Part shown: one piece after another, positions 1-64,000 of the stretch
Layout of the letters: each line of letters starts with the position of its first letter
Position numbering within the stretch: the stretch's first letter is position 1
Assembly (NCBI GenBank): GCA_023227985.1
Contig: JALOCB010000004.1
Location: forward strand, 7,442-71,441
Length of the DNA: 64,000 nt
Source: Candidatus Omnitrophota bacterium
Lineage (GTDB): Bacteria; Omnitrophota; Gorgyraeia; Gygaellales; Profunditerraquicolaceae
Direction: 5' to 3'
Position numbers and translations under genes: made by a program
Notes under the pieces: generated by a model
Databases searched by the model: none
Told to the model about the DNA's origin: nothing
Seen by the model: the letters and a program-made list of their open reading frames with translations, nothing else

Positions 1-360
1 CCTGAAATTCTTCGATGGCTTTTTTGCTCTTCGGACCGAGTTTTCCGTCTATAGAACCGCCGTAATAACCTGCGCTCCTGAGCGCGGACTGGATCTCTTT
101 AGCCGCCGGCTTGTATGGCCCGGACGGGGGCAAAGATCCCATTTTGGCTTCAGTAGTAGATATCACCGAAGCTACGGGCTGCGCCTCTTGGAAGGCGTCC
201 GCGGAAGAATCTGTTACTGCGATGGTCTCGGTTTTAAGCCTGTTCAGGTCCTCGGGAGACATCGGTTGCTGTAATTCTTCAAGGGTAGGCTCATTTTTAG
301 AGCAACCGCCAAGCGAAATACCCAGGGCTAAAACTAAAATAATAAATCCGTATTTTCTCA
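1..360 (-). CDS. lipoprotein with C-terminal peptidoglycan-binding-like domain; 3' end runs off the window start
   Basis: The ORF is open at the window edge, so it is absent from the ORF track. A reverse-strand ATG lies at about 360. The translation begins MRKYGFIILVLALGISLGGCSKNEPTLEEL, which is a signal peptide with a lipobox, and ends ...SALRSAGYYGGSIDGKLGPKSKKAIEEFQ, which resembles a PG_binding_1 motif. The opposite-strand ORF 111..398 is judged spurious. Confidence 0.5.
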
Positions 361-428
361 TCTTTTCTTTATTCCCCCTTTCTGATAATTCATTTTAATG
401 CCTGTCTTGAAAAAATCAAGGTAAAATA

Positions 429-890
429 TTACGCGGCCGGGCCGGCCAGCCTCTGCCTGACCAGTTCGCTGACCAGTTTACCGTCAGCGCTACCCGCGAT
501 CCTGGCAAGGACTTCTTTCATCACCCTGCCCATATCCTTTATCCCTGACGCCCCTAAAGACGCCGCTGTTTCCTCGACGATCTTCTTTACCGCCTCAGCG
601 GAAAGCTCCTCAGGCAAATAGGCCTTTAATATATCCAGTTCTTTTTTTTCTTTCTCCGCCAGTTCGGGGCGGCCTCCGGAGGTAAATTGTTCAATGGAAT
701 CCTGGTGCTGTTTGATCATTTTTTTCACCACTGCCAGCGATTCCGCATCCTCCAGCTTGTCCTTCTTCTTTTCCAGCGCCGCATAGCTTATCTGGGCGCG
801 CAGAAAACTCAAGGTTGAAACAGCCAAAGCATTCTTGTTCTTCAACGCATTCTTATAATCGATCATTAACTTTTCTTCAAGCATAGTCAT
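429..890 (-). CDS. GatB/YqeY domain-containing protein
   Basis: The stretch MTMLEEKLMIDYKNALKNKN...VKKIVEETAASLGASGIKDMGRVMKEVLARIAG is typical of the YqeY family, which is about 150 aa long. The track ORF is extended to 971 through the adjacent hairpin-repeat array; that extension is probably non-coding, and the true start is the internal Met at about 890. Confidence 0.7.
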   Translation of the reverse strand: MTMLEEKLMIDYKNALKNKNALAVSTLSFLRAQISYAALEKKKDKLEDAESLAVVKKMIKQHQDSIEQFTSGGRPELAEKEKKELDILKAYLPEELSAEAVKKIVEETAASLGASGIKDMGRVMKEVLARIAGSADGKLVSELVRQRLAGPAA

Positions 891-906
891 CTCCTTGAGC
901 ACGGGC

Positions 907-1180
907 TCAACACCGACTTTTCCGATAAAGTCGGGTGTAAAATACCTCGTACTTAACACCAACCTTTCCAATCAGGTTGGGTGTAAATACCTTTGACTCA
1001 ACACCGACTTTTCCGATAAAGTCGGGTGTAAAATACCTCGTACTTAACACCAACCTTTTCAATCAGGCTGGGTGTAAAATACCTTTGACTTAACACCAAC
1101 CTTTTCCCGCAAAGGCGGGATACTGGCGTAACCATTTACGCCAGGTGCCAATTAGGCCGGGTGTATATTAGAATAACACC
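907..1180. repeat. tandem array of five palindromic hairpin units (ACACC-stem-loop-stem-GGGTGT), REP/BIME-like
   Basis: Units of about 45 bp alternate between two types: A (caacaccgacttttccgataaagtcgggtgtaaaatacctcgtactt, occurring twice) and B (aacaccaacctttccaatcaggttgggtgtaaatacctttgact, occurring twice), followed by one longer degenerate unit. Each unit is an inverted repeat. On the minus (sense) strand the loop reads AUCGGAAA. The array lies between the YqeY-like gene and the sugar kinase gene. Confidence 0.8.
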
Positions 1181-2067
1181 AGCTCGCGGAAGGCCCTCAG
1201 CCTTTTTTCCAGGTCATTGAGCCGTAACCTCGCGGTCTTTTCCACCCCAAACCCTTCCACATTGAATGAGGCGGCGATCGTCCCGTATCCCAGGGCCCGT
1301 TTAATGCTCATACGATCAAGCTTCTTCCTGGTCGAAAGGTAGCCGATGAACCCGCCGGCAAAGGTATCTCCCGCGCCGGTAGGATCGATCACTTTATCCA
1401 CAGGATAAGCCGGCAGGCAGAAAACAGAACTGCCGCCGCAAAAAATCACCCCGTGCTCCCCCTTTTTTATCAGAACCATCTTAGGCCCGAGCTTTTCCAG
1501 ACAGCGCCCCGCTTTTATCAGGTTACTCTCCCCGGTCAGATCCCGGGCTTCCTGATCATTAGCCACATAGATATCCACGCGCTTAAACAGCTTTAAAAGG
1601 GCCTGTTTCTTGTTATGTATCCAAAAATTCATGCTGTCCAAACCGATCAGCCGGCTATCAGGCATATAATCCAAGAGCCTGGACTGGATATCCGGATCCA
1701 CATTGGCCAGGAAAATATTTTTTATCTTGCTCTGCCTCGGCTCGATCCTTGGGGAAAAACCCAGAAGCACCCCTAACTGCGTATCTTTGGTCAAGGCACA
1801 ATTCAGGTCGCCTTCATACTCCCCCTCCCATTTAAAGGTCTTGCCGCTTGAACGGATCAGCGAATCCAGGATCACGCCTTTTCTTCTCAAGAATTCGATA
1901 TGCCTGGCAGGGAAATCTTTTCCGACTATAGCCGACAAATGCACGTCGGTAAAAAGCCTGGCGGACATTGAAAAATGCACCGCCGAACCACCGAGCATAT
2001 GTTTGCGCAGGCCATGCGGGGTTTTGACCGTATCCAGAGCCACTGTTCCTAAAACCAGAATGCTCAT
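1168..2067 (-). CDS. PfkB-family carbohydrate kinase (ribokinase-like)
   Basis: The C-terminal motif DPTGAGDTFAGGF is the ribokinase-family anion hole. The N-terminal sequence LVLGTVALDTV is a sugar-kinase glycine-rich lid. Length is 299 aa. Confidence 0.75.
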   Translation of the reverse strand: MSILVLGTVALDTVKTPHGLRKHMLGGSAVHFSMSARLFTDVHLSAIVGKDFPARHIEFLRRKGVILDSLIRSSGKTFKWEGEYEGDLNCALTKDTQLGVLLGFSPRIEPRQSKIKNIFLANVDPDIQSRLLDYMPDSRLIGLDSMNFWIHNKKQALLKLFKRVDIYVANDQEARDLTGESNLIKAGRCLEKLGPKMVLIKKGEHGVIFCGGSSVFCLPAYPVDKVIDPTGAGDTFAGGFIGYLSTRKKLDRMSIKRALGYGTIAASFNVEGFGVEKTARLRLNDLEKRLRAFRELVLF

Positions 2068-2085
2068 TATCTTCTCCTAAACAGA

Positions 2086-2832
2086 TCAATGAATGAATAA
2101 AAAAACCGCCAGAGAGACCGCGATACAGTAATAGCCGAAATAATGAAACCCGGCTTTATCCATAACCTTCTTCAATAACGCCAAAGCCAATAGCCCGGAT
2201 AGAAAACTGACCGTAAAACCGATAGCCATAACCAACAGGTTCCCTTTTAAGACGGACCCGATATCCTTTGCCTCTAAGATCCCTGCTCCTAAGATCACCG
2301 GCAATCCTACTATGAATGAAAGAACAAAGCTGGCGGACCGATCCAGCTTGCGGAATAACAGCGTGGATATGGTCACCCCTGAACGCGAGATCCCGGGGAT
2401 GATCGCGATAGCCTGGGTAAAGCCCAGCACGGTCGCGTCTTTAAGATTGATCTCTTTTCTCTTTCCATCCATTGCTTTCTTGGTAAATAAAAGCAACAGC
2501 CCGGTGGCGAACCAGGCCAAGGCAACCGCCCGGGGGCTGGAAAACAAACCTTCAAAAAACTCTTTCCCTAATAAACCCGCCGCCCCGGTAATGAACGTCG
2601 CCAGCAAGATCAATAATATCAATCTGGCATTACTGAACGCCTTCAAGATCTCCCGAAAAAAGAAAACCAATATCGCCAGCAATGTGCCTATGTGCAGGAT
2701 CACGGATAAAGCCACTTCTTGCCCGCTCAAACCTAAAAGCCGCTGGCAGATCACCAGATGCCCGGAGCTGCTTACCGGCAAGAACTCGGTCAACCCCTGA
2801 ATCAAACCTAAAATAATGAATTTAAAGACCAT
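2086..2832 (-). CDS. uppP: undecaprenyl-diphosphate phosphatase
   Basis: Contains the GLTEFLPVSSSGH and PGISRSG signature motifs of BacA/UppP. The protein has multiple transmembrane helices and is 248 aa long. Confidence 0.9.
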   Translation of the reverse strand: MVFKFIILGLIQGLTEFLPVSSSGHLVICQRLLGLSGQEVALSVILHIGTLLAILVFFFREILKAFSNARLILLILLATFITGAAGLLGKEFFEGLFSSPRAVALAWFATGLLLLFTKKAMDGKRKEINLKDATVLGFTQAIAIIPGISRSGVTISTLLFRKLDRSASFVLSFIVGLPVILGAGILEAKDIGSVLKGNLLVMAIGFTVSFLSGLLALALLKKVMDKAGFHYFGYYCIAVSLAVFLFIH

Positions 2833-2850
2833 CTCTCGGATAATAGGATT

Positions 2851-4662
2851 TTATATCTGGCTCATTGCTATTTCTACCAGGCCGGGATCCCAGCCATGGC
2901 CGACCAATTCAGCCTCTATCTGGCGAAGCTCCATCCCTTGTTCTTTCTTGCGGGAAATAAACACCGCTAAAACAGTAAGATTGTACCTCTGGTTGGCGTT
3001 CAAAGCCAGTCTTATTTCTTGGGCTTTTTCCGGGCGGTTAAGCAGGTAAGCAATTACCGCAAATCCCAGCGGGATAAGCATCAGCGTTAAAGATCCCCAA
3101 AATAGATACCCCGGGCTTTTCCCCAATATATACGCGGCGGCGGCCCAGAATACGTCAAAAAGGTAATGCGCGACGATCAGGGGAATAAGCCCGTATTTGA
3201 TAAAAATAAACCCGAGAAATAACCCGATCAGGGTAACCTCTATTCCCCTGAACCATACGGGGAATATCGCGTATTGCGTGTGGCCAAACCCCCAGATCGC
3301 CGCGCTCACGCATACGGCGATCAGGGTGCTGCGCAGGTATTTCCTGAGCCAGGTTATTCCGAAGAGCCGAAAGACTATCTCTTCGGTAAAGCTGGCGGTC
3401 AGGCCGATCGCCAACGCGCTCAAAAAGGGTATATACGCCGAAGAAAACTGGGTTAATTTCAGCCATTGCTTCCAGACCCCGAAATACTTCTGCCCTATGA
3501 AGAATAAACCGGCCTGCAAACCGATCATTATCAGGAATATCAGATAACCCAAGGCGATATTCCCCGCCATGCCCCTGCCCCAAAAAGTAGACCGTATAAA
3601 ATAAAAAAACGTGTTCCCCTGGCGCAAGCCCGGCGCGTCCTGATGCAAGGACTCCCCCGCCATCCCCGGAATGATAAAGATCACGCTTATGAACAGGACA
3701 TTCATCAAAGAACGCAGGAAATATATGCCCAGGTATGAAGACAAAGATACGCTGGTAGAGTAATTGCTGAACACGGCCTGGAGATTATTGAAGGCCGCAG
3801 CGATATTTACTGCTGCCAGAAAAAACGCCAGATAAATAAACCATTTTCTGGAAGTGGCTATCACTATGCCCGAAAGCCTGGTGATAGTATGGATTATTGC
3901 CATAACCACCAAAGCGATGAACATAATATAAGAAAAATTAAAAACGTATTCGCCCACCGCCAGTTGCCGGTCAAGATAACGGTAAAATTTCTCCGGGATA
4001 TCCAGTATATTGCGATAGAACGACCTTACCTCATCGCCCGAAACAACAGCCCCGATAATTACTTTTGCCCCGCCCTCATTCTGGCCCCAGGGCAGATAAA
4101 CGCCCTTCTTCTCCCAGGAAAAGCTGTAATCAACGCGATTATCCAGCTTCTTCGCTTTTTCCTCGTTAAAGTCATAATCCCGGGGATTAAGCCCGCAATT
4201 CGTCTTAAGGAAATCTTCGGCTATCGCCCTGGCGTTCTCTTTGCCGTTATCCGGCCTTGATTCTATATCATCGATTCTGTGCTCAAAAAAGAAGACATCC
4301 CCGCTTTTCGGGCTGATCTCCAGGGTATATTCTTCTTTTTGCAATTGCCGGAAGAACCTTACCCGCCAAAAGAACAATTCGCCGCCGTGTTCCCTGAGGA
4401 ATTTCTCCTCGTTTTCCGGGCCGACGGTCTTCTGCAAATAAGTATCCGCCCAGTCATTGGCCAGGAATATCACGGACCTAAGATAACCCCGGCAAACCAC
4501 GCCTTTGCCGTTCAAATATTTTTCCGCCCTGGCCAGGGCTTGCTTCTTATCGATCGACAGGTCAACGAATGAAAATTCCGGGTAAGCGCACTTTAGCCAC
4601 ACCGCCAGGCCCAAGGCCGCGATTACCGAGAACAAGGCCCACTCTTTGAAGGAGATCTTCAT
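2851..4662 (-). CDS. CPBP-family (CAAX/Abi) intramembrane metalloprotease with a large N-terminal extracytoplasmic domain
   Basis: The C-terminal half carries the Abi/CPBP motifs EEIVFR, FGxxH (WGFGHTQY) and HYLFD. The N-terminal part of about 260 aa begins with a signal-anchor and has no recognisable domain. The protein has multiple transmembrane helices. Confidence 0.65.
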   Translation of the reverse strand: MKISFKEWALFSVIAALGLAVWLKCAYPEFSFVDLSIDKKQALARAEKYLNGKGVVCRGYLRSVIFLANDWADTYLQKTVGPENEEKFLREHGGELFFWRVRFFRQLQKEEYTLEISPKSGDVFFFEHRIDDIESRPDNGKENARAIAEDFLKTNCGLNPRDYDFNEEKAKKLDNRVDYSFSWEKKGVYLPWGQNEGGAKVIIGAVVSGDEVRSFYRNILDIPEKFYRYLDRQLAVGEYVFNFSYIMFIALVVMAIIHTITRLSGIVIATSRKWFIYLAFFLAAVNIAAAFNNLQAVFSNYSTSVSLSSYLGIYFLRSLMNVLFISVIFIIPGMAGESLHQDAPGLRQGNTFFYFIRSTFWGRGMAGNIALGYLIFLIMIGLQAGLFFIGQKYFGVWKQWLKLTQFSSAYIPFLSALAIGLTASFTEEIVFRLFGITWLRKYLRSTLIAVCVSAAIWGFGHTQYAIFPVWFRGIEVTLIGLFLGFIFIKYGLIPLIVAHYLFDVFWAAAAYILGKSPGYLFWGSLTLMLIPLGFAVIAYLLNRPEKAQEIRLALNANQRYNLTVLAVFISRKKEQGMELRQIEAELVGHGWDPGLVEIAMSQI

Positions 4663-4666
4663 ATTT

Positions 4667-5290
4667 TTATTTGCGGGACGCCAGGAATCTATCCAGGTCC
4701 TCCGGCAGGTCCGCCTGAAGCCGTAAGCATTTGCCCGTTACCGGGTGTGTAAAATCCAGGGAAAACGCGTGCAGGCACAGCCGCTTATGTCTCAATGCGT
4801 AATCCTTGCGAAAAGCGAACTTGGTTTCGCCGACGATAGGATGCCCTATTCCTTTAAAATGTATGCGTATCTGATTTGTCCTTCCGGTTTCCGGGCTGAC
4901 CTTGACCACGCTGAAATCCCCGCGTCTTTCCAGCACCTCGAACCTGGTAACCGCCTGTTTGCCTTCAATCGGAACGCGGATATTTCCGCCGGGCTGGTTT
5001 ATTCTTTTCTGGACAAAGGCGATATAGGTCTTTTTTACTTTATGCCGGCGAAAAAGGTCCATAATCTGGTCCTGGATCGGCCGGGATTTGGCGTAGATTA
5101 TCAAGCCGGATGTTTCGCGGTCCAGGCGATGGCAGGGATAAAACCGGTTTTTTCCGGAGGCCTGGCTCTCTTCATTCAATATGCTGGTCAGCGTGCGGGA
5201 TTCGTTCTTGGGGGTAGGTACGGTAAGAAGCCCGGCAGGTTTATCCAGAATGATCAACCAATCATCTTCATATACAACCGGGATATTCAT
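4667..5290 (-). CDS. RluA-family pseudouridine synthase
   Basis: Contains the HRLDRETSGLI catalytic-Asp motif, and the segment NQIRIH...HP is typical of the RluA/RsuA family. Length is 207 aa. Confidence 0.85.
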   Translation of the reverse strand: MNIPVVYEDDWLIILDKPAGLLTVPTPKNESRTLTSILNEESQASGKNRFYPCHRLDRETSGLIIYAKSRPIQDQIMDLFRRHKVKKTYIAFVQKRINQPGGNIRVPIEGKQAVTRFEVLERRGDFSVVKVSPETGRTNQIRIHFKGIGHPIVGETKFAFRKDYALRHKRLCLHAFSLDFTHPVTGKCLRLQADLPEDLDRFLASRK

Positions 5291-5309
5291 TAATTAACGT
5301 GTATAAAAC

Positions 5310-6233
5310 CTAGATTATCTCAAGCATCTTGTCGATAGCATGCCTGGCGCGCTTGCGGATATCATCACAGACGCGCACCTCCATCTGCATGTTCTGCAGG
5401 GCCCAGAGTATCTTCTCCTGGGTGGTGCGTTTCATATTCGGGCAGACCGCTCTTTCCGAAGCCGGATAAAATTCCTTATCCGGGTTATCCTGCTTCAGCC
5501 GGTAAACCACCCCGACCTCTGTACCGACAATAAACTCTTTTGCGTCGTTTTCCGCGGCAAACTTTCCCATCTGGCTTGTGGATAACACGGCATCGGCCAT
5601 GGCTACCGCTTCAGGCAGGCATTCCGGATGCACCAGGACCTTGGCCTGGGGATGGAATTTCTTTTCTCTCTTTATGTCTTCCGGGAGTATCTTTACATGC
5701 GTGGGGCAAAACCCATTCCAGGTTATCAGTTTTCTGCCGGTTTTCTTGGCCACAAAATCACCCAGGTATTTATCCGGGACGAAGATTATCTCTTCTTTGT
5801 CTTTAAAGGCGTTGACCACTGCTACGGCATTGGTCGAAGTACAACAGACATCCAGCTCCGCTTTTACCTCGGCGGATGTATTCACATAACCGACCACTAC
5901 GGCTTTAGGATGGTGCTTTTTGAGCTTCTTCAGGTCCTCAGCGGTCATCATATTAGCCATAGGACAGCCGGCAAGGACATCCGGAACAATGACTTTTTTG
6001 TCCGGGCAGAGTATCGAAGAGGTTTCCGCCATAAAATGCACCCCGCACAACACGATCACCTTAGCCGGGCTCTTAGCGGCAATACGGGCCAACTCCAACG
6101 AATCCCCGCGGAAATCCGCCACCTCCTGCACCTCCGGAAGCTGATAATTATGCGCCAGGATCACCGCATTATGCTTTTTCTTTAATTCAGCGATAGCCTT
6201 GCTGAAATCGGCTTTGAATTTTTTTTCTGTCAT
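5310..6233 (-). CDS. nadA: quinolinate synthase
   Basis: Contains ILAHNYQ, CGVHFMAET and three conserved Cys regions that ligate the Fe-S cluster in NadA. Length is 307 aa. Confidence 0.9.
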   Translation of the reverse strand: MTEKKFKADFSKAIAELKKKHNAVILAHNYQLPEVQEVADFRGDSLELARIAAKSPAKVIVLCGVHFMAETSSILCPDKKVIVPDVLAGCPMANMMTAEDLKKLKKHHPKAVVVGYVNTSAEVKAELDVCCTSTNAVAVVNAFKDKEEIIFVPDKYLGDFVAKKTGRKLITWNGFCPTHVKILPEDIKREKKFHPQAKVLVHPECLPEAVAMADAVLSTSQMGKFAAENDAKEFIVGTEVGVVYRLKQDNPDKEFYPASERAVCPNMKRTTQEKILWALQNMQMEVRVCDDIRKRARHAIDKMLEII

Positions 6234-6294
6234 CTTGATCTAATCCTTTTGCTTATGATTATACCGTATCATTACCACGGCCGCAATCCCCTTA

Positions 6295-7080
6295 TTAAGA
6301 CAAGGGCATTTTATCAAAAATATATTCCCGCATCAACAGCACATAACCTATCCCGCCCGATCCTTTTATCTTCAAAGGGATCTTGCGCTGATCGGCGCTG
6401 ATCCATATTTCAAACCGGCTGGGTGAGCTCTGAAAATGATAGGATTTGAATGTGCCTGCGGGAACAGTCACATCTTCCATGCCGGTGAACTGTATTTCAA
6501 AACTCTGAGTGGGCAGGTTAGCCTTGAATGTCCAACCCTGCTCCAATTTAGCCATTCGCCTTACGCAATATGGCAATAATATGGCGTTCTGAATCGGGCC
6601 GTTTCGCTGGATCTCAGTCTGCTGCGGTTTATTCTTGCCGACGAATTTAGTTATGACCAGATGATATTTTTGCTGGTCATAATCCTCGATGATCTGTTCC
6701 TTTTTAGGCCAGGATAAAATATCCCGGACTACCTTCAAAGGCAGGTACGTATCCGGGTCTCCGTAGATCATCTCCTGGTCGACAAAATGAAAAAGCTCGG
6801 TTTTAAAGCTGATCTGATTTACGGTTTTGCCGTTAAGCTCTACCTTTGCCAAGTGATGGAATTCCGCCTTGCCCAGCCGGACATTGCCCATTTTAACGTC
6901 ATAAATGATCTTCTCGCCGACGCGTTCGGGGAATTCCTGCTTTTTTGTTTCCGTTTTTTTCACCGGCGCTGCCCCTGCGGGGCCATGCCGGACTGCCTTC
7001 TCCAGCACCAGTATGATCAGGACCGCAAACAGGGCTATTAAAAGTAATACAGTGTATTTACGCATCATTAATTGCGGCAT
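6295..7080 (-). CDS. hypothetical membrane-anchored protein (possibly DUF3108-like)
   Basis: Has an N-terminal transmembrane anchor (VLLLIALFAVLIILVL). No catalytic motif was recognised. Length is 261 aa. Confidence 0.4.
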   Translation of the reverse strand: MPQLMMRKYTVLLLIALFAVLIILVLEKAVRHGPAGAAPVKKTETKKQEFPERVGEKIIYDVKMGNVRLGKAEFHHLAKVELNGKTVNQISFKTELFHFVDQEMIYGDPDTYLPLKVVRDILSWPKKEQIIEDYDQQKYHLVITKFVGKNKPQQTEIQRNGPIQNAILLPYCVRRMAKLEQGWTFKANLPTQSFEIQFTGMEDVTVPAGTFKSYHFQSSPSRFEIWISADQRKIPLKIKGSGGIGYVLLMREYIFDKMPLS

Positions 7081-7087
7081 ATCCGGG

Positions 7088-7534
7088 TCATTTCCCGAGT
7101 ATCCTTAAAAGATTAAGCCCGGTCTTAGGATCGATCCCTTTGGTCGCCTTAAGTCCCTTAAGCTCAAAAACAACCGCCTCGATCACCAGGAAGATGCGAG
7201 AATCCTTGCGCACGCATCCGGTAAGGGACTTCGCCTTCTTGCCAATTGAACTGTGGATATGTATTTGCGGGCCCGCGGCATTGGTATAAACCGTGCCGAT
7301 GCCCATAGCCTCCCAACCATCTTTGAAATTCACCCAGTTGGGCTGCGGTGGGATAACCGGTTTTTTCGGCCCGGTGACCAGGTTGCCTTTTTTGAGCGCA
7401 CCCAGAAAAACGAATACGCAGGTCTTGACCTTCTCACGGCGGCAGAATCTTTCGACTTCCTTAAGCATTACATCATCATCGCTGAATTTCAAAAGGAATA
7501 TTCTGCCCAACTTGCCCTTGGTATATTCCATCAA
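7088..7534 (-). CDS. PPC (DUF296) domain protein
   Basis: Contains a ...GPQIHIHSSIG...GG..R...IFLVIEAVVFE pattern that resembles the PPC/DUF296 fold motif (hLHhslad...GG.l...lEvvl). Length is 148 aa. Confidence 0.5.
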   Translation of the reverse strand: MMEYTKGKLGRIFLLKFSDDDVMLKEVERFCRREKVKTCVFVFLGALKKGNLVTGPKKPVIPPQPNWVNFKDGWEAMGIGTVYTNAAGPQIHIHSSIGKKAKSLTGCVRKDSRIFLVIEAVVFELKGLKATKGIDPKTGLNLLRILGK

Positions 7535-7542
7535 ATCCTCCG

Positions 7543-8499
7543 CTATCTCAGATGCACGATGTCCCCGGCCATGAATTTCTCCACTATCCCGGAATCCCTG
7601 CGCACCAAAAGCCCTCCGTCCGAATCAATATCCAAGGCCTGGCCTTCCAGATGTTCTTTACGACAGGCCAGTTTTATCCTGCGGCCAAGGGTAATATTAT
7701 ACCCGCGCCATTTATCCAATATTGTCGCGCTGCCTTTTTTGGCAAAGATACCGTAGTTCTCCTCGACCCTGCGCAGGATCTCTTTTAAAAGCTCCTGCCG
7801 GTTGACCTCTTCTTTCTTCTCTTCTTTCAATGAAACGGCCCCCGGGACCAATTCTTCCCGGCTGTTATTCACGTTCAGGCCGAAACCGATTATCACAAAA
7901 TTAGCCGCATCGATCTCGCCTTTAAGCTCGGTCAATATCCCGCCTAATTTCTTTCCGTTGGCCAGGATATCATTCGGCCATTTTATCTGTGTTGTAACCC
8001 CGGCATACTCTTTTATCCCTTCACAGATACTTACCGCGGTCATTAAGGTAAGCACGGGTATCTGGCTGGACGGTATATCCGGCCTTAATATAAATGTGCA
8101 ATAGATGCCTTTGTATCTCGTGGATACCCAACTGCGGCCCAGCCTGCCTCTGCCTTTGGTCTGATATTCCGCGATAACCGCGGTGCCTTCGGCAACGCCC
8201 TGGCTGCATAATTCCATTGCCGCGTCCATTGTAGAAGGCAAATGGTCGTAATAATGGATCTTGCGGCCGATAAATTTTGTTCCCAGGCCTTCGGCTATTT
8301 CCGCGGGATACAATCTGTCCGGGCAGGATAAGATACGGTACCCCAAATGCGGGATCGCGACTATATCATAACCGTCATCCCTCAGTTCCTGGATGTGTTT
8401 CCACAAAGCCTGCCGGGTCACTCCCAGGTGCCGGCTTATATCTTCCCCGGAAATATATTCGGTTTTTTTTCGTAAAAGCCCGAGTATCTTATCCTGCAT
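7543..8499 (-). CDS. birA: bifunctional biotin-[acetyl-CoA-carboxylase] ligase / biotin operon repressor
   Basis: The N-terminal helix-turn-helix (ISGEDISRHLGVTRQALWKHIQELRDDG) is followed by a BPL catalytic domain (GKGRGRLGRSW, KWPNDI) and a C-terminal SH3-like domain. Confidence 0.85.
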   Translation of the reverse strand: MQDKILGLLRKKTEYISGEDISRHLGVTRQALWKHIQELRDDGYDIVAIPHLGYRILSCPDRLYPAEIAEGLGTKFIGRKIHYYDHLPSTMDAAMELCSQGVAEGTAVIAEYQTKGRGRLGRSWVSTRYKGIYCTFILRPDIPSSQIPVLTLMTAVSICEGIKEYAGVTTQIKWPNDILANGKKLGGILTELKGEIDAANFVIIGFGLNVNNSREELVPGAVSLKEEKKEEVNRQELLKEILRRVEENYGIFAKKGSATILDKWRGYNITLGRRIKLACRKEHLEGQALDIDSDGGLLVRRDSGIVEKFMAGDIVHLR

Positions 8500-8557
8500 A
8501 TGGCCTCAAAGATTATCCTGTTGTCAGCTGTTTATTCAACCGGAGGGCAAGAAAGAT

Positions 8558-8965
8558 CTAAAAATGCAGTTCCATGGCATGCGTGGGACAAACCTTTACG
8601 CAGAGCTCGCAGGCAATGCATTTCTTCTCATGGAAGAGTATTTTACGGGTCTGGGGATCGACCACCAGCGCCTGGGCCGGACAAATAGGCACGCATAAAC
8701 CGCAATCCGTGCATTTAGCGGTATTACGGATAATATCCTCTCCCAAAGGCTGCATCTTTACTCCGGATGAATTCAGGTATTCCAGGCCTTTCTTGAAATC
8801 ATCGGACTGTCCGATCAATTCCAGGACCATCAACCCTTCTTCCTGTGGAGTAACGTAAGCCTTAAGGATATTAAATTTGAGGTTATAATCCTTCACTAAC
8901 TTGTAAACTATCGGCTGGTCAACCAGGCGATGCGGGAAATGAAGGACTATTCGTTTTGTGGTCAT
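8558..8965 (-). CDS. NIL-domain 4Fe-4S ferredoxin (homocysteine-biosynthesis partner)
   Basis: The sequence runs MTTKRIVLHFP...NIL domain... followed by two CxxCxxCxxxCP ferredoxin motifs. The likely start is the internal Met whose ATG overlaps the stop codon of the upstream NifU-like gene as ATGA. The track ORF is extended to 9061. Confidence 0.7.
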   Translation of the reverse strand: MTTKRIVLHFPHRLVDQPIVYKLVKDYNLKFNILKAYVTPQEEGLMVLELIGQSDDFKKGLEYLNSSGVKMQPLGEDIIRNTAKCTDCGLCVPICPAQALVVDPQTRKILFHEKKCIACELCVKVCPTHAMELHF

Positions 8966-9183
8966 ACGGCGACTACCTCTTTTACCTCCGGGACCTCTTG
9001 TTTTAGTATGCGTTCTATGCCCATTTTCAGGGTCATCTGGCTCATCGGACAACAGCCGCATGCCCCGGTCAACCTTACCTTGACTATGCCTTCAGGCGTA
9101 ACTTCTACCAGATCGACATTGCCGCCTTCAACAGCCAGCATCTCTCTTACTTTATCCAAAGCCTTCTCTACTTTTACTTTCAT
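8962..9183 (-). CDS. NifU-like Fe-S cluster domain protein
   Basis: The 73-aa protein carries GACGCCPMSQMTL, the C-terminal CxxC motif of the NifU domain. Confidence 0.7.
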   Translation of the reverse strand: MKVKVEKALDKVREMLAVEGGNVDLVEVTPEGIVKVRLTGACGCCPMSQMTLKMGIERILKQEVPEVKEVVAV

Positions 9184-9235
9184 TTAAGCTCCTTAATGAC
9201 CCGAGGCAACCGGATGTCGGCTGTCCGGATAGTTT

Positions 9236-10438
9236 TTACTCTATCGGTCTTTCTTTCAGCGGTTTAAAGGTATACCCGGAATCCTTGCCGGGTAAAGGGC
9301 TTACTGCCTCACTGAGCAGAAAATCCCCTTTTTTGATCCAGGCCTTTAATTCTTCGGCAATCTCTTTAGCCTTGGAATAACTGGAAAGAGCTCCAGTAGG
9401 AACATCCTTGCCCTCAATGCTGATCTTGCCGGATTTCAGCTTTTTATAACTTACCTCGCCCAAAGAACCCGGAACCAACTGGGGATAGGCTTGGGAATAA
9501 TCCACTATCTGGGTATAGATATCCTCATCCTTTATCGCGGCATAAGCTGCGATCTCTTCGTTCAATATAGGTATAGGCACTCCTATACCCACGGTCAGGG
9601 TCGCGCCATAGCCCAGCATGCTCGTCCCTCTTAGCCATTCGGCCTTCATTTGTTTCAGGTCGCCGATGACCGCAATAGTCCCCGCCCCTGCGGTCGGCGT
9701 GCCGTTATTCTTACGCTGAACGCCAGGATTGTGCTGGGTCCCGTGCCAGGCGATATACCCCACTCCGCCGCCCAGGAATATCCTGGTGCCCACGCCTATG
9801 GTCTTATAACACGGGTCTTTCAATAAAGGCGAAAGCTGGCCGGACGAGGAATAATTGGCATTGCCCATATTCGGCTTTAACGCGCCCATATAGGTGTAGA
9901 TCATTTTATCCGAAAGATTTACCGCCACATTATAATTCTGGTAACAATTGCGTATATTAAAAAGCACTGCCTCATTAAGGTCCTTGAGGTTGATCCAGGT
10001 CTCCAGCTTCCTGCGCGGATAACAATCAGTTCCGTAGGCAGACGCCTCCAGCCGCAGGTCTTTTCCCTCCAGCAATTCCTGAAGCACATGTCCGCCGCCG
10101 TATTTGAACTCGCCGGGATATACCTTGTTGCGGGGATCATCATCCGGCAAAGCAGCCGCCCCCAGATAAACATCCGCTGCGGCGAACCCGGTATAAGCCG
10201 GCACGTCATTGAGCTTGCAGACGCCGGCGCCCAGCTTTATCCTGGGTTTTGAGTGGCCTATATTAAAATAAGCTCCGGAAGAACACATCGGCCCGAAAGT
10301 GCCGGTAGTAACCACGTCCACTTCCTGGCTGGCCTTCTTAAGCCCTTTTTTATCCACCAGATCTATGATCTCTTCGGCGGTAACCACCACTACTTCGCCG
10401 GTCTTGATCTTCTGGTTTATTTCAGCAATAGTCTTCAT
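9236..10438 (-). CDS. COG1900/DUF39 family homocysteine biosynthesis enzyme (L-aspartate-semialdehyde sulfurtransferase-like)
   Basis: The 400-aa protein has the DUF39 architecture. It pairs with a NIL-ferredoxin gene, as in the Methanosarcina MA1821/MA1822 Asd-independent homocysteine pathway. A GGAGG ribosome-binding site lies 9 nt upstream of its ATG. Confidence 0.7.
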   Translation of the reverse strand: MKTIAEINQKIKTGEVVVVTAEEIIDLVDKKGLKKASQEVDVVTTGTFGPMCSSGAYFNIGHSKPRIKLGAGVCKLNDVPAYTGFAAADVYLGAAALPDDDPRNKVYPGEFKYGGGHVLQELLEGKDLRLEASAYGTDCYPRRKLETWINLKDLNEAVLFNIRNCYQNYNVAVNLSDKMIYTYMGALKPNMGNANYSSSGQLSPLLKDPCYKTIGVGTRIFLGGGVGYIAWHGTQHNPGVQRKNNGTPTAGAGTIAVIGDLKQMKAEWLRGTSMLGYGATLTVGIGVPIPILNEEIAAYAAIKDEDIYTQIVDYSQAYPQLVPGSLGEVSYKKLKSGKISIEGKDVPTGALSSYSKAKEIAEELKAWIKKGDFLLSEAVSPLPGKDSGYTFKPLKERPIE

Positions 10439-10475
10439 TTATCTTGCGCCTCCTATAAACCTTTAATTAACCAAT

Positions 10476-10504
10476 ATTATACCAAATTAATGGCTTTTAA
10501 ACAA
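10476..10504 (-). promoter_or_regulatory. sigma70-like promoter for the homocysteine operon (-35 TTGTTT, 17-nt spacer, -10 TATAAT)
   Basis: The minus-strand sequence reads TTGTTTaaaagccattaatttggTATAAT, about 40 nt upstream of the COG1900 ATG and immediately downstream of the hppA terminator. Confidence 0.4.
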
Positions 10505-10512
10505 ATAAAAAC

Positions 10513-10548
10513 AAAAAAGGCAGGGCGTTCGCTCAGCCCTGCCTTTTC
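10513..10548 (-). terminator. Rho-independent terminator after hppA (bidirectional-looking)
   Basis: The sequence aaaaaaGGCAGGGCgttcgctcaGCCCTGCCtttt has an 8-bp GC-rich stem flanked by an A-run and a T-run. It therefore works on either strand. Confidence 0.7.
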
Positions 10549-10570
10549 CGTTAGGAATAAACAGTTTTAT

Positions 10571-12700
10571 CTATTTAAACAACGAGTTAGAGATGATGAA
10601 CGCCGAGAAAACGATCGACACCATAGACATCAGCTTGATCAGGATGTTCAAAGACGGCCCGGAGGTATCTTTGAACGGGTCGCCCACGGTATCCCCTACT
10701 ACGCCGGCTTTATGGGCCTGAGAGCCTTTTCCGCCGTGGTGGCCTTCCTCTATATATTTCTTGGCATTGTCCCAGGCGCCGCCGGAATTAGCCATCATTA
10801 TCGCCAACACGAAACCGGTGACCGTGGCTCCGCACAAAAGCCCGGCAACCGCGTTAACCCCTGCCAATAACCCCACGATGATCGGGGCAGTGATAGCCAA
10901 TAAAGACGGCAGGATCATTTCCTGCTGCGCGGCAGCGGTGGCGATATCCACACACCGGGCATAATCCGGCTTGGCTTTGCCTTCCATCAAACCGACTATC
11001 TCCTTGAACTGCCGGCGGACCTCTACGACTATTTTCCCGGCTGCCCTGCCTACCGCGCGCATTGTCATCGAACAAAAAAGGAACGGCATCATTGCGCCGA
11101 CGAACAACCCAATCAACACATTGGGGTTCATCAGGCTAAGATCCAGGTTGAAGTCGATGCCTCTTTGCTGCACGGTCATAATAACCTGGTCCCGATATGC
11201 GGCGATCAAAGCCAAAGCGGTCAAAGCAGCTGAGCCGATGGCAAACCCTTTGCCTGTGGCGGCTGTGGTATTTCCTAATGAATCCAGGGCATCGGTCCTT
11301 TTCCTTACTTCAGGAGGAAGATGCGACATCTCGGCGTTACCGCCGGCATTATCCGCGACCGGGCCATAGGCGTCAGTGGCTAAGGTGATCCCCAGCGTGG
11401 ACAGCATGCCTACAGCCGAGATCGCTATGCCGTAAAGGCCGATGTTGAAATCCTGCGCGCCGCCTGATAAAAAGAAACTAGCCATTATAGCAATACAAAC
11501 CACTAATACCGGTATAGCTGTAGACATCATACCCACCGCCAAACCGCTGATTATTACAGTAGCCGGCCCGGTTAGCGCTGAATCGGCGATAGTTTGGGTC
11601 GGTTTAAAACCGCTGGATGTATAGTATTCAGTGACCAAGCCGATGATCACCCCGGCGATCAAGCCGGAAAGAACCGACCAGTAAACCCCTATATGCTCCG
11701 CCCCCAAAATATGCCTGATCAGGAAATAAGAGATTATTGCCACGATCAAAGAGCTGGTGAACACGCCTTTCCTCAAAGCGGCCAACAACACTGACTGACT
11801 GGCGTTTTCCTTGCTCTGGACGAAGAAAGTCCCGATTATCGAAGCGATAACCCCTACTGCCGCCATAACCAGGGGCACGGTGACCCCGGCAAGGCCCAAT
11901 CCCGCGGCAACGCCTAAAGCTGAAGTGGCGACTATGGAACCGACATAAGATTCGTAAAGATCGGCGCCCATACCGGCAACGTCGCCGACATTATCGCCGA
12001 CATTATCCGCTATAACCGCGGGATTTCTCGGGTCATCTTCCGGTATGCCTGCTTCCACCTTGCCTACCAGATCGGCTCCGACGTCAGCCGCCTTGGTGAA
12101 GATACCGCCGCCAACGCGGGCAAAAAGCGCCTGAGAGCTTGCGCCCATGCCGAAACAAAGCATTGTAGAGGTGATCGCGGCGATCTTATCCATTCCAATA
12201 ACAACCGGGTGGGCCGTATAATACCAATCAAGAAAATAATACCAGATACTCAAATCCAACAGCCCCAAACCTACCACGGTCATTCCCATTACCGCGCCGC
12301 TGGAAAACGCGCAACGCAGGCCGGCGTTCAGGCTCTTTGTTGCAGCGGCAGCTGTGCGGTTTGAAGCCTTAGTGGCTATGGTCATGCCGATAAAACCGGA
12401 AAGCCCGGAAAAGAACCCGCCGGTCAAAAAAGCGAACGGGACGAACATAACCAGGTACTTCATATACGCCAAGGCAAGCAGTATGAAAAAAACTACAAAA
12501 AAGAACACGGCTACGCCTATGTATTGCCTCTTCAGATAGGCCTGCGCGCCTATCCGGACCGCCAAGGCGATCTCTTTCATTTTATCCGTGCCTTCATCCA
12601 TCCTCAATAAAGATACCGCCAAATAGAAAGCAAATCCCAGAGCTAGAATCGAACCCACAGGGGCAAGCAACAACAGATCAAAATGCATACTTTCCTCCAT
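10571..12700 (-). CDS. hppA: membrane-bound proton/sodium-translocating pyrophosphatase
   Basis: Contains [27 protein letters not shown] and [12 protein letters not shown], which are H+-PPase signatures. The protein is 709 aa long with about 16 transmembrane helices. Confidence 0.92.
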
Positions 12701-12815
12701 TAGTTAATGAAATTTGAGCCTCTAAATTAACACAAAACGTTATATTAGTCAATGGAATTTAAGGATAGGTTATATTATAAGAAAAGATGCTGAAGTGGAC
12801 TGGATGTATCCGGAA

Positions 12816-15800
12816 CTACGCTTGGGCTTCTTTTTGCTTCTGCTTCTCTTCGAGTATCTTCGCGGCTACCTCAGCAGGGACTTGCGCGTATTTATCGAAT
12901 TCCATGGAGGCATTGGCCCTGCCGCTGGAAAGCGAACGGAACCCGGTGGCATAACCGAACATCTCGGAAAGCGGGGCTTCCGCGTCAACGACCTTCTGAT
13001 TGCCTTTCATCTCCATCCCCAGCACCTTTCCTCTGCGGGAACAGATATAGCTGATCACGCCGTTGACGTATTCCTCAGGGGTAGTGACCTCCAAAGACAT
13101 TGACGGTTCAAGCAGCACAGGGCTGGCTTTCATGAACACCTTCTTAAAACAAGCTATTGCCGCCAGTTTAAAAGCCAGTTCCGAGGAATCCACGTCGTGG
13201 AACGAACCATCCAGGAGGTTGATCTTTATATCCACAACAGGATACCCCGCGTAAACACCGTTTTTCATCGCCTCAACAACGCCCTTTTCTATTGCAGGGA
13301 AGAACGAGCGGGGAATAGCCCCGCCTTTTATGCTGTTGATGAATTCAAACCCTTTGCCCGGCTCATTGGGGGATATCTCAAAAACCACATGGCCGTATTG
13401 GCCGCGCCCGCCGGATTGCTTTATATGCTTATACTCATCCTTAGCGATGGCCTGGATAGTTTCGCGGTAAGCCACCTTGGGTTTTCCTACTACCGCGTCC
13501 ACTCCAAACTCGTTCTTCAGCCGGTCAACGATGATCTCCAGGTGCAATTCGCCCATACCGGTAAGCACTGTCTCTTGGGTCTCCTGATCGGATTGCACGA
13601 TAAATGTCGGGTCTTCTTCAGTAAGCTTGGCCAGACCTTTACCAAGCTTATCCTGGTCAGCCCTGCTTTTCGGCACGATACTTAAAGAAACCACAGGCAC
13701 CGGGAACTGGATCGTCTCTAACAAAACCGGGCTGTCCATATCGCTGAGCGTATCCCCGGTCACGGTATTTCCCAGGCCGATCACCGCCACGATATCTCCG
13801 GCAAAGGCATGCTCTTTTGGTTCGCGCTGATTCGCGTGCATCTGCAGGATGCGGCCGATCCTTTCTCTTTTGTTCTTGGTCACATTCAAGACATAAGTGC
13901 TGTTGTCCAACCTTCCCGAATAAACCCGCACATAAACCAGTTTACCCATATGCGGGTCGGTCTGGACCTTGAAAGCCAGACCGCAAAAAGGCTCATTGCT
14001 GTCAGGTTTACGCTCTATCGAGTTTTCCGTATTATCAGGGCTGGTCGCCTTGACCGCAGGGACATCCAGCGGAGACGGCAGGAACATATTTACCGCATCC
14101 AGAAGCTTTTGCACTCCCTTATTCTTAAAAGACGCCCCGCAAAGCACCGGAACAAGTTTATTCGCCACAGTCCCCTTACGGATAACTCTTACCAGTTCTT
14201 CTGTAGTCACGGAATCCGGCGATTCCAGGTACTTTTTCATCAACTCATCGTCGAAAGCCACTGCCCTCTCCAGCAGGATATGCCGGTATTTAGCGGCGCT
14301 TTCCTTATATCCCTCGGGGATATCTTCGATCTTATATTCCTTGCCCATTGTTTCATCGTCGTAAATATAGGACTTCATTTCGATCAAGTCGATCACCCCG
14401 CGGAATTTATCCTCGGCGCCCAAAGGTATCTCCAAGGCTGCCGCGTTAGCTCCCAATATTTTTTCGATCCCGGTCAATACAGCGAAAAAATCCGCTCCGG
14501 TGCGGTCCATCTTATTCACAAAGGCGATCTTGGCTACATTGTATTTATTCGACTGTCTCCAGACTGTTTCCGACTGCGGCTCAACCCCGCCTACAGCGCA
14601 AAAAAGCGCAACCGCGCCGTCAAGCACGCGCAAACTGCGCTCCACCTCAACAGTAAAATCCACATGGCCCGGTGTATCAATGATATTGATCCGACAGTCT
14701 TTCCAGAAACAGGTAGTGGCTGCCGAAGTAATGGTGATCCCTCTTTCCTGCTCCTGCTTCATCCAGTCCATCTGGGCCTTGCCGTCATGAACCTCGCCGA
14801 TCTTATATGATTTCCCGGTGTAATACAGTATACGCTCTGTGGTGGTGGTTTTCCCGGCGTCGATATGCGCCATAATCCCGATATTCCTTACTTTCTGCAG
14901 TTCTATTTCCGGGGCAATGAATACTTTAGGCTTTGCTTCTACGGCCTCGGCGGGCGCTTCTTCCAAAACAGGCTCGGCCGCAGGGTCCGGGATATCCGGC
15001 GCGGCTTCCGGAACAGATTCCGGAATAACAGGAATCTCTCCTGCCGGTTGAACTAACGGCTTCTCATCTTCTGCGGGAGCGATTGGTTGAGGTTCAGGCA
15101 CAGATTCCGCAAGGACTTGGGGGATCTCCGTCCTTACTTCTTCAACTTTAACCGGGGACGGAACGGACTGGCGCTGGACCTGGGCGTATAAATCCTTGAT
15201 CATCGCTTCTTTTCTTTCCAGCGCCTTGTCTTTTTCCCCTAATTCCTCTTCCAACTTGCTGTATTCTTCATTAAGACTGTTAAAATCTTTCTTGGAGATC
15301 CATTCGCTTTCCTCCAGGTCTTTCCTCATCTTCCGCACGGTACGAGAAAGCTCCTTGGCTTCATCGGCCTTAGCCTCCAGGTCTTTCAACAGACGGGCTA
15401 TCTGATGGCGCATCTTCTCCATCTCTTCGGCCTTGGCCTTGTTCTCATCTTCAAGCTTGCTGTACCTCTCAGCGGCTGCCCGCAAATCCCGGTTCAGATC
15501 CACGTTCTTGGAATATTCCAACACCAGTTCTTTTTCTTTCTGAAAAAGCACGTCCTTGTTCTCTATCGCCTCTCTTTTTATTTTATTGGCATCCTCTTCA
15601 TTGCGATCAAACCATTCTTTGCGCTTGAGCAGCTCTTCCTTAAACCCTGCCTCGGATTTCCTGGCGGCATCCAGGTTTTTCTGCAACTCAACGCGATCGG
15701 CATTTATTTTTTCCAATTCAGCGCTAAGACCGGCAGCCTGTTCCTGCAGTTTGGTTATCCGCGGATCCTGAACCGGGGCCTTTTTCTTGTTTTTATCATC

Positions 15801-15881
15801 AGCTGCCGGGATAGTCATAAAATACCATCCCAGGCCGATAACTATAAAAAGAGCCAATATCCCGATCAACATGTAAGTCAT
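12816..15881 (-). CDS. elongation factor G fused to an N-terminal transmembrane helix, coiled-coil and Pro/Glu-rich linker
   Basis: The 1021-aa ORF is continuous. Residues about 4-24 are hydrophobic ([17 protein letters not shown]). Residues about 40-235 are K/E-rich and heptad-like, consistent with a coiled coil. Residues about 236-320 are P/E/A-rich. Residues about 325-1021 are a full EF-G: G1 [10 protein letters not shown]3 DTPGH and G4 NKMD, with domains II-V through to ...[17 protein letters not shown]. No in-frame stop codon and no ATG/GTG/TTG start with a ribosome-binding site is found at the junction. Confidence 0.8.
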
Positions 15882-15927
15882 AATGCTTCTCCGGACTTAT
15901 ATATAGGAATAGAAAATACTTTCTTTA

Positions 15928-15956
15928 AATATACTACATTAACCGTTTACTTTCAA
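15928..15956 (-). promoter_or_regulatory. candidate sigma70 promoter for the TM-EF-G gene (-35 TTGAAA, 17 nt, -10 TATATT)
   Basis: The minus-strand sequence reads TTGAAAgtaaacggttaatgtagTATATT, about 45 nt upstream of the ATG at 15881. Confidence 0.4.
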
Positions 15957-16071
15957 GGGGTTAGCGCAGGATATCTGAAAACGCTTTCCTCCCCCAAACA
16001 ACAAGGCCGGATCTCCCAACCTATTGACGCGCAATCAGTTGTAAGACCCGGCCTTGATAATGGGCTGGCTA

Positions 16072-16548
16072 TTATAACCCCTGCATAACCTTAATTACTT
16101 TCTCGTTTACCTTGTTTTGCTGGAGATAAGTAACATCTTCCGGGGTAAGGCTGAATTTGGAATTGCTCAGCCTGATGCGATCAATAATCACATCCTCATG
16201 AATATCCTGTTGAGTCAGGTCCACGATCTGCTGCAAGCTCATCTGGTTGGGATTTAACGCTGCCTGGGCCTGCTGCTGGGATTGAACGGACTGCTGCTGG
16301 GCCGGCTGCTTTTGTATCTGGCTGCCCACCAATGCCCCGCCTAAAGCCCCCAGCGCTCCTCCGATCAACGCGCCTTCGCCCCGGCCTTTGCCCCTGTCTC
16401 GGCCCTGGTTCCCAATGATCATCCCGGCGCCGGCGCCGACCAAGCCCCCGATAACCGCGCCTTCGCCTGCCCGGTTAGGCGAATTCTGACACCCGATAAT
16501 GGAAAAAACCATTGCCGCCGATAAAAAAACAACTGTGATCTTTTTCAT
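16072..16548 (-). CDS. glycine-zipper lipoprotein with Gln-rich linker
   Basis: The sequence MKKITVVFLSAAMVFSIIGC is a signal peptide with a lipobox. It is followed by GAVIGGLVGAGAGMIIG...GALIGGALGALGGALVG glycine-zipper segments, then a Q-rich stretch and a C-terminal domain of about 55 aa. The likely start is the internal Met. Confidence 0.6.
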   Translation of the reverse strand: MKKITVVFLSAAMVFSIIGCQNSPNRAGEGAVIGGLVGAGAGMIIGNQGRDRGKGRGEGALIGGALGALGGALVGSQIQKQPAQQQSVQSQQQAQAALNPNQMSLQQIVDLTQQDIHEDVIIDRIRLSNSKFSLTPEDVTYLQQNKVNEKVIKVMQGL

Positions 16549-16568
16549 TGCTTCCTCCTTAATATTGA

Positions 16569-17672
16569 TCAAAAACTGGCCGTTAAAGTCTTTTCCTCAA
16601 GCCCGGCTATTTCTTGCTGAAGCGCCGCGGGAAGGCCAAGTATATTCACATCCATAAACCCACGCACGATTATCGACTGCGCCTCCACAGCGCTGAAACC
16701 CCGGGAACACAGGTATTCTATTTCATCTTTACTGATCTTGCCGATAGCCGCTTCATGCGAAAGCTCCACGTCCCGATAATCGGTTTCCATCTCCGGTATC
16801 GCGTGGATATGGCCTTTCTCCGAAAGGATCAGGCCGCGGCATTCCAGGTGGCCTTTGACATTAGGAGTCTCGGCTTTCACGTGGCCGCGGGATATGACAT
16901 TCCCTCCCAGGCTTACCGCCCTGACGATCATCTCGCTTTGCGTATTTTTCCCGCGCATTATAGCCCTGGACCCTATATCATGCAGGCATCCGGGATGAGA
17001 AAGTATCAACGAATTGAAACTTGCCCGTGAATTATCCCCGGAAAGCACGGCAGTCGGATACATAACGATTTCCTTGACCGGCTTAAGGCAGATATAATTG
17101 GATACGTAAACAGAATCCTCTTCAAGCAAAGCGATCCCCACGGGCTTTACGGAAACATCCTCCCGCCAGGAATGGATCATAGTGAAATTAAGATAAGCGC
17201 CTTTTTTAAGAAAGAACTCGGATAATCCCAGGTGGAACCCCTCTTTAGCGGAATCAGCCGCGGAACAGCCGGTGATCAAATATACCTTTGCGCCCTCTTC
17301 CACTACCACTACATTATGCACCTTTTGCTTAAACCCCTGAGATTTCAAAAAAAGACAGGCCTGAATGGGCATCTGCACAACTGCGCCTTTTTTGATCCGG
17401 ATAAAATACCCGCCTTCTGTGTCTTTAGGATACTCGCGCCCCAGCCGGTCGAATGCCTGGCCTAAATACTCCCGGGCCTGAGGCTCCTTTTCCAGGGCCT
17501 CTCTAATATCCAATATATCCACGTCCTTGGTAAGGCTACGGGAGAACATCACCCTGCCGTCTTTCTGAAGAAAACTGGCGGAACGGGTATCTTCCGAGGC
17601 ATCCAATCCGGATGAGGCAAGCGCCTCATTCTCCCCCGGTTCAATATGTTTAGCTAACTCTTCCCTGGACAT
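16569..17672 (-). CDS. SufB/SufD-family Fe-S cluster assembly protein
   Basis: The 367-aa protein has a SufBD beta-helix core and lies immediately downstream of sufC, overlapping it by 23 nt. Confidence 0.7.
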   Translation of the reverse strand: MSREELAKHIEPGENEALASSGLDASEDTRSASFLQKDGRVMFSRSLTKDVDILDIREALEKEPQAREYLGQAFDRLGREYPKDTEGGYFIRIKKGAVVQMPIQACLFLKSQGFKQKVHNVVVVEEGAKVYLITGCSAADSAKEGFHLGLSEFFLKKGAYLNFTMIHSWREDVSVKPVGIALLEEDSVYVSNYICLKPVKEIVMYPTAVLSGDNSRASFNSLILSHPGCLHDIGSRAIMRGKNTQSEMIVRAVSLGGNVISRGHVKAETPNVKGHLECRGLILSEKGHIHAIPEMETDYRDVELSHEAAIGKISKDEIEYLCSRGFSAVEAQSIIVRGFMDVNILGLPAALQQEIAGLEEKTLTASF

Positions 17673-18375
17673 GCAAACACTCCTTGCATTTTTCGTATCC
17701 GAATTTCCTTATGCTCACGAACATCTCCTTGGGATTGCCAACGCACCATAGCCTGCCGTCGATCATTACGCAGCCGTTCTGGGCCTTGACATAATCCAGG
17801 ATATAACCGGTATGGGTGATCATCAAAGCCGATTTGCCCGGGCGGGAAAGATACTCGTTCAAGGCATTCCCCATAATAGATATGTTTTCCAGATCCACCC
17901 CTGACTCCGGCTCATCCAAAAGCAAAAGGTCGGGATCCTGCAATACTATCTGAAAAAGTTCCGAACGTTTCATCTCTCCTCCGGAAAAACCCATATTTAT
18001 ATCCCGGGGCAGATGATCGGACAAAGAAAGCCTTTCGGCTAATTCATTGACCGCCTTTTCGTCTTTCGATAAGAACCCGGCTATCTGAGAAAGCTTAACC
18101 CCGGTGATGCTCGGCGGATGCTGGTACATTATCCCCAAGCCGAGCTTGACCCGCTCTTCTATGGAAAGGCCGTTTATTTTCTTGCCCTTAAAGACTATAT
18201 CGCCTTTTTTGACAGCGTACCCGGAAAAACCCATAACCGTCTTTAAAAGCGTGCTTTTACCGCTGCCATTGGGCCCAAAAAGCACAGCCGGCCGGTCTTT
18301 CTTGATGGAAAAATTAATACCCTCAAGTATCGGCTTGCCCGCCACCTCGACTGAAAGATCTATCACTTCCAACAT
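17650..18375 (-). CDS. sufC: Fe-S cluster assembly ATPase
   Basis: The sequence runs MLEVIDLSVEV...GPNGSGKSTL (Walker A)...FSGGEMKR (ABC signature)...LLLLDEPESGVD (Walker B). The start is the internal Met with an AAAGAGGG ribosome-binding site. The track ORF is extended to 18474. Confidence 0.85.
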   Translation of the reverse strand: MLEVIDLSVEVAGKPILEGINFSIKKDRPAVLFGPNGSGKSTLLKTVMGFSGYAVKKGDIVFKGKKINGLSIEERVKLGLGIMYQHPPSITGVKLSQIAGFLSKDEKAVNELAERLSLSDHLPRDINMGFSGGEMKRSELFQIVLQDPDLLLLDEPESGVDLENISIMGNALNEYLSRPGKSALMITHTGYILDYVKAQNGCVMIDGRLWCVGNPKEMFVSIRKFGYEKCKECLHVQGRVS

Positions 18376-18448
18376 CTCTATACGCCCTCTTTGGTTAATT
18401 CCGGATATTCTAACACAAAAGGGATTTATAGGCAATAAACCCTTTGTA

Positions 18449-19249
18449 TTACACCCTGCGGCGGTATCCGACAATAATGGCTGCCGCGGAGATCGCCATC
18501 AACAGCAGGCTGATCCATTGAGACACACTGATCCCGGATAAAATAAAATTAGCGTCGTAATAACGCAGGCTCTCGATTATAAACCTGGTAAAAGAATAAA
18601 ACAGTATAAAAACCCAGAATAAGAAACCGGGGAAATTCCTGCGTTGTTCAAGCCGCCATAAAAAAAAGAAGATAACCAAACAGGCTGCGGATAAATAAAG
18701 CTGCGTGGGCAGGACAGGCAAAGAACACCGGGCATTCCCGGATATTAATCCGTCTGCCACCTGTTGAGAGAAAGCAGGAGGGTCGCCCAAAGCCGGGTAA
18801 CTCACGCCGAAACGCGGGGATATCTTGCCGTAGCAGCACCCGTTCAGAAAACAGCCGATCCTGCCGATAGCAATACCCAATGCCAGCGGTGCGGCGAAAA
18901 TATCCAGGACCTTCATAATCGATAGCTTGTTCTTAATGAGAAAAAATACCGCAACAATAAAAGCGCAGATCAACCCGCCGTAAAACACCAGGCCGCCTTC
19001 CCAGAGCTTGACCATCTCCAGCGGATTGGCCATATAATAATTCCAGTTCATTACCACGAACATTATTCTCGCCCCCAATATAGACGAGATGGCGATATAC
19101 AGGCTTAAGTCCATTATCTTATTCTTGTCTATGCCCTGCTTATGGCCGCGCACAGCAGCCAGAAGCGTCCCGCAGACAAAGGCCAAAGCCAGCAGAGCCC
19201 CGTAAGAATAAATATTGAACCCGCCTAATTTGAACAATACCCTGAACAT
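18449..19249 (-). CDS. lgt: prolipoprotein diacylglyceryl transferase
   Basis: The 266-aa polytopic membrane protein carries the Lgt signature region (GGLVFYGGLI...) and the conserved H-box. Confidence 0.88.
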   Translation of the reverse strand: MFRVLFKLGGFNIYSYGALLALAFVCGTLLAAVRGHKQGIDKNKIMDLSLYIAISSILGARIMFVVMNWNYYMANPLEMVKLWEGGLVFYGGLICAFIVAVFFLIKNKLSIMKVLDIFAAPLALGIAIGRIGCFLNGCCYGKISPRFGVSYPALGDPPAFSQQVADGLISGNARCSLPVLPTQLYLSAACLVIFFFLWRLEQRRNFPGFLFWVFILFYSFTRFIIESLRYYDANFILSGISVSQWISLLLMAISAAAIIVGYRRRV

Positions 19250-19252
19250 AAC

Positions 19253-19489
19253 CTATAACCCCAGTGTCTTTTTTATCGTTTCTTTGTCAAATCCGATAAT
19301 GATCTTTCCGTCAATATCAATTACCGGCACGCCCATTTGCCCGGACTTGGAGACCATCTCATCGGCCTTTTGTTCATCAGCTCCGACGTCATAACTTTCA
19401 TAAGGTATTTTATTCTCGTTCAGGAATTGTTTCGCGCGCACGCAGTAAGGGCAGGTAGCTGTGCTGTAAACCAGGACTTTCTTGGCCAT
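19253..19489 (-). CDS. glutaredoxin (NrdH/Grx-like)
   Basis: The sequence runs MAKKVLVYSTATCPYCVRAKQFL...GVPVIDIDGKIIIGFD, a CPYC thioredoxin-fold protein. The track ORF has a spurious Gly/Arg-rich N-terminal extension. A GGGAGG ribosome-binding site precedes the internal ATG. Confidence 0.75.
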   Translation of the reverse strand: MAKKVLVYSTATCPYCVRAKQFLNENKIPYESYDVGADEQKADEMVSKSGQMGVPVIDIDGKIIIGFDKETIKKTLGL

Positions 19490-19503
19490 TTTCGCCTCCC
19501 TGT

Positions 19504-19965
19504 TCATTTCAAATGACGCGGGGTAAGGTCGACCGCCTCTTCGACCTCCATTACTATCATATACTGCGGCTTGGGGAACGCCGCCTCCGGATGCCGGCCG
19601 GCGCTTTTTTCTTCCCGGAGATCCCGGATTATCCGCTGGCTTATCTTTACCGCCACCTTTTCCTCCCAAAGCCTGGTAATATTCTCCGGGAGCTGGTTTA
19701 TTTTGACCACCCTGGCTTTTCCTTTAAGGCAATATCCCTGGAAGGAATGCTCATCAGCGGCAGTGATGTTCATCCGGGGATTCTTCTTCAGGTTGACGAA
19801 AGTATGCTTTAAGTAAAGATCCAAAAGATATACCCTGCCGGATTTATCCAGCTTGACTATGCTCTTGCAGGAGCTATTGACCCCGCCATTGTGATCAATG
19901 GTCGAAACGATCACAAAACTCTGTTTCTTAAAGAAATCGACTACTTCCTCGGAAAGGGCGCGCAT
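19504..19965 (-). CDS. pyridoxamine 5'-phosphate oxidase-like FMN-binding split-barrel protein
   Basis: The protein of about 150 aa has a PNPOx-like fold signature (FVIVSTIDHNGGVNSS...). The start position is uncertain. Confidence 0.55.
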   Translation of the reverse strand: MRALSEEVVDFFKKQSFVIVSTIDHNGGVNSSCKSIVKLDKSGRVYLLDLYLKHTFVNLKKNPRMNITAADEHSFQGYCLKGKARVVKINQLPENITRLWEEKVAVKISQRIIRDLREEKSAGRHPEAAFPKPQYMIVMEVEEAVDLTPRHLK

Positions 19966-19970
19966 ATCTT

Positions 19971-20366
19971 TTATTTCACTTCCAGCCGTTGCGAATTCTG
20001 CCAAAGGCCGTGGATGTTGCAATACGAAGAAACCAGGATCGTTCCCGGTTTATCGCTTAAAAAACTAAAGGCGAATTCCGGCCGGGAATAAACAGTGGAG
20101 GCATTCGGCCCCTGGGCGGATTCACCATGGCTGCAGGCCTCGAACCTGGCTATCTGGACCGGGAACTTTTCCCCGTCCGCGAGAAAATACGCCTCGATCC
20201 AGCGGATATGATGCTCTGTGGTGTTAGGATGCGGGATCTCTTTGCCTACGCTGAGTTTTACCTGCACTGCTTCGCCTTTTTTAGCTTCTGTCGCAGCCTC
20301 AATGACCGGGACGTGCTTTTCTTTCTTCCAATCCGCGTTCTGGAATAAATCCTTTAATTCAGCCAT
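19971..20366 (-). CDS. superoxide reductase (desulfoferrodoxin/neelaredoxin class)
   Basis: Contains KHVPVIE...HPNTTEHHIRWIE...C(N)xH, the SOR iron-site motifs. The true start is the ATG 5 nt after the AGGTGG Shine-Dalgarno sequence. The track ORF begins at a GTG inside the upstream palindromic repeat. Confidence 0.8.
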   Translation of the reverse strand: MAELKDLFQNADWKKEKHVPVIEAATEAKKGEAVQVKLSVGKEIPHPNTTEHHIRWIEAYFLADGEKFPVQIARFEACSHGESAQGPNASTVYSRPEFAFSFLSDKPGTILVSSYCNIHGLWQNSQRLEVK

Positions 20367-20376
20367 TTTCCACCTC

Positions 20377-20518
20377 TTGTGTAGAGACACAATACCAGCG
20401 CAATTCCGATTAGCGCTGGGTACAAATTACTATCTCAACACCCGCGCAATTCCGAATAGCGCGGGGTGTCAATTATTACCCCAACACCAACGCTATACCA
20501 ATTAGCGCCGGGTGCTAA
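20377..20518. repeat. 16-bp palindrome TTGTGTCTCTACACAA (sense strand) plus three ACACC...GGGTGT hairpin units, located in the 5' leader of the SOR gene
   Basis: The plus strand reads cttgtgtagagacacaa, followed by ccagcgcaattccgattagcgctgg, acacccgcgcaattccgaatagcgcggggtgt and caacaccaacgctataccaattagcgccgggtg. It belongs to the same family as the arrays at 907..1180 and 35041..35178. Confidence 0.8.
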
Positions 20519-20677
20519 TTACACCTTCTCGAACATATCCTTGCCCACTCCACATTCCGGACATACCCAGGTATCCGGAATATTCTCAAAAGCGGTACCA
20601 GGCTTGATCCCCGCCGCGGGATCGCCAACCGCCGGATCATAAATATAACCGCAGACAGTGCAGCGATATTTTGCCAT
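20519..20677 (-). CDS. rubredoxin (52 aa), missed by the ORF track
   Basis: Reverse-strand translation gives [52 protein letters not shown], with two CxxC pairs and the rubredoxin fingerprint. A GGAGG ribosome-binding site lies 7 nt upstream. The track's 68-aa ORF 20515..20721 is in a different frame. Coordinates are accurate to about 2 nt. Confidence 0.85.
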
Positions 20678-20686
20678 AGCCCCTCC

Positions 20687-21871
20687 TTAGATTTTCCCGG
20701 CGAATGATCTGCCGAATTCATAGCACGCGTTCAATTCATCAGTGTCCGGGACGAATTTAGCCGAAATAGAAGGCACTGCCAGCTCTATCCCTGAAAGCTT
20801 CACCACGTCTTCTATCTCTTTAACCGCGCCGCCTGCCCAGCCGAAAGACCCGAATACGCCGGCGATCCTGTTCTTGGCTTTAAAACCTTTGACCAGTTCC
20901 AGAAAACCGGAGATCTGCGGGAGCATATCATTGTCGTGCGTGGATGAGCCGAAAAGAAAACCCCGGGCATCGAGCATTTCAGTGATCACCTCGGTCCGGT
21001 CAGCCTGGTTTATATCAAAAAGCTGCACTTCCATCCCGGAATCGATCAACCCCCTGGATATGGCTTTGGCCATTTTCCCGGTCGATCCCCACATGGTTTC
21101 ATAGACTATCACTGTTTTGGCCGATGGCTTCTGGCCGGCCCAACCAAGGTAAGCTTTGATTATCTGAGCGGGATCGCTGCGCCAGATAAGCCCATGGCTG
21201 GGGGCGATCATTTTTATCGGAATGTTCATCTTCTGCACTTCTTCGATCTTGCGCAAAACCAATCCGCTTAAAGGCCAGAGGATATTGGCGTAATATTTCC
21301 TGGCTTCCTCCATTAAAACAGATTGATCCACCTGGTCGTTAAACCTGGCGGAAGTGGCGTAATGCTGGCCAAAGGCGTCGTTGGGCATAAGCATCTCGTC
21401 TTCCGGGATATAAGTGAACATGCTGTCCGGCCAATGCAGCATTGGAGCTTCCAGGAAAACAAGCCTGCGGCTGCCTAATTTTATCCCGTCGCCGCTTTTA
21501 ACCGCCTGAAAATCCCAGTCAGCGTAATAATGCTTATACAGGCCTTCTTTGCATTTCTGCGTTCCCAGCACTTTGGCCCCGGGGCATAATTTCATCAACT
21601 CCGGCATTGCCCCGGAATGATCGGTTTCCACATGATTGGCTATAACATAATCTATCTTTGCCGGATCGATCACTTCTTTGATCCTGGCGATGAATTCCGG
21701 AGCGAAAGCGGGCAGGACAGTGTCGATCAGCGCGATTTTGTCATCAACAATAAGATAAGAATTATAGGTTGTCCCTCTTTTAGTGGTGTAGGTATGGCCG
21801 TGGAAATTGCGCACGTTCCAATCCACCACGCCGACCCAATAGATCCCTTTCTTTATCTCCTGCGGTTTCAT
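20687..21871 (-). CDS. flavodiiron protein (rubredoxin:O2/NO oxidoreductase, FprA/ROO type)
   Basis: The 394-aa protein has a metallo-beta-lactamase-like diiron domain (HVETDHSGA...) and a C-terminal flavodoxin domain (TVIVYETMWGSTGKMA). Confidence 0.88.
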   Translation of the reverse strand: MKPQEIKKGIYWVGVVDWNVRNFHGHTYTTKRGTTYNSYLIVDDKIALIDTVLPAFAPEFIARIKEVIDPAKIDYVIANHVETDHSGAMPELMKLCPGAKVLGTQKCKEGLYKHYYADWDFQAVKSGDGIKLGSRRLVFLEAPMLHWPDSMFTYIPEDEMLMPNDAFGQHYATSARFNDQVDQSVLMEEARKYYANILWPLSGLVLRKIEEVQKMNIPIKMIAPSHGLIWRSDPAQIIKAYLGWAGQKPSAKTVIVYETMWGSTGKMAKAISRGLIDSGMEVQLFDINQADRTEVITEMLDARGFLFGSSTHDNDMLPQISGFLELVKGFKAKNRIAGVFGSFGWAGGAVKEIEDVVKLSGIELAVPSISAKFVPDTDELNACYEFGRSFAGKI

Positions 21872-21872
21872 A

Positions 21873-22565
21873 TCAGGGCTCCTTTACAAATTGGCTCTTA
21901 TCCGCCCCGCACACCGGACAACGCCAGCTATCAGGAATATCCTCAAACAGCGTGCCTGGAACTATCCCGGAATCCGGGTCACCCAGCGCGGGATCATATA
22001 TATAATTACATACTTCGCAGCGGTATTTCTGCCCGGCCCCGGGGATCTCCTGCTTATCCTCGCCCTTAATAAAAGTCGGGGCTGACTGCGGGGTTGTCCC
22101 GCGCTTGACCTTATGGTAATAATCATAGGTCATGGGCACGGCTTCCTTCAACAATTTCGATGCGGTTATCTCCCCCAGAAAAAGGGTATGCGTGCCGCAA
22201 TCCAATTCCTTGACCACCTTTGCTTCAAGATATGCCAGGGTATGCTCTAAAACAACCGGGCATCCGGAATCCAGCGCGGAGAACTGCACATTCTCAAATT
22301 TATTTATTTCGCGCCCGCTCTTAAAGCCGAACTTGCCGATAAGGTCCAAAGGGCAGTTTTGGGTAAGCACTGATACCGTGAACCTGCGGCTTTCCCGGAT
22401 GAACTCGTGGGTAAGATTATTCTTATTGATGCTTACCGCTATAGTCGCGGGCTCGCTGGTGATCTGAAATACGGTATTGGCGACCTGGCCATTAGTCCGG
22501 CCATTTTTATAAGAACAGACTATATACATCCCGTAACTAATATTATGCAGGACGCTAAGATCCAT
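21873..22565 (-). CDS. high-molecular-weight rubredoxin (flavin reductase-like domain fused to a C-terminal rubredoxin domain)
   Basis: The N-terminal region of about 170 aa is a flavin-reductase-like FMN-binding domain. The C-terminal sequence is [47 protein letters not shown], which is a rubredoxin domain. Confidence 0.8.
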
Positions 22566-22579
22566 ATAACGCTCTCCTT

Positions 22580-23536
22580 TTACAGCCCGACATCCTTAAT
22601 TACTTTTTTTACCGCCTCTGCCGAATTCCTGAACGCCTTTTGCTCGGACTCGTCCATATCCAATTCCAAGACCTGCCGGACCCCGCTTTTGTTGACTACC
22701 GCCGGAAGGCTCAGGTATACATCTTTAACCCCAAGATATCCGTTGATCAGAGAAGAAACCGGCAAAATGGCGTTTTCATCATTGATGACCGCCTGGGTGA
22801 TCCTGACCAGCGCAAGGCCTATGCCGTAAGAGGTTTCGCCTTTGCGCTCGATTATCTTATACGCCGAATCCCTTACCTCGGCGAAGATGGAATTGAATTC
22901 GTCCTCAGGGCGGCAGATATGGTTATTCGAACATACCGAACAATAATTCTTAAATAGCGCCCCGCCGATCATCGCCTTGCTCCAGACCGCGAATTCGCTG
23001 TCCCCGTGCTCTCCCAGGATATAGGCGTGGATATTATGCGGATCCACCCCGCAATGTTTGCTTAACAGGAAACGAAAACGCGCGGTATCTAAAACCGTGC
23101 CGGAACTCATCACCTGGCCGGCAGGCTTTCCGGAGATCTTATAAGCGGCGTAAGCCAGGATATCCACGGGATTAGTTACTACAAGTAAAAGGGCGTTCGG
23201 CGCGTGCTTTATGATCTCCGGGATCATCCGCTTAAACAGGCCCGCGTTATCCCTGACCAGATCGATCCGGGATTGTCCGGGCTTTTGTTTGCTGCCCGCG
23301 GTTATAACCACAATGTCGGAATTCCTGATATCCGGGTAATCGCCCGCGATCACTTCTACCGCCGGTATATACGGAGCGCCGTGGGAAAGGTCCATTACCT
23401 CGCCTTCCAGCCTCTTGCGGTCCAGGTCCACTATCACGATCTGCCTGGCCAGCGCCCTGCTCATTAAAGCATACGCATAGCGCATGCCTACGTTGCCGCA
23501 TCCGATTATCGAAACCTTGGGTCTAAGATCATCCAT
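22580..23536 (-). CDS. ldh: L-lactate dehydrogenase
   Basis: Contains a Rossmann GCGNVG motif, GEHGDS, a catalytic His region, and Gln at the substrate-specificity position (KQKPGQSR). There is an unusual Cys-rich insert ([10 protein letters not shown]). The start is probably the internal Met (MDDLRPKV). Confidence 0.8.
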
Positions 23537-23550
23537 AACGCCCTCTTTCT

Positions 23551-24435
23551 CTAAACATCCACGCCTATCCATTTACGTATCGCCAGCCCGATCAGGAAGT
23601 TTATACCGGCGATCCCCAAACTTATACCTGCCATTTCCATAAATCGCGCCTTGAATTTCAAACCTTTCGCTACCGAGATATAAAAAGTAAAAATAAAGAT
23701 CGCCAGCAGCGCGAAAAGAACAACCAGGCTTAAACAAACAAATATATTCTTGAAAATCAAATACGGCGAGATCAATAAAGCCACGGTAAAACAATAGGCG
23801 ATCCCGGTATAAATACTGGCCTTTAAGGGATCCTTCTTTGTTTCCTCCTGCTTGGTGGAAAGGTATTCCGAAGCAGCCATAGATAGAGCCGCGGCGATCC
23901 CGGTGATCAATCCGACTATAGCAACCAGGCGGGTTTTCTGCAATGCCAGGCTGAAACCCACCAGCGCGCCGGTCAATTCCACTAACGCGTCATTTAGCCC
24001 GAGAACCACGGAACTAACATACATCAGGCCTTCTTCGTCTACCAGGTCGATAAGTTCTTTTTCATGCGCTTCCTCATCATCGATGAGCCGGGAGACCGCA
24101 GGTGATACGTCCCTTAATTTAACATAGAAATCCTGAGCCAGGGCCTCTGCGTTCTCTAAAAGTTTCAAGCCAAAGGTGATCCCGAAGATCCTGGCTACCC
24201 AGACATAAAATAATATCTTTAACCGGTCCGGCTCGACATCCTCGCCGGAAATACCTTTCCAGAATTCATAGTGCGACAATTCATCCCGGGATATCTTTTC
24301 CAGGATGGCTGCCCGCCCTTTATCCTTCAGCGTTTGCCCAACTTGATGATAAATAAAATACTCGGTTATTTCATTTCTCTGGGCCTTCAGGACATTCTTT
24401 TTTAATTCCTGCGTCAGCATGTTCCTTTTTGGCAT
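23551..24435 (-). CDS. VIT1/CCC1-family iron transporter with an N-terminal ferritin-like domain
   Basis: The N-terminal ferritin/rubrerythrin-like four-helix region (EYFIYHQ...ELSHYEFW) is followed by a VIT1 membrane domain. Confidence 0.7.
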   Translation of the reverse strand: MPKRNMLTQELKKNVLKAQRNEITEYFIYHQVGQTLKDKGRAAILEKISRDELSHYEFWKGISGEDVEPDRLKILFYVWVARIFGITFGLKLLENAEALAQDFYVKLRDVSPAVSRLIDDEEAHEKELIDLVDEEGLMYVSSVVLGLNDALVELTGALVGFSLALQKTRLVAIVGLITGIAAALSMAASEYLSTKQEETKKDPLKASIYTGIAYCFTVALLISPYLIFKNIFVCLSLVVLFALLAIFIFTFYISVAKGLKFKARFMEMAGISLGIAGINFLIGLAIRKWIGVDV

Positions 24436-27131
24436 TTTCGCCGGCTAAAGAACTTGTATAATTCCATTGCCCATAACGGGAACGAGGAGATCGCGATCAC
24501 CAGGAACCAATCAAATAAGCCGAGGGCTTCAGTCTTGAATACTGTCTGCAGGAACGGCATATACACTACAGCCATCTGCAGAAAGAATGAAACCAGGCAG
24601 GCCAGGATAAGTTTTTTGTTGGTGAATATGCCTATTTTAAAAAGCGACTCGGTCATGCTCCGGCAATTGAACGAATGGAATAACTGGCTGCAAGAGAGCA
24701 CCACAAAAGCCGCTGTCCGGGCCCTGGCCAGGCCTTCTTTTTCCAGGTAGAGCACCAGGCAAAAAGCCAGCAAACTGCAAAAAGCTATAAAACTTCCCTG
24801 GACCAACATAATTATTCCCCGGGACCGGTTAACCACCGGCTCGTTGGGCTTTCTGGGCATGCGTTGCATCACCTTGGGTTCGACAGGATCAACCCCCAAA
24901 GCAAGCGCGGGAAATCCGTCGGTGACCAGGTTCACCCAGAGTATGTGTATGGGCAAAAGCGGAACAGGCATGCCTAAAAGCGAAGATACAAACATCACTA
25001 ATATTTCTCCGGCATTGCAGGACAAAAGATAATGGATGAATTTCTTTATATTATCATATATGCCCCGTCCCTCTTCCACTGCCGCGACTATAGAGGCGAA
25101 ATTATCGTCGGTGATAACCATATCCGACACTTCTTTGGTCACATCCGTACCGGTGATCCCCATGGCTACGCCGATATCCGCCTCTTTTACCGCCGGGGCG
25201 TCATTAACCCCGTCGCCGGTCATGGCCACGACCTCTCCCCTTCTGCGCCAGGCTCGCACTATCCTTAATTTATGCTCCGGGGATACCCGGGCGTAAACCG
25301 GTATGCGCTCGATCTCTTTTTCTAGCTGCGCATCGCTCAAGCGGTCAAGCTCCTCTCCGCTCAAAGCCCAGGATCCGCCTTTAAAGAATCCCAGGTCCTG
25401 GGCAATAGCCACAGCGGTATTCTTATGGTCTCCGGTTATCATCACTGTCTTGATCCCCGCGCTCTTGCAGATATTGACCGCCGCCCTTACTTCCTCCCGG
25501 GGCGGGTCGATCATTGCCGCTAGCCCCAAAAATATCAGATCCTTCTCGATATCCGCCGCTTCATATTCTTTAGTCTGGGCATCCAGGGGCCGGAAAGCGA
25601 CAGCCAGGACGCGCATGGCCTGGTTAGCCAGATCGATATTGCTCTTGCTGATCCTTTCCCTATCCGCCGCGGTCAATTGCCGGATATCCCCGTTATCCTG
25701 TATATAGGAACAGTCATTCAATAATATGTCCGGAGCGCCTTTAACAAAGGCGCGCATCTTCTGATCCTTTGCCTGACGGACAACGCTCATCTTCTTGCGC
25801 ACTGAATCAAAAGGGATCTCCTCAATAAACTGAAATTCACCTTCTGCGCGATCTTTATAAATACCCGCCTTTGCCGCCGCGGTCAACAAAGATGCCTCGG
25901 TCGGGTCTCCGAATATCCGGTAACCTTTTTCGCCTTTGGTCAACTGCGCACTATTGCATAATACCGCGGACAAAAGCATTTGTTTCAGGTCCGGAAAATC
26001 AGCCGGATTTATTTTTGTTCCGTCAGAACTGAATTCCCCCGCAGGTTCATAGCCGATACCGCTTACCTTGAATAACCGGTTACCGCTATAAACCGCCTGC
26101 ACGGTCATTTCGTTCTTGGTAAGAGTCCCGGTTTTATCCGAGCAGATCACCGTAGCGCAGCCCAGGGTTTCCACTGACGGGAGCTTGCGGATAAGGGCAT
26201 TGCGTTTGACCATGCGCTGCACGCCTAAAGCCAGGGCAATCGTCACTACCGCCGGCAGGCCCTCGGGGATAGCAGCGACCGCCAAACTTACTGCGGTCAA
26301 AAACATCGCTATCAAATTATCCCGGTTGAACCCTCCCCGGAACAACCCCAGAAGAAAAACCATCCCGACCAAAACAAAGCACACATAAACTATCCACTTG
26401 CCGAATTCCTCTAATTTTTTCTGTAAAGGAGTATCCTCCTGCTTTATATCCTGGATCATCCCGGCGATCTTGCCTAATTCTGTGCTCATCCCGGTGCTGA
26501 TAACTACCGCCCGGGCCTTGCCTGACGCTACTGATGTGCCCAGGTAAACCATATTCGCCCGTTCAGCCAAAGGCACTTCTTTTTCCGGCAAAGCCTGCTG
26601 GGTCTTATCCACAGGCGTGGATTCCCCGGTAAGCGATGCTTCCAGGGTCGAGAAATTCGAACTGACCCAGAATAAACGGCTATCCGCGGGCACATGGTCC
26701 CCCGCTTCAAGCTCGATTATATCTCCGGGGACAATTTCCGCGGAAGGGATCACCTTGGGCTGGCCGTCACGAAAAACCTTGGAATTCGGGCTGGACAGTT
26801 TCTTCAGAGCGGCCAGGGATTTTTCCGCGCGGTATTCCTGGATAAAACCCATTAAGGCGTTCAGGATGACAATGCCGATGATCGCCAGGGCATCGATCCA
26901 TTCCCGCAAGAAGCCCGAAACCAGGGCCGCAGCGATCAATATCCAGATAATAAAATCATTGAATTGTTCCAGGAATTTGACCAGCAGGCTTACCGGCTTC
27001 TTTTCCTTCAACGAGTTAGGCCCGTATTTAACCTTGCGGGCTGCGGCTTCCTGCTGAGTAAGCCCCTTATTCAAGCTGGTATCCAGCGTTTTTTCTATTT
27101 CGTGTATCTCCGACTGCCAAGCTGCTTTCAT
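24414..27131 (-). CDS. calcium-translocating P-type ATPase (P2A/P2B type)
   Basis: Contains CSDKTGTLT (phosphorylation site), [10 protein letters not shown], and MITGDH. The protein is 905 aa long with 10 transmembrane helices. Confidence 0.88.
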
Positions 27132-27202
27132 TACCCTTCCTTTTTGAGGTTATTTATTACCTATATTATCGCACAATCATTGTTTTACGGCAAGTTTGAC
27201 CG

Positions 27203-28213
27203 CTATTTAAATACTCCCGGGATAGGATGGCTGCAGAACTTGCATTTGGACTTCTCTATATTGTTCTCCCGGATATCATAGACTTTTCTTTTGACCAGCG
27301 TCTTCTGGCAATTAGGGCAAAGGCTGTCATTTCCCCAGCTGTAAACATTACCTACATATACATATCTTAGGCCCGCGTCATAGCCCAGCTTCATAGCCAG
27401 TTTTAAGGTTTCTTCGGGCGTAGGATCCTGGGAAGTGAATTTATAATTCGGATAGAACCTGGATATATGCCAGGGGATATCCTTGTCCACTCCAGCCAGG
27501 AACTCCGCTATACTCTTTAACTCCTCAGGGGAATCATTGCTACCCGGGACAACCAGCGTAGTTACTTCAACCCATATATCCGATTTGCGCAAAAGCCTGA
27601 TCGAATCCAGGACCGGATCAAGACTTCCACCGCAAAATCTCCTGTATGAACTTTCATTAAAGAATTTAAGGTCAACATTCGCCGCACTAAGATAGGGCTT
27701 AAGCATCCTGACCGCCTCAGCGCTCATATAACCATTGGTGACAAAGATATTGTGGAGCCCTTTAGCCCGGGCGAACTTGGCAATCTCCAGGGCATATTCA
27801 AAGAAAACAGTCGGCTCGGTATAGGTATAGGATATACTCTGGCAATTTTGCTTTATCGCGCTGGCCGCTATATCTTCCGGAGCAAACTCCTGGCCCCAGG
27901 GCACTGAGCCGTCTTTCAGCGAAACCTGGGATATCTCCCAGTTCTGGCAGAAGCTGCAGCGGAAATTACATCCGATAGCGGCAATAGAAAGACTTTTGGA
28001 TCCGGGCAAGAAATGATAAAGCGGTTTTTTCTCGATTGGATCGACATTGGCGGCGATCACCTTGCCGTAAACATGGGTATAAAGCGTGCCGTCCAGATTC
28101 TGCCTGACCCCGCAGAAACCGAATTTCTGGTCAGGGATATTACACTGGTGGCTGCAGAGAAAACAATGGGCCTGCTTATTCTTTAATTTCTCATAGAGCA
28201 GCGCTTCTTTCAT
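27203..28213 (-). CDS. AmmeMemoRadiSam system radical SAM enzyme
   Basis: Contains CNFRCSFCQN, a CxxxCxxC radical-SAM motif. The N-terminal CFLCSHQC and C-terminal CKFCSHP Cys motifs are typical of the PFL-activating-enzyme-like AmmeMemoRadiSam family. Confidence 0.7.
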   Translation of the reverse strand: MKEALLYEKLKNKQAHCFLCSHQCNIPDQKFGFCGVRQNLDGTLYTHVYGKVIAANVDPIEKKPLYHFLPGSKSLSIAAIGCNFRCSFCQNWEISQVSLKDGSVPWGQEFAPEDIAASAIKQNCQSISYTYTEPTVFFEYALEIAKFARAKGLHNIFVTNGYMSAEAVRMLKPYLSAANVDLKFFNESSYRRFCGGSLDPVLDSIRLLRKSDIWVEVTTLVVPGSNDSPEELKSIAEFLAGVDKDIPWHISRFYPNYKFTSQDPTPEETLKLAMKLGYDAGLRYVYVGNVYSWGNDSLCPNCQKTLVKRKVYDIRENNIEKSKCKFCSHPIPGVFK

Positions 28214-28359
28214 TTTTGCACCTCATCAAAATTTGCGGATCCTGTCATAGCATTAGGTCAGTGAGGACTGTGTCAGTCGCTCGAACAGTCCTCGACCTTC
28301 GGTCTGCGGAACTCGCTTGGTGACACAGTCCTCACTATCTTTATGGCAGCATCTCCTTA

Positions 28360-28614
28360 TTATTTTCGGAAGTGCACAAAAACTCTGCCGAAATTCTTAT
28401 CGTCTTTTTCTATTCGATGATACAGCAGTTTTATCTCCGGCTGCTGTAAGAAACGCAAAACGTGTTTCTTCAATTGCCCGCTGCCCTTGCCGGGGATGAT
28501 CTCAACTAAAGTGATGCCTTTTCGCACCGCTTCTTCAATGACACGCTTAAGCTCAACATCAATTGCCCTTCCTTTATTAAAGATATCGTGCAGATCCAGC
28601 TTAATTTTTGCCAT
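28360..28614 (-). CDS. Smr-domain protein
   Basis: The 84-aa protein has the Smr-domain pattern ...LVEIIPGKGSGQLKKHV... Confidence 0.55.
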   Translation of the reverse strand: MAKIKLDLHDIFNKGRAIDVELKRVIEEAVRKGITLVEIIPGKGSGQLKKHVLRFLQQPEIKLLYHRIEKDDKNFGRVFVHFRK

Positions 28615-29074
28615 TATTCTTTACGCGCCTCTCCCCGAATATCCCAACCGCCCAGGCAACAAAACGGATAAGCAATAAAGTTAAATAAAGAATGAATATT
28701 TTAAAAATAAACGGTTTATTTAAAAAGCGAACGAATAGTCTAGACCGATAAATCGCCCCGGGATTTACACAACGCGATCCTTTTAAAGTAGCTTTAATGC
28801 CTGCCGTATCCATAAATTCCTTTATCCGTTTCTTAATAAGTTTTGGCGCTGGATTAAGCGCTTCTTCCATAAGCTCTTTAGAATTATAACCGCTGCGGAT
28901 CTCCGGATATATATTTATAGTGCAAGTTTGCCCGTTAACAAACGCCAATCGATACTTTGGGAACACAATGGGTATTTGCGTAAAAACCCGCAGCAGTAAA
29001 TACAACGCGATGCCCAGCCCTATAATTATCAATCCCTCTTTCGCGATTATCCGATTGATCTGTTTTTTATCCAT
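28601..29074 (-). CDS. hypothetical membrane protein
   Basis: The 157-aa protein has two predicted transmembrane helices. No motif was recognised. Confidence 0.4.
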   Translation of the reverse strand: MDKKQINRIIAKEGLIIIGLGIALYLLLRVFTQIPIVFPKYRLAFVNGQTCTINIYPEIRSGYNSKELMEEALNPAPKLIKKRIKEFMDTAGIKATLKGSRCVNPGAIYRSRLFVRFLNKPFIFKIFILYLTLLLIRFVAWAVGIFGERRVKNNGKN

Positions 29075-29208
29075 TCGTCTCCTCTATTCCAAGACCCGGT
29101 CTTGCAAGCCATTGACGCCTAACAGTTTATCAATCAGAATTCATTTTATCCGAACTTATCACAATTTCTGATAAGTTCGGGGATCAAACAAATCTCCACT
29201 CAAATTTT

Positions 29209-29241
29209 GCGGAGTCCTGCTTATCGGCAGACAGGACCCGC
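29209..29241 (-). terminator. candidate terminator hairpin downstream of the PP-loop ATPase gene
   Basis: The minus-strand sequence reads GCGGGUCCUGucugccgauaagCAGGACuCCGC, followed by AAAAUUUGA. The U-tract is weak. Confidence 0.3.
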
Positions 29242-29275
29242 AAAACTTTCATTGCGAGAAACCCGACAGATACAT

Positions 29276-30271
29276 TTATAATCTATACTTCACCGATTCT
29301 TCATCGGGTATTGGCGCGGAGGATAGGATGCGCTCTTCTTTAAGCGGAAATTTACGGCAAATGATATCTATGGTCTCTTTTCCATTAAGATCGCAATAGC
29401 GGGCATTGATCCCGGCGCAAAGCTTGATCTGCTCTTCGGTCAATTCGCCCCTGGCTAATGCCGTCGGCCCACCGATATCCAAAGGCGGAAAAAATAAATG
29501 ATCGCCTTCCTGGGCCAGCTTTTCGATCTCCTCATTATCCCGGATATCCCTGCCCACGACCAGCTTGACGCTATCGCTGATCCGGTAATGCCTGCCTAAT
29601 TTCAGAAGCGCGACATTATCCAGATCATATTTACCGCGCTTAAACAGATCGCGCAGTCTCACCGCGAAACGCGGCTCGGTCAACAGGCATCCGCCTGCGG
29701 CATTAGGATAGTCGATCACCCCGATCATCACCGCCAGGTCGATCTGGGGCTTGCGCGACCTGCCGTTGAAATCAAATAATTTATCCCGGTCCACCCAGCC
29801 TTTTTGCTCGGGGAGGCTCGGCTCAAGCACTTTAGCGGATAACGGTCTGAGGATACAATCCTTTACCCCGGCATCCTCGGCGATCAAATTCAAGGCGCGG
29901 ACGTGCTGAGACATCGGCCGCTGGCCCAAAACCTCTCCGGTGATCAGGAATGAAGCGCCCAGCTCCTGCATAAGCTCTTTGGCTTTCTTGAGCATAAGTA
30001 TCTTGCAGTCAATGCACGGATTGACGTTGGCGCCGTGGCCGTGTTTAGGATGCCGGACGATCTGCAGGAATTCATCTCCCAACACTATGGTCTTCATCTC
30101 TATGCCCGAGGCGCTGGTAAGCGCTTCGGCAAAACTGGGGCCGGGCTTTTTCTGGCGCAAAGCAAAAGGTATTTTAAAATAAACCCCGATAACTTCAATA
30201 CCCAGGTCCTTGACCACTTTTGCCGCCAGGATGCTGTCCAGTCCGCCGGAAATCAACGCAATAGCTTTCAT
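29276..30271 (-). CDS. PP-loop superfamily ATPase, ThiI-like (tRNA thiolation-related)
   Basis: Contains ALISGGLDS, a PP-loop SGGxDS motif, and LITGEVLGQRPMSQ, which resembles the ThiI GESLGQVASQT motif. The protein is 331 aa long and has no THUMP domain. Confidence 0.55.
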   Translation of the reverse strand: MKAIALISGGLDSILAAKVVKDLGIEVIGVYFKIPFALRQKKPGPSFAEALTSASGIEMKTIVLGDEFLQIVRHPKHGHGANVNPCIDCKILMLKKAKELMQELGASFLITGEVLGQRPMSQHVRALNLIAEDAGVKDCILRPLSAKVLEPSLPEQKGWVDRDKLFDFNGRSRKPQIDLAVMIGVIDYPNAAGGCLLTEPRFAVRLRDLFKRGKYDLDNVALLKLGRHYRISDSVKLVVGRDIRDNEEIEKLAQEGDHLFFPPLDIGGPTALARGELTEEQIKLCAGINARYCDLNGKETIDIICRKFPLKEERILSSAPIPDEESVKYRL

Positions 30272-30300
30272 TGTATTTTAAGTTATCGGTTATTTATTAG

Positions 30301-31044
30301 TTAGAATGCCAGGAACTTCTTGGTCAATGCCATAAAGGCAATACCGGCCAGGAAAGAAATGAACGCCAGGTTGGCTTTTTTAGTGTCCCGCTCTTTGTGC
30401 AGCTCCGGAATCAGATCGGAAGTAGCGATATAAATAAAGCCGCCTGCGGTCAGAGGCAGGATAAAACTGGAGAAGTGCGCTACTTTATCGGCTAAGAAAT
30501 ACCCGGCTAAAGCGCCTACCATTGCCGCCAAGGCGGATATAAAATTAAAAAGCAAGGCCTTAGCCTTGCTGAAACCACCGTAAACCAATACCCCAAAGTC
30601 CCCCAACTCTTGCGGAATCTCATGAAAAATCACCGCCAGAGTGGTGACAATTCCTATCTTTATAGAAACTGTAAAGCTGGCCGCGATGATCATCCCGTCC
30701 AGGAAATTATGGAACCCGTCTCCGACGAGATTAAGATAAGTGAAGCTGTGGACCTTGCAGACCCCGTGCTCGTGGCAATGCCGCCAGAAAAAGTACCTCT
30801 CCATCAGGAAGAAAATGATTATCCCGAGTATAACACCGTAAAAAACAGGAGTGCTCGGAGTTTCCTCCAGGACTTCAGGCAGTATATGCAGGAACGCGCC
30901 GCCGATAAGGGCCCCGGCGGAAAACCCGATCAGGTAGAACAGGATCTTTTGCAGCAGGTTTTCTTTTATTAAGAGGCTGAATATGCCTATAAGAGAAATA
31001 AGGCTGACTACTAATGTGCTTGCAAGTATCCAGATTAAAAGCAT
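30301..31044 (-). CDS. zupT: ZIP-family zinc transporter
   Basis: Contains HNFLDG and HEIPQELGDFGVL, which are ZIP signature motifs. The protein is 247 aa long with 8 transmembrane helices. Confidence 0.85.
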   Translation of the reverse strand: MLLIWILASTLVVSLISLIGIFSLLIKENLLQKILFYLIGFSAGALIGGAFLHILPEVLEETPSTPVFYGVILGIIIFFLMERYFFWRHCHEHGVCKVHSFTYLNLVGDGFHNFLDGMIIAASFTVSIKIGIVTTLAVIFHEIPQELGDFGVLVYGGFSKAKALLFNFISALAAMVGALAGYFLADKVAHFSSFILPLTAGGFIYIATSDLIPELHKERDTKKANLAFISFLAGIAFMALTKKFLAF

Positions 31045-31093
31045 GGAAGGAACCTTCAGGCTGACAGACGCTAAACCTTTTTAAATAAAAGAT

Positions 31094-31174
31094 TTACCCT
31101 AAATTGGGCTTTCTGCCTTTATTGGCTTTCTTGGAGCGCCAGTTAAGCTTTCCTCTGCGTTTTCTTTTACCCAT
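31094..31174 (-). CDS. candidate 26-aa highly basic peptide, bTHX-like small ribosomal protein, not in the ORF track
   Basis: Reverse-strand translation gives ATG GGT AAA AGA ... TAA = MGKRKRRGKLNWRSKKANKGRKPNLG*. An AAGGAAA ribosome-binding site lies 8 nt upstream. The peptide resembles Thermus Thx ([25 protein letters not shown]). Coordinates are accurate to about 2 nt. Confidence 0.35.
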   Translation of the reverse strand: MGKRKRRGKLNWRSKKANKGRKPNLG

Positions 31175-31192
31175 CTTTAGTTTCCTTTTTAA

Positions 31193-31939
31193 TTAATATT
31201 TGTAATAATTAGCCGGTATGGTCTGTGAAATATACCGGATCGCCTCAATGATACAAATGCGTATAGCTTTTTCCATCGGCGTATTCGCGTAAGACGACAA
31301 CCCTCCGCCCAAAGCCCATCCGCCGAAAAACCCGGCCATAAAACCTCCCGAGACATCCGTAGCCTGGCCCTGCACCCGGGTAGCTGCCAGAACCTCAGAA
31401 GTCGCGGTGTCCACTATACGGATATCCAAGGCCATATGCGCTTTGTTCATCGAAGCGCCAAGCAGCCCTCCAAGAATACCGCTGCCTACTCCGCCGCCGC
31501 CGCCGATCCCGGCGCTTCCGCCGGACGCCTCAGGCTCGAACTCGGTCACCGCTGCGGTAATTATCAGATCCGCGGTTTTGATCTGGCCTCTTTGCGGACC
31601 GGCCCCCTGCTGGGCCGCGCCTGAAATTGATAATTCCTGTTCTTTCATTATCGCGTCCAAGACCTGCCGCTCGACTACCCGAAAACGATTACTGTTGACC
31701 AGCGCGGTTACTGTCATCTCTTTCAACCCCGAACCGATCTCGCCGGTAGCCTTGGCGGCCTTTACATCGAAATCAGCCACGGCAATGCGCGCCCGCGGAC
31801 CGGAATAAGGAGGCAAAGGCTCAGCGCCCGCGTTATTATCCACTCTCGCGCTGGGCTGGGTCAACTGCTGCAATGTTTCACAGCCGGAGATCCCGGCAGT
31901 CAGGAAGATGCAAAATATAAAACCTAATATCCTCTTCAT
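31193..31939 (-). CDS. CsgG-family lipoprotein
   Basis: The signal peptide and lipobox (LTAGISGC) are followed by RIAVADFDVKA... and a Gly-rich segment, with CsgG-like topology. Length is 248 aa. Confidence 0.6.
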   Translation of the reverse strand: MKRILGFIFCIFLTAGISGCETLQQLTQPSARVDNNAGAEPLPPYSGPRARIAVADFDVKAAKATGEIGSGLKEMTVTALVNSNRFRVVERQVLDAIMKEQELSISGAAQQGAGPQRGQIKTADLIITAAVTEFEPEASGGSAGIGGGGGVGSGILGGLLGASMNKAHMALDIRIVDTATSEVLAATRVQGQATDVSGGFMAGFFGGWALGGGLSSYANTPMEKAIRICIIEAIRYISQTIPANYYKY

Positions 31940-31950
31940 TATTAAACCCC

Positions 31951-32559
31951 CTATTGGGCCGGCTTTTGGTAAACTGCGGGATCGTCCAAATCAACAGGCT
32001 GCTTATTCAATATCATTATCACCTTGGGAGCCAGGTTTGAGGCGGCGCTGACCAGAGCTTCTTTCCCTCCGGTGATCACATCCAGATGAGCTGAATTGCC
32101 CGAAGCATCCAGATAAGCCATTATTCTTTTGTCTTTAACCCGAATAAGTTTAGCGGACAGATTGGCGAAACACGAGCGCATAGATGATTCAGGGACATTG
32201 CCTCCCGCGGAAGCCACTGCTTTGCCCAGCACTATGTAATCCGCTTTAGAATTGCTGCCTAACTTGACCGAAGCTTTATCCGACAGATCGACCATGCGAA
32301 AGGCGCGGTCCTTCTGTATGAACGATTCAAGCTCAGAAGGCTCTATTATGTCATAACCCTCTTCGATAAGCTTTGAAGCTATAACCGCTTCCGTAGCCGA
32401 AAGATCCACTTCACTCGCCCACCATCCGGTCCTGGGACCGTTTATATTCTGTTCGGCGATCATAAGTATGATCTTCGCCTTACCCTCTGCGGCAAACACA
32501 GAAGACAGGGAGAAACCGAAAATAACCGCAAAAATAAAAGAAATTATGGGTTTTTTCAT
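31951..32559 (-). CDS. hypothetical secreted protein (signal peptide), partner of the CsgG-like gene
   Basis: The 202-aa protein has a cleavable signal peptide (SSVFAAEG). No motif was recognised. Confidence 0.4.
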   Translation of the reverse strand: MKKPIISFIFAVIFGFSLSSVFAAEGKAKIILMIAEQNINGPRTGWWASEVDLSATEAVIASKLIEEGYDIIEPSELESFIQKDRAFRMVDLSDKASVKLGSNSKADYIVLGKAVASAGGNVPESSMRSCFANLSAKLIRVKDKRIMAYLDASGNSAHLDVITGGKEALVSAASNLAPKVIMILNKQPVDLDDPAVYQKPAQ

Positions 32560-32592
32560 TTTATCCTCCAGTTTTTATATTATAAGCTGCTT

Positions 32593-33240
32593 TCAGTTTA
32601 TGTCAAGCAGATTGGGTATTTTCGACAGATCGGCAGCCCGGGGAATTATACGAAACGGTTTTTCGCGACTAAGCTCCTTGCGGCTGCTGGAACCGGTAGT
32701 TACCATAACAGTCTTGACCCCGGCCCTTGCCCCGGCCTGGCTATCGATCGCCATATCCCCTACATAAAGGCATTCTCCAGGGGTCAATGAAGCCCGTTTG
32801 ATGATCTTATTAAGAATATCCGGATAAGGTTTTCCGCGCTTAAGCTTATCCGCGCAAAGCACCTGATCGAAATACTGCCTGATCTTAAGGTGCTTCATTA
32901 AAATAAGTGAAAAAGCGGTCGGCCGATTGCTGGCTACTGCCAGCATATAACCCTTTGCTTTGATCTTCTTCAAAAGCCGGAGCACTCCGGGAAAAAGCCG
33001 GCTTTGGATGATAAGGCTTTTTTTATGATGCCTGCGGTAAACCAATAACGCCTTCTCCAGAACTGGCTCCGGAACAAACGGTGCAAGCAGGTTCTTATCT
33101 CCCCAGCCTACTGCCTTACGGATAACGCCGGTTTTCTGGACAGGACAATTAAAACGCCGCATAGTGTGATTGAAACTGGAGTTAATGGCGGGATAGGCGT
33201 CGATCAATGTCCCATCCAGGTCAAATATAACAAGTTTCAT
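32593..33240 (-). CDS. HAD-superfamily hydrolase (phosphoglycolate phosphatase-like)
   Basis: The sequence MKLVIFDLDGTLID contains the DxD motif I. Motifs II and III are present, as is the GDxxxD motif IV (YVGDMAIDSQAG). Confidence 0.75.
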   Translation of the reverse strand: MKLVIFDLDGTLIDAYPAINSSFNHTMRRFNCPVQKTGVIRKAVGWGDKNLLAPFVPEPVLEKALLVYRRHHKKSLIIQSRLFPGVLRLLKKIKAKGYMLAVASNRPTAFSLILMKHLKIRQYFDQVLCADKLKRGKPYPDILNKIIKRASLTPGECLYVGDMAIDSQAGARAGVKTVMVTTGSSSRKELSREKPFRIIPRAADLSKIPNLLDIN

Positions 33241-33337
33241 CCCTCTATCAACCATCTTTCATCCCCATAAAAACAAAGACAGGATATTCTCCTGCCTTTG
33301 TTGTAATTCTGTGGTCTCAGGGCGCTGCGCCCTGGCG

Positions 33338-33988
33338 TTAATCTTCTTCGATATACTCCTCAGATTCTTCTTCAACAACCGGAGCCGAGGCAATAGTCGG
33401 GCTAACCGGGCCGACCGCGCTTACCTGGCCTTCGCTCGCCGGGGCCTCGATTACCGGAACAGCAGTGGCGTCGGAATCTACGGGGCTGGCCGGCCCTACC
33501 GCGCTTATGTCGCCGGGTCCGTCAACAACCCCTGCTGCCGGAGCCGGGGCATCAAAACTAGCCGGGCTGATCGGGCCTGTGCCCACTTTTTCCGGTATCA
33601 ACTCCTGCTCTTCCACATCGCCGATATCCTCGATCTTTTCCACGCTGATATTCCGGGCGGAATTCCTACCGTCAGCGCCGATAACATAATCGATGCTTAC
33701 CGTATCCTGAATCTTGATCTCCGCCAAAGACTCGCTGTTCTCAAACACCGTCTTATCATCAACGGACATAGTCATCTGTTTTTCCATATCCGTATCATAA
33801 TCAAGGTATTTCACCGCAAATGACTTGGCATCCTGGTCTATGGAAACAACCTCTCCCCATATCCACTGTATCTCGGCCGCGGCATCCTGCGCGGAAAGTT
33901 GCTCCTGTTGAGCAAAAACAAAGCCCGTATTTAAAGATATTAAAAGACCGGTTATTACTGTTAAGATAACACCTGTTCTCTTATACAT
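33338..33988 (-). CDS. hypothetical secreted acidic protein with a repetitive Pro/Ala/Ser-rich C-terminus
   Basis: The signal peptide (MYKRTGVILTVITGLLISLNTGFVFA) is followed by a C-terminus with repeated SAVGP(A/V)SP and DSDATAVPVIEAPASEG segments. The corresponding nucleotide repeats are visible at about 33400-33560. Confidence 0.4.
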   Translation of the reverse strand: MYKRTGVILTVITGLLISLNTGFVFAQQEQLSAQDAAAEIQWIWGEVVSIDQDAKSFAVKYLDYDTDMEKQMTMSVDDKTVFENSESLAEIKIQDTVSIDYVIGADGRNSARNISVEKIEDIGDVEEQELIPEKVGTGPISPASFDAPAPAAGVVDGPGDISAVGPASPVDSDATAVPVIEAPASEGQVSAVGPVSPTIASAPVVEEESEEYIEED

Positions 33989-34080
33989 CACAGCCTCCTT
34001 TTGGATTTTTTGCAGTGTATCATACTTTACCATCGGTGTCAATCCAAAACAAGCGGTCAGTAACTTCGTTTATGCCATTC

Positions 34081-34665
34081 TTAAAAAATATTTTTAACGC
34101 GTGCTTGTATCCGGGAATAGATCCCTGCCGCGGCAAGTATCTTTACTGTCTCTCCGGCGGCAAAAGGCGCAACGCCGAGAATAAACGCCTGTAAAAAACT
34201 GTATCCGAAAAGCAGTTTAAGCCATAAGGCGCCGCAAAAAAATAAGACGGCGTCTCCCAGTAAGAATATCCCTGCTGTCGCCAAAAGGCTCATCCGCCCC
34301 GGTTTTAACGCCTTTCCGATAAATGCCGCGGCCAGGATAAACCCCAAGATGTATCCTCCGGTAGGCCCGGCCAGATAAAACAAACCGCTGCCTGTACCGG
34401 TAAACGCCGCCGCGCCGGCCACCCCCAGGACCAAGTAAGCTAACTGGCTCACCGCTCCCAGGCCCGGGCCCAGACACGCCCCGGATAATAGAACAAAAAA
34501 TGTCTGCAAAGTTATTGGCACAGGCGTAAATGGCAGAGGTATGCGCACAAAAGAGGCTAAGCTCATCAAAACCACAAAAGCCCCCACGCCAAGCGCCCTA
34601 TTCAAGTTCTTGCTTAATGACACTTCCCTGTTCAATGATATGTCCATTCCCCCTCCATAATTCAT
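34081..34665 (-). CDS. bioY: biotin transporter BioY
   Basis: The 194-aa protein has 6 transmembrane helices and the BioY pattern (...TLQTFFVLLSGA...GY..GF). Confidence 0.75.
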   Translation of the reverse strand: MNYGGGMDISLNREVSLSKNLNRALGVGAFVVLMSLASFVRIPLPFTPVPITLQTFFVLLSGACLGPGLGAVSQLAYLVLGVAGAAAFTGTGSGLFYLAGPTGGYILGFILAAAFIGKALKPGRMSLLATAGIFLLGDAVLFFCGALWLKLLFGYSFLQAFILGVAPFAAGETVKILAAAGIYSRIQARVKNIF

Positions 34666-34740
34666 ATTATATACCGATCAAAAAACGCTCATTTAGCCAT
34701 CATTATTATACATACAAAAACCGGATAGTAAAGTATGAAT

Positions 34741-34795
34741 ACAAAAGGGCTGATAACCGCGCGTTTTAAAACGCATTGCGCCTGGTCATCAGCCC
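34741..34795 (-). terminator. Rho-independent terminator after the small membrane-protein gene
   Basis: The minus-strand sequence reads GGGGCUGAU...nested GCGUUUUAAAACGC...AUCAGCCC, followed by UUUUGUAUU. Confidence 0.5.
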
Positions 34796-34818
34796 CATAT
34801 GCCGCTACTGTCTGAATA

Positions 34819-35031
34819 TTATTCCTTGGCTATAGCCAGGGTGATCACGCCAACCAGAATAAAGAACAACCCGACGCAACCCTTGATCAAAGCCAATAGA
34901 TAAAAGCGGCCTTTTAAAGTAAGGTACGCGCCGAGGGCTAAGAACGCAAGGCCTAAAATCACCTTGAATGCCATAGCCGCCGCCTTCTTGCACCCGCATT
35001 CCTTTTTCCCCTGTTTTGCCTCGTCAGCCAT
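34819..35031 (-). CDS. small membrane protein (about 70 aa, two transmembrane helices)
   Basis: The sequence begins MADEAKQGKKECGCKKAAAMAFKVILGLAFLALGAYL... The start is the ATG after the AGGAGG Shine-Dalgarno sequence. The track ORF begins at a GTG inside the upstream palindromic repeat. Confidence 0.4.
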   Translation of the reverse strand: MADEAKQGKKECGCKKAAAMAFKVILGLAFLALGAYLTLKGRFYLLALIKGCVGLFFILVGVITLAIAKE

Positions 35032-35040
35032 CCCACCCTC

Positions 35041-35178
35041 CTTGTGTAGAGACACAACACCGACGCATATTCCGATTGCGTCGGGTGTCAGTTCTCATTA
35101 CAACACCGACGCATATTCTCCGCCACGGGGCGGATACCGGCTTATTCCTATAAAGCCGGGTGCCGATTGCGCCGGGTG
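35041..35178. repeat. palindrome TTGTGTCTCTACACAA plus ACACC...GGGTGT hairpin units, located in the 5' leader of the small membrane-protein gene
   Basis: The plus strand reads cttgtgtagagacacaa, followed by caccgacgcatattccgattgcgtcgggtgt, a longer composite hairpin (caacaccgacgcatattctccgccacggggcgg...gccgggtgccgattgcgccgggtgt). Confidence 0.8.
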
Positions 35179-36096
35179 TCAATTCTCTTTCGGTCTGCTT
35201 TTCCATCTCCGGTGTATCCAGCTCCATTCCTGAGGATACCTGCGGATATAGGACTCGATTATTTTCGTTATCCTTTGAATATTGTTCACTATCGTCTCCG
35301 CCTCATCTTTGCCCTTGAGCAGATCTAAAGCCGGCTCGAACACTATCCGGTGCGTATCATCTTTCTGCCTGATAATAAAACACGGCAGGATCGCCGCGCC
35401 TGTTCTCTGGGCAAGGACCACCGGGCCGGTGGCAGTAGCCGCTTTTCTGCCGAAGAAATCCACGTATACGCCCGATGTCCCGAAATTCTGGTCAAGGGGG
35501 ATCAACAAAAGCCTGTTCTCCCGCAAAGCCTTTATGGTATTCGCGACGCAGGCTGTACGGGGAATACTGCTTATGGTATTTATATCCAATTTCGCCCGGT
35601 CAGTTTCAAAAAGTCCCTCTATTTGACGGTTCTTCAGCGGACGCATGATCACGCTGGTCTTATATCCATCAATACTGAGTTTTGCCAGCATTAACACAAA
35701 ATTACCGAAATGGCCGCTGACCAATATCACCCCTTTACCCTTTGCCAGCGCCTGATCAAGATGCTCTTGGCCTTCAATAGTGGAACTTGACCTTATAAAC
35801 CCCGGCCTGCCTATGACAAAAGCCAGCTCTGAGGAGGACTTGGCCATATAAATAAAACAATCCCTGGCAATCTTTTTGATCTCTGCCGGGCTTTTAGTCT
35901 TTCCAAAAGCATGGCTAAGCCCCTCAAAAGCCACCCGTCTATGCCTGGCCAAGAGCCAATATCCAACAGTCCCAAGTTTCTCAGCGAACAAATACAGGTT
36001 TTTCCGGGATATATGCCGTATTATCAATGAGCAGGCGATTAACGCAATACTGCTGAGTATATTAGCGAAAACTCTTTTTATTTTCTTAAGGATCAT
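35179..36096 (-). CDS. lysophospholipid/lipid A acyltransferase (LpxL/HtrB family)
   Basis: The 305-aa protein has an N-terminal transmembrane anchor and HFGNF within ...VSGHFGNFVLM, the acyltransferase HX4D-like region of the LpxL family. Confidence 0.7.
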   Translation of the reverse strand: MILKKIKRVFANILSSIALIACSLIIRHISRKNLYLFAEKLGTVGYWLLARHRRVAFEGLSHAFGKTKSPAEIKKIARDCFIYMAKSSSELAFVIGRPGFIRSSSTIEGQEHLDQALAKGKGVILVSGHFGNFVLMLAKLSIDGYKTSVIMRPLKNRQIEGLFETDRAKLDINTISSIPRTACVANTIKALRENRLLLIPLDQNFGTSGVYVDFFGRKAATATGPVVLAQRTGAAILPCFIIRQKDDTHRIVFEPALDLLKGKDEAETIVNNIQRITKIIESYIRRYPQEWSWIHRRWKSRPKEN

Positions 36097-36111
36097 CTTC
36101 TTATATGGGAA

Positions 36112-36597
36112 TTACAATTTATAACCGATTTTGCGCAGAAGATCTTTACGCCAGGCCTTATCTTCAGGTGATTCCAGCCCGTCCGGCTTGCTGCCGTCCA
36201 CTACCCCCAGGATACCCCGGCCCAAGGATGTCTCCGCCAGGATCACCTCAACCGTATTCGCGCTGGCGCAATAAATATTGCAGACCTCCGGAACATTCTT
36301 AATGGCATTCAATACATTTATAGGATAGGCGTCTTTGATCAGTATAATAAAGCTGTGCCCCGCTCCCAAGGCCAGGCAGTTTTCCCCGGCCAGCTGCTTC
36401 ATTTGTTCGTCATTGCCTTCTATCCTGACTTTGCAACTGCCCGAAGCCTCGGAAAAAGCCAAACCGAATTTTATCCCCGGGACGCTGTTGACCATAGCTT
36501 CATACAAATCTTCAGCGCTTTTGATAAAATGACACTGCCCCAGTATGACATTAACGGTTTCCGGTTTGTTTATCCTGACTGTCTTTAATTCAAGCAT
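36112..36597 (-). CDS. conserved hypothetical protein, possibly adenosine-specific kinase-like (PF04008-like)
   Basis: The protein is 161 aa long. The assignment is tentative and is based on size and an N-terminal ...HFIKSAEDLYEA... segment. Confidence 0.3.
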   Translation of the reverse strand: MLELKTVRINKPETVNVILGQCHFIKSAEDLYEAMVNSVPGIKFGLAFSEASGSCKVRIEGNDEQMKQLAGENCLALGAGHSFIILIKDAYPINVLNAIKNVPEVCNIYCASANTVEVILAETSLGRGILGVVDGSKPDGLESPEDKAWRKDLLRKIGYKL

Positions 36598-36660
36598 TAT
36601 CCTCTCCGCTTTTCCCCTATTTTACCACACAAATATCCCGGGTCAACTGCTTAAGACCGG

Positions 36661-37443
36661 CTATTGCCCGGATCTTTCCGCTTTTTCCATATCCTGCGAC
36701 CGGTCCAGGCTTAAATCAATCCGGCTGAACAGGCTTTCGCCCGAAGGGAGTACAAGAAAGAATTTGTTGCAGGTATCGATAAAAACTTCGGCATTATCAA
36801 GTTCGAGATCCAGGATATGGCCTCCGGATGCGGCATCATTGGATAGAAAATGAAAATGATAACCAGGCATATTAACGCCTTTGACGTATTCCGGCATCCT
36901 AAAACCCACAATAGTCCCTGATGCCGACGCCAGGTCAAAAACCGGCTGGGTCTTGGTCACCTCCGCCAACGGCGGATAAGGTTTCTGTTGAACGGGGACA
37001 CTGCGCGTTTTTACTCTGGAAAAATCGCCTTTTATCTTTATCGCGCAGAAGATATTTTTGTTGTGGATCTGCCCGTCTATTGCTTTTTCAAGGGCGGTAA
37101 GATCTGTTTTTCTGTTCAACGAAAAAACGACATCCGGCTTGAATTTAACCACCGAGGCGAACGGGCTGCGCAGACAGGCTCGCGGACGATAAACCTTGCC
37201 GTCCGCCTTTACCTGGTAAATCTTGCCGTCCAACAGGACCATTTCCCCATCCAGGCCTTCAAAAGTCCCTATCCCCAGGTCTCCCCGGCCGATCAACTCC
37301 TTACAACTGACCTGGCCGTCATAAGCTCCGGCAAGCAGGGCATCCAATGTAGAGAACTGGATAACAGTATTCCTGGGCAAACCACAGCAACCACAAAATC
37401 CGGCCGCCATAAAGAATAATATCAGGATCCCGTATCTACGCAT
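36661..37443 (-). CDS. budA: alpha-acetolactate decarboxylase
   Basis: Contains IQFSTLDALLAGAYDG, the ALDC N-terminal signature, and an HFH metal-ligand motif (GYHFHFLS). An N-terminal signal peptide or lipobox (GFCGC) is present. Length is 260 aa. Confidence 0.7.
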   Translation of the reverse strand: MRRYGILILFFMAAGFCGCCGLPRNTVIQFSTLDALLAGAYDGQVSCKELIGRGDLGIGTFEGLDGEMVLLDGKIYQVKADGKVYRPRACLRSPFASVVKFKPDVVFSLNRKTDLTALEKAIDGQIHNKNIFCAIKIKGDFSRVKTRSVPVQQKPYPPLAEVTKTQPVFDLASASGTIVGFRMPEYVKGVNMPGYHFHFLSNDAASGGHILDLELDNAEVFIDTCNKFFLVLPSGESLFSRIDLSLDRSQDMEKAERSGQ

Positions 37444-37549
37444 ATTTTCACCTCAAATAAATACACAACACCAATCCATACATCAACTTCCAGCTTGATT
37501 ATACCTCTTCCGCGCTGTTTTTACAACGGGGAATTAGAGCCAAAAAAAA

Positions 37550-37577
37550 CATTGCCAATACGGCCAAACGGCCTATA
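37550..37577 (+). promoter_or_regulatory. sigma70-like promoter for the CDF transporter (-35 TTGCCA, 16 nt, -10 TATAAT), giving a near-leaderless mRNA
   Basis: The sequence reads TTGCCAatacggccaaacggccTATAATctgtttt, and the ATG follows within about 10 nt of the -10 element. Confidence 0.4.
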
Positions 37578-37586
37578 ATCTGTTTT

Positions 37587-38477
37587 ATGAACGGTTGCGA
37601 TACCCCTGATACGCACTACCGCAGGATCCGAACTATCCTGATCTGGATACTGGCCCTTAATTGGCTGGTGGCCTTGGCCAAGATCATTTACGGGTTATTC
37701 AGCCGCTTCAGCAGTATGACCGCCGACGGGTTCCATTCCCTCGCTGACGGCACCTCAAATATAATCTGCCTGATCGGCATACATTTTGCCAGCCAGCCGA
37801 CAGATAAAGACCACCCTTACGGCCATAAGAAATACGAAACACTGTTCTCCCTGGTAATAGCCGGCTTGCTTTTTTTCGTCTGTTTCAACCTGTTCAAAGA
37901 AGGCGTCGCTAAACTGCGCCATCCGGCTTATCCCGATATAAACCCGGTTAGTTTCTGCGTAATGCTCGTTACCCTTGGAGTGAATTTATGGGTAATGCGC
38001 TATGAATATAAAAAAGGCCGGGAACTGAAAAGCGACCTGCTCATATCCGACTCTTTGCATACCAAAGCAGATATCTTTATTTCGCTTTCGGTAATCGCCG
38101 CGCTGGTCGTCATGGCGTTAAAAGGCCCGGCGATAATCGACCCGGTCATAACCATCATGATCTCCCTGTTCATCGCCCACGTCGGATTCAAGATAGCCAG
38201 AGAAAGCGCGAGCATCCTATGCGATACGGCGGTGATAATGGATGACCGCAAGATATCCGATGTAGTGCTGAAGATAAAAGGAGTAAAAACCTGCCATAAT
38301 ATCCGCACCCGCGGCAGGCTTGACGACATACATGTCGATATGCACGTCCAAGTAAACCCGCACATGCATATAGACGACGCCCACAAGATAAGCGACACCA
38401 TCGAAGAGGTTTTAAAAAAAGCTATCCCCGGGGTAACTGATGTGGTCGTGCATATGGAACCTTTGGAAAAACATTAA
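37587..38477 (+). CDS. cation diffusion facilitator family transporter
   Basis: Six transmembrane helices carry HSLADG and H/D metal sites. A C-terminal cytoplasmic domain follows. Length is 296 aa. This is one of only two plus-strand genes in the window. Confidence 0.85.
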   Translation: MNGCDTPDTHYRRIRTILIWILALNWLVALAKIIYGLFSRFSSMTADGFHSLADGTSNIICLIGIHFASQPTDKDHPYGHKKYETLFSLVIAGLLFFVCFNLFKEGVAKLRHPAYPDINPVSFCVMLVTLGVNLWVMRYEYKKGRELKSDLLISDSLHTKADIFISLSVIAALVVMALKGPAIIDPVITIMISLFIAHVGFKIARESASILCDTAVIMDDRKISDVVLKIKGVKTCHNIRTRGRLDDIHVDMHVQVNPHMHIDDAHKISDTIEEVLKKAIPGVTDVVVHMEPLEKH

Positions 38478-39616
38478 ATACCCTTCAAGATGAACCACAG
38501 CCCGCAGCTGGCTACCAGCCCCATGATCCCGCCGAAATAAAACGTCGCCGCGGGCCCAAAGAATTTCCAAAGAAGCCCGGCCAATAAAGAAGCCGGCAAA
38601 AGCCCGATCCCCACCAATGTCGCGTGCAGGCCCATAGTAGTGGCTTTAAGGTCCTGCGGAGATATATCCGTTACCAGGGCTTTCTCCACGCCCTCTGTAA
38701 ATCCCATATACATCCCGTAAACGCCGAAAAGCACCCAGAACATCAGCATAGACGTATTCAAAGCAAACCCCAGATAAACCGCCGCGTACATCAGGTAACC
38801 CAGGACCAGCACCTTCTTGCGGCCGATCTTATCGGAAAGCCGGGAAGCAGGATAAGTAAAAAGCACACGGGAGATATTGTAAACAAGGTAAAGCAGGATC
38901 ACCGCGGGCAAGGGATTGCCCGCGTCTTTGGCTCTAAGTAAAAGGAACTGATTGGAAGAATTGCCCAGAGTAAATATAAAAGTAAATATCAGAAAAAGTT
39001 TTAACCTTTTATCCAAACTTTTCCACTGGAATTTTATCTTCGGCCTGGCGTTCTCTTTTACCCCGCCTTTTTCCTTTACCAGGAATAAAAACGCGACGCC
39101 CAGGAAAGCCGGTATCAAAGAAAGCAGGAATATATTACGGACATTCCCTTTATAATACACCACGAAAAAATATGCCAGGATAACCCCGCCTACCGCGCCT
39201 AACGCGTCCAGGCTGCGATGCAGTCCGAACGCCGCCCCCCTTTTTCCGGAACCCGTAGATTCGGCGATCAACGCGTCCCGCGGAGAGGTACGCACCCCCT
39301 TACCGAACCGTTCGATCATCCTGCCAGCCATGACTAAGCCCCAACTGCCGGCAAAATACAGGAATAATTTCCCGGCCGCGGAATTGGCATAACCGAAAAT
39401 AGTGAACGGCTTGCGCTTCTTCAGTTTATCCGACCAATACCCGGAAAAAACTTTCAAAATGCTGGCGACGCTCTCGGCGATACCTTCGATCAAACCCAGG
39501 ATAGCCGGGCTTGCGCCCAAAGTGCTGACCAAAAATACCGGAAGTATCGGATAGATCATCTCGCTGGAGACATCGGTCAAGAAACTGGTAATCCCCAGGA
39601 TGATGATATTAAACAT
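38474..39616 (-). CDS. MFS transporter
   Basis: The 380-aa protein has 12 transmembrane helices and MFS motif A-like loops (GRMIERFGKGVR). Confidence 0.8.
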   Translation of the reverse strand: MFNIIILGITSFLTDVSSEMIYPILPVFLVSTLGASPAILGLIEGIAESVASILKVFSGYWSDKLKKRKPFTIFGYANSAAGKLFLYFAGSWGLVMAGRMIERFGKGVRTSPRDALIAESTGSGKRGAAFGLHRSLDALGAVGGVILAYFFVVYYKGNVRNIFLLSLIPAFLGVAFLFLVKEKGGVKENARPKIKFQWKSLDKRLKLFLIFTFIFTLGNSSNQFLLLRAKDAGNPLPAVILLYLVYNISRVLFTYPASRLSDKIGRKKVLVLGYLMYAAVYLGFALNTSMLMFWVLFGVYGMYMGFTEGVEKALVTDISPQDLKATTMGLHATLVGIGLLPASLLAGLLWKFFGPAATFYFGGIMGLVASCGLWFILKGI

Positions 39617-41183
39617 TCTTCCTCCTGTTTCTTAATACCACCGCTCCCAATAAACCCGCCAGGATCAGGATAAAGATATCGCCGTAACGCGTATAAAAAG
39701 TCAAACCATAACCCCCTGTCGATAAAAGCGCGGTTTTATGGCCATCAATGAAGATATTTCTTCCCCGGCCATCCCGGATAACATTAAATGCCTTCCCTTT
39801 TGGCGCAATAAATTCGGATATCCCGGTGTTCGCGCAGCGCGCCACAGGCACCCTGTTCTCTACTGCCCGGAACACAGCGCAAAGGCTGTGCTGAAAGGAA
39901 GCGGGTGTATGCATATACCAGGCGTCATTAGTAATATTCACCAGGAAACCGGCGCCCGCGCGGACAAAATTACGGGATAATTCCGGGAAAACATCCTCAA
40001 AACAAATCAATACCCCGAATTTGCTTTTTGCTTTGTTCGCGCCGGCGATGTCAAACAAGGTATATTCCCTCCCGAAAGATATCTCGCCGATGGGCACTAT
40101 CGTATCCAAGAACGGCAGGACTTTGCGTAAAGGGATGTATTCGCCGAACGGCACAAGATGCAGTTTATCATACCTCTGTTCCAATATGCCTTGCCGGGAG
40201 GTCAAGACAGCGCTGTTATAATAAGAATTGCCCCGGAGAGTTACCGCGCCTAAAAGCAGCGGCAGGCTGTTTTCGCGGCAGAACTGCCGGACTATCTCAT
40301 AATAAACCGGGTCTGCTTCCAATATCACCGGCAAAGCCGCTTCCGGCCAGACAACTACGTCGGGATTGTCCCGGACTGCCTTACGGGTGATATCCAGGTA
40401 TTTATTGATTATGAAATCCTTGGTGCCACTGCTCCATTTCAATTCCTGGGGAATGTTGCCTTGGATGATCGCGACCTTAAATGAGTTAATATTTAACGGC
40501 TGGGGGCCGCGGTTTAATTTGTAGAAACCGTACGCGAATGCGGCTATCAGGCATAATATCGGAACAGATAATCCCTTGATCCTCGCGCTAACCGGCAGCC
40601 GCTCGCTTCCGGCAGACGCCCGCTTAACGCATACCGCGTAAATAGCGACGTTCGCCGTCAATATCAGGAATGAAACGCCCCATACCCCGGTAATATCCGC
40701 GATCTGGATGATCGGCAGGTTTAAGCATTGGCTGTACCCGGTCAATGCCCAGCCGAACCCGGTCAAAAGGTCGCTGCGCAGGTATTCCAAAATCACCCAG
40801 AAACCAGGGACCAGAAGTATTGCCGAATTCCGATGTTTAGAAAAGAAATACGCGCAGGCGGCTCCGAATACCCCCTGGTATAAAGCCAGGTACAAAAGCA
40901 TAAGCGCAAGGCCAAGCCCGGTTACATAAGCCAGCCAGTAAACGGTCGCCAGCCAGAAAATAATCCCGCCGGCATAGGCGATCAAAAAAGCCTTAACCGG
41001 GGCTTTCCCGTCTATCGCAACAAATAAAGGAATAAAACCGAACCAGGAGACGAGCCAGAATATCCCGTTAAAAAATGGCAGGCAAAGCAGTATTGCGGAA
41101 AAAGAAGACAGAACAAAAGGATTAAAGACAAATCTTTTTATCACCGGCCGATAAACCAGCTGTTTTTCTAAGCGCCGCAGCAT
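39609..41183 (-). CDS. lnt: apolipoprotein N-acyltransferase
   Basis: The N-terminal polytopic region is followed by a CN-hydrolase domain with E...K...C ([11 protein letters not shown]). Length is 524 aa. Confidence 0.85.
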
Positions 41184-44119
41184 TTTTTATATTTCTTGCC
41201 GGATCCGCAAGGGCAAGGGTCATTTCTGCCCACCCGGGCTTGCGTCTTTTTTGCAGGAGCGTGCTTTTGCTGCAAACTATCCGGAGAAAAGTCGGCATTA
41301 CCCGGGGGTTGGTCCTGGCGGGGATCCGCCGGACGGCCGGCTTCCGGATGAATCATCTCCTGGCCGCCGGAATCAAAAACGCCTTTGAACCTCGCGGTCC
41401 TGGCAGGCTGGAGTTTGAAGATCATCTCCAGGGACTCCTCTTCTATCCCGGCGATCATTTCGCTGAAACCCGTAAAGGCCTCGTTCTTGTATTCGATCAA
41501 GGGGTCCCGATTCCCGTAAGCGCGCAGGCCTATGCCCTCGCGTAATTTATCCATCGCGTAAAGATGATCTTTCCACTTGCCGTCGATCATCTGCAGAAAG
41601 ACCATCCGTTCCATATCCCGCATTATATCCGAGCCTACCGCCTTTTCTTTTCCTTCGTAAGCCAGCATAACCGCCTTGAGCAGATCTTCTTTTATATCGG
41701 ACTTCTTGTCCTCTTTAAAAATTTTCTGGTCCAGGGACAGGCCGAATTTCTGCTGCACTCCTTCGATTATACCGGAAAGATCCTCGTCTTTTATTTCAAC
41801 CGCGTCTTCTTTGATATACTGATCGACTACCGCCGCGATGACCCTTTGGGCCATTCCTGAAATATCCTCTTTGAGCGAGATGCCTCCCAGCACAGCCCGG
41901 CGCTGCCCGTAAATCACCTCTCTCTGTTTATTCATCACGTTGTCGTATTCCAGAAGCTGTTTGCGGATCTCGAAGTTATGCTGTTCGACCCGGTGCTGGG
42001 CGGTTTCGATGGACTTGGAGATCATCCTGGCCATATGCCCATCTTTCAGGGTCAAAGGCTGGCCTTCGGTATCAAGGCCATCCAAAAGCTTCATTATCCA
42101 TTCCGGGGCGAACAAACGCATCAGTTCATCGGAAAAAGAAACATAGAACCTGGACGATCCCGGGTCGCCCTGACGGCCGCAGCGGCCGCGCAGCTGATTG
42201 TCGATACGCCGGGCCTCATGCCGCTCCGTGCCCAGCACATGCAATCCGCCCAGCGAAACTACTTTTTCATGCTCCTGGCTGGTCTGAGCCTTATAACCGG
42301 CGAGGGTCTTTTTGTATTCATCGTAATAAAGAGGGTCTTCCGCGCCGAATTTCTGCCTGGCTATGCTCTTGGCGATGAATTCGGCGTTGCCGCCCAATAA
42401 AATATCCGTGCCTCTTCCTGCCATATTGGTGGCGATGGTCACGGCCTTATGCCTTCCGGCCTGGGCCACGATCTGGGCTTCCATTTCATGATATTTGGCG
42501 TTAAGCACCTGATGGGGGATGCCGCGTCTTTTAAGCATCCCGGAAAGCCTTTCCGACTTTTCTATGGAAATAGTCCCAACCAGGACAGGCTTGCCTTTGT
42601 TATAATTATCGGCGATCTCTTCGACCACGGCGTTGAATTTTTCCTCTTCGGTCTTATAAACGCAATCATGGTAATTAGCCCTGATCAGGGGCCGGTTGGT
42701 AGGGATGACTACCACGTCCAGCTTGTATATGGACTTGAATTCATTAGCCTCGGTATAAGCCGTTCCGGTCATACCCGAAAGTTTCTCATACATCCGGAAA
42801 TAATTCTGGAAGGTGATCGTGGCCAAGGTCTGATTCTCCTGCTCGATCTTAAGCCCTTCTTTTGATTCTATAGCCTGATGCAGGCCGTCGGACCAGCGCC
42901 TGCCGGGCATCAGCCTGCCGGTGAATTCGTCAACTATTATCACCTGGCCATCCTTGACTATATATTCGGTATCCAGCTTGAAATATTCCTTGGCCCGCAG
43001 CGCCTGAATGGTATGGTGCTTGCATTCCATGGTCTCAATGCTGTGCAGGTCAGCCACGCCCCAAAGCCGGCCTGCCTTGGATTCGCCTTCTTCCGTAAGC
43101 GAAATAGAATGTGAATTTTCATCCGCCTCGTAATCATAACCCTTAGAAAGATCCTCGCCTTTATATTTAGCGTTGATCTTCTGGGTTTCGGTGATCCGCA
43201 CGCCTTTTAACTGGTCGGCGATGCGCTTGGCGGTATAATATTTATCGGTTGATTCTTCGGTAGCCCCGGAGATGATCAAAGGGGTCCTGGCTTCGTCTAT
43301 TAGTATGGAGTCCACTTCGTCGACTATCGCGAAATAGAATTCCCGCTGGACCATATCCTGGATCCGGTATTTCATATTGTCGCGAAGGTAATCAAAGCCG
43401 AATTCGTTGTTCGTCCCGTAGGTTATATCGCATCCGTAAGCCGCCTGCCTCTGCTGATCATCCAGGTCATGCTGGATAACCCCGACGCTCAGGCCCAGGA
43501 ATTCAAAAACCGGGCCCATCCATTCGCTGTCCCTTTTCGCCAGGTAATCGTTGACCGTCACGATATGCACGCCTTTGCCCATAAGCGCGTTAAGATACGC
43601 CGGAAGAGTGGCCACCAGGGTCTTTCCTTCTCCGGTGGACATCTCGGATATCCTGCCTTCATGAAGCATTAATCCTCCGGCGATCTGGACGTCGAAATGC
43701 CGAAGGCCGATAGTCCTGCGGCTGGCCTCCCTGACCACGGCAAACGCCTCGGCGAGTATTTCTTCAAAGGCCTTGTTCCTGGTGAATTTAAGTTTATCCT
43801 TTAACCTGTCCCTCTCCTCCGGGATGGATATCTCGCCCAGCATATCCGATATGGAATTTATCTCCGGCTCGATCTGCGCGCTCTTTTTTGTTATATGCCC
43901 CTTGAACTTCGCGGTCATCGCTTTAAGTTCCTGGTCCGAAAGCCGCTCTATTTTCGGTTCCAGCCGGTTAACCATATCCACGGTCCTGGCCACCCGGGCC
44001 ATCATATTCATCGAAGATATCGGCATATCCGGATGAAGGGTTATACTCACACCGGGATAATTTCTCTTGATCGCGTTCTGCTTGCTGTTCAGGCTTATTT
44101 TTCGGATAAATCCTAACAT
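41168..44119 (-). CDS. secA: preprotein translocase ATPase SecA
   Basis: Contains DEAD-like motor motifs and the C-terminal zinc finger [14 protein letters not shown]. Length is 983 aa. The true start may be an internal Met at about 44011. Confidence 0.92.
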
Positions 44120-44131
44120 TGGAATGCCTTT

Positions 44132-45242
44132 TTATTTACCGGCGATCGGCGACTTCTGGCTTTTTAAGTATGCCTGGATGAACTCATCTATTTTGCCGTC
44201 CATCACCGCGTTAACGTTGCCGGTTTCATGTTCAGTACGGTGGTCTTTTACCATGGTATAGGGCTGCATGACATAAGAACGTATCTGGCTGCCCCATTCT
44301 ATCTTCTTTTTTTCAGTCGCGTGTTTGGCCAGTTCCCGCTCTTTCTGCTGCTCTTTCAATTCATAAAGCCGAGCCTTTAATATCTTTAAAGCGGTCTGTT
44401 TATTCTGATGCTGCGAACGCTCATTCTGGCACTGGGCCACAAGCCCGGTGGGGGTATGCGTGATCCTCACCGCAGTGTCCGATTTCTGCATATGCTGCCC
44501 GCCGGCGCCCTGGGCACGGAACGTCTCAATAGCCAGGTCTTTCTCGTCGATCTCTATCAGGCTTTCTTCCCCCAGGTCCGGGCTGACATCTACCGAGGCA
44601 AAAGAGGTATGCCTGCGTTTATTTGAATCAAAAGGGGATATCCTGACCAGGCGATGAACGCCTCTTTCCGCCTTCAAATAACCATATACATAATCGCCCT
44701 GGATAAGGATGGTCGCGTTCTTTACCCCGGCCTCTTCTCCTTCCAGGAAATCTGCGGTTTTTACCTTGTAACCTTTATCCTCGGCCCAGCGGGTATACAT
44801 CCTCAACAGCATGCTTGCCCAGTCGCAGGCCTCGGTCCCCCCTGCACCTGCATTAATGCTCAAAAATGCGCTGTTCCTGTCGCACTCGCCATTAAGCAAG
44901 GCGTAAAATTCTATCCCCGCTACTTCCTTCTCCAGAGCGTCGACGCCCTTGTTCAATTCATCGCATAACTGCAGGTCATCAGGCTTGAGGATATCCAAAA
45001 GCTCCTTAAGCTCTTCATACCGCTTGAATGCGTTTTCCCAGGGTTCAATCCCGGACTTCAGCGCTTTTAATTCTTTGACTGTTCGGGAGGAGTTAGAATC
45101 GTCGTTCCAGAAATCGGGACTGGACATTTTTGCGGACAGTTCGTCGATCTGTTTCTTCTTGTTATCCCTGTCAAAGATAACCTCTTAGATTCTGGATATC
45201 CCCGTATATAGCCGCAAGCCTTGCTTTCAAATCATCTAACAT
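44132..45242 (-). CDS. prfB: peptide chain release factor 2 with a programmed +1 ribosomal frameshift
   Basis: Frame 0 runs from the ATG at about 45242 to the TGA at about 45171 and encodes MLDDLKARLAAIYGDIQNLRGYL*. The final codons are CTT TGA C, preceded by an AGAGGT SD-like element. A +1 shift then gives DRDNKKKQIDELSAKMSSPDFWND... through the GGQ motif (GAGGQHMQKSDTAVRITH) to 44132. The track shows only the downstream segment 44132..45127. Confidence 0.85.
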
Positions 45243-45254
45243 TTATTCCTCCGT

Positions 45255-46334
45255 TTATCTCGTTTTTATCCCTTTTAAAGCCAGGGCGAAATCATCTTTA
45301 TTATCGGCGAAGCTTACTGCTTGTTCCTCGGTGATCTTACCGGCATTGACCATTTTTACCAGCGCCTGTTCAAAAGACTGCATACCGAAAACCTCGCCCT
45401 CTTCAATATATTTAGCCATATTCACCGCTTTGTTCTCGCGGATAAGCCGGCTTATGGTCGGGGTAAGCAGCATAACCTCCGCGGCGGGGACCCTGCCCGA
45501 GCCGTCCTTTAACGGGATCAACCGCAGGGATATCACCCCTTTTAAAAGCGAAGCCAGTTGGGAACAAACCTGGGGCTGTTGATGCGGGGGGAAAAAGTTA
45601 ACGATCCTTTCCACTGTCTGAGAGGCGTTCACCGTGTGCAGAGTGCTCAACACCAGCACGCCTGTCTCGGCGATCGTGATAGCCGCCGCCATTGTCTCGG
45701 TATCGCGGATGTTGCCTATATATATCACATCCGGGCTTTGCAGGGTGAATGAACGCAAGGCCGTGGGATAAGACATCACATCCTTGCCGATTTCCCGCTG
45801 ATTGACTATGGAATTCTTATCCTGGAACGTGCATTCTATCGGCTCTTCCAGGGTAAGTATATGCTTATGGCTGTTTATATTGATGTACTCAATAATACTG
45901 GCGATGGTAGTGGACTTTCCCGAGCCCATGGTCCCGGTCAAAAGGATCAGTCCCCGGCGCTCCATTACCAGTTTCTTAAGCACCTCCGCCGGGAGATTCA
46001 GGTCCTCCAGCCCTTTTATCACCGAAGGGATGCTGCGGATAACGATCGACGGCCAATTGCGCTGGCGAAAGATGCTCACGCGAAAACGGTGTTTTAATTC
46101 CGGGCAATAATAAGCGAATTCCAGGTCGAGATTTTTCTTGAAAAATTCCCGGAATTCCTCGGAAATAAGCTTCTGGAAGGTAAGGTCGATATCATCCACT
46201 GAAACGACCTGATCGGTAGCATTGACCACCTGTCCGTGAATGCGCATGCGCACAGTGCCCCCGGCGCGGTAAAACATATCCGAGGCGCCCTTCTCAATCA
46301 TCATCTTCAAATAATCTATTATATCCAAAAACAC
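45255..46334 (-). CDS. pilT: type IV pilus retraction ATPase PilT
   Basis: Contains Walker A GTMGSGKST, Asp/His boxes, and a PilT-family C-terminus. Length is 359 aa. Confidence 0.85.
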   Translation of the reverse strand: MFLDIIDYLKMMIEKGASDMFYRAGGTVRMRIHGQVVNATDQVVSVDDIDLTFQKLISEEFREFFKKNLDLEFAYYCPELKHRFRVSIFRQRNWPSIVIRSIPSVIKGLEDLNLPAEVLKKLVMERRGLILLTGTMGSGKSTTIASIIEYININSHKHILTLEEPIECTFQDKNSIVNQREIGKDVMSYPTALRSFTLQSPDVIYIGNIRDTETMAAAITIAETGVLVLSTLHTVNASQTVERIVNFFPPHQQPQVCSQLASLLKGVISLRLIPLKDGSGRVPAAEVMLLTPTISRLIRENKAVNMAKYIEEGEVFGMQSFEQALVKMVNAGKITEEQAVSFADNKDDFALALKGIKTR

Positions 46335-46428
46335 CCCCCTGTTGTTTTTTATTATACCACTCCGCGGCTTTTTTCAGTAGGGAAAAATTCCATGTGCCTG
46401 ACAAACATCAGCCTGGCCTGCGCGTCCG

Positions 46429-46710
46429 TTAATATCTTCTGTTCCCTATGCACTTTAACAGCGCCTTTTCTGAAGCCAAAAGCGCTCTTTTGCGTTCCCT
46501 GCCCAGGGCATAACCTCCCGGGCTATTGTCGCTTTTTATTACCCGGTGGCAGGGGATAATCAGTAGATACGGATTGTTTTTAAGCGCCTGCCCTGCGGCC
46601 CTGGCTGCACCCGGTTTCCCCGCCCTGGCAGCCACCCATTTGTATGTGCGCACCTGGCCGAAAGGGATACCCATTATTATTTTGCATACTTTCCAGGCCC
46701 AGGCGGTCAT
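46429..46710 (-). CDS. methylated-DNA-protein-cysteine methyltransferase, stand-alone DNA-binding/catalytic domain (MGMT C-domain, active Cys retained)
   Basis: Contains IPCHRVI, the PCHR active-site motif with Cys, so this is not an ATL-type Trp substitution. The protein is only 93 aa and has no N-terminal domain. Confidence 0.6.
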   Translation of the reverse strand: MTAWAWKVCKIIMGIPFGQVRTYKWVAARAGKPGAARAAGQALKNNPYLLIIPCHRVIKSDNSPGGYALGRERKRALLASEKALLKCIGNRRY

Positions 46711-46711
46711 A

Positions 46712-47956
46712 TTATTCCAGGATTTTTTTCTTATGCAAAAGGTGGTGGTATTTCAAGGCGAACCTATGCGCCTCATCCCTCACCCTGCGGATAAGGTTAA
46801 GTCCGGGGCTGTCCAATCTCATCTTTAGGACCTCTGAACCTCGCTTAGTATAAATGTTCTCTTCTTTTTTCGCTATGCTTATCAGCGCGAGGTCCAGCCC
46901 AAGCTTTCTTAACTCGTCTTCAGCAGCCAGAAAATGTTGTTTCCCGCCGTCAATCAGGACCAGGTCGGGCAAATCCCTTTTTTCCTCTTTTAACCGGCTG
47001 TACCTGCGCCGGACCGCTTCCCGGAGCATGCTGTAATCATCTATTCCAGAAACAGTTTTGATCCTGAACCTGCGGTAATTATCTTTATCCGGGGAGCCCT
47101 TATAGAAACTGACCATTGAGCCGCAGGCCTCTTTGCCTGAGATATTGGATATGTCGAAACCCTCTATGCGCAAGGGCAGATCCTTGATCCCGGATATTTT
47201 CTTCAGATCCTCCATCTCTTCATTCCCCGGGGCGAAGCCGCCTTTAGCAATTGCGCTCAAGGCGGAAATCTGGTCGCGGATCCGGCCGGCATCCTCGAAC
47301 TTTCTTTCTTTTGAAAAGCGCTCCATTTTCAAAGCTAGGTTATATATCAGTTTTTCATACCGGGAATCCAAAAACATGCGGATATCTTCAATGATACCTT
47401 GGTAATCTTTTCGGCTGACCTTATCCGCGCAGGGCCCGGGGCAAAGTTTCAGCCGGTAATAAAGACAGGGGATTTTCGGCATACTCTTGCAGGAACGGAA
47501 ACCGAATACCTGGCGGATGACCTTTAACGCCTGGCGCAAGAGCTGGGCGCTGGTATACGGGCCGAAGTACGAAGCGCTATCATTATCAGCCCGGGATTTC
47601 TGCCGGCAGATGGAGACCACCGGAAAATCCTCGCCTGATATCCGGATCAAAGGGAATGACTTGTCGTCTTTAAGGCTGATATTATACTGCGGCTGTTTCT
47701 CCTTTATCAACGCCGCTTCCAACAACTGCGCCTGTGATTCAGTGGGAGTAAGGATATGCTCCAAGCCGGCTATTTTGGCGACCATTGCCTGGGTCTTGGC
47801 GGAAAGAAAACGGCTAAAATAAGACTGCACCCTTTTTTTTAGGGATTTGGCTTTGCCGATATAAATAATCTCTCCGGCGGCGTCCTTGTAAATATAAACC
47901 CCGGGGAGGTCCGGCAAAGAATCGACTTTCGCTCTCAGGTTGCCTTTATCGTTCAT
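46712..47956 (-). CDS. UvrC-like excinuclease (GIY-YIG domain, UVR/Cys region and RNase H-like endonuclease domain; lacks the C-terminal (HhH)2)
   Basis: Contains LPDLPGVYIYKDAAGEIIYIGKAKSLKKRVQSYF (GIY-YIG) and ...RDEAHRFAL near the C-terminus. The protein is 414 aa, compared with about 600 for canonical UvrC. Confidence 0.65.
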   Translation of the reverse strand: MNDKGNLRAKVDSLPDLPGVYIYKDAAGEIIYIGKAKSLKKRVQSYFSRFLSAKTQAMVAKIAGLEHILTPTESQAQLLEAALIKEKQPQYNISLKDDKSFPLIRISGEDFPVVSICRQKSRADNDSASYFGPYTSAQLLRQALKVIRQVFGFRSCKSMPKIPCLYYRLKLCPGPCADKVSRKDYQGIIEDIRMFLDSRYEKLIYNLALKMERFSKERKFEDAGRIRDQISALSAIAKGGFAPGNEEMEDLKKISGIKDLPLRIEGFDISNISGKEACGSMVSFYKGSPDKDNYRRFRIKTVSGIDDYSMLREAVRRRYSRLKEEKRDLPDLVLIDGGKQHFLAAEDELRKLGLDLALISIAKKEENIYTKRGSEVLKMRLDSPGLNLIRRVRDEAHRFALKYHHLLHKKKILE

Positions 47957-47972
47957 GGCCGATTTACCAGTC

Positions 47973-48272
47973 CTAAGTCAGGTTCTGATAATAATTCATT
48001 ATCGATCCCAGCGAGTTCTTTACCTGGATCGTCAGATAAAAGCTGATCAGGGCCACGATCACGCTGATAATTATTTTTTTATTCCGGCTGATGCGCGGGT
48101 TAAGCCAGAGTAACGGCAAGGCCAGAGGTCCGACGCACAAAAATGCCATTACCAGCGCGGCCGGCTTGAAATACCATTTTTCAGGCTGCTTCTTCACCAG
48201 CATCTCCTGACAATGTTTACACTTGATCGCCTCATCTTGGATCTCTTCCGCGCAAAAAGGGCATTTCTTCAT
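47973..48272 (-). CDS. zinc-ribbon membrane protein
   Basis: The sequence CPFCAEEI...CKHCQ is followed by two transmembrane helices. Length is 99 aa. Confidence 0.4.
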   Translation of the reverse strand: MKKCPFCAEEIQDEAIKCKHCQEMLVKKQPEKWYFKPAALVMAFLCVGPLALPLLWLNPRISRNKKIIISVIVALISFYLTIQVKNSLGSIMNYYQNLT

Positions 48273-48850
48273 CCGGCTACCTTCTTTCCAAAAGCCATTG
48301 TCTTTTCCCGGATACCCGGGATTTTCTTTACCTCTCCGGACTCGCCCGCATCAGCCACCAGCAGCGATTCGAATTTCATACTGCTATAATCCGCGGTTAT
48401 AGCGAAAGGTTTCTCCAGGCTATCTAAACCTACGTCCTCAAAAGCGCTGGCAATCAAAGCCAGGGTCTTGCCTTTCAAAGGGGTTTCCATGGTATCCGCT
48501 TTATTGTCCCATTTGTATAACGAGAACATCCGGTCCATTATCAGTTTAAGCTGGGCGCTGGGTCCGTAAAAATAAAGCGGGGTTGCCATAATGATCGCGT
48601 CAACTTCCGCCATTTTTGCCAGCACCGGCCCGGCTTCATCATCGATAACGCATCGGTATTCTTTTATCTTTTGGCATCTTCTGCAAGAAACACAGCCGGT
48701 GGATTTATATTTCAGGAAAGCGGCATTAACAACCTCGACTTGCGCGCCTTTTTCCCGGGCGCCTTCGCAAAACCAATTAACCAGCATTGAGGTGTTCCCG
48801 TTCTTCACCGGGCTTGCGTTAATTACCAGCATCTTTTTAATCATACCCAC
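48269..48850 (-). CDS. NADPH-dependent FMN reductase / iron-sulfur flavoprotein-like
   Basis: Contains MLVINASPVKNGNTS, a flavodoxin-like FMN site, plus a CxxCxxC cluster (CVSCRRC). Confidence 0.65.
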   Translation of the reverse strand: MGMIKKMLVINASPVKNGNTSMLVNWFCEGAREKGAQVEVVNAAFLKYKSTGCVSCRRCQKIKEYRCVIDDEAGPVLAKMAEVDAIIMATPLYFYGPSAQLKLIMDRMFSLYKWDNKADTMETPLKGKTLALIASAFEDVGLDSLEKPFAITADYSSMKFESLLVADAGESGEVKKIPGIREKTMAFGKKVAG

Positions 48851-48856
48851 CCCTAT

Positions 48857-49570
48857 TCAGAAATTACAATTCAACAGGACCATGAACGGGATATTTTCCG
48901 AGTCGCCGTTATAATTTACCAGTCCTATCTGCAAACCCTTCAAAGAATCGGTCATATTTATAGCCCCGATCTGAACGCCGCTCACCCCCCGGGAATAATT
49001 GAACACCCCGATCTGCAATCCCGTCATTACCCCTTCGACATGATTGACGGCGCCGGTTTGAAATCCTGAAAAATTATCCTTGATCATATTCAATAAGCCG
49101 TCCTGATAACCAATGAAGCCTTCGCTTACATTGTTGATCGCTCCTAATTGCGCGCCGTGGACAAAACCATGGTCAAAATTAAACGCGCCTAATTGCACGC
49201 CGGTAAGATCGCCTTTCACGATATTGACCAACCCGATACCCGAGCCGACAAACCGATCTCCCGTATAATTAAGCAACCCGGCCTCCCAGCCGAATGACGA
49301 GCCGTCTACCCAATCCACCACTCCCAATTGCAAACCCGTCATATTCGATCCGGTCCTGGTCCAGCCGCTGGATAAAGAAAGCCCGGCCACCTCATTATCG
49401 TCATTAGTGAAAATAAGATTGACCCTTAATCCGTAAATAGGATCTCTTGCGGCAACCAATTGAATGGGGCTGAAAAGGCCTAACTGGACCGGCTTAGGCC
49501 CGTCCGCGAACGCCGCATTCCCCGTCCCGCACAAGATCACAAAACCCAGCAAAAATATTCTCCTGATCAT
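48857..49570 (-). CDS. secreted repeat protein with about 10 copies of a ~20-aa TGxQ(L/I)GxxN repeat
   Basis: The signal peptide is followed by the repeats TGLQLGVVDW, GSGIGLVNIV, TGVQLGAFNF, GAQLGAINNV, SGFQTGAVNHV, TGLQIGVFNYS, SGVQIGAINMT and KGLQIGLVNYN. Confidence 0.5.
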   Translation of the reverse strand: MIRRIFLLGFVILCGTGNAAFADGPKPVQLGLFSPIQLVAARDPIYGLRVNLIFTNDDNEVAGLSLSSGWTRTGSNMTGLQLGVVDWVDGSSFGWEAGLLNYTGDRFVGSGIGLVNIVKGDLTGVQLGAFNFDHGFVHGAQLGAINNVSEGFIGYQDGLLNMIKDNFSGFQTGAVNHVEGVMTGLQIGVFNYSRGVSGVQIGAINMTDSLKGLQIGLVNYNGDSENIPFMVLLNCNF

Positions 49571-49700
49571 GCTTTCTCCTTCTTATTTTACTTTAATCAC
49601 TTTTATGTTTTAACAAAAAACTCGCCGGTCAAAAACATTTATTTATAATCCGTTGCCGCGCCGATAGTTGCCGGCAACGTCTACAGGGTGAGGGATAAGA

Positions 49701-51284
49701 TTAAATCGCCGGCTTGCTCCCCTTAACCCAAACCGCCAGCTTGCGCATCTCCTCCACCTTGAGCGCGGAACACAATCCCGCGTAAGCAGCGACTCCGCAG
49801 ACGATCGGGAACAATAGCTTAAAAGCGCGGTCCAGTAAATGATTATGGATAGCCGGGTCCAAACGCGAGGCAGAATAACAAACCGCGGCCATGCCTATGC
49901 TGGCCAGAATGACCTTAAGCGCCACAATGAAGAGAGGCCGGCAGTCAAAACCGTTGATCCTTTTTTGCAGGATGTAAAAAAGCGCGCAGAAACTGGTTAT
50001 GCCGGAGATCGACGTGGCTAAAGCTATGCCGGATATCTTCATCGGGGATATCAGTATCGCGTTAAGGCCTACATTAATTATTAAAGCCAGGACGGATATT
50101 TTAGCGGGGGTTACCGTGTCCTTTAAGGAAAAAAAACAGTTCTGCAGCATCTTTACCCCGCCGTACGCGGCCAGGCCGATGCTGTAAAAAAATAGCGCGT
50201 CCGCGGTCATCCGTACCGAATGCAGGTCAAACCTTCCGCCGCCGAAAAGGTTTTTAACCAGGGGCCCGGATAAGACCATAAAAGCCGCTGAAGCCGGAAC
50301 CATCAGGAAGAATATCATCTTCAAGCCGAAGTTCAGGGTAGCTTTCAGTTTTTCCCGATCCGGCTCTAAGGCCTGTTGCGAGAATGTCGGCAAGATCGCC
50401 TGGGAAAGCGAATTGCTGAATATGCCCAAAGGGAACTGGATCAACCGGTAAGAAAAATACAGCGCGGCTACCGCTCCTTCGCCCACGATAAACGCCAGGG
50501 AACCGAATATGGAATCCACAAAATTGTTCAAATGGTAGATCGCCGAACTGAACAGCCGAGGGGCCATCAACCCCCCTATCTGTTTTATTGCCGGATGCCC
50601 GAGATCCCTCTTGAACCCGAAACGGAAGCCTTTTTTATACAACACCGGTATCTGCACTGCCAACTGCAGCAGGCCTCCGACCAACACGCCGGCGGCCAGA
50701 CCTTTTACGCCCTCGCCCCAGATCAAGGCGCAGGCGATTATGGAGATATTCAAAAGACAGGGGGAGAACGCAGGGACGCTGAAATGTTTCAGGGTATTAA
50801 GTATGGCCATGGCATAAGCGGCCAGGCCGATCAGTAATATATAAGGGAATACCAGCCGGGTCAAAAGTATCGTGGCTGCAAGCTTTTCCGGAGAAGCCGC
50901 AAAACCCGGGGCGATCAAACGCACCATCAGCGGGGCAAAAACCACGCCCAGTATGGTGACCCCGCAGAGAACGACTAAAATGACGTTCATCAGCACATTC
51001 GCCAGCGCCCAGAATTCTTCTTTGGTCCGTTTGACCGAATATTCGGTCAAAACCGGGATGATCGCGGCATTAGCCGCGCCTTCACCCAAAAGATCGCGCA
51101 GCAAATTAGGGATCTTAAAAGCGATAACGAATGCCTGGGCATAGATATACACGCCAAAAAGCCTGGCAATGACCATATCCCGGATAAAACCCAGAATACG
51201 CGAACAAAGCGTGGCAAAACCAATGACCCCCGCAGACCTGGCCAGGCCTTGATGGGATAGATTAGAGGTTTTATTTATTGACAT
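49701..51284 (-). CDS. murJ: lipid II flippase MurJ
   Basis: The 527-aa protein has 14 transmembrane helices and an N-terminus (SAGVIGFATLCSRILGFIRDMVIARLFG) typical of MurJ/MviN. Confidence 0.88.
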   Translation of the reverse strand: MSINKTSNLSHQGLARSAGVIGFATLCSRILGFIRDMVIARLFGVYIYAQAFVIAFKIPNLLRDLLGEGAANAAIIPVLTEYSVKRTKEEFWALANVLMNVILVVLCGVTILGVVFAPLMVRLIAPGFAASPEKLAATILLTRLVFPYILLIGLAAYAMAILNTLKHFSVPAFSPCLLNISIIACALIWGEGVKGLAAGVLVGGLLQLAVQIPVLYKKGFRFGFKRDLGHPAIKQIGGLMAPRLFSSAIYHLNNFVDSIFGSLAFIVGEGAVAALYFSYRLIQFPLGIFSNSLSQAILPTFSQQALEPDREKLKATLNFGLKMIFFLMVPASAAFMVLSGPLVKNLFGGGRFDLHSVRMTADALFFYSIGLAAYGGVKMLQNCFFSLKDTVTPAKISVLALIINVGLNAILISPMKISGIALATSISGITSFCALFYILQKRINGFDCRPLFIVALKVILASIGMAAVCYSASRLDPAIHNHLLDRAFKLLFPIVCGVAAYAGLCSALKVEEMRKLAVWVKGSKPAI

Positions 51285-51408
51285 GGATTTATAAGTATGC
51301 TATAAAATATTACACTTAAGGCCCCTCGCCTTGGCTGAAATATACGGATAAAACACGGCTCGGGGTTAAATTTTCATTGCTTCGCAACTCAAATTTAAGG
51401 AGAATAAC

Positions 51409-51672
51409 ATGCCTAATCGTAAAGCCGCGGTAAAAAGACTGCGCGTGGATAAAAAAAGACACCAGCGTAACCTTAAGATAAAGACTGAATTGAAAAAGGG
51501 CTTAAAAAAACTTCAGGCATTGTTAACCGCCAAGAATTCCGCCGAAGCTAAAACCTCTTTGGCCAAGGTCTTCTCTTTGCTGGATAAGGCCGCCAAGAAA
51601 AAGATACTTCACCCGAACACAGCAAACCGCAAAAAAGGGCGCTTAGCTAAGAAAGTCCTTAAAGCTGCATAA
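51409..51672 (+). CDS. rpsT: 30S ribosomal protein S20
   Basis: The sequence MPNRKAAVKRLRVDKKRHQRNLKIKTELKK... matches the bS20 family. An AAGGAG ribosome-binding site lies 8 nt upstream. Confidence 0.85.
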   Translation: MPNRKAAVKRLRVDKKRHQRNLKIKTELKKGLKKLQALLTAKNSAEAKTSLAKVFSLLDKAAKKKILHPNTANRKKGRLAKKVLKAA

Positions 51673-52311
51673 ATTCACGATCAACCGTTCCAAAACAAAA
51701 CCGGGATTCAACTTCCCGGTTTTGATTTCTATATCGCTTTGAAGAAGAAGCTTAATCCTTTTTTTTAGTTCCGCGGGGCTAAGCCCCTGCCTCTGCCAAC
51801 TCGCCCGTAATCCCCCCAATATGCGCACAGGGTCTTCCCCGTCATCCAAAAGCTGTTTCAGGATATTCAAGCTGGCTGCCGCCTGTTTTGCTTCTATCTT
51901 ACGGCTCAGGTCAAACACATTCAACTGTCTTGCTTCACTGAAACGCGCCACCTGGCAATAACCGGATATTTTACGGATGAATTCATCGTTCGCTGTTGTC
52001 CGTCCGGCATCAAGGACCAGAATTATCTGAGGTTGAGGGTTCTTTACGTAACCCGTCAGGAACTCTTTGGCGTCTGCTTTAAGTTCGCGGCAGTTGCGCA
52101 CCACCACCACCCTGCGGGAAAGGTTTAAAGGAAAGAATAACAGTTTTTCCTGGAGCCCCTTAAGGTCCAGGTCTTTGGCGTATAATATGTCGAGATTGAA
52201 TTCCTGGGTTTTTAAGGGGAGGGATTCCTGTTTTATCCTGGCCAAAACCGCGTCTTTGGAGAGATTATCTTCTCCCAGGAATAAATGCACAGAGTTTTCT
52301 TTTCTTACCAT
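51643..52311 (-). CDS. DNA polymerase III delta subunit-like (short HolA)
   Basis: The N-terminal sequence VHLFLGEDNLSKDAVL is followed by ...VVVVRNCRELKADAKEFL and a C-terminal helical region. The arrangement is convergent with rpsT, as in many bacteria. The protein is 222 aa, which is short for HolA. Confidence 0.45.
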   Translation of the reverse strand: MVRKENSVHLFLGEDNLSKDAVLARIKQESLPLKTQEFNLDILYAKDLDLKGLQEKLLFFPLNLSRRVVVVRNCRELKADAKEFLTGYVKNPQPQIILVLDAGRTTANDEFIRKISGYCQVARFSEARQLNVFDLSRKIEAKQAAASLNILKQLLDDGEDPVRILGGLRASWQRQGLSPAELKKRIKLLLQSDIEIKTGKLNPGFVLERLIVNLCSFKDFLS

Positions 52312-52853
52312 TGCTCAACTACGCGCTCGACTATCCTGCGGCAGAGGTCTTTTTCAGCGTCGCTGATAGCCGCATCCTCGGTCTTCATCTGTGCTCCGCT
52401 GACAAAATAAGTGGCTTCTCCGGTAAAATTCTTTTCTTCCCAGAGCAGCTTATTTTCCCTGTTATCCCACAGGCTTATATTAACTATCAGGTTCATCCGG
52501 TATTCCTGCGCGTTGTCGCTGGTATCGTACCTGAGGCCGTCCTTGCGGAATTCCAGGAGTTCGCCTTTCATCACCAGGTCAGCGGATTCCATGGACACCG
52601 GCTTTAGGTTGCCGTCAAAGAGGAAACGGTTGATCAGCGATTTGGTGACATCCGTATCCAGCATAGGCCGGTAAAGCTTATATTTATTCCCGGCGTCCAT
52701 CTCCCGGGTAATATCGATCTTATTGACGAAAGGCGTGATATATATGGTCCTGTACTTGTCATTGATCAAGGAACGGGTGGTATAACCGCACCCCAGAAGC
52801 TCGGCGATGAAAAACCCCATAAAGGCTATGACGCAATAGCGCATATTTTTCAT
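52305..52853 (-). CDS. LPS-assembly lipoprotein LptE-like
   Basis: The sequence MKNMRYCVIAFMGFFIAELLGCGYTTRSL has the lipobox followed by the GY..R motif typical of LptE. Length is about 180 aa. The track ORF is extended to 52901. Confidence 0.5.
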   Translation of the reverse strand: MKNMRYCVIAFMGFFIAELLGCGYTTRSLINDKYRTIYITPFVNKIDITREMDAGNKYKLYRPMLDTDVTKSLINRFLFDGNLKPVSMESADLVMKGELLEFRKDGLRYDTSDNAQEYRMNLIVNISLWDNRENKLLWEEKNFTGEATYFVSGAQMKTEDAAISDAEKDLCRRIVERVVEQW

Positions 52854-53794
52854 TTTTTGCTCTCCATTATCTCTATCCGTTCCAAAGCCTTTGCCGCCCA
52901 CGCGCTGGTGGGATTTTTATTGATTATCTCCTCGTAATATATCTTTGCCGCGGTAAACGCCTTTTGTTTCTCATAGAAGCCGGCGATCTTAAAATTGCTT
53001 TCGGATTCTTTTTCGCTCAACTGCTGGATATTCTTCTGGGCCTCACGGGAAAGGGCGATGTCCGGATGTTCCTGGACGAATTCCTCGAATTTCTGCTTGG
53101 CCTCCTGGGTGGCGCCCTGATCATATTCCGCGGTCTTGGAAAGGCTGGCCCGGCTTGAGGCGATCTGGAATTTGGCGGCTGACGCCCATTCGCTTTCCGG
53201 GTAGATGGTAACTACTTTATTAAAAGCCTCTTCCGCTTCATCCAGCCGCAACAACCCTTTCAGGACCATACCCAGTTTATATTCCGCCTGGCTGGCCAAA
53301 GGGCCATAAGGCGCGTTCTCTACTACCTTGGTAAATATCTCGACAGCGGGATTCTCGACAAGGAACCCGGCGCCTTTCTTAGCGGCCTTGCCTCCGGCCA
53401 TAAAGATCTCGCCTATCTTGAATTCCCGCTCGTTTATCTCGGCAATCCGCTCGGAAAAAGGATATTTATCGATCACCTTCTGATACGACTTGAACGCCGC
53501 ATAGAGATTACCCTGCGATTCATCGATCAACCCCAGATAATACTGGCTCTCCGCCGCCTCAGCGGATTTAGGATAATTCTTCATCAATTTCCTGAATTCG
53601 CGCTTAGCCTGCTCGTGATTCTTCGCCTCATAAAAGGATTTAGCCAGGTCAAACTGGCCCTTGGGAGTAGCCTTGACCGAGGTCTTGGGATTTGTCCACT
53701 TGCCGGTCTTAGGCGTCCATATCCAGTAAGGATAAGCGCTTTCCACGCCCAATCCTAAGAAAATAACTATAAAAACCAAGAATATTCTTTTCAT
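52850..53794 (-). CDS. TPR-repeat lipoprotein, BamD-like outer membrane protein assembly factor
   Basis: A signal peptide is followed by several TPR-like repeats (AKSFYEAKNHEQAKREFRKLMKNYPKS...). Its position next to lptE is consistent with an outer-membrane biogenesis role. Confidence 0.6.
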   Translation of the reverse strand: MKRIFLVFIVIFLGLGVESAYPYWIWTPKTGKWTNPKTSVKATPKGQFDLAKSFYEAKNHEQAKREFRKLMKNYPKSAEAAESQYYLGLIDESQGNLYAAFKSYQKVIDKYPFSERIAEINEREFKIGEIFMAGGKAAKKGAGFLVENPAVEIFTKVVENAPYGPLASQAEYKLGMVLKGLLRLDEAEEAFNKVVTIYPESEWASAAKFQIASSRASLSKTAEYDQGATQEAKQKFEEFVQEHPDIALSREAQKNIQQLSEKESESNFKIAGFYEKQKAFTAAKIYYEEIINKNPTSAWAAKALERIEIMESKK

Positions 53795-53851
53795 AATATT
53801 CTAAGTTAACACAGCGAAATAGCTTTGTCAATACATTCTCAAGCGGGTTCT

Positions 53852-55285
53852 TTACCGGAGGTAAAAATAGGCTTTAGGCAGGCTGATCAACAGGAAATTT
53901 ACCTGTATAAGCAGGTTGACCGCCAGTTCCGCAACTGGGACTAAACTCGCGCAGAGCCAAGCGGATAACCAATTTGTAACTACCAGGCTGAAACCCAGCA
54001 GGGTGATTAATCCGGCTAACGGCACAATAACCAGGTTAGCCAATACAGTCACCGGGGAAACCATGCCGAAATAATAGGCGATGAATCCGGCAGTGCAGAT
54101 CCAGGCGGAAAAAGATACCAGAAAACTGTCAATAAAGCATGCGGCAACCCGCGCCTTTAGCTTTTCCATATTCAACATCCTTTTAAGGACCGGGTATAAA
54201 TAGACTAAGGCGATGACGCTGACAAAAGAAAGCTGAAAACCTATGTCAAACAATTCCCGGGGTTCAATCACCAAAATAAGCAACGCGGCTGCCGCGCAGG
54301 CATTATAGATATCCGCTTCCCTTCTCAGATAATAGGCGAAGCCCAGAACCAAAGCCATTATTGTGGCCCGGACAACCGGGTTGCTGGCTCCGGTCATCAA
54401 ACAATAAACCAGCATTAAAGGCAAAGCCAGATAAAAACGGATATTACGGCTTATCCGGAAGATCTTGAGGCCCGAGAAGATCAGAACAATAACAATCCCC
54501 ACATTAAATCCGCTGACCACCAGAATATGCACTGTGCCGGATTTCATCATTGATCTGTAAATAAGCGGCGGCACGCCTTTTTTCTCGCCCAGAACCATCG
54601 CGTCAATGATCCCCGCGGCTGCCGGTGAAAGGCGCTTATAAATAACCCGCTCTATTCCCTGCTTTAACCTGAAACTGAATCTCTTAAGCAGGCTCGCCTT
54701 ATTTTGCCCCAGGACGATTGCCCGGATCGGATTGTCTACTTTCATTAACAGATATACGCCCTGGTCATACAGGTAATCCGCGTAGCCTCTCTTTCTCCGG
54801 GAAGGTCCGGAGCCTGCGCCGAAGAAAGGGCGGACTAATCTTCCGGACAAAAGCAGGATATCCCCGCAATTCAAAAACTTTTCCCCGTTGATATTAACTA
54901 TAAGCTTACCGCAGCAATTGCGTTTAGACCGGTCAAGGCAGAATTCGCGGCTCGCCAGCATAAAGCTGGTTTTACCGTCCCGGAATACCGGCTGGTCGAC
55001 AATATAACCTTTAACCTGACAGATATTATCCCTGGCCTTATAACCCAACCAGCGGATGTGAGACGCCGGCAATACCCGGCTGTTGGCGTAAGAAGCGGAC
55101 CCGGAACAAAAAACCAGCAATAATATCAGCGTATCTTTGTACCTGTTCCGGGAGGGCAGACAAAATACAGCCAGGCATAATCCCGCTGTCAGTCCGTAAC
55201 TAACAATGAACGGCATCTTTAACGCGGCGCAACAGATTATCCCTGAACAAAAAAGAGCTGTTATCCAAACAAGGGGATGTTTCAT
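53852..55285 (-). CDS. comEC: ComEC/Rec2-family DNA internalisation channel (DUF4131 plus competence domain; no metallo-beta-lactamase domain)
   Basis: The 477-aa polytopic membrane protein has ComEC-type N-terminal and core regions. Confidence 0.75.
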   Translation of the reverse strand: MKHPLVWITALFCSGIICCAALKMPFIVSYGLTAGLCLAVFCLPSRNRYKDTLILLLVFCSGSASYANSRVLPASHIRWLGYKARDNICQVKGYIVDQPVFRDGKTSFMLASREFCLDRSKRNCCGKLIVNINGEKFLNCGDILLLSGRLVRPFFGAGSGPSRRKRGYADYLYDQGVYLLMKVDNPIRAIVLGQNKASLLKRFSFRLKQGIERVIYKRLSPAAAGIIDAMVLGEKKGVPPLIYRSMMKSGTVHILVVSGFNVGIVIVLIFSGLKIFRISRNIRFYLALPLMLVYCLMTGASNPVVRATIMALVLGFAYYLRREADIYNACAAAALLILVIEPRELFDIGFQLSFVSVIALVYLYPVLKRMLNMEKLKARVAACFIDSFLVSFSAWICTAGFIAYYFGMVSPVTVLANLVIVPLAGLITLLGFSLVVTNWLSAWLCASLVPVAELAVNLLIQVNFLLISLPKAYFYLR

Positions 55286-55289
55286 CGGC

Positions 55290-55619
55290 CTATTCCACGA
55301 AAACCGACTGCCTCAAGCGTTCAAACCGGGATTTATTCAGGCCCTTTAACCGGCTTAACTCCTGCAGATCATTGATCCTGCTTTTTTTCAGGCGGTATTC
55401 GATTATGCGCTGGGCCAGCTTCTCCCCTATCCCCGGGATGCTCTTTAAAGCCGCCTTGTCCGCCTGATTAATGTTGATCTTACCGGCATTGCAGCTGATG
55501 CAGGCAAAGGCCCTTACCGGAGCATACCTCTTGGACAAAAATTTAATGCCGATACCCAGCAAGGTCATGCATAAAAGAAACAGTATGGCCTTGCGTTCCT
55601 GGCTGGTGAACACAAACAT
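55290..55619 (-). CDS. comEA: ComEA-like helix-hairpin-helix DNA-binding protein
   Basis: Contains INQADKAALKSIPGIGEKLAQRIIEYR, a tandem HhH motif. An N-terminal transmembrane anchor is present. Length is 109 aa. Confidence 0.8.
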   Translation of the reverse strand: MFVFTSQERKAILFLLCMTLLGIGIKFLSKRYAPVRAFACISCNAGKININQADKAALKSIPGIGEKLAQRIIEYRLKKSRINDLQELSRLKGLNKSRFERLRQSVFVE

Positions 55620-55705
55620 AGCGGTCAGCCCCCTTTCTACTTCAATAGACGTAAAAAAGAGGCAAATCTAACAGGGGTTTTCGCGAAAATACAGGAAGGC
55701 TGCTT

Positions 55706-58099
55706 TTATACTACGATATTGATAAGTTTGTTGGGGACAACAATGAAATTACGGATAGGCTTACCGCAGATCCAGGCCTGCAATTTTCCATCGGCAAGGA
55801 CCATTTCTTTGAGCTGTTCGGGAGGGGTATTGACAGCGGTATCCAGTTTTGAGCGGACCCTGCCGTTAACCTGGACTACCATTGTCACTGTTTCTTCCAC
55901 CAGTTGTTTCGGGTCATATTCAGGCCAGGAAGCCCGGAAGATGCTTTCGCTGTTGCCCATACCCTGCCAAAGCTCTTCACAGAAATGCGGGGCGATCGGA
56001 CAAAGCAAACGGACCAGGACAGAAAACGACTCTTTATCCGAACCTTCCTGGTATATGGCGTTGACGAACTCCATAAGCCCGGCTATGGCGGTATTGAACT
56101 TGAATTCCTCCATATCCGAGCTGACCTTCTTGATGGCCTTATGCATCGCCTTTACCAGCCCGGGTCCGGATTTTTCTTTCAGATTGTCCCGGATGCGCCA
56201 GACCCGGTTCAGGAATTTAAACGCGCCGTCCAGCCCCCGGTCATCCCATTCCAATTCGGTTTCCGGAGGAGCGGCGAAAAGCATGAACAGCCGCAAAGTA
56301 TCCGCCCCGTATTTGCCGATCATCGAATCCGGATCAACGATATTGCCGCGGGACTTTGACATAACCTCGCCGTCCTTAAGGACCATTCCCTGCGTAAGCA
56401 GTTTCTTGAACGGCTCGGAAAAATCGATCATACCCAGGTCTTTAAAGAACTTGGTGAAAAAGCGCGAGTATAATAAATGCAGGATAGCGTGCTCGATGCC
56501 TCCGATATATTGATCTACCGGCATCCAGTACCCCGCTTCTTTCTTATCGAACGGCTCTGACGCGAGATCCGGCGAGCAGAAACGCAGAAAATACCATGAC
56601 GAGTCGAAGAAAGTGGCCATTGTGTCGGTCTCCCTGCGGCCGGGGCCCGAGCATTTCGGGCAAAGGCATTCCACGAATTCTTTTACCTTGCCTAACGGAG
56701 ATCCGCCCTCTCCGGTGAACGGCGCGTCTTTAGGCAGTTCTACGGGCAGGTCCGCGTAAGGCACCGGAACTGTCCCGCATTTCGGGCAATAGATCACCGG
56801 GATAGGCGTTCCCCAGTAACGCTGGCGGGAAATGAGCCAGTCGCGTAAACGCCAATGGGTCTGGACCTTACCCATCCCCTGTTGTTCCATCCACTCGGCG
56901 ATCTTTGTTTTTCCTTCGCTGTTGGTCAATCCGTTGAAATCCCCGGAATTAACCTGGACCCCTTCTTCCTCATACGCCTCTTTCATTTCCTCAACGCGCA
57001 ACCGGGAATCCTTAGGCTTGATGACCACGCGCATCGCCAGGTTGTGTTCTTTGGCGAATAAGAAATCCCGCTGGTCATGGGTAGGCACAGCCATGATCGC
57101 TCCGGTGCCGTATTCCATCAACACGTAATCAGCTACCCAGACAGGGATAACTTCGTTATTAACCGGATTTACCGCGTAGCTGCCGGTAAAAAAACCCTCT
57201 TTCTTGACATCCGACGAGGAACGTACTATCTTGCTTTCTTTGCTTACCTTTTCGATGAATTTAAGCACCTCTTTTTCCTGCGGCTTGCCTTTGATCAATT
57301 CTCCCACCAAAGGATGTTCCGGTGCCAGGACAATATAAGTCGCCCCGAAAATAGTATCCGGCCTGGTGGTAAATACCGGGATCGTCGTATTATTATCCTT
57401 GCGCCGGAAATAGATCTCGCTCCCTGAGCTTTTGCCGATCCAATTGGTCTGCATGGCGATCACTCTCTGAGGCCAATGTTCAAGCCCAGCCAGGTCTTCC
57501 AGCAGCCTATCTTTATATTCGGTGATCTTCAAATACCACTGCTCCAGCTCTTTCTGCTCGACCTGGACATGGCATCTCCAGCACCCGCCGTCAATGACTT
57601 CTTCATTGGCCAAAGTTGTGGCGCAAGAAGGACACCAGTTGACCGCCGATCCTTTTTTATAGGCCAAGCCTTTTTCCAGCATCTTCAAAAAGATCCACTG
57701 GTTCCATTTATAATAGCTGCTGTCGCAGGTAGATACTTCCCGCGACCAGTCATAAGAAAGGCCCATCTTTTTAAGCTCGACTTCCATATCCCGGATACAC
57801 TTGTGCGTCCAGGTATCCGGCTGGGTTTTATTCTTGATAGCCGCGTTCTCCGCGGGCTGGCCAAAGGCGTCAAACCCCATCGGGTGCAGAACCGAGAACC
57901 CGCGCATCATCTTATACCGGCTGCACACATCGCCGATAGTATAATTGCGCACATGGCCCATATGGATCTTCCCTGAAGGATAAGGGAACATCTCCAGACA
58001 GTAAAATTTAGGCCTGGACGAAGACACGGCCTTAAATGTGCCTTTATCCTGCCAATACGCCTGCCATTTGCCCTCTATTTTCTTGAACTCGTATTCCAT
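55706..58099 (-). CDS. leuS: leucyl-tRNA synthetase
   Basis: Contains HMGHVRNY (the HIGH motif), KMSKS (VMSKSRGN), and CP1 editing and zinc-binding regions. Length is 797 aa. Confidence 0.95.
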   Translation of the reverse strand: MEYEFKKIEGKWQAYWQDKGTFKAVSSSRPKFYCLEMFPYPSGKIHMGHVRNYTIGDVCSRYKMMRGFSVLHPMGFDAFGQPAENAAIKNKTQPDTWTHKCIRDMEVELKKMGLSYDWSREVSTCDSSYYKWNQWIFLKMLEKGLAYKKGSAVNWCPSCATTLANEEVIDGGCWRCHVQVEQKELEQWYLKITEYKDRLLEDLAGLEHWPQRVIAMQTNWIGKSSGSEIYFRRKDNNTTIPVFTTRPDTIFGATYIVLAPEHPLVGELIKGKPQEKEVLKFIEKVSKESKIVRSSSDVKKEGFFTGSYAVNPVNNEVIPVWVADYVLMEYGTGAIMAVPTHDQRDFLFAKEHNLAMRVVIKPKDSRLRVEEMKEAYEEEGVQVNSGDFNGLTNSEGKTKIAEWMEQQGMGKVQTHWRLRDWLISRQRYWGTPIPVIYCPKCGTVPVPYADLPVELPKDAPFTGEGGSPLGKVKEFVECLCPKCSGPGRRETDTMATFFDSSWYFLRFCSPDLASEPFDKKEAGYWMPVDQYIGGIEHAILHLLYSRFFTKFFKDLGMIDFSEPFKKLLTQGMVLKDGEVMSKSRGNIVDPDSMIGKYGADTLRLFMLFAAPPETELEWDDRGLDGAFKFLNRVWRIRDNLKEKSGPGLVKAMHKAIKKVSSDMEEFKFNTAIAGLMEFVNAIYQEGSDKESFSVLVRLLCPIAPHFCEELWQGMGNSESIFRASWPEYDPKQLVEETVTMVVQVNGRVRSKLDTAVNTPPEQLKEMVLADGKLQAWICGKPIRNFIVVPNKLINIVV

Positions 58100-58102
58100 C
58101 TC

Positions 58103-58492
58103 TTAAGTTTTATCCTTCTGCGGTATAAGCGAGATCAGCGTCCTCAGCCCGCGCAGAATATTCTCCGTACTGCAGGGCTTAGTCAAGTACTGATCCGCTT
58201 CCATACTGTAGCATTTCCTGGCTGTATCCAGATCCTGCTGCGCGCTGATGATGATCACCGGCCTCCAGCGCTCATTATATTTCTCCCGGATCTGCTGCAA
58301 TACCTCGAAACCATTAAGCTTGGGCAGCATCAGGTCCAGAAGTATGACATCAGGGTCGTTCTCCCTGACCCGGGTCAACGCCTCTTCTCCGTCATAGGCC
58401 ACTGAAACCTGGTAGCCTTCCCGGGTTAATATCCTGGCCAAAGGCTCGGCGATATCTTTTTCGTCGTCTACTACCAATAATCTATGGGACAT
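58103..58492 (-). CDS. stand-alone response regulator receiver domain (CheY-like)
   Basis: The sequence LLVVDDEKDIAE...DVILLDLMLPKLNG contains the phospho-acceptor Asp. The protein is 129 aa and has no output domain. Confidence 0.8.
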   Translation of the reverse strand: MSHRLLVVDDEKDIAEPLARILTREGYQVSVAYDGEEALTRVRENDPDVILLDLMLPKLNGFEVLQQIREKYNERWRPVIIISAQQDLDTARKCYSMEADQYLTKPCSTENILRGLRTLISLIPQKDKT

Positions 58493-58517
58493 TTATTAAA
58501 ACCTTCTGTAAGGGTAT

Positions 58518-59360
58518 CTATTTTTTTAATTTACGGACGGTATCCAGATTGATCCTGTCGGCATTATCGTTGTCCTTGGGTGTCTCCAGGATGAACGCGG
58601 TATCCTTCAACCGGCTGTCATTGACCAGCCTTTTAAAACCTGCTAATTTTATATTACCCTTGCCGATATGCGCGTGCCGGTCGCGCCTGCTGCCCAGTTT
58701 ATCCGCGGTATCATTGATATGCACCAGCTTCAGCAGTTTCAGGCCGACCAGCCGGTCCAATTCAGCGATGGTCTTTTTATAACCTTCAGCGCTGGCCAGG
58801 TCATAACCTGCGGCGTAGGCATGGCAGGTATCCAGGCATATCCCCACCCTGCTTTTATCCTCGATCCCGGCGATGATCTGCTTTTGATGCTCGAATTTAT
58901 AACCCAGCCAGGATCCGGAACCGGAGGTATTCTCCAAGAGCACGCCCACCTTCATCCCCCGGGTCTTGTCCAGGATCTTATTCAAGGCCTGCGTGATCCG
59001 CTTTATGCCTTTTTCTTCGCCGCTTTCCTTATGGCTGCCCATATGGGTGACTATATAGTCAGCACCGAGCAGTTCAGCTTCGCGGACATCCTCTATATAA
59101 GCCCTGATCGAGCCCTGATAAAGGATATTATAAGGAGAAGCCAGGTTGATCAAATAAGGCACGTGTATAAAAACCGGCGATATATTGTATTTGCTGCGCC
59201 TGGCCCGGAACTCCTCGATGTCCTCCGTGGCGATCTTGGATTTACGCCACTGCTGGGGGTCGCGGGAGAATATCTGCATAGTATTGCACCCCAGGGCGGC
59301 AGCCCGGTTTACAGACTCATAGATATGGCCGGCAATGGAAACGTGAACGCCTAATAGCAT
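58518..59360 (-). CDS. nfo: endonuclease IV (AP endonuclease family 2)
   Basis: The 280-aa protein has a TIM-barrel with conserved His/Glu/Asp zinc ligands (HVPYLINLAS...HMGSH...LENT). Confidence 0.85.
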   Translation of the reverse strand: MLLGVHVSIAGHIYESVNRAAALGCNTMQIFSRDPQQWRKSKIATEDIEEFRARRSKYNISPVFIHVPYLINLASPYNILYQGSIRAYIEDVREAELLGADYIVTHMGSHKESGEEKGIKRITQALNKILDKTRGMKVGVLLENTSGSGSWLGYKFEHQKQIIAGIEDKSRVGICLDTCHAYAAGYDLASAEGYKKTIAELDRLVGLKLLKLVHINDTADKLGSRRDRHAHIGKGNIKLAGFKRLVNDSRLKDTAFILETPKDNDNADRINLDTVRKLKK

Positions 59361-59420
59361 ACGCAGATTGTAGCATAACCCAGGCTAAAGGTCAAATCAG
59401 GATAGGGTGTAAAAGGCGGC

Positions 59421-60320
59421 TTAGTTGATATCTCTGGATATTACCGCGGTAGCGCAAGCCAGGCCGCCCGCCCCGTTGGCCAATTCGGCAAGTTTAAGCT
59501 CCGCGGCTATTTTGATCTTGCGCTTGCGGTAAAATTCCCTGGTTCGCGGACAATCAGCGGGCATAATGATCTTGCGCGGGGCAACGCAAACAATGTTCAT
59601 CGCCTGTTTTTCTTTGACCTCGGCATTAGCCGGGACTTTTATGATCTTTATCTTATTATTCCGCAGCAGATCAAACAGATCCATATACGGGTAATCAGCC
59701 CTGACCAAAGCCAAATCCGAATCTATTAACTGCAGACTGCCCAGCAGGTGCAGCGTGATTTTAGGCGCGGGCACGCTGATACAGCGTATCCCTTGTCCGG
59801 CCAATGTCTTTTTGACCTGCTTAAACCCTGCTGCATTAGTCCGCCTGCCAACGCCAACCACAACCAGCTTGTTATTCAGCCATAAGGCATCCGCGGCTTC
59901 AAAAGTTCCTTGCCCTTTAACCGCCCCGATCACCGGGATGCCGGATCCTTTCAGTAATTTTCTAACCTGACCGGGCTCCTTGCTTCTCACGGAACTGGCC
60001 ATCTTCGCTATTATCGCGCCTTTAGGGCTCATAAAGAAAAGATCCCGGGTGTATATCAGATTAAATAAATTCTGTCCGGCACGATCCGGATTATCCCGCG
60101 GTTTAAGCATAAACACCTTAATGCTTAACCTGCGAAAACATTCTTGGATCTTGCGGTATTCTTTTTTGATCCCCGGGTAATCTATCCTGCGTAGATGCAA
60201 CACGCTTTCCGGATCAGTGATATTCGCTATTTCCGGACCGGGCTGATAAAGCAGCACCCTGCGCAGCCGCTTATATTCCGAATCCGGGAAATTATTTCCG
60301 GGCATGCGCATTAAAACCAC
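59421..60320 (-). CDS. amidinotransferase-superfamily enzyme, DDAH-like (dimethylarginine dimethylaminohydrolase/arginine deiminase family)
   Basis: Contains GTFEAADALWL...GRRTNAAG, IIMPADCPRTRE and the C-terminal GGLACATAV catalytic Cys motif. These parallel Pseudomonas DDAH (GTVEAGD...ARTNAEG, VIMPAGYPRTRE, GGVSCMSL). Confidence 0.6.
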   Translation of the reverse strand: MVLMRMPGNNFPDSEYKRLRRVLLYQPGPEIANITDPESVLHLRRIDYPGIKKEYRKIQECFRRLSIKVFMLKPRDNPDRAGQNLFNLIYTRDLFFMSPKGAIIAKMASSVRSKEPGQVRKLLKGSGIPVIGAVKGQGTFEAADALWLNNKLVVVGVGRRTNAAGFKQVKKTLAGQGIRCISVPAPKITLHLLGSLQLIDSDLALVRADYPYMDLFDLLRNNKIKIIKVPANAEVKEKQAMNIVCVAPRKIIMPADCPRTREFYRKRKIKIAAELKLAELANGAGGLACATAVISRDIN

Positions 60321-61717
60321 TCCTTGGTATTTCTTATGTCATATCCCAGGGATCGGGCCATCCGGCCGATCCGCTTATCCTTCAAGAACGGGGCCAACAA
60401 GCGCGCCCTGGCTTTCCAACGGTATGGCTTCGGGCTCTTGGTCGCCTGAACGACCGGAAGTTTATCCAGCCCGAGCATATGAATATCCTTTTTATCCAAC
60501 CCGATAAAATCAAATATATTTTCTACCTCGGTTAACCTGCGGCCTCTGCCAGAGATGATATTCTCGTATTTTACCTGAAGGCTGTTTCTTTTTCCGCTGG
60601 CCTTGATATGATCCCGTATTGCCTTATTGGCGCTGTACCACTGAAAAGCGCAAACCTCTGCCAGGGCTTTTCCGGCGTACCCCTGCCAGCCTTCCGGCAG
60701 ATCATATTTCCACCACCATTTACCCCAATCATATTTATTAGAATACCCCCGGATATTCAGCTCTTTCACCTTAGCCCTGCCGGAAGCGCACAATCTTTTA
60801 AGATTATGCGAGAAGAACCCCCTAAAAAGCCATCCGTCATACAAACCATTGATCGAACCAAAAGGATTCCGGGTCAAATGGATAATCTTGATATCGGCGT
60901 TAGGCAGCAACTGCCGCAAAAAAGGCATATTGTAACAATCTGCCGTGGATTTTAAGAACAGGATATTATCTTTTAGGCCGGTTTTCGAGGGCGTTACCCT
61001 GGGAGATAAAAGAATAAACGGCGGCTCTTCTAGCAATACTAAATCATTCGGCGGTCCTTGAGGCAGGGATATCCCGGGGAAAGCGCCCCTTACCAACTCC
61101 TGCCGGATATCATAATAATACGGATTTATCCCCGGATATTTCCTTCTCAGCGACCTGATCAGTTCCAGATAGAAGCGCTCTTTTTTAAAAACCGCGCTGG
61201 ACGCGCCGTATCTGCGGAAAGCCCGCGATGCGCATTCCCGGAATATAACGTAGGAAAACCCGATCTGCGGCCATTGCAAAGGGAAACGCAAAGCCAGGTC
61301 ATCTATATACTCATCCAATAAGCGTTTATCAGTAAAGATACTGCCCGGGCGGGAGCCGGAAGAAAGATCGCTGAAGAGATCCCGTGAAAGGCCTGCTTTC
61401 TTTTCAGATATACGGCCCAGGGCAGCAGGTATCCTATCGGATAAAGAAAGGTCGGAAGAAAACCCGTTTAACTTGTAGAACGGCGCAGCCTCGCCGGTCA
61501 AAGAATATAACCGGGATGATCTCTTCAATACCGCGTATAGTAAGCTTGAACCGGACCGGGAAGCCGAGCTGATCACAACCGCCTTGCGCACATCCGCCAG
61601 CCCGGAGTCCCGCCATAACAACCATTGCCTCTTGGCCGCGATCTTGTCAAATATCCGCTGCCTGAGATCCAACACCCTCTTGATCTGCTTATCCGCTGGG
61701 TTTATCTTATCCGGCAT
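60311..61717 (-). CDS. sulfotransferase-family protein (long form)
   Basis: Contains a 5'-PSB-like P-loop (VVISSASRSGSSLL) and a 3'-PB-like motif (KIIHLTRNP). The protein is 468 aa and overlaps its neighbours at both ends. Confidence 0.5.
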   Translation of the reverse strand: MPDKINPADKQIKRVLDLRQRIFDKIAAKRQWLLWRDSGLADVRKAVVISSASRSGSSLLYAVLKRSSRLYSLTGEAAPFYKLNGFSSDLSLSDRIPAALGRISEKKAGLSRDLFSDLSSGSRPGSIFTDKRLLDEYIDDLALRFPLQWPQIGFSYVIFRECASRAFRRYGASSAVFKKERFYLELIRSLRRKYPGINPYYYDIRQELVRGAFPGISLPQGPPNDLVLLEEPPFILLSPRVTPSKTGLKDNILFLKSTADCYNMPFLRQLLPNADIKIIHLTRNPFGSINGLYDGWLFRGFFSHNLKRLCASGRAKVKELNIRGYSNKYDWGKWWWKYDLPEGWQGYAGKALAEVCAFQWYSANKAIRDHIKASGKRNSLQVKYENIISGRGRRLTEVENIFDFIGLDKKDIHMLGLDKLPVVQATKSPKPYRWKARARLLAPFLKDKRIGRMARSLGYDIRNTKEWF

Positions 61718-62727
61718 CTGCGCATGACCCCGATAAATTTAAGGAACCAAAATTTCTTAAGCCTTAACCCGGCGTTTTTGTCCCGGAACAAATGCGCCAG
61801 CTGCACCTTTATCATAAGAGCTGTCTCCTCGATCAGGTAACGCAGCTTGAACTTGACCCCGCCGGACCTGCGGCTTTCCGAGAGATAAAAAGGCTCGGTT
61901 AGATTATACGAGAAATGGTCGAGTTCTTCCCCGGCCATAGTTTCGATCAAAGATACCTCTTGAGGTTTCAGGCTTTTCTTGAATTTATCGAAATTGCCTT
62001 TTAGGATCGGCTTGGAAGTATTTGCCCAGGCCGAGCTCAACCCCGAGCTTTTTTTTGCCTCTTCGCCGGTGAAGAAAAAAAGCATGTCTTCAACGTACGG
62101 TTCGTCAAGGAAAGCGCACAGATCCCGGATCGTCTTTTCCGGATCGGTCAGGAGACCCTCATAACGCAGAAGGAATATTTCTTCTTTCGGTAATTTACTC
62201 AACCAGTATATGCCGGTCTGCTGCTCTTTTTTCCACAGTCTGGCGGTATAATAAACGCAGTAGCGGTTAAAGATCGTCTTCTTGGCCGAAACCGCCACAT
62301 CCCGGCAATCACGCACCATATATATGAACCTGGCGTTCGGATAATATCTTCTGACCAGTCCGACATGGTCGATCATAAAAGTGCTCTTACAGCCCCATCT
62401 CTTCTTGCCGGTGCTCTCCAGGTATTGGTCGTATACAGCGAAGTATATGCTGATGAGGCTTTTATCCAGGGCTGTTCGGAATATTTTTCCCCTGTCCAGC
62501 CCGATCTCCCAGGGATACGGATGCAACTCAACAGACCTGGCCACGTCATTGATCAGCAGCCGAAAGTTACGGTCGACGGCAAGATCGCCGTAAAACTGCT
62601 CTAATCCAAAAAAATTCTTGAGGATATGGGGGGGATGCGGTATGGCGATGTCAGGATGGGAATTCAGGATCAACCGGAGAAGGTTAGTCCCGGAACGTTC
62701 CGTGCCTATAATGAATATCGGATCCAT
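61702..62727 (-). CDS. sulfotransferase (Sulfotransfer_3-like)
   Basis: Contains IFIIGTERSGTNLL (PAPS 5'-phosphosulfate-binding loop) and YMVRDCRDVAVS (3'-phosphate-binding motif). Confidence 0.7.
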   Translation of the reverse strand: MDPIFIIGTERSGTNLLRLILNSHPDIAIPHPPHILKNFFGLEQFYGDLAVDRNFRLLINDVARSVELHPYPWEIGLDRGKIFRTALDKSLISIYFAVYDQYLESTGKKRWGCKSTFMIDHVGLVRRYYPNARFIYMVRDCRDVAVSAKKTIFNRYCVYYTARLWKKEQQTGIYWLSKLPKEEIFLLRYEGLLTDPEKTIRDLCAFLDEPYVEDMLFFFTGEEAKKSSGLSSAWANTSKPILKGNFDKFKKSLKPQEVSLIETMAGEELDHFSYNLTEPFYLSESRRSGGVKFKLRYLIEETALMIKVQLAHLFRDKNAGLRLKKFWFLKFIGVMRRCRIR

Positions 62728-62759
62728 TTGGCAATATTTACGGCTTATTCAATACGGTG

Positions 62760-63536
62760 TTATTTTTTTCCGCAGGCGATAACCATCTTCATCGAATCGA
62801 AAATGTCCCTGCCGGCAAAACGCACATTGTGGGTCCTCTTAAAATCTTCCGGGGCCCGGCGGTAGGCCTCTTTTATCTTTTCTTTTGCGCCTTTCGATAT
62901 AGCCCCGTTATCTATCCATTTATTGACCGATTCACGGGTGATGTATTCTACGTTCTTTATCCCGGAAAATCCATTCCGCTTAAGGGCAAGTGAAACATCC
63001 TGCGGCAGGAAAAAGTTCTTACGCGCGGGATTACGCAGCCTCTGCACATGAAAGGTCAATTGGCGGTCGGCTTGGCTGTGCGCGGTCAAATGGCATAAAA
63101 CCACTTTGCCTGAAGGCTTTAAAACCCTGAGCATCTCCGGCAACACCTTATCCAAATGCATGAATTGCAGGCCCTGGCGGCATACGCAAATATCAAAACT
63201 GCTGTTCTTAAAAGGCAGTTTCTCGGCGTTGCTCAACACCGTAGCGTCGGCAGAACCCTGCGCGCGCGCGATCATCTGCCTGCAGTTATCCAGGCCTACC
63301 ACATAACCCGCCTTCCGGCGGAACACCTGTGAGATCTTGCCTGTGCCGATAGCCACATCCAAAACCCGGGAGGTCTTTGACGCCCCGGACAACTGAAGCA
63401 TTTTTTTGATAAGGGTCAGGTCATTTACCCAATGCGAGGAATTGTCGTATTTTGCCGCTCTTTTCCTGAAGTGATTTCCGGGGTTTTGGCTGGGATAAGA
63501 CCTGACGGTCATTTTTATTTTTTTCCGAATAAGCAA
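62760..63536 (-). CDS. class I SAM-dependent methyltransferase
   Basis: Contains VLDVAIGTGKISQ (motif I GxGxG), an acidic motif II and motif III. Length is 258 aa. Confidence 0.75.
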   Translation of the reverse strand: MLIRKKIKMTVRSYPSQNPGNHFRKRAAKYDNSSHWVNDLTLIKKMLQLSGASKTSRVLDVAIGTGKISQVFRRKAGYVVGLDNCRQMIARAQGSADATVLSNAEKLPFKNSSFDICVCRQGLQFMHLDKVLPEMLRVLKPSGKVVLCHLTAHSQADRQLTFHVQRLRNPARKNFFLPQDVSLALKRNGFSGIKNVEYITRESVNKWIDNGAISKGAKEKIKEAYRRAPEDFKRTHNVRFAGRDIFDSMKMVIACGKK

Positions 63537-64000
63537 AACGAATGTTCCCTGGACTGGGTAAAGCCGATCTTATCCAGTATTTCCCGGACACAATCCTCGA
63601 CATTCCTGGACTCGGTGTTGATCACCATATCCGGATGCGCCGGGCTATCAAAAGGCGCCGAAACGCCGGTGAAATCCCTGATCTGTCCAGCCCGGGCTTT
63701 TTTATACATCCCTTTTACATCCCTTTGCTCGCAGACCTTCGGGCTGCATTTGACAAAAGCCAGTTTAAAGTTGCCGATAATATCTTTGACCATATTCCTC
63801 AATTCATCGGACGGAGAAACAAAACTGGCTATGACGAAATTGCCGTTGTCGTTGAATAATTTAGCGACGCAGGCGATGCGCCGGAGATTCTCTTTCCGGT
63901 CATCAGGAGAGAAGCCCAGGTCGGAATTCAAGGTGCTACGGACATCGTCGGCGTCCAGATGCACGGCCTTGAAACCCCGGTTAGACATCTCTTCCTTCAA
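63515..64000 (-). CDS. cysC: adenylylsulfate (APS) kinase; 5' end lies beyond the window
   Basis: Contains ...HLDADDVRSTLNSDLGFSPDDRKENLRRIACVAKLFNDNGNFVIASFVSPSD...KGMYKKARAGQIRDFTGVSAPFDSPAHPDMVI, which is the CysC core. The N-terminal P-loop is absent, so the gene continues past 64000. Confidence 0.8.
   Translation of the reverse strand: MKEEMSNRGFKAVHLDADDVRSTLNSDLGFSPDDRKENLRRIACVAKLFNDNGNFVIASFVSPSDELRNMVKDIIGNFKLAFVKCSPKVCEQRDVKGMYKKARAGQIRDFTGVSAPFDSPAHPDMVINTESRNVEDCVREILDKIGFTQSREHSFCLFGKK

Follow-up and report, generated by a model that had tools for sequence, protein, structure and literature searches.

The closest described systems

Two gene clusters of Streptomyces provide the frame for what follows: the nucleocidin (nuc) cluster of Streptomyces calvus and S. 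virens (PMC10946740) and the acm cluster of Streptomyces sp. JCM9888, for ascamycin and dealanylascamycin (PMC4257720). In both, the genes of types K, L, N and O, with APS kinase, are genetically required for the 5'-O-sulfamoyl group of the product. Knocking out any one of nucK, nucL, nucN, nucO or the APS kinase gene abolishes sulfamylation, not fluorination, and nucP, nucQ, nucJ, nucG and nucI are also individually essential for sulfamylation in S. calvus (PMC10946740). NucK gives strong matches to both Sulfotransfer_1 and Sulfotransfer_3, while NucO gives a weak central match to Sulfotransfer_3 and has 4GOX and 4GBM named as its nearest structures (PMC10946740). NucN belongs to the 'amidinotransferase' family PF02274. 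In the literature searched, no biochemical characterisation of any enzyme of the cassette was found.

A five-gene operon in an uncultured Omnitrophota

The stretch of DNA analysed here (the window, 64,000 nucleotides) comes from an uncultured member of the Omnitrophota and carries five ORFs on its minus strand at 59421-64000. The initial annotation had read them as overlapping or abutting genes, and all five ORFs are found where it placed them. First comes an APS kinase domain (63515..64000; PF01583 APS_kinase, E 9.5e-44 on the part within the window), its N-terminus cut by the window end. Its TAA lies 2 nt from the ATG of a SAM-dependent class I methyltransferase of the NucL/AcmL type (62760..63512; Methyltransf_11, E 1e-18); the ORF extends to a TTG at 63536, and ATG 63512, giving 250 aa, is the likeliest start. 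Then come a PAPS-dependent sulfotransferase of the NucK/AcmK type, 341 aa long (61702..62727; Sulfotransfer_3, E 6e-36, and Sulfotransfer_1, E 3.8e-15), and, overlapping it by 16 nt, the gene of a long sulfotransferase-like protein of the NucO/AcmO type, 468 aa (60311..61717; a weak central Sulfotransfer_3 match, E 1.6e-7). The last gene encodes a DDAH-fold cysteine enzyme of the NucN/AcmN type (59421..60320; ADI/DDAH fold, PF02274, E 6e-18). A 299-aa ORF runs from GTG 60320; the likeliest start is ATG 60311, giving 296 aa, which has AGGAG 9 nt upstream and shares bases with the TAA of the 468-aa gene in a TAATG junction.

These five tightly spaced genes are a real operon. Relatives whose long sulfotransferase is 75-83% identical have the genes in the same order, and the reduced operon is under purifying selection, with dN/dS of 0.04-0.18 for four of its genes (measured with one relative, 75-93% identical). 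Models of defence systems (PADLOC) recognised no system in the operon, only a generic methyltransferase match and one marginal P-loop match.

A fused APS kinase and the end of the operon

The first gene had been taken for cysC, and the cluster had been expected to continue beyond the window end. Its identity as an APS kinase stands, whereas its status as a free-standing gene does not. The window takes in the last 161 aa of a 306-aa protein in which a mini nucleotidyltransferase is fused to APS kinase. The gene for this protein begins past the window end, near window-equivalent 64435 (position 8293 of locus L001, from which 8.7 kb past the window end was read), at an ATG preceded by the ribosome-binding site AGGAGG. 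The full protein scores 192.8 bits on TIGR00455 (apsK), above the curated cut-off of 138.7, and its motifs GLPCSGKT (P-loop), LDADDVR, SFVSP and KGMYKKAR align with those of other APS kinases. Residues 1-126 match CTP_transf_like and NMNAT-like models (PPAT models as well), and the nearest fold found by Foldseek is that of archaeal NMNAT (TMq 0.72), with ATP sulfurylase only 47th. The protein shares with the bifunctional PAPS synthases (Sat-CysC, CysN-CysC) the joining of an adenylyl-transfer-fold domain to a bona fide APS kinase, but the domain is here 126 aa long and NMNAT-like, not Sat or CysD/N. Sat or Sat-CysC was rejected as an identity for the fusion, given 160 bits on NF004040 against a cut-off of 669 and an N-terminal domain that resembles NMNAT and PPAT.

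Past 64000, the expected continuation amounts to the N-terminal domain of this one gene. After it come tRNA-Ala(GGC), a PG-binding lipoprotein, tRNA-Leu, a GDSL lipase and RlmN, unrelated genes in the place where cysD, cysN, sat or PKS/NRPS genes might have been sought. The neighbours of the operon, taken together, are nfo, a response regulator, leuS, tRNAs and rlmN. Neither cysD/N/H nor sulfite reductase occurs in the 64 kb of the window or in the next 8.7 kb (the lone cysN-like match is the GTPase domain of an EF-G-like gene), and therefore the operon is not one of sulfate assimilation; sat is likewise missing from window and flank, and I reject that reading. In the cyr cluster, an enzyme of the amidino superfamily is found with a sulfotransferase and an APS kinase. 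The same trio is present here, which had invited comparison, albeit a weak one, with the guanidino alkaloid pathways of the cyr/sxt kind. The comparison fails on gene content. As had been noted, the window holds no PKS or NRPS (its longest ORFs, none above 1021 aa, belong to housekeeping genes), and the amidino-family enzyme is DDAH-like, not an amidinotransferase of the AGAT type. That the operon serves either an alkaloid pathway of this sort or ordinary sulfate activation is scarcely credible.

The sulfotransferases and the DDAH-like enzyme

Alignment bears out the PAPS-binding motifs in both sulfotransferase-like proteins. The 341-aa protein has the 5'-PSB motif GTERSGTNLL and the 3'-PB motif RDCRD, within the RDCRDV quoted earlier, and is 35-39% identical to the sulfotransferase of Streptomyces loci L082 and L085. 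Its best solved relatives are protein-tyrosine sulfotransferase 1 (TPST1, E 2e-12) and the CurM sulfotransferase. The 468-aa protein aligns with AcmO (P0318) at 32% identity over 406 aa (E 7e-62) and belongs to a family with 349 cluster representatives at E<=1e-30. In 20 aligned homologues RSGSSLL and RNP are invariant, as are R54, G56-L60, E76 and R283-P285 among a large number of positions, and across the family the residue equivalent to CurM Glu60 does not vary. The family's profile finds in the PDB just 4GOX and 4GBM. With these activating sulfotransferases of CurM and olefin synthase the 468-aa protein has in common the RSGS(S/T)LL PAPS loop, a Glu after the loop and the 3'-phosphate motif. 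It differs in being about 150 aa longer, with the family-specific conserved blocks EEPPF, NGLYDGW, WW..DLP.GW and FQW, and in being free-standing, neither part of a PKS nor accompanied by a thioesterase.

The initial annotation had also pointed to the motif GGLACATAV in the 299-aa ORF and judged the enzyme DDAH-like. Both points hold: the best solved relative is Pseudomonas aeruginosa DDAH (3RHY/1H70), the nearest relatives being DDAH and ADI. DDAH residues D66, R85, E114, D117, R132, H162 and C249 correspond to D93, R112, E141, D144, R160, H191 and C289 here, and all seven are 98-100% conserved among 52 family members. The enzyme thus shares with DDAH its fold, the catalytic Cys-His-Glu, the Asp that binds guanidine and both of the Arg that bind the carboxylate. 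The window's family nonetheless has N87 for D60 and R92 for E65, conserves W147, C257 and R296, and, unlike DDAH, is always paired with a sulfotransferase. The NCBIfam DDAH models NF045660 and NF045658 give 55.9 and 40.3 bits, below their cut-offs of 340 and 450. By these measures the enzyme is of DDAH fold and not a DDAH orthologue.

One might imagine from these relatives a ribosomal peptide modified by tyrosine sulfation, arginine deimination and methylation: the 341-aa protein has TPST1 as its best solved relative, and peptidyl-arginine deiminases belong to the ADI superfamily. It is too much to expect of an enzyme that keeps two arginines for binding a free alpha-carboxylate, in a setting where no conserved short ORF or precursor is seen and no protease or exporter is conserved, and I consider a RiPP pathway very improbable.

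A cassette spread over several phyla

The core of the cassette recurs in 80 loci from Omnitrophota, Geobacterales, Elusimicrobia, Nitrospirae, Myxococcota and Actinobacteria. The same proteins lying side by side in so many loci of other genomes, together with the low dN/dS, place these genes far beyond chance. The gene for the DDAH-like enzyme directly follows that for the long sulfotransferase in 64 of the loci, and two proteins, P0325 and P0444, are natural fusions of the two (O-N). Types K, O and N are found together in 51 of the 80, and K, L, O and N in 40. The slot filled elsewhere by cysD-cysN-APS kinase is taken in Omnitrophota by the nucleotidyltransferase-APS kinase fusion, and nowhere among the 80 do the two solutions co-occur. 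The methyltransferase is 50-58% identical to its counterpart in Geobacter and Omnitrophota cassettes and 42-45% to that in the acm-like clusters of Streptomyces lomondensis and S. monomycini; the DDAH-like enzyme is 31% identical to a 319-aa homologue in a Micromonospora cluster (L081). Across the set, identity between the window proteins and their counterparts in the actinobacterial clusters is 31-45%.

The assignment to NucO/AcmO comes from direct alignment to AcmO, that to NucN from the Micromonospora homologue, and those to NucK and NucL from the published Pfam pattern and identity to the acm-like Streptomyces loci L082 and L085. Set beside the nuc cluster (PMC10946740), the window can match K, L, N, O and APS kinase (nucA), with the same domain signatures: PF02274 for the DDAH-like enzyme as for NucN, the Sulfotransfer_1 and _3 pattern of NucK in the 341-aa protein, and the CurM and OLS sulfotransferases as the structures nearest to both NucO and the 468-aa protein. 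Both systems are PAPS-dependent. The acm cluster (PMC4257720) likewise contains its APS kinase gene, and sizes are similar: AcmK 356 aa to 341 in the window, AcmL 250 to 250, AcmN 319 to 296-299 and AcmO 444 to 468. Judged by homology, the operon's genes make up the conserved core of the sulfamylation genes for nucleocidin and ascamycin (NucK/L/N/O, AcmK/L/N/O and APS kinase).

The differences lie in what surrounds that core. Most of the 80 loci add genes from a set comprising B12-radical-SAM enzymes, sulfatases, GyrB-methyltransferases and rubrerythrin-like proteins, and the actinobacterial clusters have also an AcmP-like GyrB-methyltransferase (658 aa in L082), an AcmQ-like rubrerythrin, a B12-radical-SAM enzyme and a sulfatase. 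In the window and L001, tblastn and HMM searches found no match to the GyrB-methyltransferase (NucP) or the rubrerythrin-like protein (NucQ), and neither B12-radical-SAM enzymes (NucJ, AcmH/J) nor sulfatases (NucG/I, AcmG/I) are present in the 64-kb window or the 8.7 kb beyond. Thus all five of the further genes essential in S. calvus lack a counterpart here within 72 kb. The window differs from nuc also in having no nucleoside, fluorination, glucosylation or export genes, in its host and in the fusion of its APS kinase to the mini nucleotidyltransferase; from acm it differs in the same ways and in lacking AlaRS-like genes, cysD and counterparts of acmG/H/I/J/P/Q. The NucP and NucQ types are missing from every Omnitrophota, Geobacter, Nitrospirae and Bacteroidales version, where a stand-alone second methyltransferase is found instead. 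No acceptor-specific, export or resistance gene is conserved alongside the non-actinobacterial cassettes.

The window operon would then be a reduced member of a conserved, multi-phylum cassette, as comparison of the loci shows it. In a tree, its protein falls inside an Omnitrophota clade whose other members carry radical-SAM genes, a nesting that implies secondary loss of the MT-rSAM-rSAM block. As 36 of the 40 loci with K, L, O and N have a radical-SAM gene, the window's form is unusual, and its product may be a different one or incomplete. The operon might on this account yield an intermediate or a simpler end product (free sulfamate, or N-sulfo-arginine/citrulline), or rely on other parts of the genome for radical-SAM, sulfatase and second-methyltransferase genes. 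Besides the loss seen in the tree, some genomes keep the O-N pair alone amid housekeeping genes, as such an account would have it, but from the strong purifying selection on them it is clear that the four genes left still work together. I regard a partial pathway as rather unlikely.

Sulfation or sulfamylation?

The operon had been seen at first as one dedicated to PAPS-based sulfation. That it is built around PAPS is upheld; that it performs plain O-sulfation is not, the gene set being the sulfamylation core. Under the O-sulfation reading, PAPS made locally would serve two sulfotransferases acting on the oxygen of a small molecule, glycolipid or glycan, which the methyltransferase and the DDAH-like enzyme would tailor further. 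The intact PAPS motifs of both sulfotransferases, a weak NoeE-like match and the missing Streptomyces genes P, Q, J, G and I agree with it, as does the PG-binding lipoprotein upstream of the operon, although a tRNA gene stands between the two and no glycosyltransferase or lipid gene is conserved nearby. Then there is the evidence of the company kept: the long sulfotransferase has as its invariant partner across phyla a DDAH-fold enzyme with amino-acid-binding arginines, which fits no scheme for O-sulfating glycans or lipids, and each of the four genes has an orthologue without which sulfamylation, specifically, is lost. O-sulfation is a possible reading that I nevertheless doubt. The gene set points to S-N (sulfamate) chemistry instead.

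A proposal for the reduced cassette

I propose that the window probably contains a reduced form of the sulfamate cassette. At a best guess, it would effect PAPS-dependent formation of an S-N bond, for which an arginine-like amino acid would give up its guanidino nitrogen. The APS kinase domain, identified as such, would produce PAPS; the mini nucleotidyltransferase fused and coupled to it might conceivably make the adenylyl substrate. Both sulfotransferases, with their conserved PAPS-binding motifs, would consume the PAPS. The long NucO-type sulfotransferase and the DDAH-like NucN-type enzyme act as a pair, as is plain from their adjacency and the natural fusions. Since the DDAH-like enzyme keeps the full catalytic set and both of the arginines that hold the alpha-carboxylate, I infer an N-omega-sulfonylated arginine-like amino acid as the intermediate, which this enzyme would then cleave, giving off citrulline. 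The other fragment, carrying an N-S bond, would be free sulfamate or else a sulfamate of the form R-O-SO2-NH2, its nitrogen coming from the guanidino group. The case for an arginine donor is an argument from conserved residues, and analogy would suggest adenosine as acceptor.

A bolder version, which I offer tentatively and think unlikely to be right as a whole, is that the four-gene core and the fused nucleotidyltransferase-APS kinase are all that a minimal sulfamate synthase needs. Arginine would have its guanidino group N-sulfonylated by the NucO-type enzyme, or joined by it to an acceptor already O-sulfated, and the DDAH-like enzyme would cleave the C-N bond, releasing the sulfamate. In the 126-aa NMNAT-like domain one would have a minimal adenylyltransferase of a kind not recognised before, which supplies the APS kinase and takes sulfate or sulfamate as its substrate. 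If this version were true, then sulfamate metabolites, possibly toxins mimicking AMP, would be made by many uncultured anaerobic phyla. The unsolved chemistry behind the rare sulfamate group (O-SO2-NH2) of nucleocidin and ascamycin may prove much commoner than has been recognised.

The five-gene operon and its surroundings

The five minus-strand genes that the initial annotation described at 59421-64000 are all there, as judged by ORF calling, and Pfam gives them the domains it had claimed. In the direction of transcription they are an APS kinase truncated by the window end (63515-64000; domain match), a class I methyltransferase (62760-63536; domain match), a 341-aa sulfotransferase with strong matches to Sulfotransfer_3 and Sulfotransfer_1 (61702-62727), a 468-aa long sulfotransferase with only a weak central match to Sulfotransfer_3 (60311-61717), and an ADI/DDAH-fold protein of PF02274 (59421-60320). 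The junctions are of the operon type. The methyltransferase ATG (63512) comes 2 nt after the kinase stop, the two sulfotransferase genes overlap by 16 nt, and the DDAH-like gene has an ATG (60311) that overlaps the stop codon of the long sulfotransferase gene in the sequence TAATG, with AGGAG in front.

The initial annotation had the cluster running on past the window end. The window's own locus (L001), which covers 8.7 kb beyond that point, holds only the remainder of the first gene there, then a tRNA-Ala gene and unrelated genes. The first gene encodes a 306-aa fusion whose N-terminal part lies outside the window; its ATG is preceded by an AGGAGG ribosome-binding site and stands 156 nt downstream of the tRNA-Ala(GGC) gene (L001 8061-8136, window-equivalent about 64592-64667). 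Farther out, on the other strand, is tRNA-Leu(CAA) (L001 7430-7514, window-equivalent about 65214-65298), and both tRNA genes are also found in a relative (L087). AcmF, an enzyme of ascamycin synthesis, has been modelled with Ala-tRNA-Ala(GGC) (review PMC12945691), but there is no AcmF-like gene here, so the tRNA-Ala beside the operon is probably a coincidence. The genes farther upstream encode a PG-binding lipoprotein, tRNA-Leu, a GDSL lipase, RlmN, an aldolase, Dus, and an RND pump, and those downstream are nfo, a gene for a receiver-domain protein, and leuS. From this flanking content, the cassette consists of exactly five genes.

What might such an operon do? Neither the window nor its 8.7-kb flank contains cysD/N, sat, cysH, sulfite reductase, glycosyltransferase, PKS, or NRPS. 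Ordinary sulfate assimilation is rejected, with cysD/N/H and sir absent from this stretch and housekeeping genes on both sides. The analogy to the cyr/sxt clusters fails as well, there being no PKS or NRPS and the amidino-family enzyme being DDAH-like. An anti-phage defence system was rejected, PADLOC giving nothing beyond a generic methyltransferase hit and one marginal P-loop hit, and a genomic island at tRNA-Ala was rejected on the unremarkable composition of the operon. No riboswitch or other RNA control element was found ahead of the cassette in the eight loci scanned with Rfam, which gave tRNAs and a single unrelated FMN riboswitch (95 bits; L044, another Omnitrophota locus, 4089-4296), lying in front of an unrelated gene some 2.7 kb before the cassette.

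The 60 nt that separate the DDAH-like gene from nfo contain a promoter-like site at window 59367-59395 (L001 13333-13361), in which TTGACC and TACAAT stand 17 nt apart with a TG upstream (10 of 12 matches). It may be nfo's own promoter, in a region where a scan for promoters and terminators gave counts no different from those in shuffled sequence. The ORF at window 12816-15881 is EF-G-like and 1021 aa long; its GTPase domain begins only at residue 330, implying either a long N-terminal extension or an over-extended ORF.

A reduced relative of the nucleocidin and ascamycin genes

Taken with the members that recur beside it in other genomes, the gene list of the cassette is that of the sulfamylation part of the nucleocidin (nuc) and ascamycin (acm) clusters. 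The acm table (PMC4257720) names a sulfatase (AcmG), radical SAM enzymes (AcmH/J), an 'acylsulfatase' (AcmI), an APS kinase (AcmB), a 356-aa sulfotransferase (AcmK), a 250-aa methyltransferase (AcmL), a 319-aa 'amidinotransferase' (AcmN), a hypothetical protein of 444 aa (AcmO), a 658-aa 'DNA topoisomerase II' (AcmP), and a 155-aa rubrerythrin (AcmQ). In Streptomyces calvus, knockout of nucI, G, J, K, L, N, O, Q, or P, or of the APS kinase, each time abolished sulfamylation and spared fluorination (PMC10946740).

NucO has only a weak Sulfotransfer_3 match, at residues 226-310, and its nearest structures are the CurM (4GBM) and olefin-synthase (4GOX) sulfotransferases (PMC10946740). The 468-aa protein of the window likewise matches Sulfotransfer_3 weakly, at 251-288, and its family profile matches just 4GOX and 4GBM in the PDB. 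It is 32% identical to deposited AcmO over 406 residues (E 7e-62), AcmO having been found by a search seeded with the S. lomondensis homologue. The locus of that strain reads: radical SAM enzyme, sulfotransferase, methyltransferase, rubrerythrin-like protein, 658-aa GyrB-methyltransferase, long sulfotransferase, sulfatase. Between its members and the window proteins identity is 33-42%. Within the fetched stretch, this acm-like cluster (L082 9351-13168) has no detectable NucN-type gene; it is followed by genes for GTP cyclohydrolase II, a 378-aa protein, and a HAD phosphatase, which may point to a different nucleoside scaffold.

Of the nine cluster genes needed in S. calvus, the window and its flank lack five, so the operon is a variant rather than a plain member of the nuc/acm cassette. 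The idea of a dedicated, PAPS-based biosynthetic operon stands; a closer description is a reduced variant of the sulfamylation cassette, specific to Omnitrophota. I lean towards a sulfamate as its product. Sulfamates of adenosine strongly inhibit aminoacyl-tRNA synthetases. The leuS gene, three genes downstream, was considered for a role in self-resistance and rejected: it sits in a conserved housekeeping run and is unlinked to the cassette elsewhere.

Distribution and three forms of the cassette

The long sulfotransferase family is well conserved, with members of about 440-470 aa (424 word-indexed matches; 349 cluster representatives at E<=1e-30 among 1.84 billion). It was found in 217 genomic loci, 80 of which were fetched and used for the counts that follow, made by tblastn and family HMMs. 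The closest homologues of the window protein are from Candidatus Omnitrophota MAGs. The loci come also from Geobacterales, Elusimicrobia, Bacteroidales, Nitrospirae, Myxococcota, various Proteobacteria-labelled MAGs, a Clostridiales MAG, and some cyanobacteria, besides the actinobacteria S. lomondensis, S. monomycini, and Micromonospora maritima. The same gene core is present in at least six phyla besides that of the actinomycetes, and the literature searched contains no report of it outside actinomycetes.

The DDAH-like gene lies directly 3' of the long sulfotransferase in 64 of the 80 loci. The two are joined by the NucK-type sulfotransferase in 51, and by the NucL-type methyltransferase as well in 40, all but four of which (36/40) also carry genes for B12-binding radical SAM enzymes. 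ORF clustering and Pfam identify as recurrent extra members one or two of these B12-radical-SAM enzymes, S1-type sulfatases, an MBL-fold protein, a fusion protein that joins the ATPase and transducer domains of the GyrB N-terminus to a methyltransferase, and a small rubrerythrin-like protein; cysD-cysN-APS kinase is present in some loci. A search beside the non-actinobacterial cassettes for shared acceptor, export, resistance, or nucleoside-specific genes found only the MBL-fold protein to recur (8 loci), and this is probably the counterpart of AcmI/NucI. In one Omnitrophota locus (L022 12581-14755) the ORF finder gives a radical-SAM enzyme and a NucL-type methyltransferase as one ORF of 724 aa, either a true fusion or a start-codon artefact.

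The cassettes take three forms. The first, found in Actinobacteria, Myxococcota, many Proteobacteria-labelled MAGs, and some Elusimicrobia, is acm-like and complete, GyrB-methyltransferase and rubrerythrin-like gene included. The second, in Omnitrophota, Geobacterales, Nitrospirae, and Bacteroidales, lacks GyrB and rubrerythrin and runs: stand-alone methyltransferase, two radical SAM enzymes, methyltransferase, sulfotransferase, long sulfotransferase, DDAH-like enzyme, to which Geobacterales add three sulfatases and the MBL-fold protein and Omnitrophota a nucleotidyltransferase-APS kinase fusion. The third, that of the window lineage, has only the fusion, the NucL-type methyltransferase, and the K-O-N trio (both sulfotransferases and the DDAH-like enzyme). 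The third form is the second minus its methyltransferase-rSAM-rSAM block. The window and the 8.7-kb flank contain no radical SAM gene, sulfatase, second methyltransferase, rubrerythrin, or GyrB domain.

In a distance tree the window protein falls inside an Omnitrophota clade in which the other members possess the radical-SAM genes, and its form is therefore a secondary reduction. Relatives with a long sulfotransferase of 75-83% identity share this five-gene order and the PG-binding gene ahead of it, and against one of these, dN/dS for four genes is 0.04-0.18. The reduced operon is therefore kept by selection.

The two-gene unit and a possible arginine donor

The long sulfotransferase and the DDAH-like enzyme constitute an invariant two-gene unit, sometimes fused. 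There are two independent natural fusions (proteins P0325, 766 aa, and P0444, 788 aa). These, and the genomes that keep the pair alone, make it the functional heart of the cassette. Loci with only the pair (L050, L066, L069, L072, L075, L079; Desulfobulbaceae, Myxococcota, Gammaproteobacteria, and others) have it amid unrelated housekeeping genes, and no common neighbours were found among them. Other arrangements exist. Homologues of the long sulfotransferase at 35-41% identity occur without a DDAH-like partner in Microcoleus, Anabaena, and Iningainema (L042, L043, L045, L071), one of them just downstream of an APS kinase gene (L071), and a further protein (P0470, 873 aa) has a 468-aa N-terminal extension ahead of its sulfotransferase part.

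The DDAH-like enzyme aligns best with DDAH of P. aeruginosa. Across 52 members of its family, drawn from many phyla, conservation is 98-100% at the positions matching the catalytic Cys249, His162, and Glu114, and Asp66, Asp117, Arg85, and Arg132; in DDAH the two arginines hold the alpha-carboxylate of the substrate. The label 'amidinotransferase' used in the literature is presumably the older name of PF02274, and the nearest characterised relatives are hydrolases that act on substituted guanidines and set free an amine. The long sulfotransferase retains a 5'-phosphosulfate loop (R54-S-G-S-S-L-L60), a 3'-phosphate motif (R283-N-P), and a glutamate, E76, aligned with CurM Glu60, the proposed catalytic base of that sulfotransferase.

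I propose that arginine, or an amino acid like it, donates the nitrogen. The APS kinase would supply PAPS, and one sulfotransferase, most simply that of the NucO type, would make the N-omega-sulfonyl derivative of the amino acid, either directly or by coupling of arginine to an acceptor already O-sulfated and activated by the NucK-type enzyme. The DDAH-like enzyme would then cut the guanidino C-N bond in the fashion of DDAH, giving citrulline and a fragment whose nitrogen is still bonded to sulfur, that is, free sulfamate or an O-sulfamoyl compound. This scheme would account for three things: that sulfamylation needs a DDAH-fold enzyme as well as two sulfotransferases, that O and N are inseparable, and that the arginines binding the amino acid have been conserved. 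It leaves the methyltransferases, radical-SAM enzymes, sulfatases, GyrB domain, and rubrerythrin-like protein unaccounted for. The literature searched offers neither an assigned reaction for any cassette enzyme nor a solved mechanism.

The nucleotidyltransferase-APS kinase fusion

The kinase part of the fusion is a bona fide APS kinase (TIGR00455, 192.8 bits against a cut-off of 138.7). Ahead of it is a 126-aa nucleotidyltransferase domain with a HIGH motif (GRWQPFHNGH ... ISGTNVR), belonging to a distinct family of 113-135-aa proteins with invariant F-I-G-R-W, H-x-G-H, G-R-x-V-G, and S-x-T-x-x-R. The fusion occupies the slot held in other lineages by cysD-cysN-APS kinase, and in 80 loci the two never co-occur. 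Such mutual exclusion would fit a sulfate-adenylylating role for the domain. A 'mini ATP sulfurylase' is unsupported by fold, however: a model of a stand-alone member 66% identical to the domain (pLDDT 91.6) has its nearest structures among archaeal NMN adenylyltransferases (TMq 0.72), with ATP sulfurylase only in 47th place. That same protein, the closest stand-alone homologue, is encoded next to DNA polymerase D on a Nanoarchaeota contig devoid of sulfur genes, a context that also speaks against the role. I retain the ATP sulfurylase reading as a minority hypothesis because fusion and cysDN exclude each other in the cassettes. A gene for a membrane H+-pyrophosphatase lies at window 10571-12700; removal of pyrophosphate would aid any adenylyl transfer, and a tie to the operon would be speculative.

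The pairing of kinase and nucleotidyltransferase is real. PHROG 10255 is a fusion of such proteins. On three marine phage-like contigs (L088 5589-6351, L089 5589-6351, L090 5595-6357), a shortened APS-kinase-like gene of 145-156 aa, its lid segment deleted, overlaps the start of a 116-118-aa nucleotidyltransferase homologue about 50% identical to the operon's domain; no sulfotransferase is nearby on any of them.

The fusion and its phage relatives make up a second module beside the cassette. The natural route to the sulfamate S-N bond is an unsolved problem, in which genetics points to at least 11 genes and no enzyme has an assigned reaction. A pruned version of five genes under selection, the O-N unit, and the multi-phylum core together provide a small and testable set for reconstituting sulfamate chemistry. 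Only eight natural sulfonamides and sulfamates were counted in a 2021 review (PMC9113183), all from actinomycetes. The cassettes suggest that sulfamate metabolites are much commoner in nature than has been thought.
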